Assembly: GCA_029953675.1 (NCBI GenBank)
Contig: JAMWBK010000004.1
Location: 620,001-684,000, forward strand
Source of the DNA: Rhodosorus marinus CCMP1338
Taxonomy: Eukaryota; Plantae; Rhodophyta
Length of the DNA: 64,000 nt
Direction of reading: 5' to 3'
The position numbers and the translations under genes were made by a program. A model generated the notes under the pieces. It was not told the DNA's origin. It saw only the letters and a list, made by a program, of their open reading frames with translations, and made no database searches. Shown here one piece after another: positions 1-64,000 of the stretch; positions within the stretch are counted from its first letter, which is position 1; every line of letters starts with the position of its first letter.

Positions 1-905
1 GGGCGAATAGCAGGGCTCGAGGCCGTGTGGCCGGGCTTCGAAAGCAGACACAATTGCGAACGCCCGACCAAGAACCACGCACACTCACACAGGGGATCAC
101 CATTCACAAGCGCTTCGACCACCCACGCCAACGCCTTCAAACCTTCATCACTTAAGAAACGGAGATATTCCACCTGCAGCCCCGAGGGCCCTGGGGAACG
201 GCCCTTCGGAGCATCATGAACCAACTCACGCACCGCCTCCAGATTGACCACTAACCGCGCACTGGGATGTGGCGCGGCGCGGTACTCTTCCAACACTGAT
301 TCAAACGAGGAGTCCCAAGGGGAGCCTTCCGAGGGAAAGAGCAAACGGAGCGGTGAAGAAAGATCATCGGAGTATGGAACCACAGGTTGCCGCTGCTGGA
401 GGATCCCGGCTGCCCGCCGCAGATCACCGCCTGCCACCGCGTGACGCGCCCGATTCTGTCGAGAAGACCTAAAAGCTGAGGGAGCACTAGGAGAAAAGGA
501 AGAGAGAGAAGCGAAATAAAGACGTTCGAGGTCCTCAAAGTCGCCGGAAAGGAACATTTGCAGTTTTCGGCGAGGGTGGACCCGGCGAGGATGTGGGTTG
601 AGGGGGACGGTAGAGGAGGTGAGCACGAGGCGGGAAAAAAAGAACAAGAGTTCCCAGCGAAGAGAGCAGTGAGGGTTCGCGGCGACCTGCTGCCAGAGAA
701 AATCCAACACCAATCCTAGGGGCTTATGAAGTCGACGAGGGAGCCGTACGGCCGTGCTCTGACGACAAAGGGGAAGGGAACCGTCCGGGTAGGAGGCGAC
801 AATGTGCGAAAACCACGAGAGAACACGCTCATGCCAGGCTGAGCGGTCACTGGTAAACAGGGGTAACCGGGACGACACGCACGCGGAGGAGGAAGACTCA
901 GACAT
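1..905 (-). CDS. ORF2, N-terminal part of a non-LTR reverse transcriptase (5' part only; not in the ORF track)
   Basis: Manual translation from ATG 905-903 has no stop to base 1: MSESSSS...MFLSGDFEDL...RARHAVAGGDLRRAAGIL...APKGRSPGPSGLQVEYLR...LCLLSKPGHTASSPAIRP. SPGPSG and L-L-KP...IRP match the non-LTR RT region 0 and motifs 1-2. The YxDD motif would lie outside the window. Confidence 0.88.
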   Translation of the reverse strand, partial: MSESSSSACVSSRLPLFTSDRSAWHERVLSWFSHIVASYPDGSLPLCRQSTAVRLPRRLHKPLGLVLDFLWQQVAANPHCSLRWELLFFFSRLVLTSSTVPLNPHPRRVHPRRKLQMFLSGDFEDLERLYFASLSSFSPSAPSAFRSSRQNRARHAVAGGDLRRAAGILQQRQPVVPYSDDLSSPLRLLFPSEGSPWDSSFESVLEEYRAAPHPSARLVVNLEAVRELVHDAPKGRSPGPSGLQVEYLRFLSDEGLKALAWVVEALVNGDPLCECAWFLVGRSQLCLLSKPGHTASSPAIR

Positions 906-2073
906 CGGGCCTCCCCTCAGTCGGGAAGGCAGATCGAATATCCGGAGGAGGTGCCTCGGAGGGAGGCTCAGGAGCGGCACGACGTTTACGTGGGGGGCGC
1001 ACGAAGGAACTAAAAGACCTGAAGAAAGTAGACACAGGGTTTTCAGCAGCGGAGTCTTGACTGAGGGTGTCCAGAGCCAGCGGATTCGGAGAGGCCGATG
1101 GTGCTTCTGCCATGTCGGTGTCACGAGCCTCGGAGACAGGGCGAGGGGAGGAAGGGTGCTCAAGAGTCGGCGGCAGAAGGTCAAACGCAGGGTGGGCTTC
1201 CAGCAGGGTGGCCTCAGTGGAGAGGAAGGCCTCTAGCGCGGTGCAGAGGACCCCGCGAGGAGGAAAACGCGCGAAGAGGCTCGCCTGTATGCGCGAGAGC
1301 CGCGCCGCATGAGTGTGTAGCGCGACAACCGAAGCCTGCGAGGCATCCAGGTTTTTCAAGGCCGACGGAGGAACCCAGCCGGCGTCAAAACGATCGAACT
1401 CGACAAACAAAGAGACATGAGGACGAGTCAGTATCATGTTGGCCAGAGCAGAGCGCTGGGGCGCGGGGGTGGTTACAAGCGATTGAAGGAACTGGTAAAC
1501 CGAGTCAGTAACAAGAAAACAGGCATGAGGGCCCGTGAAGTCCACATATAGGAATTCAGACGGGGCGACCCCAAGGGAGGAAGCCATGGTGTGGCGAAAA
1601 TCGCGGTAGTGGACGGGCGCGCGGCCCCGACCACGAGAGGGGGTCTGGGGACGCACGTTCGTCATCCAAACAAAGTGGAACGGAGATAGTTGGCGAGAAG
1701 AGTCAAAAGGGATGTGTTGTGGCATCATACGCACCATTGCCGTCGTGCGTTGTTCAGAAGAGCCCCTGCGCAGGACCTGCGAATAGGTCGCACGTGGGGC
1801 ACTGGAGGGAGAAGGATTCGGGCCGGACGCGGGCCCAGGAGGCGTCTGTCCTTGAATAGGGGTAGGCCAGTCGGAATCAGGAATGACCGGAGCGGAGCGC
1901 TCGGGTCGGGTGGAGGCAGGCCCCGCTGTACCGTGCGGATCCGCGGGGACGGGCACCGGGGGGTATGGGGCAGGCGCGGAGGCGGAGAAGCGCCTCAAAT
2001 AGGCGATCAGCAGGGGCAGGCGGTGTTCCTGGGAAGCAGTCACAAGAAGACTCGTCAGTTTCGAGCAGATCAT
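898..2073 (-). CDS. Retrotransposon ORF1 (gag-like), 391 aa
   Basis: ATG at 2073 with an in-frame stop just upstream. Pro-rich ends flank a central folded-looking region (FHFVWMTNV...SLGVAPSEFLYVDFTGPHACFLV, RRM-like by pattern only). Its TGA (900-898) lies just after the ORF2 ATG (905-903). Confidence 0.7.
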   Translation of the reverse strand: MICSKLTSLLVTASQEHRLPLLIAYLRRFSASAPAPYPPVPVPADPHGTAGPASTRPERSAPVIPDSDWPTPIQGQTPPGPASGPNPSPSSAPRATYSQVLRRGSSEQRTTAMVRMMPQHIPFDSSRQLSPFHFVWMTNVRPQTPSRGRGRAPVHYRDFRHTMASSLGVAPSEFLYVDFTGPHACFLVTDSVYQFLQSLVTTPAPQRSALANMILTRPHVSLFVEFDRFDAGWVPPSALKNLDASQASVVALHTHAARLSRIQASLFARFPPRGVLCTALEAFLSTEATLLEAHPAFDLLPPTLEHPSSPRPVSEARDTDMAEAPSASPNPLALDTLSQDSAAENPVSTFFRSFSSFVRPPRKRRAAPEPPSEAPPPDIRSAFPTEGRPDV

Positions 2074-2201
2074 GGGCTAACTCGTCAGCGCAGTCCGTGA
2101 GGGTGGCCGCGGTACTAAACCCGCCCACGCTGAGCTCCACGCGCGCTGAGAGAACGGCTCCGTCCGCCGGAATGGGTGGGGAAACCCCAACCATAACGAT
2201 T

Positions 2202-2878
2202 GGATGTGAGAGCCGGATTGACGCTTGTGGCTACCACTTCCTGGGTTCCTGCGGACTGTTGAGAGGTCTCCGTACGAGGCGTCACACTCGCCTCAAGTAC
2301 ATCCTCAGCGAATTTTTGACTCGGATAGGGCATACGGTTGAGGTTGAGTCGGAACTGCCCAGATCAATCTCGGACTCTGCACCGCCCCGTTGTATAGCCG
2401 ATCTCCTCGTCTCCGACGCTACTGCCAGACGCTCAACATATGTGGACCTTGCGATTACCTGCCCCGTGGCCAGCGCCCACCTCACCGCAGCCGCCCGCCG
2501 CCGGGGGGCCGCGGCTTCAGCCCTTCGAAGAGTTAAGGAACGACGGTATGCTGAGAGCATGGCCAGTCTGCCTTGCGCTGAGGGTCGCTCTCACCGGTTC
2601 CAGCCATTCATTGTGGAAAGCTTTGGTCACGTGGATAAGTCGGGTTTAGAGTGGTTGCGGAAATGTTTTGCTGAGCATCCTACTGAATACTTGGCGCTCT
2701 TGAGGCGTTTAAGTGTCTCCCTTTGGCGATATTCCAGCCACATGCTTTCCGAGGCGCGCCATCGGCGCCTGGGGTTGCATGCTTCCCTCCCTAGTTATTA
2801 GTTCATCTTCACGCCTTGCGTAGCGCTTCAGGCTATGCTAGTAAAGTCCAGTCCAATAAAGCCAAGCCAGTATAAAGC
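2202..2878 (+). mobile_element. RLE LINE 3' fragment, family A, copy 1
   Basis: Encodes GCESRIDACGYHFLGSC (zinc knuckle, truncated), RTRRH, IADLLV..TYVDLAITCP..KERRY..FQPFIVESFG (PD-(D/E)xK-type nuclease); stop at 2799-2801; tail agtaaagtccagtccaataaagcc. Confidence 0.85.
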
Positions 2879-3705
2879 GCACGGGCAATGTCTCTCAAAT
2901 GAGGTTCTACCGATGAGCGACTATTGCTGGTTGAAAACTATTCCAACCGCGCCCGTTCACTACATGTGACCGTGGCAATTTTTGGCTACAACTCTCCCCC
3001 TGTTTGAGTGTCGTTTTTTCATCTCTCCGGCGGGATCGCCACATCGGCCGTCTTTCTGTCAGGGATGTGAGAGCCGGATTGACGCTTGTGGCTACCACTT
3101 CCTGGGTTCCTGCGGACTGTTGAGAGGTCTCCGTACGAGGCGTCACACTCGCCTCAAGTACATCCTCAGCGAAGTTTTGACTCGGATAGGGCATACGGTT
3201 GAGGTTGAGTCGGAACTGCCCAGATCAATCTCGGACCCTGCACCGCCCCGTTGTATAGCCGATCTCCTCGTCTCTGACGCTACTGCCAGACGCTCAACAT
3301 ATGTGGACCTTGCGATTACCTGCCCCGTGGCCAGCGCCCACCTCACCGCAGCCGCCCGCCGCCGGGGGGCCGCGGCTTCAGCCCTTCGAAGAGTTAAGGA
3401 ACGACGGTATGCTGAGAGCATGGCCAGTCTGCCTTGCGCTGAGGGTCGCTCTCACCGGTTCCAGCCATTCATTGTGGAAAGCTTTGGTCACGTGGATAAG
3501 TCGGGTTTAGAGTGGTTGCGGAAATGTTTTGCTGAGCATCCTACTGAATATTTGGCGCTCTTGAGGCGTTTAAGTGTCTCCCTTTGGCGATATTCCAGCG
3601 ACATGCTTTCCGAGGCGCGCCATCGGCGCCTGGGGTTGCATACTTCCCTCCCTAGTTATTAGTTCATCTTCACGCTTTGCGTAGCGCTTCAGGCTATGCT
3701 AGTAA
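2879..3705 (+). mobile_element. RLE LINE 3' fragment, family A, copy 2 (longer, with in-frame stop)
   Basis: Near-identical to copy 1 but extends 5': WLKTIPTAPVHYM*PWQFLA...CQGCESRIDACGYHFLGSC, giving a complete CCHC knuckle. Confidence 0.85.
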
Positions 3706-3706
3706 G

Positions 3707-3928
3707 GTTTTGCTGAGCATCCTACTGAATATTTGGCGCTCTTGAGGCGTTTAAGTGTCTCCCTTTGGCGATATTCCAGCCACATGCTTTCCGAGGCGCG
3801 CCATCGGCGCCTGGGGTTGCATGCTTCCCTCCCTAGTTATTAGTTCATCTTCACGCCTTGCGTAGCGCTTCAGGCTATGCTAGTCCAGTCCAAGTAAAGT
3901 CCAGTAAAGTCCAGTATAAAGCCAGTAT
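3707..3928 (+). mobile_element. RLE LINE 3' fragment, family A, copy 3 (short)
   Basis: Repeats the last part of the ORF and the 3' UTR; the tail has repeated ccagtaaagt units. Confidence 0.85.
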
Positions 3929-4240
3929 GAGACGTCGGAAAGAAGTGAAACATGCGGGGGCTTTGTCTTCCCCAGGTATTCGTGCTTAGGCTTTAGCTCA
4001 TCGCCAGGTAATTCTCTTCATTGAGTGCTTCGGGTTTATGAAACCCTCCTTTGGTTCTCGTTGGCTTCGGGAGTTGTTCCGCGGACGCTCTGACCGTCTC
4101 TCCTCGTTGTTTACCTGTTCACCGTGCCGTATGAACGCTGCTTTGACGTTGGAGGCTCGCGATCTTTGCCGCGTGTAGTCTTTTTTCCCCTCGGGGTTTT
4201 TTCTTTCAGTCTCCGATTAAACAAATGCATTCTTTCATTC
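3921..4240 (+). mobile_element. RLE LINE 3' fragment, family B (degenerate)
   Basis: Homologous to 9200-9517 (SMRRRKE..YAGALSSPG..LIIECFGFM..); ends in the ttttcccctcggggtttt UTR and a cattc tail; joined to family A copy 3 through shared gccagtat. Confidence 0.8.
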
Positions 4241-7200
4241 AAGACTGGGAGAGCGGGATAAATGACAAGGAACACTCTCCCATGGCGCTATTCCGGAAAA
4301 ATCATACGATTACTGGTTAGTAAGGAAATTCAAGGAGGGAGAGCCCCAGCCTTATGCTGCTTACTCAGCGGTATCCTGCATGTAAGAGTCAAGCCAAAGG
4401 GCCTCGCCTCCCGTATTCCAGGTGTTGGAATTCTGGCTCTTACATTGAATAGTGATCGTTTCCGGGTGTTAAACTGTTAAACCGTCACTTTCGATTTAAT
4501 GGTTTTTCCATGCGCGTAATGAATCATAGCAACCGTCTATTAGCGACATATGGGGCTCGGTATAAGATCCCAAGTCCGAGTAGTGTAAGAGAGAATAGAG
4601 CAGGGGATGAAATGGAGGAGAGATTTGCAGTAAAGGCAAAAGTTGAAATTCTTGAGACGGGTGAGTTCTTAAGTGGATTGTATCTCTTGCGTATTGGTGT
4701 GAGCTTCAACATCGAATCGCATAGAACGGTTAGCGGGAAGGAGTTTCACGAACGCGGAATTGTCCATCATCATATGTTTATTCAGAGCCTAACTAACCTG
4801 AGAATTGTTCATGCCGAACCCTCTTTCTCCGGCGATTTTGGAACGCGATTCATCAGATATTGCTCGGAGGATTCCAATAAGTTTCTACGCTTAGGTTGTG
4901 TATTTCTTCTGACTTAGGTTTGAAATATTTGTAGGATCAAATCTCCACGTTCTGCAACACCCGACCAAACCCTTTTTCAATCTATTAAGAAACTATTTTG
5001 ACTGTGCGTACGCACAGTCAAGATGATCCACAGTACGCCAATCAGAAAGAGCTGCGTTTCACTATCTATCCAATCAACGGAAGATGGAAACCAATATTGA
5101 TTGATACAAATCCACTTACAGTCCCAAATGATTCTATTCCTTTGATTCTACTTACCCTCCGTATAAAAATCTTTTGTCCGCATATGTATCCATTTTGGAT
5201 ATGTTTTTCAGCATTCCTAATAGTTTGGCCTTAATTTTCAGGGGTAATAGATAGTTTTGTTTTAGATACTCTGCGGATAGATAGTTGGCTATGTTGATCC
5301 TGAGCGAACCAACTGAACACGAGTTCGTTGACAGACATATCCAATCATAACGTTTTATTAGGTTCTTTTGACATTTTTTTGTGTTATTTATTTATTTGAA
5401 AACCGAATGTTGAAAGATGGAAAAGCGACTGGTGCCAATTCCAAAACAAATTCTTACCCCTAATTTGTGAAATCTGTTTTTCGTCCATGTGCAGGGAAAA
5501 CAAATCTTCTATATGAAAATAATTCGTTTACAAATTCATTCTACCCTCCAGTTTGTGCTGAACGACGGAAAATGGGCTGTCATATGGTAAATATTGACTG
5601 AGGATAAATCTTTAATATAGATATTTGACTGACTTATCGCGGTTTGCTTGTTTGGAGACCATTGACGTTGTGCTGCGGCAACCGAACTTTTGCCAAAGAT
5701 CGAGACTATGGTTCTCAGCTCGGTAGACCGACTTACTCAATGAATTCTTACTAAGGTACAGAACGATATCTAGCTATCCTCCTGTCCAGAGTTCGTTCTC
5801 AAATGTGTACAGATAGGGGTTCCGCTCTCGCCCTAACTTTCCCTCTGTCTTGAAATCCAGCTTGTCTGGATTTTTTTTGGGGGGGGGGGGAGGCGAGGCG
5901 TGGGATGACTGGCTCTGACTCTAGTGAGATATGTATATGCTTCTAGAGCGCTCAAAGACGGCTTCTAAGGGCCAATTCTCTAGTGGTCGTTTCGCTTAGT
6001 TTTCCGGCGCGACTGTCTCGCCAAAACTCTTACTTCCCACCGAACCGATTGGACTTCACCTGGATCTGCCCGTTAAGAACGGGACAGCTACTGTCAGTGT
6101 ACAGATTGCCCAAGTTTAGCGCGGTTGAGATTCTTGAAAGAGTGTTGAGCTTTTAGAGTGTACTCTTTTTTTTAGGGTATTAAGCTTGTTCTATCACGCG
6201 TCTTTCGGGGCAAAAGGTTGTTCGCAGAATCCGTGTATTGAAAGGATCTATGTCTCTTAGAGGACGGTAGCTTTTGACTGAAGAAATTTGCTGCTTGGAT
6301 CTCGTCTCTACCCGAGAAGATTGGAGATAACCATTTAGGGCTGAGAACACCATTTAGGGCTGAGAACACCCCCGCTAGAGGTTCTGCAGTCTGTTCTAGC
6401 GGGGTGTGTACCCGGAAACATGTCTCCGAGCTTTGTCTCTATATTAAATCTTTTGTTAGCCCTTTTCTTTTGGTGTATTTTGCTTGGATTTATTGTCCCA
6501 TGTAGGAAAGGCCCCGCAAGGTTGTTGCTTCCTTCGGCTAATCTATTGTTTCCAGCTGTATGAGTTCACAGATTCGCGAAGGTACGCTCTGCAAATAAGA
6601 GACAGAATAGCAAAGCTTTTCTCCCCAAGCTGTAATGGGGAGCGCCACATCTTATTTTACTAGATTCTCACCAGAACTTGGTGATATTTGGCTATGTCAG
6701 TGCACTGGAATAGTTGAAAGTATTAACCACCGGGACTAGGGGAAATATCTAAAGTCTCTCATCGTAACGAATGTGGACGCTCGAACATCGGATTGTGATA
6801 TGAAAGGTCTTTTTTCGTTTAGGACGAAACGGCTTCTTGCGGAAGCTCTGGGTAGAATTATTGAGATGTTCCGGTTACCCACGGACTATCTCTCTCTTGT
6901 CAGCAACCAAACGTAGCGCTAAGGCTCAAAAGATAGAGTGGATAGTAAGGGGAACCCTCCACCGGCAGTACCTTTCACGGACATCTCCGAGGTAAAGGGC
7001 TTCTCAGCTCCACACGATTCCAAAACGCTGAGGAAACCTGTACATGAACAATGTACGGACACTCGATTCTAGCACGCTAGCGCGGCTTCGAATAGTCCAT
7101 CATCTGTTTGCCCCATTTTGATCCATTTTCCATTCAACAAGTGATGCTTTCTCTGTGCATCCGAAGCTTACGACCCGTCCTTTGCAGCTGAACATTCAGT

Positions 7201-7971
7201 AATTTTTATTTTTTTTGAGCTTCCTTCCGCCATGAAGACTCATCTTCGAAGTAGTTATGTGGCCGTCTTGGGAACGTCACGTCTCCAATCTCTTTGATGA
7301 TGGTCTAGGGACAAAACTAAACACACTAGTACCTACCCCACACTCTTATCTTCTTTCTATGTAGGCACCAGACAAACTGCCTGACTAGGGTTGCAACGTT
7401 CTGTGGAACCAAACCGATCTCGTTCCCACTGAGACCAACACGGACAATCGCCGGTCCGGGGGTTTCTGGAATCCCAAAGAGTCAGGAGAAAGCTATAGCG
7501 GATCCGGTCACTCTGAAAGTGCAACGTTCGCAGTGTTAGTTTACAAGTTGAAGGCTCTTTTCCTTAATGAATTCGTGTTTTGAATCGCCTAGACAGTGGT
7601 GGCGGTGGTGGCGGTAGTTTTACTAACAGTAGTACCTAAACAGTCCGCCTCAGCTTCTTTTCCAAGCCAGCTTGGATAGGAGGTGGGTCTTTGCGGAATA
7701 CGTACGCTTCCTTATTGAATCCCGATCGGCAAGCATGACTGTGCCTGACAAGAGTATCCACGAAGGCTCCACGGAGCTGGCTAGGTCCTCCGGAAGGATA
7801 TTTATAGGGCCGAAAAGGCGTGATAGCTGGGAGACAGACGAGAGACTCAGTAGAAGCTAAGAGTAAAAGCTGAGAACAGAAGCTGAGAGCAAAAGCTGAG
7901 AGTTGAAGTCGACAGTTGAGGCCGAGAGTTGAAACCGAGAATTGAATCCGAAGGAGTGCAGATAATAAAGG

Positions 7972-8688
7972 ATGAGGACTAGTGCACTAGCGTTTGCTGT
8001 AGTAGCGGCGATCGTCGTCGTCGCGCAGGCTTCTGATATTCATGGGCATCATGATAAATTCTATGAGACATGCGCAACTTTCACTGATATGTACAAGGAC
8101 GTATTTCTGGAGGGCAATAAGAACGAAGTCTGCTATTTCCTCGTCACGAAGAGGGGCTTCCCAGTGGCCAAGGTTTGCGCGAGTATGAAGAACATCTTCG
8201 ACAGGATTGACTACAAGAATCCGTTCAAGGGAAAGGAGAACTGCATCAGCTTCACTTTCCATGCCAAACCAGGGTTCCTCCTCAGCGGCGTGGCCGCCGG
8301 TGTCAGCAACAGTTTCAAGTCGGCAGCCAAGAACCCCTTCCAGTGCGCAGCGGACCTGGTATATCCACTTCCGGAGAAGACCATTTTCGTGTGCATGGAT
8401 GAGGTCTACGTCCCTCCAGGACCCCACTACGATGGTTGCTGCAACACAAACATCGTCCTCACACCGAAGGTGACCGTCGTTAAGACGAAGAGGTACGGCG
8501 CGCCGCTCGGCTACTACAGGAAACTCCGAGCGGTTATGGCAGTTCCCAAGCCAGGAAAAGATGACTGCAAGTACGTGGGTGGTGCCGTGAGCTGCAGAGT
8601 TCCACTCTTCTGCAAGTACAAGATCGAGCATGACCACCACGATGATAAGGGAAAGGACCACGGTAAGGGCAAAAACGGAAGGGACTGA
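7972..8688 (+). CDS. Secreted Cys-rich protein of unknown function, 238 aa
   Basis: ATG start, hydrophobic signal peptide (MRTSALAFAVVAAIVVVAQA), Cys pattern shared with the N-terminal domain of 31739-34261, His-rich patches near both ends, coding-like codon usage. Confidence 0.85.
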   Translation: MRTSALAFAVVAAIVVVAQASDIHGHHDKFYETCATFTDMYKDVFLEGNKNEVCYFLVTKRGFPVAKVCASMKNIFDRIDYKNPFKGKENCISFTFHAKPGFLLSGVAAGVSNSFKSAAKNPFQCAADLVYPLPEKTIFVCMDEVYVPPGPHYDGCCNTNIVLTPKVTVVKTKRYGAPLGYYRKLRAVMAVPKPGKDDCKYVGGAVSCRVPLFCKYKIEHDHHDDKGKDHGKGKNGRD

Positions 8689-9060
8689 ACCTTCCTCTCC
8701 CTGGTGATAGGGATGAGCAGCTAGCGTCCCGATGCGCTCACGATAGCTACAATAAAAACCTGGGGATTCCATTAAAGTTTTCTCGCTGCCCACTCCGTAG
8801 CCTGCCACTCTCTGCCATACTTTCGAGTATCCGCTCAGTACTTTCCCCCCGTCACTGCTCCACGCAGACATTCAGACAGTTTCCAATCCTCTCGGTACGA
8901 CATTAGCGTCGCTAAAGTACGGAAAAGCATGCTGATGAACAGAGAGGATCAGGTTTATTGTCAGTCCCCACCCCTCAAGCTCCACCGGCTGCTCTCAGTT
9001 GGTCAACTACTACTGTTCCAACGCTGTGTTGCTAAAACCACCGCGCCTCAATCCCCCCAA

Positions 9061-9517
9061 AATGATGAACGCCGTGTAGCCGACCTGGTGATAACCTGTG
9101 ACGACAGCCGCCGTACCACATACGTTGATCTTGCTGTTCCCAACCCTCAAGCTAGTCGTTATCTCCCGGCTGCGGGGGAGCGCCGTGGATCTGCCGCCGC
9201 CAGCATGAGACGCCGCAAAGAGATCAAATACGCGGGGGCTTTGTCTTCCCCTGGTGTTCGTGCTTCGGCACTAGCACATCGCTTGGTACCCCTGATCATT
9301 GAGTGCTTTGGGTTCATGGACTCTGTTGGTTCTCGCTGGCTTCGGGAGTTGTTCCGCGAACGCCCTGACCGTCTTCAATCGTTGTTTACCCGCTTAAGTT
9401 TCCTGCTGTGGCGCATGAATGCCGCTTTGATGTTGGAGGCGCGAGTACTTCGCCGCGCTTAGTCTTTTTTTCCCCTCGGGGTTTTTTTTTTTTTCAGCCT
9501 CCGATTAAACCATTCAT
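9061..9517 (+). mobile_element. RLE LINE 3' fragment, family B, with 13-bp target-site duplication
   Basis: NDERRVADLVITCDDSRRTTYVDLAVPNP...KEIKY...LIIECFG; tcaatccccccaa occurs at 9048-9060 and 9518-9530. Confidence 0.88.
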
Positions 9518-9741
9518 TCAATCCCCCCAACGCTGTGAAACAAATATATAAATTCAATAACTTAAAATCCAATAATAAAGGTCCACGCGTTAAAAGGCAG
9601 TCAATATATAATTTTAGTACAATCATTATATTGCACGCGTCCATATATCAGTCAGTATGTATCTATTGTGCAGTTGAAACTATACACGTGTTATTTAATT
9701 CAATCAGGTTTTTTTTTGACTGAAGCTCCAGTTTCTCGTTT

Positions 9742-9985
9742 GAACGAACGAATTGGTTGCAATAGACTGCAAGAAAAAGCTCCGAGGGAAAAAAAAGACC
9801 ATGGGTGGTGAAGATCGCGGCCTCCAACATCGAAGCAGTGGTTCATCCGTCACAACAAGAAACTTAAAACGGTCAAAAACGAGGAGAGATGGTCAGGGCG
9901 TGTCTGCGAAACAACTCTCAAAGCCAACGAGAACCAACGGAATCCATAAACCCTATGCACTCAATGGCCAGAGGTACCAGGCGAT
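9742..9985 (-). mobile_element. RLE LINE 3' fragment, family B (degenerate)
   Basis: The reverse complement aligns to the family B 3' end; tail seen as gaacgaacgaa on the plus strand. Confidence 0.75.
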
Positions 9986-9996
9986 CATCTAGGATC

Positions 9997-10643
9997 GAAT
10001 GAATGAATGAATGGTTTAATCGGAGGCTGAAAAAAAAACCCCGAGGGGAAAAAAAGACTAAGCGCGGCGAAGTACTCGCGCCTCCAACATCAAAGCGGCA
10101 TTCATGCGCCACAGCAGGAAACTTAAGCGGGTAAACAACGATTGAAGACGGTCAGGGCGTTCGCGGAACAACTCCCGAAGCCAGCGAGAACCAACAGAGT
10201 CCATGAACCCAAAGCACTCAATGATCAGGGGTACCAAGCGATGTGCTAGTGCCGAAGCACGAACACCAGGGGAAGACAAAGCCCCCGCGTATTTGATCTC
10301 TTTGCGGCGTCTCATGCTGGCGGCGGCAGATCCACGGCGCTCCCCCGCAGCCGGGAGATAACGACTAGCTTGAGGGTTAGGAACAGCAAGATCAACGTAT
10401 GTGGTACGGCGGCTGTCGTCACAGGTGAAGCACGAATGCCTTGGGAAATACAAATCCCCTGCTTGTTTCAACTCTTTGCGACATCTCATACTGGCAGAGG
10501 CAAATCCACAGCGCTCTGACGCAGACGGCAAATAATGACTAACCTGGGGATTAGGAACAGCAAGATGAAGGTACGTCGTACGGCGGCTATCGTCACAGGT
10601 GACCACGAGGTCAGCCACTCGGCGTTCGTCCTTCTCGTAGTCC
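9997..10643 (-). mobile_element. RLE LINE family B: an internal fragment fused in frame to a 3' fragment
   Basis: ORF 10058-10645 contains TCDDSRRTTY twice; (ATTC)4 tail at 9997-10012. Confidence 0.85.
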
Positions 10644-10671
10644 ACGAGGAGAACGCCCCTGTATTTGCCCT

Positions 10672-11000
10672 GTCAGTATGAGACGTCGCAAAGAGTTGAA
10701 ATAGGCGGGGGGCTTTGTCTTCCCCAGGCATTCGTGCTTCGGTTCCAGGTCATCCCCAGGTACCTCCGGTCATCCGGTGCTTCGGAATTTCCATAGATTC
10801 CTTTGGTTCCAGCTGGCTTCGGGAGTTGTTCCGGGAACGCCCTGAGCGGCTCTTTTTGCTGTTTACCGTCTTAGGTTTCTTGTTGCGGCGTCTGAATGCT
10901 ACTTTGATGTTGGAGGTGCGCAATCTTCGCCGCGCATAGTCTTTTTTTTGCCCCGGGGTTTTTTCTTTCAGTCTCCGGTTAAGCAATTTTCATTCATTCG
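10672..11000 (+). mobile_element. RLE LINE 3' fragment, family B (degenerate)
   Basis: cagtatgagacgtcgcaaagag...SWLRELFRERPERL...LEVRNLRRA; cattcattcg tail. Confidence 0.8.
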
Positions 11001-11220
11001 AATGAAGAACAAATTACTGCATGTGATCAAAGAACTCTGACATTTGCCCGCGCGAAATTGTGAAGGGGGCGGCACTCCGACCAGGAGGGGTACCACGTAA
11101 ACAGAAAATAGGAGTTGGAAAAAGTGTCAAAAAGTGGAAGAGGTGTAAAATTCGCAAGAGCGTACCTAATAGAATTGGAGTTCACCCTTCTTGCGAAGGT
11201 CATCCGGTAATGCGAAAGTC

Positions 11221-13760
11221 TGTGACACCCCTCCCCCGAGGTGAGATCAGGGATAGTACTCTAAACCTCGTGGTTTGCTATTAGTAAACCACGAGGTTTA
11301 GAGTTTGGGGTTCGTTAGTCTGGGTTCGTTAGTCTAATACCCAGTAAAACCAGTCTGGGGTACTAGAGGAGAAGGTAGTGGAACAGGGAATAGAATAAAA
11401 GAACGGAGGTTCTTTGGGTTGGGTTAAGACAGCAGGTTTCATCCCTGCGTCTGGTTTTGACTACCTTCGGCATAGAGTCGGTGGGTTTCATCCTCGCGAT
11501 CTTTGTCATTGGAGACCTTTTAGAGTGGTGATACCCCGCTCCAGGTCTACTACCTTGTTAAGAGGGCTTTTTAAAAATAGTACCATTTACATTGATCAAT
11601 GAGAGTACATCTCCTGACTACTTGTAAGGACTCGTATCGAATGGTGGTGCTTGAGACTGAGAGGCTTGAAGGGTTACTCAGTTTTAGGATGGCAGGTGAG
11701 ACCGATGGGGACCGGGAACCGAGCTGGCACTCGGCAGCAAGTAGGGAGAGCTTGAAGAAGAACCTTCCGTGAATGCCTCCAGGCTCCACGGAGGAGCACT
11801 CGAAGCTTCAATATGCAGTAGGGACCTGGCTGCGAGGGAAGCTTCAGGGAGAACCGCTAAAGGAAGAGCTTCATTCCTCGTAATACCCATTATGAAATTC
11901 TAAGCATGGACAGATTATGCCTCAGCTATTGTGCTGAGCCAGTTCCTCGAAAGCAACGGCATCGCTGTGGTTAAGAGGCCGAGGCTGAACATCCAAAGAC
12001 GGTTGGCATCTCTTTGGGGAGAGCTTCCTCCGGGGTCCACTAGAGGACCTAGGTCGAACCTCCCCTTCTATGCACAGTCGCTGGAAGAGGTAAAGCTAAG
12101 GTCTCGGTCAAAGACGAAGTCGGAGAGGTTTACCTCTCCGGCACGAGGAAATTCATGGTGGTCGATCCCCGGAAGCTGGCAAGGCCGAAAGGCACTTGTT
12201 TCAACTGTGTATCGCTGGTCGCTGGCACAGCGAATGTCGCAAACCCAGAAGGCTTGATCCAGCGAGCGGCAGAAGGGAGGTTGCGACAGCGGCCTAACTG
12301 GTGGAGAGAATTGGCCTCGCATCGTGCGGGAAACGCTCTCGATCTTTCAGGTGCAGAGCTGCGGGAGGTGCAGGCAGTCTACTATGCCATGAGGGCGATA
12401 AGGAGGGTGAGGAGGATGTCCCTGACGTATTTCTCTTGGACGTCTCGGTCAATGCGGCAAAGTTTTCGGAGTCGCTCTTCAAAGGAATTATATTGGATAC
12501 TGGCGCTCCGGTTTCGGTGCGGGAGACAGACAGTTGTTGCCTCAAAAAACTGTGCCAGGAGCAGTAGCTGGAGAGAGGTCAAAAACTTTGTAGAGAGCTT
12601 TCGTTTCGAGAGAAAGATACTCGCAAGCACTACGCTGATGCGAGTAACCATTCCATGTGGAAGTCGAAAGATGACATTCGAAGTTTTTGTGCTCCAAGAG
12701 AGAGCTTGCCAGTGCTCTTGGGGCTGCAAGATCAAAACAAATGGGCACATCACTCACCGTAAAGACCAGCAGCATCTTGGTGAGAAGTTATGTTTTAGGA
12801 GAAGTGGACCTACGCGAGGGAGCGGACCAAAGAACGTCGTTGGAGTTTTTCCTTCGGACGGATGTCTGAAAGCGCGATGCAGCCCGACCACTTGATCATT
12901 CTCGTAGTTCACTTCCTCCGCGCCAAATAGAACATCCTGGAAATCCTTCAGATAATGGATGAAAAGCAAAAGGGGTGAGAAAGAAAATTGCATCAGTCAG
13001 CAAGGAATGCAAGTTCTGTCAGGATTTTGGCAGAAAACACATTCTGCCGAAGGGTACAATGGTGGACGACATCGCAATCGGTCATCGAGCGCAGCCGGGT
13101 GTATTCTACGTGGAGGGCGAATCGTTTCTGCACATGCTGGGTGAGGGACGAGATTCGGAAGGATGACTTAGCTCAATGGTATGAGCAATGGCCAGGTTTG
13201 GAACACCTTCTTCGAACTCTGGGGGCTATCGTTTTTCGGTTTACCCAATATTGTTAAGGTCGAAGCTGGAAACTAGTTTAAGGAAACTAATCTTCGAAGA
13301 ACTGTGCCGATATTTCGGAATAAGAATTGAAAAGGCTGCAATGTATGCTAGTAAAGTCCATGTAAGGTCCAGTCCATGTAACGTTGAGAGGTACCATGGG
13401 GTGATACAGGATGGAGCTTTGAAGCTGCAGGACGATCCTGACTGCAGTGTGTCTGGAAAAGCTTGTGGTGTGGGCCAGTTCGCCGTCAACCCACTAAGCA
13501 TGACAGAGGGTCACTCACCTGTCAGTTTGGTGTTTGGCTTTACAGTCAACTATCGTGATGCGGAATTGAGAGAAAAGGTCGGCGTCACTGACAGAGGATA
13601 CGTTAGGGACAGGCGGCGAACCAAACACTTTTTCAGCGACATATTACGGTCAGGATCGTCCTGCAGCTTCAGAGCTCCATCTCGTATCCGCCTCACGGTA
13701 CCTTGGTAAACTCCCTTAAAGTAGGATCCGTGCGAGTTATTTACGTGGGCGTCGATCGTG
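11221..13760 (+). mobile_element. Decayed Ty1/copia-like LTR retrotransposon (gag knuckle, protease, integrase)
   Basis: Frameshifted CFNC...ECRKP knuckle (~12195-12250); protease GIILDTGAPVSV (~12480-12520); integrase CKFCQ (~13005), FEELCRYFGI...VERYH and GHSPVSLVFG (13290-13540). The protease-integrase order is copia-like. A possible LTR runs from TGTGACA at 11221 to ~TTACA at 11590 (uncertain). Confidence 0.65.
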
Positions 13761-14113
13761 CAAAGTGCTAGCTATGGTTCGCAGGAAAACTAAGGCTTGG
13801 TTCTCTCGGTTTGGCCTAGCCTTGAGCCTCTCAGGGTTTTTATTCCTGAACAAACGATGGAGGAATTTGAATCAAAAACTAGTGATCACTACCGCTCGCT
13901 GCACAGAGGTGTGCTTCTTTATCCAAACCCTATCACCACCACAGCTTACAAAACGCAGTCCTTCCAAAGAAAAAGAAATACGAGATTGAGGGAAAAGTAA
14001 CTGCCGGGGAGATGTCACGCACACATGCATATCTAACCGAAAGCTCATCCCCAAAATTTGCCTCCCGTTCGCTTTCAATCACTTTTTCCTGGTTCAATTC
14101 ATTCCTGGCGCTA

Positions 14114-14441
14114 GCTGCCAGTATGAGACGCCGCAAAAAGGTGAAATATGCAGGGGCTTTGTCTTCCCCAGGCGTTCGTGCTCCGGCTCTAGCTCATCGC
14201 CTGGTACCTCTGGTCATTTAGTGCTTTGGGTTTATGGATTCCGTCGGTTCTCGTTGGTTTCGGGAATTGTTCTGCGGACGCCCTGATCGTCTCTCCTCGT
14301 CGTTTAACCGTGTTTAAGTTTCTTGTTGTGGCGTATGAACGGTGCCTTGATGTTGGAGGCCCGCGCAATCTTCACAACGCACAGTCTTTTTTTCCCCTCG
14401 TTTTTTTTTGCTTTCAGTCTCCGGTTAAACAAATTTCATTC
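14114..14441 (+). mobile_element. RLE LINE 3' fragment, family B
   Basis: ASMRRRKKVKYAGALSSPGVRAPALAHRLVPLVI*; family B 3' UTR and cattc tail. Confidence 0.8.
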
Positions 14442-16368
14442 GGACTATCACTTAGCAACGCCCCAGGGTAAGCCTACAAACTGGATCCACCAACTTGCTC
14501 TCCATCCGCCCTCCATCCAAATAGGCTGGAATGAGCTAGCTAGAGAACTTCCCAATACTAGCCCACGTAAAATGTTACTAAAACTAACGAAAAAACGTCA
14601 GAACAAGAAAACCAAAAAAAAAAAAAATTCGTGCTCGGAAAAATGTAAACGTACCGCTCCAGCTCCACCTTCCTCGCCCCCCCGTCAAACCAATGCATCC
14701 ACGAGTTACCTGAACAAATAAAAAATGAAACAATAGCAGGGTGGAACTGCTTAACTATTTCCTGCCCTTTAAACAAGAAACATTGAAGGTGATGTGAGAA
14801 GAGATTTCCTGGGCGGGAAATGTGGCATTGAGGCAATACCAAATGAAGACTTTTCAAAAGGCCCTTCCAGACGAGCTCCTCACCTTCCTTTTGCAAACAA
14901 CCAAACCTCTCAACATCAAGCATTGGGGAAAGCATTGGGGCATCAGAATCTTGACGATCGGGGTTGAAATCGCCGATATGGCTTTCCAATGAGGTCAATG
15001 GGACATTAAAAGCCATAGAAAGATTTCAGTAGACACGCCGTTCTTCAGTTTGGGCAATTGGGACATGCCCAGTTGAGCAGCCGTTCTTTCCTCCATCAAA
15101 AACTTGATCACTAACCCAAGTGGAGGATTGATGGTCCTATGCGACCTATCCCACTGACAAAGAATTCCTTGACTCATTTTGGCCAACACCTTCGATCCTT
15201 TGCGCGATAAGTGCCTCTCGCACTTATGCCTGTTCTTGGTTGTCACTGCTCAGGGTACTTTGGCTCTTGAGATTTAACAGGATGATGGTCTTCAAGCTCA
15301 CCCATGCGGGCAACAAACCTTACCCCACTTCAACCCTCTCAAGTCTCAAGAATTCTTCTCAGTCTCCTTGTCAACCAATTCCCCCGTAAAAAGTCCCCCT
15401 TTTGTTCTCACTCGTCTACCGACCTTTTCCCCCTGAACATTGTGGAAATTTTTACTGCATTTCCTACATCAAACACGGCGAGCGTTACAATGAATAATAA
15501 AAATAATATATATGTTGAATTATCGCATCTAATTATTAGCACAATTCAATATTATCCTCGAATTTCCCCAACGTCATGAGAGCAAGGTCCTCAGGTTGAT
15601 TGAAACCGGTGAATCCAATCAACAAAATGGTGGTGTCTAAGGACTAAGGGCGCAGCCATCGAACCGTGGGTCACCCGAACTAGCACGGGGGGATTATTAT
15701 TATCGAACTAGAGGAGTTTAGTTTGTCGGATTAATGGGCGATATTGTCGAGGCCTGTGTCGGATTTCATTCTTGCACGCCTGTTTCGGGTTGAGCGTTTT
15801 CCAGAGTGCTAAGACCCACCACCGAGCAAAATAGATTTTAGATGCGCCTTTATAGCGGGTGGCGGAAAGTGCACAAGAGGAGAAGTTCTCCCATGGAGGA
15901 GAAGGATGCACGGATCGCTGGACAATAAATATCATACGCTCACCCCCTCCCCCATCTGTTTAACCACTACTCACCACCTTCCTCACCCCCGACTCCTTTC
16001 TCGCCCCCCCGCTCCCCCCCACCCGACATCAGATAGGTACTTCGTCAGAATCCAGAGAAAATGTCTCTATAGGACAAGTGTCAATAGATAATCTATGGTC
16101 AAATACATTCTTAATTTAATACAATTGGGAACAATCTACTGTCGTTTTGAATGAAAAATCCATTTGCGGACATCAAAATATTGAAAATAAATAAATGATG
16201 ACGTCACAGCGAAAAACGACGACTTTATCGCCGTGTTTTGGAGGGAGAATGTTGTGAACTCTGTGCCATTCGTTGCCAGCCCATTTATTGATGTTCTCGG
16301 CAAGGAAAAAGACAAAAGCTAAAAAACCATTTATGACGTTGTCATTTTTGCATTTGGAGATTACTTTC

Positions 16369-16686
16369 GAACGAACGAATGATTTAATCGGAGGCTGAAA
16401 AAAAACACCCCGAGAGGAAAAAGGACTAAGCGCGGCGAAGTACTCGCGCCTCCAACATCAAAGCGGCATTCATGCGCCACAGCAGGAAACTTAAGCGGGT
16501 AAACAACGATTGAAGACGGTCAGGGCGTTCGCGAAACAACTCCCGAAGCCAGCGAGAACCAACAGAGTCCATGAACCCAAAGCACTCAATGATCAGGGGT
16601 ACCAAGCGATGTGCTAGTGCCGAAGCACGAACACCAGGGGAAGACAAAACCCCCGCGTATTTGATCTCTTTGCGGCGTCTCATGCT
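16369..16686 (-). mobile_element. RLE LINE 3' fragment, family B, with 10-bp target-site duplication
   Basis: Near-identical to 9200-9517; gattactttc occurs at 16359-16368 and 16687-16696. Confidence 0.88.
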
Positions 16687-17429
16687 GATTACTTTCACCG
16701 CATTTCTCTAATAGTCTAAATCAAAGAACGAATGAAGCATATTTTTATGCCACCCTATAGCAATTGGTTGAAGCGGGCGATGTAACAGCACATGAGTTGT
16801 TAGACATAATGAACTTATTTTAAATGATGGAATCTCCCTGGAATTCCGCCCTTCAAATGGACATCGGTGCGTTTTAGGTTGTCCAGTCCTATCAGTCGAG
16901 GTTCTGGTTCACAAGAGAGGTGAACGCTGGGCGTTGCGCGATGTGCATAATTGTTTTTAGATATTTTGATTTTGTTGTATTCGGTTTTTTGGGGAGGGGG
17001 GTACCTAATTTTTTTTGCTTTGATTGGTGCGGGTTTCACGTTAGCATGGACTGAGTAAGACCCTTTGGGTGGGCGGCGGCTTGCCCCACCCAAAACAAGT
17101 ATCTCACGAAGATTAGACCCGCAAAAAGAGGATCCGAGGAACATCCAAGAACACGAATTCCTTAGTTCCCGCATCTCATGCCGCAAGACTCGGTTTCTGC
17201 GTTCCCTGGAAAGGCCACCCTTAATTCCGTGCTCGGAACGTTGTTACCCTCTGTTCGCTGCTTTACAGTGTGTTATCCAATTACTTCCGAATGAAAACCG
17301 GCTACTACCAAGTCGCTGTTGTCCGATTTTGAAGTTAAAATAGATGCTTGTTTATCCGTTGATATTGGATATCGGATAGCAGGCCAACAACAACAGTTTA
17401 TTCAGAGGTTGTCTACCCCGAAGAGCGGA

Positions 17430-17545
17430 AAAGAAGACGCTTACGATGTGCGTTCAACAACAAAGCAGCATTCGAACGCCAGAGAGTCAGAAACAGTTCC
17501 GAGAGGAAGCGGTCAAGACGGAAGGGGGTATTGCGAAAACACAGA
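17430..17545 (-). mobile_element. RLE LINE C-terminal fragment, family C
   Basis: TPFRLDRFLSELFLTLWRSNAALL; DNA match to 44105-44190 (ccgtcttgac...ctgactctctggcgt). Confidence 0.65.
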
Positions 17546-18708
17546 TCAAAACTGAGTAGAAAATTGCTCACCACCTTTCTCCCCAGCCCAAATTTTCCTC
17601 TCCCTCTCTCACACCTCATACAACCATGGACATCGCGATACCCTGTCAGATCTCTGGTGAACTTCTCGTAAGACACGTGTCTACACATAATCAGTCTTTT
17701 CGCAAAGCATATCAAATTCTATTGGCGAACGCATTGTTAACTTGACATCAAATAGAAAGTCTGACATCCGATGCTAAATTGACTAGTTTTTGGCTGATTA
17801 ACGATCTCTACTGATGTTCTGAATAAAATCATTTGCGGCATCAGAACATTGAATAAAACAAAAGATGACGTCAATGGTAGTCTTTGGGCGTCAGTGGCTG
17901 GAAAACGAAGCGGAGGAGGGGGGGAACAAAAACCAAAAAATGTGAAGCTCCAAACTCGTTTTTCCAGTTTCGCCAACCTTTTTTTTTCTCCTTTTTTTCA
18001 GAGATGCTTCTTCACCCTATCCGAAAAGTTTCCATATGAGAATATGTGAATTGTTTTTATTTTTTCTCAATCTACTAAAAATCTAATCTACTCTTCGACG
18101 TCTACTAAACAACCACCCCCTTTTTCTAACCCCCGCCTCCTCCTCCTCCTCCTCCTCCCGCTCTACCCTCTATTCTATGGGCTCTTAAAAGTTTAAAAGG
18201 TTCATATTATCGGTTTCCAACGGTTTCCAACGTTTCTTTGACGGTTCAACCCCGTTTCTTTCGCTACGCTTATTTAAGGCCACTTTTCGTTCTTTCTTTT
18301 TTTGTTAGCCCAGTTATCCCCTCCAAACACATATTTCAATTTAAATATTAGAACGTCGACCCTTTTCAACACAACCATCCCTAGTCATTGGTTCCTCTCA
18401 ATTTTTAGCCGGAAGTACTATAATTTGGATGTCAAAACCTGTTTTAGAATTAATTTCTAAATTATGACATAGTACGTGATTTGTTTTCGTTGGATTGATA
18501 GAAAGCCTCCCAGGTTTGGCTTGTTTATGATAGTACTCGCCGGGTTTTATTTTGTCTATATGGAGACGCCGGAGGTGGACCATGTGGGTCGATGGTGTGG
18601 GTTGAGAGAGGGAGAGTTGAGGTCTACGCGTGCGTGTTCATTAACATAAAGGGATGGGAGATAATTAGAAATGTGTTTGTGTGTATGTGTGTGAATATTA
18701 TAGTATTT

Positions 18709-19023
18709 ATGAATGGCGGAGAGAAAATGACAGAACTTGGAGAAACGATGGTGGAAAGGCAGCCGAATAAGATGGACATTGAGTTTTTGACGAACAGGGC
18801 TGGGCCGAGTAAGGTTGCTCTGTATGCTTGTCCGGAGTGCACGAGGGAATTTGTGAAGTCGTCTACGATGAAGGACCACCTTAGGACGCATACGAATGAG
18901 CGGGTGTACAAGTGCGTGGAGGAGAAATGCGGGAAGACGTTCAAGTGGAGGTCGAGCCTCTCGCAACATAGGAGAAGTCACCTCAGAAGTAGTAAAGGGG
19001 GTATTAGGAAACTGAAGCAGTAA
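18709..19023 (+). CDS. C2H2 zinc-finger protein (2 fingers), 104 aa
   Basis: CPECTREF...HLRTH-TNERVYK-CVEEKCGKTF...HRRSH. The first in-frame ATG is at 18709; the TTG start in the track is not supported. Confidence 0.85.
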   Translation: MNGGEKMTELGETMVERQPNKMDIEFLTNRAGPSKVALYACPECTREFVKSSTMKDHLRTHTNERVYKCVEEKCGKTFKWRSSLSQHRRSHLRSSKGGIRKLKQ

Positions 19024-19679
19024 GTGGACTGAAATGCTGCCACTCGGAGCGTGGATTCAGAGGCTCCTACTCAGCGCTCGCCCGGAGGGAGGTTGACCAT
19101 TCTTGAACCAGAACGGAAAGTATAGGCCCGCGGAGCTGGGTTCCAACTGAGAAGAGATGTAGTTACGGGCATCTAGTACGTCTATCTTTCCCCCCCCCTT
19201 TTCCTTTCCCAGCTGCTGAATCTGCTCCTCAAATGTAGTGAATTAGATCAACTTGGGTGGCGTCACTCCTCTGGAGTTTTGAGTACAGTAATCCCCACCC
19301 ATGCAAGAAATTCTCTGTAAGTATGTTTGAAAATTTCGCTGTGGTTTCCCACGCGCTATTGCAAAGACGAGAAAGAAACTCTCGCGTTGAAAAGTTATTG
19401 TATTGCGGGTATTTCGTCAAAAAATATAAGCCATAGAGCCGACTGTTCGATTTGCTCTCTTCCTCTGAACTTTCATTGCCCAACTTAACGCGACGGAATA
19501 CCTTTCCAACCTTGTTGTACGACTTTCAAGCCCTTCTTCAAGCTGCTTCGGATATGCACGTGCTCTCAAACGTTCAACCGGTGCTACGCCTCATTTTCAT
19601 GGGTTGTCATCTGTTCCTCTCAAATGCTTGTTATAGTTCGCATGCTTCGGAGTCCAAAACATACATCACTTCACACTGA

Positions 19680-21130
19680 ATCTCGCGACGCAGAATTTGA
19701 CACCCGTTTTCGGGTCGGGAAACCTCTGAAAGGCGCATATCTCGGTGTCGGGAGCTGGTCACTATTGATCAGACCCGTTTCTTCATACTCGTGAATGTTC
19801 TTCAACGGTCTCCCTTCGAATGGACTGAAGGTGTAGAGTCGTAGCCTACGATGCCGAATTGCAGAAACAGGTTTGTTTGCTTCTCTGCATGAATCCACTC
19901 CATCGAGACCCTTCAATGCCTGCATCGTGGGAAAGCGCGGGGTGATCGCACACTTGTTAGCCAGGAGGTAACACCTCCGGTGGAAGCTGGCTTTGCTGCA
20001 GCACTGTTCTTTCAGCAGAATCTCAGAGAGCACAATTTAGACTTTTTGCACTGCTAAAGACGTCGCAGGTACGGCTTTCAAGGGTGTTCTACGGCAATAC
20101 AACCAGAGAACAACAACAAACCCGCCGGGAACGGTGGCGTTGCATCGGACCCGGTCAGAGCTTCGCGGACGCGTCCAATGGGTGCGCATCTTCTCCCCTC
20201 AAGCAGGCTTTTCGAGATATGCAGTGTCTAGATAAGAAGAATCTTCTGTCCCCATTCCACGTTAAAGCTTGAAACGCTTCCAGGCTCAAGCTTTCAAGGC
20301 TCGCCAACCCGCTTGCTTTGTGTAAACTAGTACGATAGTAGCATATGCCGTTTGCCCTTAGTGCACTGTAATACATCCAATCAAACGCAACTTTAAGATA
20401 ATACAGAACTATAAACCAATAAACAAGTATTTCCTGACCTAGAATTGCGTATTGGCCAATTATAATTCCCTAAGATCAGGAAAGAAGGAATTCTTGACCA
20501 ATTATTGCTTCGTATAAGCATGAGTTTGGGCCATGAGCTCGCAGTTCAGTAGCTGGCGAATTGCGAGCTCGTGTCCCGTTTACTGTCCCTTTTGCGGAAA
20601 AGGCCTGCGCAGAATTCTACACGAGCGCTCTGAGAATGAGATCCATGGTTTCGCCACCAGTGCAACGCCGCGGGTCCTGCGTTCAGGCTGCGGTTGTTTT
20701 AGTGGAAGGGAGCCTGCTTTTATAGCTTCAAGTAAACGACATAATTAGGGTTGTCCTATCGGCAGGCAAATAGCAATTTGCTTCGTACAAGTTTGAGCCC
20801 TGTGCTGTTCCGCTTGCTGGCGAACTGGAGGGCTCGTGTCACCTTTACGGCGCGTTCTTGACATGGGCTCGGGCTATACTGCAGGAAGGTTTTGAGAATG
20901 AGATGATCGTCGATCGGGCATGAGGCTATCCATAGTTTGTCCACCAGTGCAACGTCGCAGGTCCTGCGTTCCGGCGATGGATTTTCGAGTGTAAGGCCAG
21001 TCTCGATTATAGCTCCAAATAAACTGCATAATTGAATTTGTTTATTGAATGAATGGGCGCCGCTAAGGAATTTGATAAACCAATCGGTAGGTAGATAAGA
21101 ATATATTAAATACCGACCGCGCTGGTAAAA
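19680..21130 (-). pseudogene. Decayed gene with internally repeated protein segments (family unknown)
   Basis: QLCSLFGAIIETG...PERRTCDVALVDKLW (~20930-21040) is repeated as *LCRLLEAIKAG...PERRTRGVALVAKPW (~20640-20750); a possible third RTCDV at ~20060; stops and frameshifts throughout. Confidence 0.35.
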
Positions 21131-21399
21131 GGTAGAAAACGACCTTAATTTCACGGATTTGATCGGTCTCAGTAACGACCCCAAAAACAGTGAGAGATAA
21201 ATACCTAGCCGATAAACATCCATATAGGTATCGGAATAAATGCCGATCTCAACGTACATTCCGACCATCCCAACCAACTGGTACCCAAAGGCCCCCGCTT
21301 TAAGTACTACCCCCAACGGTAAGAAGCTCCTTTTTGGATGACTGAAACAGTAATTGAACTCTAATTCAAGCACTGAGATATTGACTGAACCTGGGCATC

Positions 21400-21990
21400 C
21401 TCGCGTCCTCGGGCCTCGGGAGGACCGGCAAGTGGAAGAGCACGTGGTTATGGAGGAAACAAAGCGACGTTTTGTCTTTCAATTGGAATATCTTCATACC
21501 CCCTTGTTCTTCTTGTCATCTTTTCCAGACTTGAGTACCGGCCAGCCGCTTACTTCGTAAGTCCACGAGTGGCCAATTGTATTTCCCTGGCCTCGGGAAC
21601 AACATAGGCTTTCATCATGTGAAGGACCTCTGCTATGTATAGTCCTCTACGTTCCCGGTTCCCTCACCAGTGAACTCGGGGGGTACCGCTTAGGGAGGTG
21701 GCTAGACCGGTCTTCTTGTGATAGAAGAGCGTGGGTCATCCGTTGCGTTGTCTGTTCTTGTCTGTCAAGGATTTGCCCAATGGCCTGCAGAACCTGAGTT
21801 AGTTCGGGGTTCTGCTCCATTTCCCTCCACCAGCTGTACGTTTAGCCACTTGTATTTTCCTTGCCTCGGGAACCTCGTGCTTTTATAACATGATTGACCT
21901 CTTTCCGGTTCCTTGTGAACTCTGGGGAACGCTTGGACAGATGCTTACACCGGTTTTCTTGAGATAGCCTACTGATTAGATCTAGAATAT
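21400..21990 (-). mobile_element. Retrotransposon gag-like remnant with a partial tandem duplication
   Basis: MEQNPELTQVLQAIGQIL...PEFTGEGTGNVEDY...YVVPEAREIQLATRGL, broken by stops and frameshifts. The P-x-F-x-G pattern fits Ty3/gypsy-type gag. gttcccgaggc..gaaaatacaa occurs twice on the minus strand. Confidence 0.45.
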
Positions 21991-23945
21991 GTTTTGGGAT
22001 TTTCTCAGCCCCCGCGGAAAAGGGTTGGTGCACCCAGGCTAACGTAGATGCGAGTTTGATATGGGGTTAAGGAGACGTAGAAAGAACAAGGTTGAACGCG
22101 GAGTAGATTTAAGTGTTCCCGTTTAGAAGGTTCCAAAGGCAGAGAAAAGAAAGAGATGAGGTTTATTCGTTTGGGAAACAAATTAGAGCCACATTGGAGA
22201 TGGGTCCAATATCCTGATACCAAAGCAGAGGTGTTTATGGAATAGGGAGAGGAAAAAAATTAAATACCCCATTCGCTTTTGTCTCGTAATGCTCCTGTTC
22301 GCCTAGGCTGTTTGGGGAGCCAGTAGCAAAGAAATCGAGGAGTTGACTGGGTTCGACGAAGGTCCAGTCCCCAAAAACTATTCCGAGGAACTCCAGAACT
22401 CGTTTGCTGTTGTATTTCTTCTCAGGGCAAAAAAAAAAATACCTGTGGGTATTTGGTTTCCGCGGAGGGAACAACCCCAACAAAAGTTAGGCTCCCCACC
22501 ACAAATTATCATAATCAACCGCGACCAGCAAGCCGTGTAGTAGCTCTTTCTGTTATCACCGCCACTTCAACCACACTAATCAGCTGGGTGTGCTATCACC
22601 GCCGCTCAACAACACCACCACACACACAGTCGAGTTGGAGATAACCAAAAACAGTATTCCCGAAGAAACTATGCCCGGCGTCCGCTCGGAAGGCTCTCAA
22701 ATTGCAACACAGAACATCGGCAATCTAAGAATCTGCAAACCAGAAAAAAAACAAAACAAAAAAACAGGCCAGCGCCGAGCACAACCCCGTTCTTCGTCCG
22801 TCATGCAAAGCCACTACTGCGGACGATCATTCTTTCAAGTCAAACACCCACAACGCCACTTGCAAAACATACGAATAAACGGAAACGTACAACGATATTT
22901 CCCATACCGCAACTCGGTTCACCCCATATGAACTCCGGTTCCAACCCCCAAAAAGGGAACCAACTCAAGAAACGGGGACGCAAAGTTCACACTCAACCGA
23001 AAACCGCCAAGAGCTCCTGCCTCTTTCGATGCTCCCTTCGCATTGCCAAACGCGGCGTTACTCCAAGAGGGCTAGCCAAACCACCCCCCTTCGCCCATCC
23101 GAGAAATCACAAAACAGGGAAAAGCGTGGGTCCTCCCCACTGTAATCATCAGAATCATCCAACCAATTACGGCTCGTCTTCTGTGGTCTCTAGCAAATTA
23201 CATTGAAGTATCCATTCAAGCAAATATTATGTTTATTCGTAGAATTTATGTTGCTTGCGGTTCTCTAGCGAGCAACAAGAATTTAGCTGGAAACTATTGA
23301 AACCAATACAACGTAGTTATTGATTGGAGTAAACTATATTGTAATAAATTATATATTCTTATAGTCTGTATTTATTAAATATTATCCATGTCATTCACAA
23401 TATAACCAATAATAGCTTCTTTGAATAAGCATAACCTCTAAAGTTCAAAACTTAATTATGTAACGAATCTATTTAAACCAATTATATAGCTTTATAGCAG
23501 ATGCTTACCAATTAGATGCTGGAAACGCAGGAGCCATTTTTTGTGTTTTTGTAATGTTTTGAGTAGTGGGTTCTTGCCTTCAGGGTTTAGCAGCTTCGGG
23601 AGGGAGCCTAGTAGAACTTGCGCGAGCACTGGGAGACTCCGAAATTTTGATGAAGGACGATAAATCTAGTCCTCAGTGAATACTAGAACTCTTCCTGAAG
23701 GTCGCTGTGTTCTATGGACTATTTAGACTCCGATCCCAGAGGGGGCACGGCTGCTGAAGCCCTTCGAGGTCATCACGGAATCCTTTATCGTGAACGGGCC
23801 TGCGGCGTTACTGAAAGGAAAAGAGAGGGATCGAGATATCTAGACTGGTAACAGAGGAGATCATAGGACCTGACCATGGATTCGTCCTGATCAGGGTACA
23901 GAGCATGACCAGGAATGCCGATCAGATCGGCTGCGGTCGACCCCG

Positions 23946-24275
23946 ATGGCAGCGGAGACTGCAGAGCAAGGCGGAGACACTGAAACTAGAAAAGACGCGA
24001 GGCATAAATGTGATGTGTGCTTTGCTACTTTCACGGGTCGATCTCATCTGATTGTCCACGTACAAACTATGCACCACAGGCTTCGACCTCACGCGTGTAA
24101 ACACTGTGGCCGGACCTTTGGCACGAAGGGGACGATGAACAGGCACGTCAGGATCGTGCACCTTCGTGAACGAAACTATATCTGTCCAAACTGTACCCGT
24201 GCGTTCGCAACCCTGGTGTGCCTGAAACGGCATCGCAACATAAGGACTTCCTGCGTCCGTCGCGAAGGGCCGTAG
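23946..24275 (+). CDS. C2H2 zinc-finger protein (3 fingers), 109 aa or more
   Basis: CDVC...HVQTMH, CKHC...HVRIVH, CPNC...H(RNIRTSC). Upstream exons cannot be excluded. Confidence 0.8.
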   Translation: MAAETAEQGGDTETRKDARHKCDVCFATFTGRSHLIVHVQTMHHRLRPHACKHCGRTFGTKGTMNRHVRIVHLRERNYICPNCTRAFATLVCLKRHRNIRTSCVRREGP

Positions 24276-24723
24276 GACCAATCCTGTGTGCTTGAGAATT
24301 CTTAAATGAATGTACAGCTTCTTTCTCTTGTATGATAAATCACTGCAAAGGTCTTAGATTTGCTTGTGGGTGACCAACTCAGCTTAAGCCAACCCGTGCA
24401 GAGGCACTTACGCGGCAATCAGCAGACACGCAACGGACTTGGTGGCACGAAGGGTTTCCGTTTTTCCGGGACCTAAGCGAGACTCCGCCATCCGAGCATG
24501 GACCTGGATGCGGACATGATGGCAGCGTAGCTTACAGGAGGAGATACTAAGTTTGAAAACAGCCAAAAGCACCATATTTAACTGTGATGTATGCCTTGCT
24601 ATGTTCACTGACCCTCACACGGGCATTCGTGAGAAGTTCACCAACCGCGAACCTCACAAGCATCGCCGCAGACGTTTTAGGAAATGATTTCCTACCGTCC
24701 AGTGACCTAAAGGTTTGGATCTT

Positions 24724-27700
24724 TTATAAACCGGAAACGTTAACTTTGAAGGAGCTTATCGTCGATGCGACAGGGGCTCCCACGTAGAGGTAACCATCCT
24801 TGTAAACGATCGACTCTGGATCAAGGACTCCCTGTTCACCAGCTTCGAAGAGCTCGCTCTGAGGTATGTCTGTCTTCGTCGATGAGATCGACGCAAGGTA
24901 GATCGGGGAGTCCGGCATGGTGATGTCGAAAGCCATCAATGTGCTTGAGCGCTCATTTCCAACGAACAGAATGGTGCGTCCCTTGACGACGGATACATAG
25001 AGAGACTCTGGCTCTGGTCCCTTTGCGTCGGACCTGGAGTCAAACTCATCCTGCATGCTGTCCTCGTCCTCACCCTAGTGACAAGAGTGGTCAACATAGC
25101 TATCAGGTTTCCGCAGTTGAGTATTTTCGAGGGAGACCTACGTACCGCTTGCGCATTGAAGATATGCGGGAACTCCTTCTCGTGAATCTTCTCAATCCAG
25201 TCGCCGCTGTCGACAACGCAGGTTCCGTCAAGCGTATAGATCTGGAAGGCCCTCGCGCCGAAGTGGAACAGCGCCTCCTGGGTGTTCGTCTCCTTGTTGT
25301 ATCCATCCGGATAGGAAACCTCGAGTCGCCCAAGCTTCTTATCGTCCCTAATAAGGGCCTTCAGCTCCGGAGCGAGGTTCCTTCCCAAGTCGGACTCAAT
25401 ATCACCCGCTCTGATCTCGTCGTACTCCTCGCCCCAGGCATCTCCTTCGCAGGCCACCGCGATATACTGGACACCTCCGCTCTCGAACAACTGGATCGTA
25501 TCCGGCTGACACATGCCGTAGACTTTGGGGTACCTGCGGATGTTGATCTCTTCGTCGTCATCAGATGCATCAATGCCGTAGCCCTTGACGTATCTGGGCG
25601 TGAAGATCAACGGCTTAATCTCCGTGACCTGAACGATAGAAGGAACCAAAACACCAGTGAGTACTACTGGTGAACGCAGAACTAATCGTCAAGAGCTCAC
25701 CTTGGCTTCAGCAAGGTCGACGACCGCGAACGCGTTGTTCTCCTGGAGTCCAACAATGGCGTACTGCCCGTCCATGGTGTACGTGATGTACTCCGGCTCG
25801 AGAGCCATGGACGGCATACTAGGATTCTGCCAGAGTCTTACACCTTGTTTCCTGTTCAGCGTGTGGAATAGAAGGTCAACCACTAACTGAGGCAGAGAGA
25901 GCGAACGAGAAGGGTTGGATTCCTACTTTAACTCGGAACGAAGCTTCTTATCATCGAACGGATTGAAGCTGGCAACGTTGACGGTGTCAGTAAGCGCATT
26001 CCACACCAAGACGCCTCCGGGAACATCCGCTCCCTCTCCTTCGCACGCAATGGAGACATAACCGCAGTCTGGACTCCACTTGACAGCGTCTGGGAGGAAA
26101 CAGTTGCTTGGCTTGAACTTCCTGTACTGCTTCAAGTCCTCTAGCTTTCCATTCACGAACTTGGGCTTGAGGATCAATAGGAAGCCCGGTCCGCCAGTCT
26201 TATCCTCGACCGCGGCCGCAATGAATCCGCTGGTGCTGCCCATGTAGTTGCAGACGTCGACGGAATTGATCCCAGTGTCATCACCAGCAGAGAAGGAGAC
26301 GAGCGGCTTCTTCTTCAGAGGCTTCCTTCGGTAAGCATCGATCCGGCCATCGGCAGCGTTGGCTGAATAGAGAGTGTTGCTGTTATCGTCCAGGGCAATA
26401 ATCTCAACCTTCGCCTCGTCGAACTTCTTAGATAAAACGATCTGGTCCTTGAGCACGAACTTGAGACCACCCTCTGTCTTCTTCTTGGGAGGCTTGGGTG
26501 CTTGCGGGCGGGAGCACACCGTCGGTCCTCCGAGGTTGCGTCCCAGCTCAAAGATTGAGATCATGACCTCCGGGTTGTTCTCGAGACCAAAATCGTTGTC
26601 CTGTGCCGAGTAGAGGAACTTGTTGCCCTTGGTGACGAAGCCTTCCTGCTTGGCGCTGCCTTTAAAGTTATTGGTTCCGCCCATGGCGCCTTCATAGGTG
26701 TCCAGGACCTTGGTCTTCATCGCAGGCATCACGCCCAGGGCCTCGAGGCTCATCGTACCCGCTGATTCAAACTCAAGCTTGAGGTTATTGGCGTACTTTG
26801 TCTCAGAGAGATCGGTAGCCATCTTCCAGTTGATGTTAAACCACTTCACCTGCCCACTCGCACGCTCAAGGGCGATGAAGCTGTATTCGTCGTAGTACTC
26901 CGCAGCAGAGTACTTGAGATCTGCGGGTACTACCGTGTTCCTGAAGTAGGTGCTGACCGGACTGCCTTCAAAGGCAAACGTCTTCTTGAACCTGAGCTTG
27001 GCCGGCTCGTCCTTCTTACCGGTCAGCTTGATCTCGAAGACAACTGCGCGGATGACACGGTTCTGGTCGTACTCGGGGACATCACGGTCACCCATAGGGG
27101 ACTGAAGGATGGCGATAAGGTAGGAACCATCTTCGGAGACCACCAGGTTCTCAAACCCACGGTTCTTACGTCGGTTCTTGAAAACATCAGGGATTTCACC
27201 ATACACCTTCATGTCGGCCTTCTCTAGCATGCTGGCAATGCTCTTGGGGACGTATCTCGCGAAGACGGTTCCGTCTTTCTTCAGTAGGAGGATCGAAGGG
27301 GAGTACTCTTCGACAAGCGCCAACAGACCCCCGCTCTTTGGAATCTGGTGGATGTCCTCTGGATCGACACCGTTTGGATCGTACGGGAGCGGCCCACCCG
27401 CGCAGTTCGGACCATAGGGCGTATCATCTAACTCGGTATTGGATATACCCGACAGAGGAGATCCGCTGAGACTCTTCAGCATGATGTACTCCTTGACCTT
27501 GATGCCGTCTGGCCTGATCTTGAACTTGGCGATCGTAGGAGCAAACTTGGTGACGGGGAAACCTGGTTGGGAAAGACACCAGAATTGTGGTTTTCAGGTC
27601 TCAATCACTGTTCAGTGATGCTCTGTACGTAGCATTTTCGGGGTGATTCTCACCTTTCCCTGACTTTCCACAAGCCTCAGAGTACTTGACTGGGTCCAGC

Positions 27701-28158
27701 TCGCACAGGGACTCGCAATCTTGATTCGGTCCACGATCGGTGAGGCCGATCAGTAGCTTGTTCTTTAGCATAGACAGGCCCGATCCAAAAGCCGGGGTAA
27801 CCGCGCAGACCTGTCCTGCATCACGATCAGGGTCACAGGTTCCGTCGACTAGTTGGTCAACCAGAGCCAGATACTCCGGGTCATTCTTCAGATGCGGATT
27901 GAACTTGGCATACGGAATCTGTCATTGCCAGTTTTCAAGAACGTAGGGGGAGAAATCATCAGTCTTCCTGCCAAGAACGGTGGGTATCCGCAACCCGACC
28001 AGAATCCACCCCATCAGCGCGGGCTATCTACATTGTTGATCAGCCTGACTCACATCCGGAAAGTTATAGACTGACGTCACGGACGCCCTGCAGTTCGCAG
28101 TCGCACATCTCGCGATCGCGATCAGAGCCAACAAAGTGCACACTAGCAAAGCATTCAT
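24724..28158 (-). CDS. Secreted atypical alkaline phosphatase-like protein: phytase-like/esterase domain plus choice-of-anchor-I-type propeller; 6 exons, 996 aa
   Basis: Exons 28158-28054, 27918-27654, 27562-25927, 25851-25701, 25628-25146 and 25074-24724 total 2991 nt in frame. GT-AG introns are 135, 91, 75, 72 and 71 bp. Signal peptide MNALLVCTLLALIAIARCATA. Motifs include TDRGPN, RKNRGFENL, LQSP, CEGE, EPEYI, LQENNA, DASD, GMCQPD, EGD, FGARAF, DSGD, FDSRSDAKGPEPE and GNER. Confidence 0.88.
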
Positions 28159-31100
28159 TTTGCAATCCAAAAAAAACCTAACCCTCCCAGCTCTCGCTCT
28201 TCAGTACATAATGCTATGTCCCAGTCCCCGTTCTACTAAGGTCGAAGAGCCCTCGTACAACTAACTCCCTTCTTGAAACGCAAATCCGTGGCCATCTATA
28301 TCCGCATCGAGATCCAAATCCAGAGCTTCTCGGTCACTTTCGTTCCCTTGTTGGCCAGCGAAAAAGTTTCCAACATACTAAACCAACTCAACTGAAAATA
28401 CCCCCCAAAATCCGTTGCAATGTGATCAATGGAACTCTAAAAATAAGAATAAATATAAGCGATTACGTCCCTTAAACCAATTAAGTTCTGATAATTGCTG
28501 AATATCTATATTAATTATCTAAATCGAGGTTTCTATGTTAATATTTTGAAAACGATATTGTTTTAAGGGCAGGGTTTTTTGCAGGTTTTTGAAGGGGTCG
28601 AGTTTGGTGGTTGGGGGAGCTGGTGTGGGGGGTTTCGAGAGTCCTTGAATGCATGGTGAAGACCCCGTGTGACATGGCCAAGAATATTTTTGTACTTCGA
28701 AAGTTTGGGTTGAAATCTATAGAAGAATGCCCTGAGGTATATGTTGTTGTAGATAAGTTGCCGAATAAAGGCTATGTGGTCGTTGACTAATATATGAGGT
28801 CGTAAGAACTGTTGTAGTGCAGAATAATGAACAAATTTCTCTTTGGAAAGTGACAAGGTTCAGATTTTTTGATCAGAGATCTAAATCTAAACTAAATCTA
28901 CTGCTAGCCTGCCTCCGCATCACCTCCTCTTCCCCCCTCCCCCCCTCCCTCCCTGTTCGTCATCAGGCGGAAGCGAGCAAGGAGTAGGTGGTCTGTTGGG
29001 TTTTGAATGACAAAAAATCACGTAGGGTTAGAGAACAAAACTGTTCCACAGAAAGGAGGTGGCGGGGGGTGGTGGTGGCGGCGGTAGTAGTCGACGGGGT
29101 TTCAGCAGAGTTCTTCGCGATAAAAAACCCCTCCCTTCCCAAAAGGCTAAAACGATTTCTCAAACCAAAATGCAAAGAATACGATTCGAATAAAAGAGAA
29201 AACACTGGCTCTCCCCATCACATCATTCAAGCTTTGCCGATCATCTGATCGAGCAAACGCTTCTACCGTGCCTGTAGTGCTTCGCTAGTACTCACCCTTC
29301 TCATCCTCTCTCGCTCTAGTCAACTTCTTCGCTTCCATTCCGAGTGGAGTTCATTCATTCCTCAAAGACGACGAGAAAGATTCCAATGCTCAAAGAAACT
29401 CCGACAAAACATATTCCTCCACGGGTCACCAATAGAAGTCCTAGAAAATAGAATTTCAAAAGAAACAAGTCCACAATCTAAACCAATTTACACCATTTAC
29501 AGTGCGACCGAAGATTCGCCTTCTAAAATCTACTTTTATACATTTATTCGCGTCTAATTAAAAAAAGACCGCGTTTACAGAAAACTTTAAAGTTGTGTAA
29601 TTACATTTATATTCAGTATTTACAATAAAGTTTATTTGTTAAATATAGTGAATATTCCGCCGAGGTGGATTTACGCGGTACTTCATTGGTTAATACGGAT
29701 CAGAAAATAACAAAACTTTAGAGGCACTACAATTTACTTTTATTTTAGGGGTAATCATGTCAAACACGTTTTGGATATAATAGTGTATAATATTAATATT
29801 TAAAGGGTAGAAACAATTTATTTGTTTTCTTATGGAATTGAGGATCTATGCCCAGGGGTCGATCAATTTTATCTAGTTTGGGATCGTCCCGAGGTCGTGA
29901 ATCTGCAATGTTGTAAAGCCTCCGGGGAAGGTCTGGCCGAAGGGGGTGGATAGACACGAAGCCCGCTATAGCTTGTAAGTTTTTTTTGGCGGGGCTTGTC
30001 GCTATATGATCATCTCATCAGTCGACCTTCTTTTTCTGCGTGGCTTCGTTTGAATTGGAGGGGGTTCCGAACGCGTGCTTTTTTTCAGTTCGCACAACCC
30101 CCGCGGACACACGGAGGGCGTGGAACCGTGTGCTTGGAAGGCAGCCACAGCATTCATTTACATCGAGAGTAAGAATGGCTCTAACAGGAAATCGTTTGAA
30201 CCCCTCTTCCCTCTCCCCCTCCCCGTCATCCCCTCCTCGCCGCACAAAGCTCGACGGCTTCGCGTGCTATGGGGAATCGCCCTGAATATTCCTAGACGAT
30301 TCCCCCATCCCTTTCGCCGAAGTGAAGATTGTGCAATAAAAGCAAGACGAGGATGGTGTAAACCAGCCAATAGTCAAAATCATCCAATCCTCCTGGATCG
30401 AGAATAGACTTGCACGGCTTCCGACACAAGCCCGATCAATGATTGCCAATACGTACCGCAATCGTCTGTTCGACCTGAACGTCTGTGCTTGAAGGAGACA
30501 AACATTGCAAAGACATGGCATAATAGAGTAAGAGCCCCCTGTGGATCGGACTTGTGATAGCAGTGAAAGACCTCGGTAACAACTTCATCCAGTATATGAT
30601 AGCGCGTGTATGGGTGGGTGAAATTTTTGAAAAAAGGCCCAAGAACTTTGGTTATCGTTTTCAAGTTCACCGTAATAACAAATCTTCTGGAAAAGGCTTC
30701 GGATTCGTTTTGCTGCTGCTTGAAGGGGGGACGTAATTGCGCTTCCAACGTCGCAATTCCCTTCAGGATGGTGCTACTAGCAAAGAGCCTTAAGCGATAC
30801 GCAGGGCGTGACGCGAACTAGAGACCGTTTACTTCAAGCTACCGAGTGTAGGGCAAAGATGCTCAAGAAGAGCTAGCTAGGCTAAGGAGACCCCAGGTCA
30901 GGGTTCGAGATAACATTCTTCATGGTGTGTAGGTACGAGGAAAAAAACCGTGCAAGCCGCGGAGGCGGTAACGAGCCTCCACTAGAAGGGGCTAGAAGAT
31001 CGGCATCAAACGATACGAAACTGGCGATGCAAGAAACTCCACGGGATGGTCAGTAAAGCATTTCAAAGCCACTCCAAGCTTGGCAAGATGGTTCGGAATT

Positions 31101-31738
31101 TGGTTTGTGGGAAACTTGCCTGCTCGCATCGATACAAGCTCTGGTGGTCTGGCTAAAAATTCAAGGATCATTGTTGCCACGAGAGCGAAACTGACCAAGG
31201 ACGAGGAGGTGTGTGAGATCGGAAAGTGTATTTCACTACTTGAATAGAACTTGGTGGCGGCTGCCCTTGGTGTTCGACGGATGTAGAATCGCCAATGGAA
31301 GGACTAGTTGCTTACTGTTCGTTGCTTGGGAGTGGATGGTCCAGGCCTGTCCCGGAAACTTCTTGGACTGTGAGCTCGGGTTTGAACCGCCGGAAACTGT
31401 TTAGCAGTTTGCCAGACGCAAAGTCATTGATAAAGCTCTCAAAGTGGCCCTTTCACAGGAACCACGCCCTCGTACAGGCCGTTGAGAAGATGCTGGACTT
31501 CGGAGCCTTACGAGACGGACATTAGCCTGCGCTTGGTGGGCTGCAATAGAAAGCTTTCTATTAAGGTGCTCCTGGTGACGATCTGGGAGATCATTCGCGC
31601 AGAGAAAGTTTCTTCCGGAAGGCGAAAGAGCTTGCGATAGTGTACTTCATAAAAAAAAACAAGAAGCTCCGTTTATGAGTAGGACTTGAAAGGCCCGTCA
31701 TTCGTATCATTGCCTCTGATGCCCATAGATTCTATTGG

Positions 31739-34261
31739 CTAGCCGTAGTAGTACAAAGTTCGGTTTGTATCATAATAGTATGAAGAATCGTCGAGGAGGC
31801 ATTGGGTTGACACCGTATACGCCTGATCAACGTTGAGCACAAGCTTCGTTGCGGTGTTCCTCTCCCACTCATCCTCGGCATCTTGAGTCGTGCAGGAGGA
31901 ACACTGAATGCTTCCGGTTCTCCCTACTGAAGTTCCTTCCGCTGGAAGACCTTGTCCCCCTAGGTCTAGTTCGGAACCGAACCCTGGACCTTCAAAAGGA
32001 CCGCCGATGAAATTGCCCGGTGCTGCTCCTGGGAACCGTAGGATGACGCTGTCAATTCTTATCCCACGCCTGAGCAATATGAGCCCAATCGAGAACTTGG
32101 ACGTGTTGATGAAGTCCAGCAAGTCTGAATTGATGAATAGGAAGTTCGTGAATGATATGAAGGTCCCAGTTTCAACCTCCGCTGTCTCTACAAGCCCGAA
32201 CCGTCCGTGGAAAACGAGACTGAAGAACCGTAGACCCTGACCCTGAACGTCGAGGTATACGGCGACTCCGTACTCCTTCTTCGCCTGCGTATCTGAGATT
32301 CTAGGTTCGACAACGGCCTCCAGAAAAATATCTCCGGACAGTCGGCCAACTTCGTTGATCTTCACAAAGGTCGGGTCGCAGGGCCCGACGTCCTGGTTGA
32401 AGGGAACTGAACAGTTCATTGAGTCCGGGAAGGTCTCAAAGAATTGGTACGGATTGAGATCTAATTCTGTAGAAGGGCCATAGAAGTAGGTCTCCGTTCG
32501 TTTTGACGATGATGAACACAATCCGCAGCGGGTAGCTCCGACACGACAGAGGCCGACCGGCTCCGCGGACGACTGTCTCACCGAGCTGCATGCTTCGCAA
32601 TTTTCAAGTCGACTAGTATCCGCCCACGGTAGGGACATCCTCGTCGCAGGGCCGCTTATCGTATTCACTGGAGGTCCCACCGAGAGGCCAAGCATATCCT
32701 TCGCTGGACCGTCGACCGCGGTTTTCTCCCCTCCAATCGAGATGAAATCCACAACCTCCCCGAACCTGAGCAGAGCTACGGCACCAAAGAAAACCTGCGA
32801 GACGTCACCCTGAATCTGCATGACGTCCGGACTGAAGCTAAGGAACACGCCGTCGTCTAACTTTGCAGAATCCACCGTACCCCCATTAGTTTTGTTGTCG
32901 ACGCCCGAGAAGAACCTCACAGAGCTCGGGTTACCAGGCATGGGTGCATACAACGCGACGGAGAATGCCGCGGCAGCCTGTCCTTCATCCTCGCCCGGAG
33001 GGAGCGCGACCTCTACGAACGGGTTGAACGAGCCGCGTTTCTGTCCCAGCTCGTTGATCCTGGAGAAGCTAGTCCCTCCGCAGGTCCCTATCGCGTCGAC
33101 GTGTACCAAGCATTCCACCTCCGCCTTGAAGAACTGTAAAACGTTCAAGGAGAGCTCTGTGCGCGCCATTGGAACCCACTCGGTCCTCGATGTCTCGTTC
33201 AGAGACTTGCACAGTCCACACTGGGTGCTGGAGATGCGCCCAAAGGTTTCTGGAATGACGGGTTCGGCGATGATCGACACGTTTAGGAACGCCGCCGTTA
33301 AGCCCATGGCGGGCCCGTCAAGTGCCACTGGCGAACCCATGAGACTCACAAAGTCGGTCACAACTCCCGAGAGTGCTTGCAGAACAGCAATTGCATAGCC
33401 GAACTGAAACCGGTTTCCGTTAAGTTGTACATCCTTGAAAGCCATGAGCGAGAACTCTCCTCCAGGAGCGGTCTCGAACTCCACATCCGAGCTATTCGTC
33501 GAGAAGGCGAACCTGGCCTGATCTCTGGCCCCGTTGAGGCTGTAGACGGCGAGCTTGAAGGTGTCCGCTTCGCTACCACTGGGGAGTCCAGGAGCAACGA
33601 CAGCCTCGACGTAGATCTTATCGTCTACGGGCCGGGCGCTGAGCTCGTTCAGCTTGGCGTAGGACATTGAGCATTGTCTCGGTGGTTGTGGGGGATCCTT
33701 GTCCTTGCATTGAAGCTGCACCGGGCACGCCTGGAAGTCCACATCTGGGATTGGTACAGTCACCGAGCACTTGGTGTCGACTATTTTCGTCCTCACAACC
33801 TTCCCGTTGCGGTTGGCCATGTTCGCATCGGCTACCATCACCATGGTATTACCACAGCAGGGCCCATCGGCAGGGATGTCCTTGAGACAGATCTGTAGCT
33901 TCTTCCTCGTCTTAGGAGATCCAAAGCCACGCACCATGGTGAACCTCTCGTTGCCCCCGGGGATCAGATCCGCCCTCTGAAAGATCCCTCCGCGTATCCT
34001 CTTCAGGGTGAACATGCCGAACGTTCTGAACTCCAGCCTGAAACAGTTGGTGAAATTCCCAGGGCTGGGCTCCCTCTCCACCATACGCAGCCACACCTTC
34101 CCTCTGAGCCGACCCTTCTCATCCTGAAGCATGTACCGATTCAAGCCAACGAACAGTGTCTCATTCTCTCCCAGCCTCTCTGCACATGTATTCGCACAGG
34201 CCGTTCCAACAAGGACGATCAGGCCACACAAGATGAAGCCAAACTGTACCTTCATCGTCAT
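31739..34261 (-). CDS. Secreted 840-aa protein: Cys-patterned N-terminal domain plus three lamin-tail-like repeats
   Basis: Intronless ORF with ATG and signal peptide. Three repeats start at LNEL, INEL and INEV; each has E-x-V-x-x-P, a VxxY strand, GP and a terminal LN(V/P)xQ. Confidence 0.9.
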   Translation of the reverse strand: MTMKVQFGFILCGLIVLVGTACANTCAERLGENETLFVGLNRYMLQDEKGRLRGKVWLRMVEREPSPGNFTNCFRLEFRTFGMFTLKRIRGGIFQRADLIPGGNERFTMVRGFGSPKTRKKLQICLKDIPADGPCCGNTMVMVADANMANRNGKVVRTKIVDTKCSVTVPIPDVDFQACPVQLQCKDKDPPQPPRQCSMSYAKLNELSARPVDDKIYVEAVVAPGLPSGSEADTFKLAVYSLNGARDQARFAFSTNSSDVEFETAPGGEFSLMAFKDVQLNGNRFQFGYAIAVLQALSGVVTDFVSLMGSPVALDGPAMGLTAAFLNVSIIAEPVIPETFGRISSTQCGLCKSLNETSRTEWVPMARTELSLNVLQFFKAEVECLVHVDAIGTCGGTSFSRINELGQKRGSFNPFVEVALPPGEDEGQAAAAFSVALYAPMPGNPSSVRFFSGVDNKTNGGTVDSAKLDDGVFLSFSPDVMQIQGDVSQVFFGAVALLRFGEVVDFISIGGEKTAVDGPAKDMLGLSVGPPVNTISGPATRMSLPWADTSRLENCEACSSVRQSSAEPVGLCRVGATRCGLCSSSSKRTETYFYGPSTELDLNPYQFFETFPDSMNCSVPFNQDVGPCDPTFVKINEVGRLSGDIFLEAVVEPRISDTQAKKEYGVAVYLDVQGQGLRFFSLVFHGRFGLVETAEVETGTFISFTNFLFINSDLLDFINTSKFSIGLILLRRGIRIDSVILRFPGAAPGNFIGGPFEGPGFGSELDLGGQGLPAEGTSVGRTGSIQCSSCTTQDAEDEWERNTATKLVLNVDQAYTVSTQCLLDDSSYYYDTNRTLYYYG

Positions 34262-34357
34262 CCAGTGATAAAAAAACTCAACCCCAACCGTTTCCTAGGT
34301 TTTTGAAACAGCCGGTTGTCCGCGGTCCCAACACAATGACATCACTCTTTAGAACCA

Positions 34358-34364
34358 TTTTATA
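34358..34364 (-). promoter_or_regulatory. TATA-like box of the 840-aa gene
   Basis: TATAAAA on the minus strand ~97 bp upstream of ATG 34261. Confidence 0.4.
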
Positions 34365-37300
34365 AGCCATTGGTTACATCTTCTGTCTCTCTGCTCAGCT
34401 TTTCAACGCCACTTCCCGATCTGATCCAAGCGCCAACATATCCGCTAATTCGAGCTGGGTGTACGGTGAGGGGCCCACTGAGGGGTTGAACGCCTCCCCC
34501 AAAGTATCCAGATTGATCTCCAGAGGCCTGACAGTCTTGAAACTTGGTTCAGAACAGAGGGAATACAGTTTTCTCGTTCGTGTCTGACCTTTTTTGTCGT
34601 GAAAACGCATCTCACGTGCTAAGCAAAGAAACCAAAACCGGGGTGAGTCCCCCCCCCCCCAAACCGCTGCCCGAATCATGTATGTTTTGAGGAAGAAATA
34701 AACCGGAGAGTTGGCGTTCAGTGGTTGCACAATGGGGCAAACGGATCGGGGCAGCTGCAGGCAGCGCTCTCTGAAAAAAATTCCGTGCAAACTGTTAGGA
34801 AAATGATTGAAACCAACTGGCGGCCAGGTTTCTCAAACACAAGTGGCAGCGTCCTTCATCGATGACAACTGAGACATACACCCCAGATCCGCGGACACTC
34901 CCAACTCAGTTGGCCGCCCGAGAAACGAACAAACAAAAAACATCAACCAAATGACAAAAAATCGCTAATCGAGATAGATTTGCAGGATGATTTTTGTTTT
35001 GGTGCCTTTCTCGTCAAGAAGGCATCGTCGGGACCTTTTAGCCAGCTGCGTGAAGAAGGTGTGTAATCAGTCCTTTCGACAGGATCCTTAAAATTTTTGA
35101 TCCCTAAAATAAAACCTCGTTTAGCTGCGAGAGGGGAGAGTCCCTCCTCCACGACACCAATCTACTCTTCGAATTCCTACTCATCCATACGCGCACAACA
35201 TCGTGTCTACGGTAGTCCATCTACCCTGACGTAACCATGAGCACAGTCTCAGAGGTCTTGAGACCGGGAAAAAAGAATATCCAAATCATAACAAAACCAT
35301 ATCTCAGCACCACACCAGGTCGGAGGAGTCAGTGAATGTTCCTGTCTCCGTCTCCCTCAAAGGAAGCAAACGTCGCTCACGAGCCATTTCTGACAGCGTG
35401 CTAGATAAACAATCAATATTTTCCGTATTGACTGAAAACGATAATGTCCACGATTTAATGAGGAATGGGGTAGATCCATTGTCTAGCGATTCATACCTCA
35501 CTCTAACTGTCACTTGCTTGTTGACCACGTGAAAACATCAAGCCTCTCGTCGTTCGTTCTTGAGGCTGGATTAGGTTCTATAAAATTCAAAGGACCGGGT
35601 AATTTAGCGTGAAGAATCTAATATAGTATGTCGAGGCGGGGTGACAAGTAAAGCGTGATCCTGACAGAAATGGAGAATGTACAAAAGTTCTTTGAGAGAA
35701 TGAAGGGGGGGAATATAAAGCAAAAAATAGTTTCATATTTGAATTGTAAATAAAACAAAAAATACACGTCCCTGGTATTTGGAAATTTTAGCGTGGGGTC
35801 GGAAAATCCAACTCAAAAAAATTCCAAAATGGACCTTAAAATATTATCGATATGTATAATTGGAATTAACCGGCGTGTAGGAAGGGGGGTAAGGACATTT
35901 GAACCGCAGAATCCCTCTTCTAACTTTTTTGGACGTCGAGCAACTAATTTATTTTTTTGGGAAACATGACAATCCATTTTGGACGGTGAGCAAGTGGAGT
36001 ATTTCTTCGACAAAATGAAGGAGAACGTTTATCCCTGAACTCAGTTTATTTTTTCACGGTTCGGGAGATTTGGGATCGTGGCCAGAGGGTCTCTGGAGGA
36101 GGATCAATTAGTCCACCTTGGGTAGTTCATCGGAGGGGTAAGTCCCCTCCGGGTCAGGCCCAGCGTGGCTCATGGGAGGTCCCACTGCATACATGATTCT
36201 TCTCCTGTCTTCTCACTGTTCTATTTTCCCAAGAATCAGCCAAGGACTCCAACCTCGTGGGCTGGTCGAGTTGTGGTTTGAATGAACGCTAGCACAAAAC
36301 TGACGCAGCATTCCCCGCGCCTTGCCTTTTACTCAGTGCTTACTCAGTCTCCCCAGCCGGGTCCAGGGTGGCTGATCGTGGCCCTATTTTTTTATGGGAA
36401 ACAACGCTGTCCGAACATTGGGCGACGTGCGTTCTATGGCAACTCTACCGAGCAAGGCCTATGCCTAACCCAGAGAACGTGCCTCTAAAACCAAAGGGGC
36501 GTTAGAACGCCACAGCAAGCAACCACTCAGACAAGAGAGGAAACGCGAGTGAGGCTCATCCCAATCGCGACAAAAAAGTCACGGGGAGTCAGGCCGCACA
36601 ACAAACAGGGAGGTATCGAGAAAAAAAAACTACGCTTACTCTGGTACGGAATCGAGCGTACAACCTGAACAAAATCGCAATCGGTTTACTCTAGGAAGGG
36701 TGTTGTAGAGCGCGCCTTCAAAACCAGGGCAGCATTCCTGCGCCAAACTGACAGACACTTGTGACTCCCTTTTCCTTCTCGTAGGTCACCCACCCTGGGT
36801 TGTTAGTTTTCCAGTAAACCAAAGAGTCAGAATCAAAGAAACGTACAGTTGGGAAAGAGTTTCATGGCGGGTCACGGTAACACTCCCGCAACCAAGCACT
36901 CCCGCCGTGTGCTATCTAAGAATACAATACCGCTGTTTACATGACCGTGGAGTGGTGGTTTTACAAACATAGCTTAGGCGCTATTGTTAGTGACCACCAT
37001 ATCCGCCACACGCTGGACTACATGATGTCTCAGCATCACTGTCAAGCGTTCTTGTTCTGTTACTACAGATGGCTCAGCATCAGCATCAAGCGTTCTTATT
37101 CTGTTGTTGCTTGATTCGTAGATGGAATTGTGGCGCTCACAGAGGCCAACACTCCGCGAATTTGCGTGGATTGGGGAGCTTCAGTCAATATTGCAGAGCT
37201 TGACCTAGAGTCAATCACTATTCCAACCGTATTTTCTTGTTGATTGGGACCACGTTTGGCACCGAAAAAAATGACCTTTTCGTACGATTTGAACTCGTAG

Positions 37301-37459
37301 TCAAAAAGTGGATTCATTCGGTCTAGGGTTGCATTAGTCTAGGGAGAAGGTAATATCTGCCATCTCTACTGGTTACAATACAGACATGGCTGGGACATAC
37401 ATCGGGGCTCGCATGCTACCCTCCTAGGTCGATCCTTGTCTTTGCCTTCTACATGGTTT

Positions 37460-37632
37460 TCACCGCTACGCAAAACGTGGTAACTGAGAAATCGGGAGAC
37501 AAACATGCAAACCCAAGCGCCGATGGAGCGCCTCCGCAAGCATGCTGCTAGAATATCGCCACAGGGGTAAGAGTTCCAAGTACTCCATAGGATGCTCAGC
37601 AAAACATTTCCGCAACCACTCCAAACCCCCTA
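37460..37632 (-). mobile_element. RLE LINE 3' fragment, family A (degenerate)
   Basis: GLEWLRKCFAEHPMEYLELL...WRYSSSMLAEALHRRLGLH. Confidence 0.75.
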
Positions 37633-37659
37633 CCTTGGTCCGGTTCTGGAGCTTGGGCA

Positions 37660-38250
37660 GCAGTCTGAGCTCCAAATTCTTCACGGTGATTCCTTACCCT
37701 CGACTAGCCTTAACGAAATTCGATTTGCGTGTAGGACTGCGTTTATGTCTGCGGCTCCCCTACCCGCTTTGGCCTGTCGAGCGGAATGCCCCGCGTCTTC
37801 TCTGTGGTTGCATTGTGGAATCCGGCGACGTTGGTGCCGGCCTCCTAGCGTCCTGTGCGGCAGTGGGAGGTGCCCGCACGCGTCGCCATACGCGTATACA
37901 CGGATTTTATTTCGATATCTACAATCGCAGGCGCTTGATGCTGATGATGAGACTCCTGTTGTCCACGGAGTTGGTGGTCATTGACCTGGCTGCCCGCAAG
38001 GGAGTGAGTATCTTGACTTGTCTATTCCTTGTTGCCCCAGGCGCGCGATATGTTCCCACGTCTGCAAAAATTCATGCTACCGCCGTTGATTCAATGCGAC
38101 GGCTGAAGGAATCTCAGTACGCTGAGGTGAAGACTCATCCAACCTTTCAGGATCTGGCGCTGTCACATCGGTTTGTACCGCTGATCTTCGAGTGCTTTGG
38201 TTTCTTAGACAGTGGTGCTTCTCGCTGGCTTCTTCGTGTCTTTCGCCATC
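37660..38250 (+). mobile_element. RLE LINE 3' fragment, family C (degenerate)
   Basis: LRVGLRLCLRL...LLASCAAVGGARTRRHTRI...DSMRRLKESQY...RFVPLIFECFGFLDSGASRWL. Confidence 0.75.
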
Positions 38251-38779
38251 CCCACGTCCGCGGCGTTCAAATGCTGCTCCTTTGTTGGACGCGCGTAATC
38301 AGCGTCTCCCGTTCCGCCCCTCAGCGTAGATAGGCACTGAATAAATATTTGTTGCTGTTGCTGGCGTTGTTAGCTCAAGCGAGCCATTGAACTCAAACAT
38401 AAGGTACAAGGATTTAGTTTCCTCGTAGGAGATTTTGAGATGATCCAATATCCAATCTGCTATTCGCAAGTTGAAATGCTGTACCGGTCACGCGTTGCCC
38501 GTCATAAGTCATAGCCTCCAGATGATGGAAACGTGCGAATATTCAGCTGAAACATCAGGTTTCGCGTAAGACACATCTACATTAAACAAATTCAATTCAA
38601 CTTAGACATGCGGTAGAAAGAAGCACCGACATCGTCCGTGTCCATAGGCGTATCGTCGTCATTCGACATCTTCAGGAATCGATCAAGTCTTACCCAACCG
38701 ACGGGAGAAGTGCAAGAAAGAAAAGACGTAAGATATTAAGTCTCACGCACGTACCCGAGGCCATAGCATATTTAGTCTG

Positions 38780-38945
38780 CTGCTTTATGGCACTTTTGCG
38801 GCGTTTAAGTGTCTCTCTGTGGCGATATTCGAGCAGCATGCTTGCCGAGGCGCGCCATCGGCGCCTGGGTTTGCACACTTCCCTACCTAGTTCTTAGTTC
38901 CTTTTCACGGTTTGCGTAGCGCTTTAGGCTGTGCTAATAAAGCCA
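38780..38945 (+). mobile_element. RLE LINE 3' fragment, family A (short)
   Basis: Matches 2690-2860, including the aataaagcc tail. Confidence 0.75.
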
Positions 38946-39158
38946 GCTTTATGGCCGCTAACACTCTTGCTTTATTTCAAAGGTCCCCGGTCCAAACCAG
39001 AGACTTTTGGTGTTCACGTGTTGAGTCTCATCGCTCAACTTGTCTCCAAAACATGAGTTTCATCGGAGTATCAGTCTCTTTGGGGTTACACGTTTGATGA
39101 AGCCATCGTGAGTCCTCAGTGTAGTAATCGACCTATAAGTCGTTGGTGGTCTTGCCAA

Positions 39159-39989
39159 CAGCTTGTCACGGACACTTTAGCAAAACATTGCTACAAGACT
39201 GATGAGAAGACTCATGGCAGGACTTGCGCCAGCTAGAAGAATGTGTTGAAAAGATCGCTGTGGCTTGGAGCAAGCCGCCTGGAGAGGATCGATCAGACAT
39301 TCTGTCAGCACAATAATTTGCTTAGGACAGACTGTCTGGCGGAGCGCAGGCAGTCCTTTGAGGCTCGTGACGAGTGGACTTGTACTCGGGCCCATCAATT
39401 TCCCAGCATCATGTAACCACGATGCAGAAAAGGAAGAGGAAGAAGGGAGCAATGTGCTATGGCTGTCAGAAGTTTGGACACGTCCGTGCAGACTGCTAAA
39501 ACGGATCGGTTCAAGAGAGCGGATCCTGCAATCCGCCAATGAAGATCCACGCGGGAAAAGCAGAGATCAAGGTCGTCTGAATGTGTTCATGTTGTCGACG
39601 TTTGCCACCACCCTGTTCGTCAGTTTCTCCTAACGGTTCATTCAGATCCAATACCGCGGGCTCCCAAACTACCCGATTCTGAAAAAAGACTTTGTAAGCA
39701 TCCAATTTTTTCGGACAGACTGATGGAAGCCTTAACCAACCTGAATTCCCTAATAATAACTCGTTTCATGTGGTTCTCGAGTCCGATATAAGTTTATCAT
39801 ATCTGAATTAGAAATTAAAAAATAGTTTCGTCCGATAACTGTCCGATAACAACCTGTAAACGTCCAATGTTTCTAAAATCCTTGACTTATATTGATTGCA
39901 TATCAATCTTCTTCTTAATAATGATTGAAGCACCCACAGTTAGAAGCTGAGCATTCTGAAAATACGTTATATTTTAGAGTGACAGCCTG
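39159..39989. mobile_element. Possible internally deleted TIR DNA transposon
   Basis: cagcttgtcac (39159-39169) and gtgacagcctg (39979-39989) form a 9/11 inverted match; subterminal tccgat repeats; a broken minus-strand ORF inside; no perfect TSD. Confidence 0.4.
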
Positions 39990-40309
39990 TTGCCCCATAA
40001 GTAACTCATAATTCAATAATCCAGAGGAAGTTTGTTTATTCAAGAAATAATCACGATTCAATACCTTCGAACGAGATGATTGATTACTAGACAAACATTG
40101 ATTGATTTATAACCCCGTCTGTCGGACAGGTATTTTGGAAAAGTTTCAAATGTATCCTTAAGATTCTACTTTTATTAAATAGTATGTAGGCGACAAAAGA
40201 GAATTAACGGACGGTTTATGACTATTAATAGTCAGTTTCCAACAATCGGCTTTTTGGGGGGGAGGGTGGGTTTTCTAGTTTCCACCTGCGTCGTCATAGG
40301 TTTCATCTT

Positions 40310-40491
40310 ATACTTCGGGACTTGTTCCGGGAACGCTCTATGACCGTCTGTCCCTCGTTTACACTTTTAAGCTTCTTGCTGGGGCGCATGAACGCTGCTT
40401 TGATGCCACAGGTGCGTGGTCTTCGAAGGCTATAGTCTCTTTTTTTTCCCCTCGGGTTTTTTCTCTTTCAAGCTCCGATTAAACAAATTCA
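40310..40491 (+). mobile_element. RLE LINE 3' fragment, family B (degenerate)
   Basis: cttcgggacttgttccgggaacgc...tttcccctcgggtttt...ctccgattaaac. Confidence 0.7.
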
Positions 40492-40847
40492 TAAGCTGTG
40501 TGGAAATGGTTTATCGCAGACCCTGGGTGGGCAGTGGGACGGACACCTAATTTTGGAAACAAAGGCCCCGAAAAGAAGACGAGCGCGGACAAAGTAGAAA
40601 CCACTCTGAGAGAGAGATGTGATTGTCCAATGGTGGCAGAAGCACGGATCGAGTCCATGACCTTAGGTTTCCACGTTGTCACTCGCTGAAGACTGAGTTT
40701 GGACACCACTGCAATGTTTGAGGAAGTTTATCAGGGATCAGTAGACTCCTGTTGTTCGTCAGCAGACTACCATTTTTGGAAGTACAACGATGCCAGCGAA
40801 CTCTCAAGGTATATGGCTCGGGTGAATGAGCATACGTCTTCTTTGCT

Positions 40848-40854
40848 TATATAG
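40848..40854 (+). promoter_or_regulatory. TATA-like box upstream of the peptide-repeat precursor
   Basis: TATATAG ~110 bp upstream of ATG 40964. Confidence 0.4.
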
Positions 40855-40963
40855 GGCAAGCGGAGCCTGGCTCAGGCTTTTTCGAACCCAAGTGTTCAAG
40901 GAAAGGGCGTCTTTTTTTTTGGTGCGAGTAGGGAGAGACGATAGACAGAGAGAGAGGCGAGGG

Positions 40964-41419
40964 ATGGGGAAGCTCCTGGTGTTGGCACTCGGAGTGCTGC
41001 TATGCATGGCGACTCTCGGGATCCCGGTTGATGATGACTATGCGGCGAGATCACAGGACCTGCCGGGTCAGATCCAAAAACGAAGCGGAGGCAAACCCCG
41101 TGGTCCCCCCGGCGGCCGTATATTTGCGACTCCGGATCAGATCGCAAAACGTAGCGGAGGCAAACCCCCCCGTGCCCCCGGCCGTATATTTGCGACCGCG
41201 GATCAGATTGCAAAACGTAGCGGAGGCAAACCCCCCCGTGCCCCCGGCCGTATATTTGCGACCGCGGATCAGATTGCAAAACGTAGCGGAGGCAAACCCC
41301 CCCGTGCCCCCGGCCGTATATTTGCGACCGCGGATCAGATTGCAAAACGTAGCGGAGGCAAACCCCCCCGGGGCCCCGGCGGCCGTATATTGGCGACTCC
41401 TAGTAAAAAAATTGATTGA
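40964..41419 (+). CDS. Secreted KR-delimited peptide-repeat precursor (KEP/prohormone-like), 151 aa
   Basis: MGKLLVLALGVLLCMATLG signal peptide, acidic pro-segment IPVDDDY..., then five units, each preceded by KR: SGGKPRGPPGGRIFATPDQIA, three copies of SGGKPPRAPGRIFATADQIA, and SGGKPPRGPGGRILATPSKKID. Confidence 0.85.
   Translation: MGKLLVLALGVLLCMATLGIPVDDDYAARSQDLPGQIQKRSGGKPRGPPGGRIFATPDQIAKRSGGKPPRAPGRIFATADQIAKRSGGKPPRAPGRIFATADQIAKRSGGKPPRAPGRIFATADQIAKRSGGKPPRGPGGRILATPSKKID
41078..41400 (+). repeat. Coding tandem repeat, 66-bp unit (69 bp in the first unit)
   Basis: aaacgtagcggaggcaaacccccccgtgcccccggccgtatatttgcgaccgcggatcagattgca is repeated; every length change is a multiple of 3. 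Confidence 0.95.
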
Positions 41420-41904
41420 GATTCCTGTAACTCGGGCCACGACTCCTATGTAGTATGTTCTCGATTCTCGCGGAAGTCGTTGAGATATTCTCTTCCAGAT
41501 TTTGGTTAAAAGAGACCCCGTCCTAAATAAAAGGATTGACTTGATTTATCACCACGAACCCGATCTAGTATTCTCGCCGAGCGGTCGGTCGTTGATGCTG
41601 CTGGATTTTCGTAGACTGAGGCCGCATGGACAGGGGTTTGCGGTTGTTTACATCGCCTTGAGATTGCTTGCGTTGCTCGCGGCAGGTAGCTGTCGAAAAG
41701 GACTGCAGGGTTGCGAAAGAGACAGAATCCAAACCAATGGGAAGGCGAAACTTAAGCCTGATGCCTAAACCGCTTCCGACCAGGGAATTGGATCCATGAA
41801 CATTCGGACACCTAACACGACCGCGAGTCGCAGTTTGTTCTGAATGTCCTGATGCTTTTAGGCATCAACTGACAAGGTCAACCGAACCTTTCGCCCCTCC
41901 GATC

Positions 41905-42670
41905 GATCTCCATTCCTAAGGTGGGTCTTGGGCATGCCCCAATCGCTTTCCGCCACTCACACTCACAGATTTCGAAGTGCGCACTTCTCTGCGCTTATAA
42001 CTCGGCTTGCATCAGCCGCCCTGGCCTTCCGAGATGTGTTCGCCGTGCCCTCTATGCTCTCAGAACGAAGACACCGTGGATTTTGGCGCCCACCTGCTCG
42101 CCAGCTGCCCCGCTGTGAAAGGCGCCCGAACCTGCCCACATACGCGGATCTTGAACCTGTTATACCGCGAGCTTTGGCCTGTAGTACGGCAAGCCGGTCT
42201 TGAAATTGAACGTGAGAAGCCTCTGCCTATCGCAGACTACCAAAAATGATGAACGCAGAGTGGCTGACCTCGTGTCACCTGTGACGGTAGCCGCCGTACG
42301 ACGTACGTTGATCTTGCTGTTATTAATCCTCAGGCTAGTCGTTATCTGCGTGCTGCGGAGGGTGCCGTGGATTTGCCGCTGCCAGTATGAGACGTCGCAA
42401 AGAATTGAAATATGCTTGGTTTTGTCTTCCCCAGGATTCGTGCTTCGGCTCCAGCTCATCGCCTGGTACCTCTGGTCATTGAGTGCTTTGATTTTGCGGA
42501 TTCCGTTGGTTCTCGTTGCTTCGGGAATTGTTCCGCGAACGCCGTGACCGTCTGTCCTCGTTTATCCGTTTAAGTTTCTTGCTGTGGCGTCTGAACGCTG
42601 CTTCGATGTTGGAGGCGCGCGATCTTCGCCGCGCTTAGTATTTCTTTTCTCCCTCGGGGGTTTTTCTTCA
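41905..42670 (+). mobile_element. RLE LINE 3' fragment, family B, longest copy (degenerate)
   Basis: LTDFEVRTSLRL*LGL...CPLC...HLLASC...ARTCPHTRI, then a frameshift to NDERRVADL...; family B UTR. Confidence 0.8.
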
Positions 42671-43539
42671 GTCTCCGATTCAAAAATTCACTCTTACCGC
42701 CCTACTCGATCCCACCACGCCATCCCCATCAGGCTACTAGTCGACCCCTGACGGCTTCATAATGAAACGCAAAATAAATTCATTCAATATTCCGGCCCAT
42801 CGTTTTCAACATGGTTTCCTAATTTTGAATTTAAAATACTAAATAAGAAGCTGTACCATCAGGAACTTTTTCTATTATACCATATAAATACTAAATTTGT
42901 GCGGATTATTTATTATTGGGACCGCTTTCTTCTTAAAACAAACGATGGAAAATGTTGGAACGGTCACGCGGTCAGCGGTGAATATACGCTCTCAGCATGT
43001 GTAGAAGGATGATTCGCACATCGTCATACATACGGTGGGACCGATGTGCGAACGGTATACGGTATAAAAACCTGATAGAGGTTTAAACGTTTGAAATAGT
43101 TTGAACGGTACAAGGCATCGACTATCACCACAGTACAGTAGGTTACTTAAGTGCGAGACATCGACCCCAATGGTCAGGGAAACAATAAAGAAACTATCGA
43201 AGTTTGGCTGACGGGACTTTAGTCAAGGTTGGGAAACCCAGAAAAACACAACAGAAAAACTAGCCGCCAGCACTGTTTCTAGAAGTATTTCATCCAATGC
43301 GGTCTCCATGTGGAGACTCAGGCGAGCGTATATTTACTGCGAAGAGTTTCATTTTATATATATTCTAAAACTAATTTAGAATAAATTGGAAAATAAACAA
43401 GAATGCAGTAAAGGGGTCGCGTTGGATGCTTCCATATGGGCGAAGCTGATGCTCTGACAGGGTTTGGGGGGGTGTTTGGGTTGGGAGTCCCGCTCATACA
43501 CGTTAGTATATATCGCAGTGCGCGTAGAGTTGCGAGGAT

Positions 43540-43850
43540 GCCAACGGGCTCAGGACCGCGTATGTGTACATAACGCTCCCTTGTCCCCTTGCGGCTTTGT
43601 ACCTGCCTGCAGCCTCCCGTGGTTGGGGTGCCGCTGCGAATACTATGCCGAGGCGTAAGGAGCCGCCGAGAGCCAGTATACACGGCGACGCTAACCAAAG
43701 CTGAGTTTTTGCAGTCTGTGCTTATCGGTTTGTTTCGCTTGCTATGGAGGTCTTTGGTTCGTAGATGGCGCTGGGGGTGCTTGATTACGGAGTGTGACCT
43801 CGAGCGCCCTGATGCTCTTACCCGACTGTATGTTTCTTTGAGTCTGACCA
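43540..43850 (+). mobile_element. Divergent RLE LINE 3' remnant
   Basis: LRTAYVYITLPCPLAALYLPAASRGWGAAANTMPRRKE aligns to RRTTYVDLAVPNPQASRYLPAAGERRGSAAASMRRRKE; ERPDALTRL follows. Confidence 0.55.
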
Positions 43851-43974
43851 TGGCCGTTTCTTTTTTTGCCTCACATAATTGCGACAATAAGATCCTAGAT
43901 TTTGCATCGAAAGTGGTTCTCACAGGAGCGTGCTTCATTTTTCTTCCATGTCTTTCTAACGGCAGCGACTGAGG

Positions 43975-44200
43975 GGGACTCTCATTACGCTGCCGCGATG
44001 ACACATCCAAACTTTCGGGACTCTACGCCGTCTCATCGGTTTGTACCCGCTGATCATCGAGTGCTTTGGTCTTTTTTAGACAGTGTTGCTTCTCGCTGGC
44101 TTCGTCGTGTTTTTCGCAATGCCGCTCCCCCTGCCCCGGGCCGTCTTGACAGCCTCCTCACGGAGCTGTCTCTGACTCTCTGGCGTGGAGCAGTTCAAAA
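43975..44200 (+). mobile_element. RLE LINE 3' fragment, family C
   Basis: DNA match to 38130-38250; FLDSVASRWLRRVF...GRLDSLLTELSLTLWR. Confidence 0.7.
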
Positions 44201-44702
44201 GCTGCTTGGTTGTTGGATGCATGTCAGGAGCGGAAAGGCTCCGGAGGGTAGATAAGCTCAGATAGTGAACGAAAAGTGGACGTATTGAGTAGTACATTAT
44301 ACTATCATGTACTATAATCAGGTATGGGTTTGCACGAGGAAAAGGGGAAACATTCGCCAGGGATATTGTGCATAGGAATTTTTTCGTCTGAACGAATTCC
44401 TCCAAAGGTGCTTTTTTTGGTCGTGTCGGTTTGAGGAGGACAAGGGCTTCTAAGTGTTAAAAGAGTTGGTGGGAAGATGAAAGGATGGGAGAAGAGGGAG
44501 AGAGGGGACGATGACTGAGATCTAATGCTAAGGAAAAGGAAGGAAAAGAGAAAGGATGAAAAGCGAGTATCTTTGTTTGGTTTTTGGTTTTGTGAAGCGC
44601 AGGATTTGATATCTGTAAAACAAACAGAGGCTCGAGTATTTTTGGGAGGGAAGGGAGGTTGTGCTTCTAGTCTTGGCGTTTCGTTGACGGAAAAAGAAGT
44701 AG

Positions 44703-45635
44703 ATGATGGCGAAGAGGAGGGGGACGAGGCTACATATTAAGCATGTGGCTGTAGCCGCGATGGTGTTGATTGCAGCAAGCGCTGTGCTGGTTTTTGTCGT
44801 GTCCAAACCGCAGAGTCTTTTCGAAGACGGGACCAAGCTGAATACTGCGTGGAGATCAGAAGTACCCGACCCCAGAGAATCTTATTTGTCGAAGATACCA
44901 AAGGTGATATGGCAGACTGTAAAGTCCCATGACGTTCCTGAAGCAGCTGCCGAGGCGGGGCTGAGCTGGTCGAGGCTTAACCCGACATGGGATCGTGTCG
45001 TCCTGGACGATGCAGAAGTGCTTGAGTTTGTCCGGCATTTCTACAACGAGACTGAGTACAAAATTTTCCAAAACCTGCCGATTGGGGTTATGAAGGCTGA
45101 TTTCTTCAGGTACATGGTGATCTACCAGTTCGGCGGAGTGTATGCTGATGCGGACACGACGAACTTTCAGCGTATCGAAAATTGGATCGCACGGGACTGT
45201 GAGTTTGTCGTTGCGCCGGAGGATAACGATATGTTCTTTTGCCAATGGGCCTTTGCTGCGGCACCCCGGCACCCAATCTTCAAGCGACTCGTTGAGAGGA
45301 TCTTTGAGAGGTTATCTGGGAATGTGGATTATACGTACGAGCACTTTGTTCACGAGTATACTGGCCCTGCTGCGTTCACACATTCGATAAGGGAAGTTTT
45401 GGGTATCTCTCCCGAGGAGAAACTACAGACATATATTCTGACAGAAGAGGCAAAGGCAATGCGCAAGGATGGAATCTGCTGGAAGACTATGCAGGAACTG
45501 GATGCGGCGTTGAGGAACGCCTTTGCCCACGGGAAGGAAGAGTTCCTGAAGGACGGATGGTCAAACTGGCTCGAGGAGGCGGGGCAAATGAACGATGTTG
45601 CCTCTGGGCAAGCTGCCCGGGCGTCACAGAATTGA
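44703..45635 (+). CDS. GT32 (OCH1-like, DxD) glycosyltransferase, paralog A; type II membrane protein, 310 aa
   Basis: N-terminal TM helix, IPKVIWQT, KADFFRY..Y..GGVYADAD, FCQWAF..PRHP, TGP. Confidence 0.92.
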   Translation: MMAKRRGTRLHIKHVAVAAMVLIAASAVLVFVVSKPQSLFEDGTKLNTAWRSEVPDPRESYLSKIPKVIWQTVKSHDVPEAAAEAGLSWSRLNPTWDRVVLDDAEVLEFVRHFYNETEYKIFQNLPIGVMKADFFRYMVIYQFGGVYADADTTNFQRIENWIARDCEFVVAPEDNDMFFCQWAFAAAPRHPIFKRLVERIFERLSGNVDYTYEHFVHEYTGPAAFTHSIREVLGISPEEKLQTYILTEEAKAMRKDGICWKTMQELDAALRNAFAHGKEEFLKDGWSNWLEEAGQMNDVASGQAARASQN

Positions 45636-47437
45636 TTCGAGTACAATTTCCATGCGAATATGGGAGCCGCTTTAGTAGTCAAGCCTAGTGCGCGAGCTCT
45701 GCGAGGAGCGCGCTGAAGGGGGTGCTTCCCGTAATGAATCGGGAGCTAGCTTCTTCAAGTTGGCGAGCATAACGTGGCTCTGAGTCGGGGTCATCATAGC
45801 GCTTCTTGGCTGAGCTCACTATCTCCTGAGAAGAGGAATCCGATGGAATACCAAGAGAGATATGTATGAGTCGAGGGTTGGTTACAAGAATCGAGGACTT
45901 CCCCATCCGTTACAAAGTACAACGGACACGACTGGTATACTGTACGGATACTCATAGGACGTTGAGTGAGTGAGAGTAGCTGGATTTGCATATGCGTACA
46001 GAGTTTCTGAGTCTAATGCTTGACGTACGCTTTGAGGAAGTTCCTGTCCGGCATTCTGAAAGTTTTTGTTGGGTGCATTATGCTCTGGAACTGGAGAAGA
46101 GTCTTGAGAAGTGTGATTCACAACAGTGTCATGGACAGGCTGCTCCAGTGTGTCTTGTGATATGTCTCCACGGCGGGTTTGAGTGGATTCTTCGAACTGC
46201 GCTTTCCTCCCAGAGAATAAGCTGTCGATAGTATGTTCAACAGCTCATATTGGACGGTCGTGACGGAGTGAACCTGTATCCTACAAATTTCGGGAAGGTT
46301 CTGAAACAGATTTCAATAGATAATTAAAAGAAAGGTTTCCCCCCGATTTATCTCAGCAAAAAGAGAAAACGAACACAAGGAATCACAGCCGAAGTTGACA
46401 AAACTCTTGACTTTCCGCACAGACTCTCGCGCACAAACCAAGCCGCCCGGTGTGCTCAAGGCGGCCTTCCTTTCTCCAAAGATCTAGGCCAACAACTCGA
46501 GCCCACGATTCGCAGAGAGTCTCACGAGCAGAAAAAAGCTGGCGTCAAGCGTTGAAACTGACCACGTCCTCAGCACGACCATGGTCTGCTCCACCGGAGT
46601 TGCTAGTTGGATCACATACAATAGTATCTCGTTCAACCAGACTTCTTATCGCGCCAGCTCTTTCTCCCAGGTTCAATACCCACGCCTTCAAGGAGACAAG
46701 AAATCGGACGCGGCTACACCCTTTGAGATCTTTTTCGGTGTAAAAAGACGCCAGAGGAGGAAGGAAAAACCAAAGCCAAGCGCAGTAAAAACTTCCTAAA
46801 GGCAGAATTTAGTAAGCCAGCGCCTCATCGCCATCGCGAAAGACAATCACGGAAGCCATGCAGAGTCTCGCCAGACGGTTTAAACGAATCCTGAGACCTC
46901 GATGACAACGAACCGACGGACGGCGAAGAGGGCGGTCCCTTTTTTTCTAACGACCTCGTCCATGTTGTCGATGAATAGTCTCTAGCGCGCCAAAAGTCCA
47001 GGTCTTCATCACTTTCTGCCTTTTTTCAGGTCACGTTGGAGACGATGATGCAGACGAAGACGAAGACTTGAGATCGGGGAGAGCGGAGTTTAGCGACGAG
47101 GGGGGTTAACGGGCAAAGGAAGTGTTGGTATGGAAGGAGTTCGTGGAGGTGGGGAAAGTGGGGTGGTTATGGAGGGGCTTGGAGTGGATTCTGGTGGCTG
47201 TTTGGGAAGGAAAGAGGGATGGAGAGTTAGACATACATATCTTTGACGGTATAGAGATAGGTCAGAATTTGGAGGGTTTGGATTGGGTCGAGAGTTAGAT
47301 CAGAGTATTGGAGAGAGGTTGAAAGGAGGACGTTTACTTTGTCAGTTTTTTTTCTGTCTCTTGGGGATCTGTTGGTTGACTTGTTTTGGATGTGAAGACT
47401 TCCCGGGAGAGATCAGCATCCCAAGACGCCCATTTCG

Positions 47438-48325
47438 GTGAGGTCCAAGCTCGCAATCGCGACTAGTATTCTAATGGCTTCAAGCCTGTTACTCCTGGCG
47501 TGGTTTCTTCAAGTTGACGATTCAGTGTACACTCTGGAGACGACCTGGCGGAGCGTTGAACCGAAGCCACGTGATTTGTTCACGCGGAGGATCCCCAACG
47601 TGATCTGGCAGACGGTGAAAACCCATGAGGTCCCGAGGATGGCGTACAGAGGTGGGAACAGCTGGACAAGACTGAATCCAACCTACGATCGGATCGTGCT
47701 GGACGATTTGGAAGTTGTGGAGTTTGTGGAGAGGTACTACAACGAGACGGAGGTTGAGCTATTTAAGAGCATGCCAGTCGGGGTAATGAAGGCGGACTTG
47801 TTCAGGTATATGGTACTCTACATTCACGGAGGGGTGTATGCGGATGCGGACACGAGAGACCATCGGGCGATTAACCAATGGATCAGTCCGGACTGTGAGT
47901 TTGTCGTTGGGGTGGAGGGTAACGGTGCGTTCTTCTGTCAGTGGGCGTTCGCGTCGGGGCCTCGTCATCCAATCCTCAAGCGGCTGGTGAAGAAAATCTT
48001 CGATAAGCTGGCGAATGGGCTCGAATTCGAATTCTCCAGTCCGCACTTTGTCCACCGCGTGACCGGCCCGGCGATATTCACCGATGCAATTAGGGAATCT
48101 CTGGGCTTCTCTAGGGAGGACAGGCCGGTTGATATCATACGTTCGGAACGCGGAATGGAGCTGAGAAAGGAGGGAATCTGCTGGCTCACCCACGTTCAGC
48201 TCAGCTTCGCTTTGAGCAACATGTTCGCCCACCAGAGGCCGGACTTTACCCAGTCCGGGTGGTCAAACTGGTTCGAAGAGGCCGTAGAAATCAACGAGGA
48301 AGCGACTAGAGAAAACCCGTCGTAG
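47438..48325 (+). CDS. GT32 paralog B, copy 1 (start is GTG; first ATG at 47474)
   Basis: Protein identical to copy 2, but codon 1 is GTG and there is an in-frame stop at 47393. ATG initiation would remove 12 residues of the anchor. Confidence 0.75.
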   Translation: MRSKLAIATSILMASSLLLLAWFLQVDDSVYTLETTWRSVEPKPRDLFTRRIPNVIWQTVKTHEVPRMAYRGGNSWTRLNPTYDRIVLDDLEVVEFVERYYNETEVELFKSMPVGVMKADLFRYMVLYIHGGVYADADTRDHRAINQWISPDCEFVVGVEGNGAFFCQWAFASGPRHPILKRLVKKIFDKLANGLEFEFSSPHFVHRVTGPAIFTDAIRESLGFSREDRPVDIIRSERGMELRKEGICWLTHVQLSFALSNMFAHQRPDFTQSGWSNWFEEAVEINEEATRENPS

Positions 48326-50066
48326 CGTCCTTGTCCTACGGCATTCGAACGCCTTTTATTTTTGGAGGGGGGATGGGGGAGGACAGGAGGAGATTTTTAC
48401 TGCCGACTTGAATGAGAAATCCTGGAGCTGTTCGTGGTGAACAGCGTCCCACATTCTCGTAGTTGGTACATTGTACCCCCCCAGCAGAGTGGAATATTAA
48501 CTGCGGATGGCAAGGCCAACGACTCGTAGGCTGACTAGGCCGCATCAACTCTTCGTCGCCGTAGGGACGTCGTTACGTGGAGAGCAAGTGTCGCAGCCTT
48601 CTCTTCCCCGGACTGATGCCAGGCTTTCGGGTTGTAAATAGTCTTGGTCCCCTAGACGGCTCGGGCTTTGTTGAGCGGCCACCTTGCGGGTGGACATCTC
48701 GTGCTTTCAGCTTGTACTGGAGTAACACCTGGCTTTGGGACTCCAGAAGATCGATCACTAGGGTCTCATGAAGAGTCAATAATTTGACCTGCAACGTACG
48801 GGAGCTGATAAAAAAAGTAACTCTGTCTCGCGGCCAAGGACGTTCCCCACCCAAACTTGTGTCATAGTACGTACGCTTCCAGTGGCTGGGAAAACACATT
48901 GGGTTGGTCTGGCTTCGTTCACGATTATCTGTTCCAATCTACTCACCAGCTCAAGCCGATTCCGTTCGGCAGAGTGGGCTTTTTCTGATTCCACCGGGGT
49001 TGCTCAGGGTCTTTCGAGAGCTTGCGGGTAACGGTACCAGGGGATGTCCCAATTGACGCAATTGAAAGTGGCTTAGATTGCTCTCCATTGGGCTGATTGG
49101 CAAGCCATATAGCCGACTTCACCGGCTTCGTCCAGATTTGGATGCCCCATTGGCCCGATTGGCAAGCATATCTCCGATTCCATCTGGGTCGTTAGGGTGC
49201 TGATGCGGCAAAGCCTACCCCAAGGCTGGATGTGGGGGATTAGGAGGGTTGCAGGAAGGTTTTTCTGATCCCGCAGGGTTGTTCAGGGTTTCCTGACGAG
49301 GTCCGAAAACGGTCTAGATTTCAACCTTTTTGATGCCCCATTCGCCCCATTAGTAAACCAGGTCACGGATTCCTACCAATGGGCTCAGGGCCAATTTTCC
49401 TACTGATTAGCAGGAAAATTTCGTATTCTGGATGGTTGGGGAATAATATGGGGAAGGAGAGAAGATTTTAGATATTGTTTTCTATTTTTGTAGAGCGGTT
49501 GTCATCTCCGTCCAATAAAAAACGTCTAATTGCGTTTTCCATAAAATATTGGACGGTCCGATACACGTTTGTCGGACCTATATCTAGAAATAGTAGAAGG
49601 TATATTCTGTGGACCACACCGTCCGATATGAGTTTATCAGACCGGAATATAAAAGAAATAATGGGTTTCATCCGATAAGTAGTAAATAATCCGATAACCA
49701 CCGATTGGGGTCCGATCGATTTTTTTCCGCGCTGTATGGGTCGTTTGCCCTCTCGACTAAGGTTTGATTTTCATTCAATACGTGAGGTTTATGATTACCT
49801 TTTTCTTTGGAATCCCAAAGGTGGTTTTTGCTTTTGCTGAACAGATGCTGTGACAGCCTGTAGTGTTCAGAAGTAATCATAATTCACCTACCTTTTGTTA
49901 TCGTTCAGAGTTGCCTTTTGCATATATGTACATGTGAATGGGTTAATAGAGAGGTCGGAGGAGCATGGGGAGAGGGTGGGAGAGGGAGAGGGAGGATACT
50001 ACATTGAGAGTTGTGAACTGAGAGCGTTTGCGGGGTGGGAGGGGATTGGAGGTGAGAGTAGAGGCG

Positions 50067-51026
50067 ATGGCTTGGAATCCTGTGCCTGGTGGTGGTGGTG
50101 GTAGTGGTTTTGGTTGGTTGAGGAGGCTGAAAAAGAAGCATGTACTGGTTCTCGCTTGTGTAGTTCTTGCATTCTCCATCGTGGGGATAGTTTTGATAGC
50201 AAAGATCGACAAGACCGATACGGCGTATTCGCTCGATACGACGTGGAGGAGGACGGAGCCCGATGCGAAGGAGAGATATGTGCGGATGATACCCAAGGTG
50301 ATCTGGCAGACTGTGAAATCTCATGAAGTACCGAAGCTGGCTTACGATGCGGGCGGGAGCTGGACGCACCTAAATCCAACGTACGATCGGATTGTCCTGG
50401 ATGATTCGGAGGTCCTGCAGTTTGTGAAGCGGTTCTACAACGAGACGGAGTTTGATCTGTTCAAGAGCATGCCTGTAGGGGTAATGAAGGCGGACTTTTT
50501 CAGGTATATGGTTGTTTACATTCACGGTGGGGTCTACGCCGATGCGGATACGATAAACCACAAGAGTATCGACGAGTGGGTCGACAGCGACTGCCAGTTT
50601 GTCGTTGCACCGGAGGATAACGACGGGTTTTTCTGCCAGTGGGCATTTGCTGCGATACCTCGACATCCGATCCTGAAACGGCTTGTTGACTTAATCTTCG
50701 AAAAGCTGGCGAACGGCCCGGACTACTCCAATCCACATTTTGTTCATGGCGTCACCGGTCCGTCGATATGGACGACCGCAATCAGGGAGGTTTTGGAGAT
50801 ATCCCCGGACGAAAAGCTGAACCCGTTCATTCTAACCGATCGGGCGAAGACGCTCAGAAGGGACCAAGGAATCTGCTGGTTGACGATAAAGGAGCTCGAC
50901 GAAGCCCTGAGCAACCTGTCCGCTCATGACAACCCGGCTTTTGTCGAGGTTGGTTGGTCAAACTGGTTCGCAGAAGCGGGCGACTTGCGCAAGAAATTAG
51001 CTTCCGAGACATCCAACGAAGAATAA
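50067..51026 (+). CDS. GT32 paralog C, copy 1, 319 aa
   Basis: ATG at 50067, basic N-tail plus TM helix, IPKVIWQT, GGVYADAD, FCQWAF, TGP. Confidence 0.92.
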   Translation: MAWNPVPGGGGGSGFGWLRRLKKKHVLVLACVVLAFSIVGIVLIAKIDKTDTAYSLDTTWRRTEPDAKERYVRMIPKVIWQTVKSHEVPKLAYDAGGSWTHLNPTYDRIVLDDSEVLQFVKRFYNETEFDLFKSMPVGVMKADFFRYMVVYIHGGVYADADTINHKSIDEWVDSDCQFVVAPEDNDGFFCQWAFAAIPRHPILKRLVDLIFEKLANGPDYSNPHFVHGVTGPSIWTTAIREVLEISPDEKLNPFILTDRAKTLRRDQGICWLTIKELDEALSNLSAHDNPAFVEVGWSNWFAEAGDLRKKLASETSNEE

Positions 51027-51611
51027 ATGCGGCGAAGAGGGAATTCAGAGTCCCCTGGTTCTCAAAGAAGACACCGTCGAGCTCGGGGTGGGACACTGTT
51101 CATCTGAAGAACGAAACCTTGGTCGGGACGGGCAGGCTTTGGCCCTTTCTCTGAATACCGATCGGAGCGCTACGGGATCGGACTGGAAGTTGAACGAGGG
51201 TGAAATTTCTCCATATAAGGACACCTGGAGGGTTGCTTGGTGCAGGATTTTTATTTTGGAAAGGATCCGATTGAAGTCCACTGAGGCAACAGCGGTCGAG
51301 CGGAGCTCTGTGAGGGGCGAAGGGGGAAAAATAGAGCGCGTGCTTATTAGTCGGTCAGAATATTTAATTTAAAGCGATCAGAAACACAAGTTTGTGTACC
51401 CTTCATCGAAATGTGAAAGCTTCCCAGTCGAGTTGAGTGGTATTACTACTACCGTATCTGGACCTCGTCAGTAGTGCGCGGTCCAAGAGAGAGAGGAGAG
51501 GTAGTGCTGCAACTTTGCACGCTTGGTCTGGATGTGGCCCCCAGTCGAGCTGAGTGGTAGTATTTGGACCTCGTCAGTTCTGATAGGTCCAAGAGAGAGA
51601 GGAGAGGTAGT

Positions 51612-51929
51612 GAGAGGTTATCTGGGGATGTGGATTATACGAGAATTTTGTATATTGGCACTGCTGCGTTCACACATTCGATAAGGGAAGTTTTGAGCAT
51701 TTCTCCCGAGGAGAAGCTACAGATATTTATTCTGACAGAAGAGGCAAAGGCAATGCGCAAGGATGGAATCTGCTGGAAGACTATGCAGGAACTGGATGCG
51801 GCGTTGAGGAACGCCTTTGCCCACGGGAAGGAAGAGCACCTGAAGGAAGAATGGTCAAACTGGCTAGAGGAGGCGGGGAAAATGAACGATGTTGCCTCTG
51901 GGCAAGCTGCCCGGGCGTCACAGAATTGA
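51612..51929 (+). pseudogene. 3' fragment of GT32 paralog A (a'), copy 1
   Basis: Matches A from 45306 to its stop (12 nt shorter); lacks the start codon, TM helix and DxD. Confidence 0.88.
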
Positions 51930-52284
51930 TTCGAGTACCATTTCCATGCGAATATGGGAGCCGCTTTAGTAGTCAAGCCTAGTACGCGAGCTCTCTGAGG
52001 AGAGCGCTGAAGGGGGTGCTTCCCGTAATGAATCGGGAGCTAGCTTCTTCAAGTTGGCGAGCATAACGTGGCTCTGAGTCGGGGTCATCATAGCGCTTCT
52101 TGGCTGAGCTCACTATCTCCTGAGACGAGGGATCTGATGGAATGCCAAGAGAGATATGCATGACTCGAGGGTTGGTTACAAGAATCGAGGACTTCCCCAT
52201 CCGATACAATGTACAACGGACACGACTGGTATGCGGGCGCGAAATGTCTCACTTGTCTGAGAACAAAAATGAAAAGAAAGCCTA

Positions 52285-52341
52285 GCAAGGGCAGGTTGAT
52301 GCATGCGCTGGAGGTTGCAGCATGCATCAACCTGCCCTTGC
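52285..52341. repeat. Perfect 22-bp inverted repeat with 13-nt loop
   Basis: gcaagggcaggttgatgcatgc / gcatgcatcaacctgcccttgc; repeated at 57872-57928. Confidence 0.9.
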
Positions 52342-53021
52342 GGAAGGAAAAAACCAAAGCCAAGCGCAGTAAAAACTTCCTAAAGGCAGAATTTAGTAAG
52401 CCAGCGCCTCATCGCCATCGCGAAAGACAATCACGGAAGCCATGCAGAGTCTCGCCAGACGGTTTAAACGAATCCTGAGACCTCGATGACAACGAACCGA
52501 CGGACGGCGAAGAGGGCGGTCCCTTTTTTTGTAACGACCTCGTCCATGTTGTCGATGAATAGTCTCTAGCGCGCCAAAAGTCCAGGTCTTCATCACTTTC
52601 TGCCCTTTTTCAGGTCACGTTGGAGGAGACGATGACGCAGACGAAGACGAAGACTTGAGATCGGGGAGAGCGGAGTTAGCGACGAGGGGGGTTAACGGGC
52701 AAGGAAGTGTTGGCATTGAAGGAGTTCGTGGAGGTGGGGAAAGTGGGGTGGTTGTGGAGGGGCTTGGAGTGGATTATGGTGGCTGTTTGGGAAGGAAAGA
52801 GGGATGGAGAGTTAGACATACATATCTTTGACGGTATAGAGATAGGTCAGAATTTGGAGGGTTTGGATTGGGTCGAGAGTTAGATCAGAGTATTGGAGAG
52901 AGGTTGAAAGGAGGACGTTTACTTGTCAGTTTTTTTTCTGTCTCTTGGGGATCTGTTGGTTGACTTGTTTTGGATGTGAAGACTTCCCGGGAGAGATTAG
53001 CATCCCAAGACGCCCATTTCG

Positions 53022-53909
53022 ATGAGGTCCAAGCTCGCAATCGCGACTAGTATTCTAATGGCTTCAAGCCTGTTACTCCTGGCGTGGTTTCTTCAAGTTG
53101 ACGATTCAGTGTACACTCTGGAGACGACCTGGCGGAGCGTTGAACCGAAGCCACGTGATTTGTTCACGCGGAGGATCCCCAACGTGATCTGGCAGACGGT
53201 GAAAACCCATGAGGTCCCGAGGATGGCGTACAGAGGTGGGAACAGCTGGACAAGACTGAATCCAACCTACGATCGGATCGTGCTGGACGATTTGGAAGTT
53301 GTGGAGTTTGTGGAGAGGTACTACAACGAGACGGAGGTTGAGCTATTTAAGAGCATGCCAGTCGGGGTAATGAAGGCGGACTTGTTCAGGTATATGGTAC
53401 TCTACATTCACGGAGGGGTGTATGCGGATGCGGACACGAGAGACCATCGGGCGATTAACCAATGGATCAGTCCGGACTGTGAGTTTGTCGTTGGGGTGGA
53501 GGGTAACGGTGCGTTCTTCTGTCAGTGGGCGTTCGCGTCGGGGCCTCGTCATCCAATCCTCAAGCGGCTGGTGAAGAAAATCTTCGATAAGCTGGCGAAT
53601 GGGCTCGAATTCGAATTCTCCAGTCCGCACTTTGTCCACCGCGTGACCGGCCCGGCGATATTCACCGATGCAATTAGGGAATCTCTGGGCTTCTCTAGGG
53701 AGGACAGGCCGGTTGATATCATACGTTCGGAACGCGGAATGGAGCTGAGAAAGGAGGGAATCTGCTGGCTCACCCACGTTCAGCTCAGCTTCGCTTTGAG
53801 CAACATGTTCGCCCACCAGAGGCCGGACTTTACCCAGTCCGGGTGGTCAAACTGGTTCGAAGAGGCCGTAGAAATCAACGAGGAAGCGACTAGAGAAAAC
53901 CCGTCGTAG
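53022..53909 (+). CDS. GT32 paralog B, copy 2 (ATG and intact ORF), 295 aa
   Basis: ATG at 53022, TM helix, IPNVIWQT, GGVYADADTRD, FCQWAF, TGP. Confidence 0.92.
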   Translation: MRSKLAIATSILMASSLLLLAWFLQVDDSVYTLETTWRSVEPKPRDLFTRRIPNVIWQTVKTHEVPRMAYRGGNSWTRLNPTYDRIVLDDLEVVEFVERYYNETEVELFKSMPVGVMKADLFRYMVLYIHGGVYADADTRDHRAINQWISPDCEFVVGVEGNGAFFCQWAFASGPRHPILKRLVKKIFDKLANGLEFEFSSPHFVHRVTGPAIFTDAIRESLGFSREDRPVDIIRSERGMELRKEGICWLTHVQLSFALSNMFAHQRPDFTQSGWSNWFEEAVEINEEATRENPS

Positions 53910-55653
53910 CGTCCTTGTCCTACGGCATTCGAACGCCTTTTATTTTTGGAGGGGGGATGGGGGAGGACAGGAGGAGATTTTTACTGCCGACTTGAATGAG
54001 AAATCCTGGAGCTGTTCGTGGTGAACAGCGTCCCACATTCTCGTAGTTGGTACATTGTACCCCCCCCCAGCAGAGTGGAATATTAACTGCGGATGGCAAG
54101 GCCAACGACTCGTAGGCTGACTAGGCCGCATCAACTCTTCGTCGCCGTAGGGACGTCGTTACGTGGAGAGCAAGTGTCGCAGCCTTCTCTTCCCCGGACT
54201 GATGCCAGGCTTTCGGGTTGTAAATAGTCTTGGTCCCCTAGACGGCTCGGGCTTTGTTGAGCGGCCACCTTGCGGGTGGACATCTCGTGCTTTCAGCTTG
54301 TACTGGAGTAACACCTGGCTTTGGGACTCCAGAAGATCGATCACTAGGGTCTCATGAAGAGTCAATAATTTGACCTGCAACGTACGGGAGCTGATAAAAA
54401 AAGTAACTCTGTCTCGCGGCCAAGGACGTTCCCCACCCAAACTTGTGTCATAGTACGTACGCTTCCAGTGGCTGGGAAAACACATTGGGTTGGTCTGGCT
54501 TCGTTCACGATTATCTGTTCCAATCTACTCACCAGCTCAAGCCGATTCCGTTCGGCAGAGTGGGCTTTTTCTGATTCCACCGGGGTTGCTCAATGTCTTT
54601 CGAGAGCTTGCGGGTAACGGTACCAGGGGATGTCCCAATTGACGCAATTGAAAGTGGCTTAGATTGCTCTCCATTGGGCTGATTGGCAAGCCATATAGCC
54701 GACTTCACCGGCTTCGTCCAGATTTGGATGCCCCATTGGCCCGATTGGCAAGCATATCTCCGATTCCATCTGGGTCGTTAGGGTGCTGATGCGGCAAAGC
54801 CTACCCCAAGGCTGGATGTGGGGGATTAGGAGGGTTGCAGGAAGGTTTTTCTGATCCCGCAGGGTTGTTCAGGGTTTCCTGACGAGGTCCGAAAACGGTC
54901 TAGATTTCAACCTTTTTGATGCCCCATTCGCCCCATTAGTAAACCAGGTCACGGATTCCTACCAATGGGCTCAGGGCCAATTTTCCTACTGATTAGCAGG
55001 AAAATTTCGTATTCTGGATGGTTGGGGAATAATATGGGGAAGGAGAGAAGATTTTAGATATTGTTTTCTATTTTTGTAGAGCGGTTGTCATCTCCGTCCA
55101 ATAAAAAACGTCTAATTGCGTTTTCCATAAAATATTGGACGGTCCGATACACGTTTGTCGGACCTATATCTAGAAATAGTAGAAGGTATATTCTGTGGAC
55201 CACACCGTCCGATATGAGTTTATCAGACCGGAATATAAAAGAAATAATGGGTTTCATCCGATAAGTAGTAAATAATCCGATAACCACCGATTGGGGTCCG
55301 ATCGATTTTTTTCCGCGCTGTATGGGTCGTTTGCCCTCTCGACTAAGGTTTGATTTTCATTCAATACGTGAGGTTTATGATTACCTTTTTCTTTGGAATC
55401 CCAAAGGTGGTTTTTTGCTTTTGCTGAACAGATGCTGTGACAGCCTGTAGTGTTCAGAAGTAATCATAATTCACCTACCTTTTGTTATCGTTCAGAGTTG
55501 CCTTTTGCATATATGTACATGTGAATGGGTTAATAGAGAGGTCGGAGGAGCATGGGGAGAGGGTGGGAGAGGGAGAGGGAGGATACTACATTGAGAGTTG
55601 TGAACTGAGAGCGTTTGCGGGGTGGGAGGGGATTGGAGGTGAGAGTAGAGGCG

Positions 55654-56613
55654 ATGGCTTGGAATCCTGTGCCTGGTGGTGGTGGTGGTAGTGGTTTTGG
55701 TTGGTTGAGGAGGCTGAAAAAGAAGCATGTACTGGTTCTCGCTTGTGTAGTTCTTGCATTCTCCATCGTGGGGATAGTTTTGATAGCAAAGATCGACAAG
55801 ACCGATACGGCGTATTCGCTCGATACGACGTGGAGGAGGACGGAGCCCGATGCGAAGGAGAGATATGTGCGGATGATACCCAAGGTGATCTGGCAGACTG
55901 TGAAATCTCATGAAGTACCGAAGCTGGCTTACGATGCGGGCGGGAGCTGGACGCACCTAAATCCAACGTACGATCGGATTGTCCTGGATGATTCGGAGGT
56001 CCTGCAGTTTGTGAAGCGGTTCTACAACGAGACGGAGTTTGATCTGTTCAAGAGCATGCCTGTAGGGGTAATGAAGGCGGACTTTTTCAGGTATATGGTT
56101 GTTTACATTCACGGTGGGGTCTACGCCGATGCGGATACGATAAACCACAAGAGTATCGACGAGTGGGTCGACAGCGACTGCCAGTTTGTCGTTGCACCGG
56201 AGGATAACGACGGGTTTTTCTGCCAGTGGGCATTTGCTGCGATACCTCGACATCCGATCCTGAAACGGCTTGTTGACTTAATCTTCGAAAAGCTGGCGAA
56301 CGGCCCGGACTACTCCAATCCACATTTTGTTCATGGCGTCACCGGTCCGTCGATATGGACGACCGCAATCAGGGAGGTTTTGGAGATATCCCCGGACGAA
56401 AAGCTGAACCCGTTCATTCTAACCGATCGGGCGAAGACGCTCAGAAGGGACCAAGGAATCTGCTGGTTGACGATAAAGGAGCTCGACGAAGCCCTGAGCA
56501 ACCTGTCCGCTCATGACAACCCGGCTTTTGTCGAGGTTGGTTGGTCAAACTGGTTCGCAGAAGCGGGCGACTTGCGCAAGAAATTAGCTTCCGAGACATC
56601 CAACGAAGAATAA
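55654..56613 (+). CDS. GT32 paralog C, copy 2, 319 aa
   Basis: Protein identical to copy 1. Confidence 0.9.
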   Translation: MAWNPVPGGGGGSGFGWLRRLKKKHVLVLACVVLAFSIVGIVLIAKIDKTDTAYSLDTTWRRTEPDAKERYVRMIPKVIWQTVKSHEVPKLAYDAGGSWTHLNPTYDRIVLDDSEVLQFVKRFYNETEFDLFKSMPVGVMKADFFRYMVVYIHGGVYADADTINHKSIDEWVDSDCQFVVAPEDNDGFFCQWAFAAIPRHPILKRLVDLIFEKLANGPDYSNPHFVHGVTGPSIWTTAIREVLEISPDEKLNPFILTDRAKTLRRDQGICWLTIKELDEALSNLSAHDNPAFVEVGWSNWFAEAGDLRKKLASETSNEE

Positions 56614-57198
56614 ATGCGGCGAAGAGGGAATTCAGAGTCCCCTGGTTCTCAAAGAAGACACCGTCGAGCTCGGGGTGGGACACTGTTCATCTGAAGAACG
56701 AAACCTTGGTCGGGACGGGCAGGCTTTGGCCCTTTCTCTGAATACCGATCGGAGCGCTACGGGATCGGACTGGAAGTTGAACGAGGGTGAAATTTCTCCA
56801 TATAAGGACACCTGGAGGGTTGCTTGGTGCAGGATTTTTATTTTGGAAAGGATCCGATTGAAGTCCACTGAGGCAACAGCGGTCGAGCGGAGCTCTGTGA
56901 GGGGCGAAGGGGGAAAAATAGAGCGCGTGCTTATTAGTCGGTCAGAATATTTAATTTAAAGCGATCAGAAACACAAGTTTGTGTACCCTTCATCGAAATG
57001 TGAAAGCTTCCCAGTCGAGTTGAGTGGTATTACTACTACCGTATCTGGACCTCGTCAGTAGTGCGCGGTCCAAGAGAGAGAGGAGAGGTAGTGCTGCAAC
57101 TTTGCACGCTTGGTCTGGATGTGGCCCCCAGTCGAGCTGAGTGGTAGTATTTGGACCTCGTCAGTTCTGATAGGTCCAAGAGAGAGAGGAGAGGTAGT

Positions 57199-57516
57199 GA
57201 GAGGTTATCTGGGGATGTGGATTATACGAGAATTTTGTATATTGGCACTGCTGCGTTCACACATTCGATAAGGGAAGTTTTGAGCATTTCTCCCGAGGAG
57301 AAGCTACAGATATTTATTCTGACAGAAGAGGCAAAGGCAATGCGCAAGGATGGAATCTGCTGGAAGACTATGCAGGAACTGGATGCGGCGTTGAGGAACG
57401 CCTTTGCCCACGGGAAGGAAGAGCACCTGAAGGAAGAATGGTCAAACTGGCTAGAGGAGGCGGGGAAAATGAACGATGTTGCCTCTGGGCAAGCTGCCCG
57501 GGCGTCACAGAATTGA
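57199..57516 (+). pseudogene. 3' fragment of GT32 paralog A (a'), copy 2
   Basis: Same translation as 51612-51929. Confidence 0.88.
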
Positions 57517-58606
57517 TTCGAGTACCATTTCCATGCGAATATGGGAGCCGCTTTAGTAGTCAAGCCTAGTACGCGAGCTCTCTGAGGAGAGCGCTGAAGG
57601 GGGTGCTTCCCGTAATGAATCGGGAGCTAGCTTCTTCAAGTTGGCGAGCATAACGTGGCTCTGAGTCGGGGTCATCATAGCGCTTCTTGGCTGAGCTCAC
57701 TATCTCCTGAGACGAGGGATCTGATGGAATGCCAAGAGAGATATGCATGACTCGAGGGTTGGTTACAAGAATCGAGGACTTCCCCATCCGATACAATGTA
57801 CAACGGACACGACTGGTATGCGGGCGCGAAATGTCTCACTTGTCTGAGAACAAAAATGAAAAGAAAGCCTAGCAAGGGCAGGTTGATGCATGCGCTGGAG
57901 GTTGCAGCATGCATCAACCTGCCCTTGCGGAAGGAAAAACCAAAGCCAAGCGCAGTAAAAACTTCCTAAAGGCAGAATTTAGTAAGCCAGCGCCTCATCG
58001 CCATCGCGAAAGACAATCACGGAAGCCATGCAGAGTCTCGCCAGACGGTTTAAACGAATCCTGAGACCTCGATGACAACGAACCGACGGACGGCGAAGAG
58101 GGCGGTCCCTTTTTTGTAACGACCTCGTCCATGTTGTCGATGAATAGTCTCTAGCGCGCCAAAAGTCCAGGTCTTCATCACTTTCTGCCCTTTTTCAGGT
58201 CACGTTGGAGGAGACGATGACGCAGACGAAGACGAAGACTTGAGATCGGGGAGAGCGGAGTTAGCGACGAGGGGGGTTAACGGGCAAGGAAGTGTTGGCA
58301 TTGAAGGAGTTCGTGGAGGTGGGGAAAGTGGGGTGGTTGTGGAGGGGCTTGGAGTGGATTATGGTGGCTGTTTGGGAAGGAAAGAGGGATGGAGAGTTAG
58401 ACATACATATCTTTGACGGTATAGAGATAGGTCAGAATTTGGAGGGTTTGGATTGGGTCGAGAGTTAGATCAGAGTATTGGAGAGAGGTTGAAAGGAGGA
58501 CGTTTACTTGTCAGTTTTTTTTCTGTCTCTTGGGGATCTGTTGGTTGACTTGTTTTGGATGTGAAGACTTCCCGGGAGAGATTAGCATCCCAAGACGCCC
58601 ATTTCG

Positions 58607-59494
58607 ATGAGGTCCAAGCTCGCAATCGCGACTAGTATTCTAATGGCTTCAAGCCTGTTACTCCTGGCGTGATTTCTTCAAGTTGACGATTCAGTGTACA
58701 CTCTCGAGACGACCTGGCGGAGCGTTGAACCGAAGCCACGTGATTTGTTCACGCGGAGGATTCCCAACGTGATCTGGCAGACGGTGAAAACCCATGAGGT
58801 CCCGAGGATGGCGTACAGAGGTGGGAACAGCTGGACAAGACTGAATCCAACCTACGATCGGATCGTGCTGGACGATTTGGAAGTTGTGGAGTTTGTGGAG
58901 AGGTACTAAAACGAGACGGAGGTTGAGCTATTTAAGAGCATGCCAGTCGGGGTAATGAAGGCGGACTTGTTCAGGTAAATGGTACTCTACATTCACGGAG
59001 GGGTGTATGCGGATGCGGAAGCGAGAGACCATCGGGCGATTAACCAATGGATCAGTCCGGACTGTGAGTTTGTCGTTGGGGTGGAGGGTAACGGTGCGTT
59101 CTTCTGTCAGTGGCCGTTCGCGTCGGGGCCTCGTCATCCGATCCTCAAACGGCTGGTGAAGAAAATCTTCGATAAGCTGGCGAATGGGCTCGAATCCGAA
59201 TTCTCCAGTCCGCACTTTGTCCACCGCGTGACCGGCCCGGCGATATTCACCGATGCAATTAGGGAATCTCTGGGCTTCTCTAGGGAGGACAGGCCGGTTG
59301 ATATCATACGTTCGGAACGCGGAATGGAGCTGAGAAAGGAGGGAATCTGCTGGCTCACCCGTGTTCAGCTCAGCTTCGCTTTGAGCAACATGTTCGCCCA
59401 CCAGAGACTGGACTTTACCCAGTCCGGGTGGTCAAACTGGTTCGAAGAGGCCGTAGAAATCAACGAGGAAGCGACTAGAGAAAACCCGTCGTAG
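58607..59494 (+). pseudogene. GT32 paralog B, copy 3, pseudogene
   Basis: ATG retained, but in-frame TGA at 58670, TAA at 58907 and TAA at 58976; DADT changed to DAEA. Confidence 0.92.
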
Positions 59495-61245
59495 CGTCCT
59501 TGTCCTACGGCATTCGAACGCCTTTTATTTTTGGAGGGGGGATGGGGGAGGACAGGAGGAGATGTTTACTGCCGACTTGAATGAGAAATCCTGGAGCTGT
59601 TCGTGGTGAACAGCGTCCCACATTCTCGTAGTACATTGTACCCCCCCAGCAGAGTGGAATATTAACTGCGGATGGCAAGGCCAACGACTCGTAGGCTGAC
59701 TAGGCCGCATCAACTCTTCGTCGCCGTAGGGACGTCGTTACGTGGAGAGCAAGTGTCGCAGCCTTCTCTTCCCCGGACTGATGCCAGGCTTTCGGGTTGT
59801 AAATAGTCTTGGTCCCCTAGACGGCTCGAGACGGGCTTTGTTGAGCGGCCACCTACCGGGTGAACATCTTGTGCTTTTAACTTGTACTGGAGTAACACCT
59901 GGCTTTGGGACTCCAGCAGATCGATCACCAGGGTCTCATTAAGAGTCAATAATTTGACCTGCAACGTACGGGAGCTGATAAAAAAAGTAACTCTGTCTCG
60001 CGGCTAAGGACGTTCCCCACCCAAACTTGTGTCATAGTACGTACGCTTCCAGTGGCTGGGAAAACATGTTGGGTTGGTCTGGCTTCGTTCACGATTATCC
60101 GTTCCAATCTACTCAAGCTCAAGCCGATTCCGTTCGGCAGAGTGGGCTTCTTCTGATTCCACCGGGGTTGCTCAGGGTCTTTCGAGAGCTTGGGGTAACG
60201 TGTACAGGGGGATGTCCCAATTGACGCAATTGAAGATGGCTTAGATTGCTCTCCATTGGGCTGATTGGTAAGCCATATAGCCGACTCCACCGGCTTGGTC
60301 CAGATTCGGAACCCCCATTGGCCCGATTGGCAAGCATATCTCCGATTCCATCTGGGTCGTTAGGGTGCTGATGCGGCAAAGCTTACCCCAAGGCTGGATG
60401 TGGGGGATTAGGAGGGTTGCAGGAAGGTTGTTCTGATCCCGCAGGGTTGTTCAGGGTTTCCTGCCGAGGTCCGAAAACGGTCTAGTTTTCAACCTTTTCG
60501 ATGCCTCATTCGCCCCATTAGTAAACCAAATCGCGGATCCCAACCAGTCTGTTAAGATTATGATGCCTCAACACTTGCCTGATGCCTGATGTTACGTTTT
60601 CGTTTGTTTCTGGAGGGCCCGTGGTGAAGAACCGATGCTTTTCAATAATCTCAGTTCACTGTCAGCTCGTTTCTTAAACGGGCACCCAAGTGATTTTTTC
60701 ATAATACAAAATGAGCTCTGGGTAGTTGGGTGGGTTGTTCCACGGGTAGGTTCCGTAGAGTCGGATTTGTCCCATGGGAAGGCTATTGGAATTTTCTCAT
60801 CGGTATTACCGCAGCAGTCACTGGTAATATCGGTAACTGGCTGTAAATTATTTGTTTTTATGAAACCGGCTACCGTCCCAACACTACCCGTCGTGTTTAG
60901 AGGTAACCATGATTCACCTAATTTTTGTTATCATTCATCGTTGACTTTTGCTATAGACAGGTCTGAGGAAGAGGGGAAGAGGGAGAGGGAGAGGGAGAGG
61001 GGGAGAGAGAGGGAGAGAGAGGATATTACATTGAGAGTTGTGAACTGAGAGCCTTTGCGGGGTGGGAGGGGATTGGAGGTGAGAGTTGAGGCGATGGTTT
61101 GGAATCGGAGGAGGGGAAGAGGGAGAGGGAGAGGGAGAGGGAGAGGGAGAGGGGGAGAGAGAGGGAGAGAGAGGATATTACATTGAGAGTTGTGAACTGA
61201 GAGCCTTTGCGGGGTGGGAGGGGATTGGAGGTGAGAGTAGAGGCG

Positions 61246-62205
61246 ATGGTTTGGAATCCTGTGCCTGGTGGTGGTGGTGGTAGTAGTTTTGGTTGGTTGA
61301 GCAGGCGAAGAACGAAGCATGTACTGGTTCTCGCTTGTGTAGTTCTTGCATTCTCCATCGTGGGAATAGTTTTGATAGCAAAGATCGACAAGTCCGATAC
61401 GGCGTATTCGCTCGATACGACGTGGAGGAGGACGGCGCCCGATGCGAAGGAGAGATATGTGCGGATGATACCCAGGGTGATCTGGCAGACTGTGAAATCT
61501 CATGAAGTACCGAAGCTGGCTTACGATGCGGGCGGGAGCTGGACGCACCTAAATCCAACGTACGATCGGATTGTCCTGGATGATTCGGAGGTCCTGCAGT
61601 TTGTGAAGAGGTTCTACAACGAGACGGAGTTTGATCTGTTCAAGAGCATGCCTGTAGGGGTAATGAAGGCGGACTTTTTCAGGTATATGGTTGTTTACAT
61701 TCACGGTGGGGTCTACGCCGATGCGGATACGATAAACCACAAGAGTATCGACGAGTGGGTCGACAGCGACTGCCAGTTTGTCGTTGCACCGGAGGATAAC
61801 GACGGGTTTTTCTGCCAGTGGGCATTTGCTGCGATACCTCGACACCCGATCCTGAAACGGCTCGTTGAGTTAATCTTCGAAAAGCTGGCGAACGGTCCGG
61901 ACTACTCCAATCCACATTTTGTTCATGGCGTCACTGGGCCGGCGATATGGACGATCGCAATCAGGGAGGTTTTGGGGATATCCCCGGACGAAAAGCTGAA
62001 CCCGTTCATTCTAACCGATCGTGCAAAGACGCTCAGAAAGGACCAAGGAATCTGCTGGTTGACGACAAAGGAGCTCGTCAAAGCCCTGAGCAACCTGTCC
62101 GCTCATGACAACCCGGCTTTTGTCGAGGTTGGTTGGTCAAACTGGTTCGCAGAAGCGGGCGACTTGCGCAAGAAATTAGCTTCCGAGACATCCAACGAAG
62201 AATAA
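61246..62205 (+). CDS. GT32 paralog C, copy 3 (diverged, intact), 319 aa
   Basis: Intact ORF with DxD and several substitutions relative to C1/C2; preceded by a 152-bp duplicated start region. Confidence 0.88.
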   Translation: MVWNPVPGGGGGSSFGWLSRRRTKHVLVLACVVLAFSIVGIVLIAKIDKSDTAYSLDTTWRRTAPDAKERYVRMIPRVIWQTVKSHEVPKLAYDAGGSWTHLNPTYDRIVLDDSEVLQFVKRFYNETEFDLFKSMPVGVMKADFFRYMVVYIHGGVYADADTINHKSIDEWVDSDCQFVVAPEDNDGFFCQWAFAAIPRHPILKRLVELIFEKLANGPDYSNPHFVHGVTGPAIWTIAIREVLGISPDEKLNPFILTDRAKTLRKDQGICWLTTKELVKALSNLSAHDNPAFVEVGWSNWFAEAGDLRKKLASETSNEE

Positions 62206-62435
62206 ACGCGGCGAAGAGGGAATTCAGAGTCCCATGGTTCTCAAAGAAGATACCGTCGAGCTGGGATTACGGAAGGGATCCGATTGAAGTCCACTGAGGC
62301 AAACAGTAGTCGAGCGGAGCTCTTTAATGGGCGAAGGGGGAAAAATAGAGCGCTTGCGTATTAATCGGTAGAAGATTTAATTTAAAGCCATCAGGGACAC
62401 AAGTTTGTGTACGCCTCATCGAAATGTGAAAGCTT

Positions 62436-62730
62436 CCCAGTCGAGTTGAGTAGTAATACTACTACAGTATCTGGACCTCGTCAGTTGTGCGAGGTCCAAG
62501 AGAGAGGAGAGGTAGTGCTGCAACTTCGCACGCTTGGTCTGGATGTGGCCCCCAGTCGAGCTGAGTGGTAGTATTTGGACCTCGTCAGTTCTGATAGGTC
62601 CAAGAGAGAGAGGAGAGGTAGTGCTGCAGCTTTGTGAGCTTGGTCCGGATAAGGTCCCCAGTCGAGTTGAGTAGTGGTATCTGGACCTCGTCAGATCTAA
62701 GAGCGAGAGGAGAGGTAGCGCTGCAACCTG
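62436..62730. repeat. Tandem ~110-bp repeat with an internal hairpin (~2.7 units)
   Basis: Units start cccagtcgag at 62436, 62551 and 62657; stem tggacctcg/cgaggtcca at 62472-62498. About two units also occur at ~51423-51611 and ~57010-57198. Confidence 0.85.
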
Positions 62731-62951
62731 TTCATCCCAAGTCAGATGGACCGAGAGAGCTTTTGATGAATATGGAGCTGTTATTGAGCTGCGGCAAGAG
62801 AGCGCGGAGTGTGAGCACAGGATGGTGTAGAGCATTCCATCCGAGCTCGGATGTGGTGAACGGGTAGGTGACATCCATTCAAGGCTCCGGCTCACTTTTC
62901 TGTTTATTCTGGTGACAAGTCTGATAACTAGTGAGCGATCTGAGGCACGAT

Positions 62952-64000
62952 TTAACATCCAGAATTCGTGTATTCGTCTGAGCACCGGCTAATGGTCTGC
63001 CCGCTCGTGTTCTTGGGTAGGTTGCGACCGCAGAATGGGAAACCACCGATCAGGTTGTTGATACAGTTGTCCTGGCAGTTGAGCTTGGCTCCATATTGGC
63101 ATACAACGAGCTGGGTAAGCCGGCCGCCTGTATCGCAGGACACATCAGCACACCCAAGAAGTTCAGTGCCGCTCCATACCATGGCGGTGTAATGGCCAAC
63201 GACGCCGCCGTTAATCCTGGTACATGAGTTACTGGAGGGACCGAACCGGTAGTCATCGACCTCCTCAGCAAAAGCTGTTATGGACCGGCGCTCAATGTCA
63301 TCGGACGAGGAATATCCGGATTGATAGTAGAGGTTCTCTCCGAGGTATCCGTACTGGGTCGACCTTCGGAAGGCACTGGATGAGTGCTGCAAGACACACC
63401 CCCTGTTCTTCAACTCGTTCGCCCAGTTCTGTGCGCTCTGTGCGATCTCTGCGTCCCATATGGCAGGAGGGACTTTGACTTCATTTCGTAGCTTGTTGTG
63501 CTCAACGACCCACTCATTGCCGCCACCTCCACCTCCACCTCCACCTCCGCTGCACTTGGGAACCAGACAGACCTTGGCCTTGGAACCTACAGAAGCCTGG
63601 ACTCCGACGGCGACATCGCTCAACCCGTTCATGTACTGCACTCTGTTAACCAGATCGTTGTCGAGAACTTCAATCCTGATGCAAAAGTTGGGGGAAGGCA
63701 TCTTCACTGCCACGCCGTCAGCCCTTCCCCACTGGGTCCACTTGATGTTCAACGTGGTTCCGTCTGGGCTCCGTGTATATGAATCTCTTGGGGAACTGGG
63801 ATCGTCTTCGACTTCAACGCTTGCGCTCGGAGGTAGGTCACGGATCTCCATGCGGAGAGCTCCCTTCGTAATGCCGGCCTTCCTTTTGTTCACGATTACC
63901 AGGCTAGCCGTATTGCTCCTAGTGTCGACGTGAATCACTACTCGCGCCCTTCCCACTTTGATAAGCGGCTTCTGGGAAGTTTCCGCCTTCCGGTTGTATC
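62952..64000 (-). CDS. CAP/SCP (PR-1-like) domain protein with an extra N-terminal domain and poly-Gly linker; 5' end off the window
   Basis: HNKLR, WDAEIAQSAQNWA, LQHS, GENL, GHYTAMVW, LGCA, VVCQY. The frame stays open from 63956 to base 64000. Confidence 0.88.
   Translation of the reverse strand, partial: YNRKAETSQKPLIKVGRARVVIHVDTRSNTASLVIVNKRKAGITKGALRMEIRDLPPSASVEVEDDPSSPRDSYTRSPDGTTLNIKWTQWGRADGVAVKMPSPNFCIRIEVLDNDLVNRVQYMNGLSDVAVGVQASVGSKAKVCLVPKCSGGGGGGGGGGNEWVVEHNKLRNEVKVPPAIWDAEIAQSAQNWANELKNRGCVLQHSSSAFRRSTQYGYLGENLYYQSGYSSSDDIERRSITAFAEEVDDYRFGPSSNSCTRINGGVVGHYTAMVWSGTELLGCADVSCDTGGRLTQLVVCQYGAKLNCQDNCINNLIGGFPFCGRNLPKNTSGQTISRCSDEYTNSGC

Follow-up and report, generated by a model that had tools for sequence, protein, structure and literature searches.

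A 151-codon open reading frame (ORF) in Rhodosorus marinus, a unicellular red alga, combines a signal-like N-terminus with an acidic segment and with five closely related cationic units, each of which directly follows a Lys-Arg (KR) pair. The frame runs from ATG to stop in a single exon on the forward strand (40964-41419) of a 64,000-nucleotide stretch of DNA, hereafter the window, in which all positions are given. We tentatively propose, as a sizeable possibility, that it encodes a young, lineage-restricted multi-copy secretory precursor of this species that resembles the Kex2-processed repeat proteins (KEPs) of fungi. One and the same frame unites a signal-like N-terminus with gene-like codon usage and a bias of substitutions towards third codon positions, a combination that exceeds chance, and on sequence evidence the candidate is fairly likely to be a real expressed gene.

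The sequence-only reading that preceded this analysis had guessed at a probable alga, and rightly so. A glycosyltransferase neighbouring the candidate is encoded residue-for-residue on contig JAMWBK010000004.1 of assembly GCA_029953675.1, the nuclear genome of R. marinus (class Stylonematophyceae), which comprises 31 Mb and for which BRAKER, trained with RNA-seq, gave 8392 gene models (PMC10250338). The contig is thus that of a red alga, and a fungal or animal origin is excluded.

The ORF listing and its translation give the product as MGKLLVLALGVLLCMATLGIPVDDDYAARSQDLPGQIQ-KR-SGGKPRGPPGGRIFATPDQIA-KR-(SGGKPPRAPGRIFATADQIA-KR)x3-SGGKPPRGPGGRILATPSKKID*, which can be divided into the parts MGKLLVLALGVLLCMATLG / IPVDDDYAARSQDLPGQIQ / KR-SGGKPRGPPGGRIFATPDQIA / 3x KR-SGGKPPRAPGRIFATADQIA / KR-SGGKPPRGPGGRILATPS-KK-ID (Table 1). 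Translation and charge count bear out the architecture described by the sequence-only reading, i.e., the signal-like N-terminus, the acidic segment and five KR-preceded cationic units of 20-22 amino acids, and the mid-unit Gly-Arg that it pointed out is kept in all five units. After residue 19, the secreted form would consist of 132 residues with a net charge of +19, 14% Pro and 15% Gly. A KK pair lies between the last unit and the stop codon. The resulting C-terminus KKID (41405-41416, forward strand) matches the KKXX di-lysine pattern, a match that is probably meaningless because the protein has no membrane segment, and the pair may instead be a sixth dibasic site.

Table 1. Sequence features of the candidate precursor locus, in window coordinates.
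Feature	Position	Strand	Remark
TATA-like box TATATAGG	40848..40855	+	116 nt 5' of the candidate's ATG
Candidate CDS, 151 codons + stop	40964..41419	+	without public annotation; ATG context GGGATGG
Putative signal peptide, residues 1-19 (MGK / LLVLALGVLLCMATL / G)	40964..41020	+	predicted cut after TLG or CMA
Acidic pro-segment IPVDDDYAARSQDLPGQIQ, 19 aa, net -3	41021..41077	+	a truncated repeat unit makes up the last 7 codons
Unit 1, KR-SGGKPRGPPGGRIFATPDQIA	41078..41146	+	69 nt
Units 2-4, KR-SGGKPPRAPGRIFATADQIA	41147..41344	+	three identical 66-nt copies
Unit 5 and tail, KR-SGGKPPRGPGGRILATPS-KK-ID	41345..41416	+	stop at 41417-41419
AATAAA, possible polyadenylation signal	41526..41531	+	107 nt 3' of the stop

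In a single-sequence AlphaFold model no compact fold was predicted (pTM 0.13, mean pLDDT 57); helices were limited to residues 3-17 and a short helix at each ...DQIAKR. The lack of a compact fold implies that the KR sites would be accessible. A folded repeat domain is unsupported at this pTM of 0.13, a single-sequence model being weak evidence. A non-coding RNA at the locus was ruled out, as neither an Rfam nor a tRNA match was found there.

Evidence for coding comes from the part of the frame that precedes the repeats and from the repeats themselves. The 38 non-repeat N-terminal codons, which span the signal peptide and pro-segment, score +12.6 bits (+0.33 bit per codon) under a codon model for which seven window genes served as the training set; these genes themselves score 0.20-0.48 bit per codon, and the same 38 codons score negatively in all five other frames. 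Outside genes, a score that high was reached by just 0.66% of the 38-codon windows without a stop and by 1.8% of those among them that start with ATG. Codon usage of the repeat units is neutral. Among the three distinct unit types, 7 of the 9 substitutions fall in the third codon position (binomial P 0.008; 0.025 when any phase is allowed), and pN/pS between diverged units is 0.10-0.40; these coding statistics are based on nine substitutions and 38 codons, and units 2-4, being identical in DNA, carry no information on selection.

At the N-terminus, a basic n-region precedes a hydrophobic core of 15 uncharged residues, and positions -3/-1 are occupied by small residues. A crude rule for the n-, h- and c-regions of a signal peptide was passed by 6 of the 265 Met-started frames of at least 60 amino acids in the window, namely four from three evident secretory or membrane genes, one that is apparently spurious, and the candidate. 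Upstream, the TATA box that had been noticed from the sequence was found where Table 1 places it. TATAWA occurs 0.32 times per kb per strand, which gives a chance of about 10% for one within 300 nt, and the neighbouring gene for an 840-amino-acid protein has GCTTATAAAA at -109. The leader from the expected start site to the candidate's ATG, i.e., from about 40880 to 40963, contains no ATG. An in-frame ATG at 40826, which would start a 197-codon version, lies upstream of the TATA box.

The units form a single array at 41077-41397 with a period of 66 nt, 4.8 copies and 93% matches (Tandem Repeats Finder), the copy number resting on a polished Nanopore assembly. Unit lengths are 69, 66, 66, 66 and 69+ nt, and each change in length is a multiple of three, so that the earlier statement that such changes keep the frame stands. 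Units 2-4 are identical in DNA, and units 1 and 5 differ by substitutions and 3-nt length changes; the identity implies a recent expansion or conversion. The repeat is open in 4 of its 6 frames, and openness by itself therefore means little.

KR occurs once per unit, at the unit boundary, and nowhere else in the candidate protein. All five KR sites derive from a single repeat feature by copying and do not count as five independent events. At the DNA level, even the context of the first site (DLPGQIQKR) goes back to the unit end ATPDQIAKR, of which it is a shortened and diverged copy. When units of the same composition were shuffled, 27% contained KR and 70% contained some dibasic pair. The most conserved block of the array is I-x-K-R-S-G-G-K-P, within which KRSGGKP does not vary between units, even though the Arg codon changes synonymously between CGA and CGT. 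Ile occupies P4 at all five KR sites (QIQKR once, QIAKR four times). Yeast Kex2 prefers an aliphatic residue at P4 together with Lys-Arg at P2-P1, and the suitability of an aliphatic P4 for this enzyme was reportedly described by Rockwell & Fuller in 1998.

In the public annotation, which is based on BRAKER and guided by RNA-seq, no gene is called between 34262 and 44702, a stretch of 10.4 kb around the candidate that contains fragments of a dispersed transposon-like family. An exact product look-up found neither the 151- nor the 197-amino-acid form on record. No relative of the candidate was detected in a word-indexed search of 5.8 billion clusters, in a metagenome scan or in a viral contig scan, and a full HMMER scan of 1.84 billion representative proteins returned seven matches, all of them unrelated tandem-repeat proteins aligned repeat-to-repeat. 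Pfam gave only sub-threshold noise (HHH_RecD2, Imm31). Within the window there is no other copy of the ORF or of its N-terminus that could represent a paralogue. The possibility that the candidate is part of a transposon was rejected, as no second copy is present in the window and dispersed repeats occur only in its flanks.

For the window genes tested, the protein collection contained the proteins of the NCBI annotation and at least one Rhodosorus transcriptome peptide from MMETSP0011, and no peptide resembling the candidate was present in it. This absence is mildly informative since the 840-amino-acid neighbour does have a relative there from MMETSP0011 (85% identity); repeat-rich short transcripts assemble poorly, and the MMETSP strain is clearly diverged. 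That neighbour (31739-34261, reverse strand) is a secreted orphan without a Pfam domain, whose sole relative is the MMETSP0011 peptide, and at this level of identity the sequenced strain and the "R. marinus" of MMETSP would seem to be separated by substantial divergence. In the literature searched, no dibasic multi-copy precursor of this kind is described in red algae, in agreement with what the sequence-only reading had stated, such an absence not being proof of novelty; nor did that literature contain a statement on kexin or furin in red algae.

The neighbourhood of the candidate is rich in genes of the secretory pathway, including the 840-amino-acid protein, a phytase-like gene (24724-28158), a glycosyltransferase array and an ORF with a CAP/PR-1 domain. 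Pfam matches among the called genes between 21739 and 55635 are limited to GT32, Phytase-like and choice_anch_I. The array consists of tandem GT32-type glycosyltransferase genes (PF04488, with DXD motif) on the forward strand between 44700 and 62200, in which a 5.585-kb unit recurs three times (93-100% identity), each time with two paralogue types (295 and 332 amino acids); a more diverged copy of 310 amino acids stands at the start of the array, and a strong positive GC skew extends over the whole of it. The CAP/PR-1 ORF (62952-63956, reverse strand; PF00188, E 3e-17) has a poly-Gly run before the domain and likely has further upstream exons, as it starts with GTG. At 7972-8688 on the forward strand, a 238-amino-acid ORF combines a clear signal peptide with gene-like codon usage and with a C-terminus rich in His, Lys and Asp; it has no Pfam match, its exact product is absent from the protein collection, and it may represent a further secretory gene that is unannotated or modelled differently.

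Several other elements of the window are repetitive. A dispersed ORF/repeat family without Pfam match is represented at 1965-2801, 2982-3662, 37542-38333 and 43902-44255, with DNA fragments of the same family at 38146-38946 and 42275-42667, and copies thus lie on both sides of the candidate (37.5-38.9 kb and 42.3-44.3 kb). The copies share the pattern ...RTRRHTR... / SHRF.P...E.FG..D, with 27% identity (E 3e-12) between distant ones, and they are probably an uncharacterised mobile element of red algae. Two of them, at 1965-2801 and 2982-3662, enclose a full-length gene for the U4 spliceosomal snRNA (2871-3006, forward strand; Rfam RF00015, 81 bits, E 1.6e-16) in a region spanned by an 861-nt direct duplication. 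A 397-nt inverted repeat (9094-9490 / 10030-10426), the arms of which are 100% complementary and 539 nt apart, has related copies at 14.1, 16.4 and 42.3-42.7 kb and is probably a piece of the dispersed family or of another mobile element.

From the observed ORF, its layout and its signatures of coding constraint, we infer transcription, secretion, cleavage and function along the following lines. [quoted passage not shown] The predicted products are an acidic pro-fragment plus five linear peptides, closely related and 20-22 residues long: three copies of SGGKPPRAPGRIFATADQIA (neutral monoisotopic mass 2009.081), one SGGKPRGPPGGRIFATPDQIA (2078.102) and one SGGKPPRGPGGRILATPS(KKID) (2188.244 if the tail is retained). 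Each would combine a flexible cationic half rich in Pro and Gly with a short amphipathic half. The array itself would have grown by tandem duplication of the 66-bp unit. The likely role of the peptides would be extracellular, either as a cell-cell signal or by acting on or binding to the anionic sulfated matrix or associated bacteria.

This processed precursor has to be weighed against a product that is secreted and left intact, and against the absence of any function. Red algal matrices are rich in sulfated galactans, and a real gene might encode a disordered polycation of 132 residues that is never cut and binds the anionic sulfated sheath or the cell surface, which we judge unlikely. Such a polycation would share all of the coding and secretion evidence with the processed precursor, is consistent with the net charge of +19 and the absence of a predicted fold, and leaves the KR pairs in need of no special explanation, given their frequency in shuffled units (27%). 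Basic repeat proteins that interact with the extracellular matrix are moreover known in algae, for example the silaffin family, but the silaffin precursor too is processed into unit peptides (PMC4557024). Exposed KR pairs in disordered secretory proteins are normally cut where a eukaryote has a dibasic protease in the Golgi, the invariant block coincides exactly with the KR junction (I-x-K-R-S-G-G-K-P), and a further dibasic pair ends the last unit, all of which argues for cleavage. The other alternative, which we consider somewhat unlikely, is that the locus is non-functional: a 66-bp minisatellite in transposon-rich intergenic DNA would by chance be in frame with an ATG and a hydrophobic stretch, and would be untranscribed or at most a transient proto-gene. 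It would account for the missing annotation despite RNA-seq-guided prediction and for an orphan status in every collection searched, including the one with at least one transcriptome peptide of Rhodosorus, and it is consistent with the four open frames, the neutral codon usage of the repeat, the three identical units, which point to a very recent expansion, and the transposon-like fragments on either side (37.5-38.9 and 42.3-44.3 kb). Selection bias also works in its favour, as the ORF was picked for being striking, and the crude signal-peptide rule also lets through about one frame of the window that seems spurious. However, third-position bias (P 0.008-0.025) and a pN/pS of 0.1-0.4 are unexpected for non-coding repeats, the N-terminal codon usage lies in the top 0.66% of windows outside genes, and the in-frame indels, the TATA box, the ATG-free leader and the AATAAA likewise speak for a gene, while masking or poor assembly of tandem repeats could explain its absence from annotation and short-read transcriptomes.

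A variant of the processed precursor put forward by the sequence-only reading, in which an extra cut after the mid-unit Arg and amidation by PAM would yield SGGKPPRAP-NH2 and its relatives together with nonapeptides of the IFATADQIA type, has turned out to be disfavoured and is very improbable. The Gly-Arg on which it builds is indeed kept in every unit, but neither of the amidation motifs G-(K/R)(K/R) and (K/R)-X-G-(K/R) is present at the candidate's KR sites, every one of which is preceded by Ala or Gln, so that no Gly-dibasic site exists. Gly precedes only a single Arg with Ile next to it, and Ile at P1' disfavours monobasic cleavage, for which it is said to be unfavourable under Devi's rules; the upstream basic residues, in addition, are not consistently at P4, P6 or P8 across the units. 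Red algae, to our knowledge, have no cilia. PAM and amidated signalling peptides do occur in the green alga Chlamydomonas (PMC6313938, PMC6919629), but unicells without cilia, among them the red alga Cyanidioschyzon merolae, reportedly lack PAM (PMC6529398).

If the processed precursor is real, R. marinus would secrete linear cationic peptides of ~2 kDa from a KR-delimited precursor that evolved de novo, with a layout that became convergent through minisatellite expansion, and these would form the first dibasic-processed signal or defence system described in Rhodophyta; taken together, we regard this broader scenario as rather doubtful. It would mean that the arrangement of signal peptide, acidic pro-segment and KR repeats can arise convergently outside fungi, animals and green algae, and would exemplify how a multi-copy precursor is born when a 66-bp unit expands in frame downstream of a signal peptide. 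Almost nothing has been described in red algae of extracellular peptide signals or of peptides used in defence, and an ORF that is expressed and cut would give concrete access to the subject: its peptides, whose masses are predicted exactly, are open to chemical synthesis, and R. marinus is a unicell that can be cultured and has a nearly complete genome sequence. The candidate also illustrates how standard annotation can miss short repeat-rich secretory genes. Should it not be expressed, it would be a cautionary case of a tandem repeat that multiplies one KR into a seemingly designed layout.

Among known systems with a comparable organization, the apidaecin-type precursors of insects carry many short cationic Pro-containing peptides per precursor, separated by processing sites. 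Pro-rich antimicrobial peptides are generally recognized by about 25% or more Pro, PRP-type motifs and a high net charge. The candidate has no sequence relation to the apidaecin type, its main unit contains Pro at 3 of 20 positions and no PRP motif, and each released peptide would carry only +2; with 14% Pro in the secreted form and a net charge of +2 per 20-mer, the comparison with Pro-rich antimicrobial peptides made by the sequence-only reading is weak.

The resemblance to fungal KEPs is one of layout. KEPs are mined in fungi by an ER signal peptide and tandem repeats separated by Kex2 sites (KR/RR), and the class, which includes alpha-factor, Ece1/candidalysin, Rep1 and ustiloxin-type precursors, is defined by this layout, not by homology (PMC7329392). 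Both features are found in the candidate, with a signal-like N-terminus according to the crude rule and five KR-preceded units, and its units are near-identical, as in the fungal proteins. The earlier designation as a KEP-like precursor therefore holds for the layout (PMC7329392), and the coding tests favour a real frame; as to the rest of that claim, the searches described above yielded no transcript, orthologue, paralogue or annotated gene. The candidate shares an aliphatic residue at P4 with alpha-factor, but it has no Ste13-type X-Ala spacer after KR, its host is a red alga instead of a fungus, and it shows no sequence relation to any KEP. Ustiloxin-type precursors of RiPPs have a core with Tyr and a DUF3328/UstYa neighbour, whereas the candidate units lack Tyr and no such neighbour is found among the called genes between 21739 and 55635.

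Dibasic-processed precursors of secreted peptides also function in a unicellular alga, Chlamydomonas (PMC6313938, PMC6919629). Its preproGATI (Cre03.g204500) and the multi-copy neuropeptide precursors of animals have a signal peptide and dibasic sites, as does the candidate; in these known systems the sites are recognised by subtilisin-like convertases, and in the unicellular alga the secreted products are used as signals. The products of these systems, however, need Gly-dibasic sites and amidation by PAM, and in Chlamydomonas also cilia, whereas a Gly-dibasic site is lacking in the candidate.

The closest algal parallel, which the sequence-only reading missed, is in our assessment the silaffin precursor Sil1p of the diatom Cylindrotheca fusiformis, with which the silacidin and cingulin precursors can be grouped as a related diatom comparison. 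Sil1p carries a signal peptide and an acidic N-domain ahead of a basic array, whose seven units are released by proteolysis with trimming of basic residues and loss of RRIL/RRNL (PMC4557024). The signal peptide, the acidic N-domain and the strongly basic array of repeats of ~20 residues are common to both proteins, and an R-I-L or R-I-F inside each unit of the candidate recalls the RXL motif of diatoms, although it lies in the middle of the unit and not at its end. Sequence similarity is lacking, as are the Ser/Lys KxxK clusters for phosphorylation and polyamine modification, and in place of the Ser/Lys-rich silaffin units the candidate has units that are rich in Pro, Gly and Arg with one Ser each. 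Cleavage occurs at RXL in diatoms, which are stramenopiles, versus the predicted KR in Rhodosorus, which makes no silica. If the plausible reading as a processed precursor is true, the candidate would be a lineage-restricted, dibasic-delimited multi-copy secretory precursor in a phylum for which none has been described.
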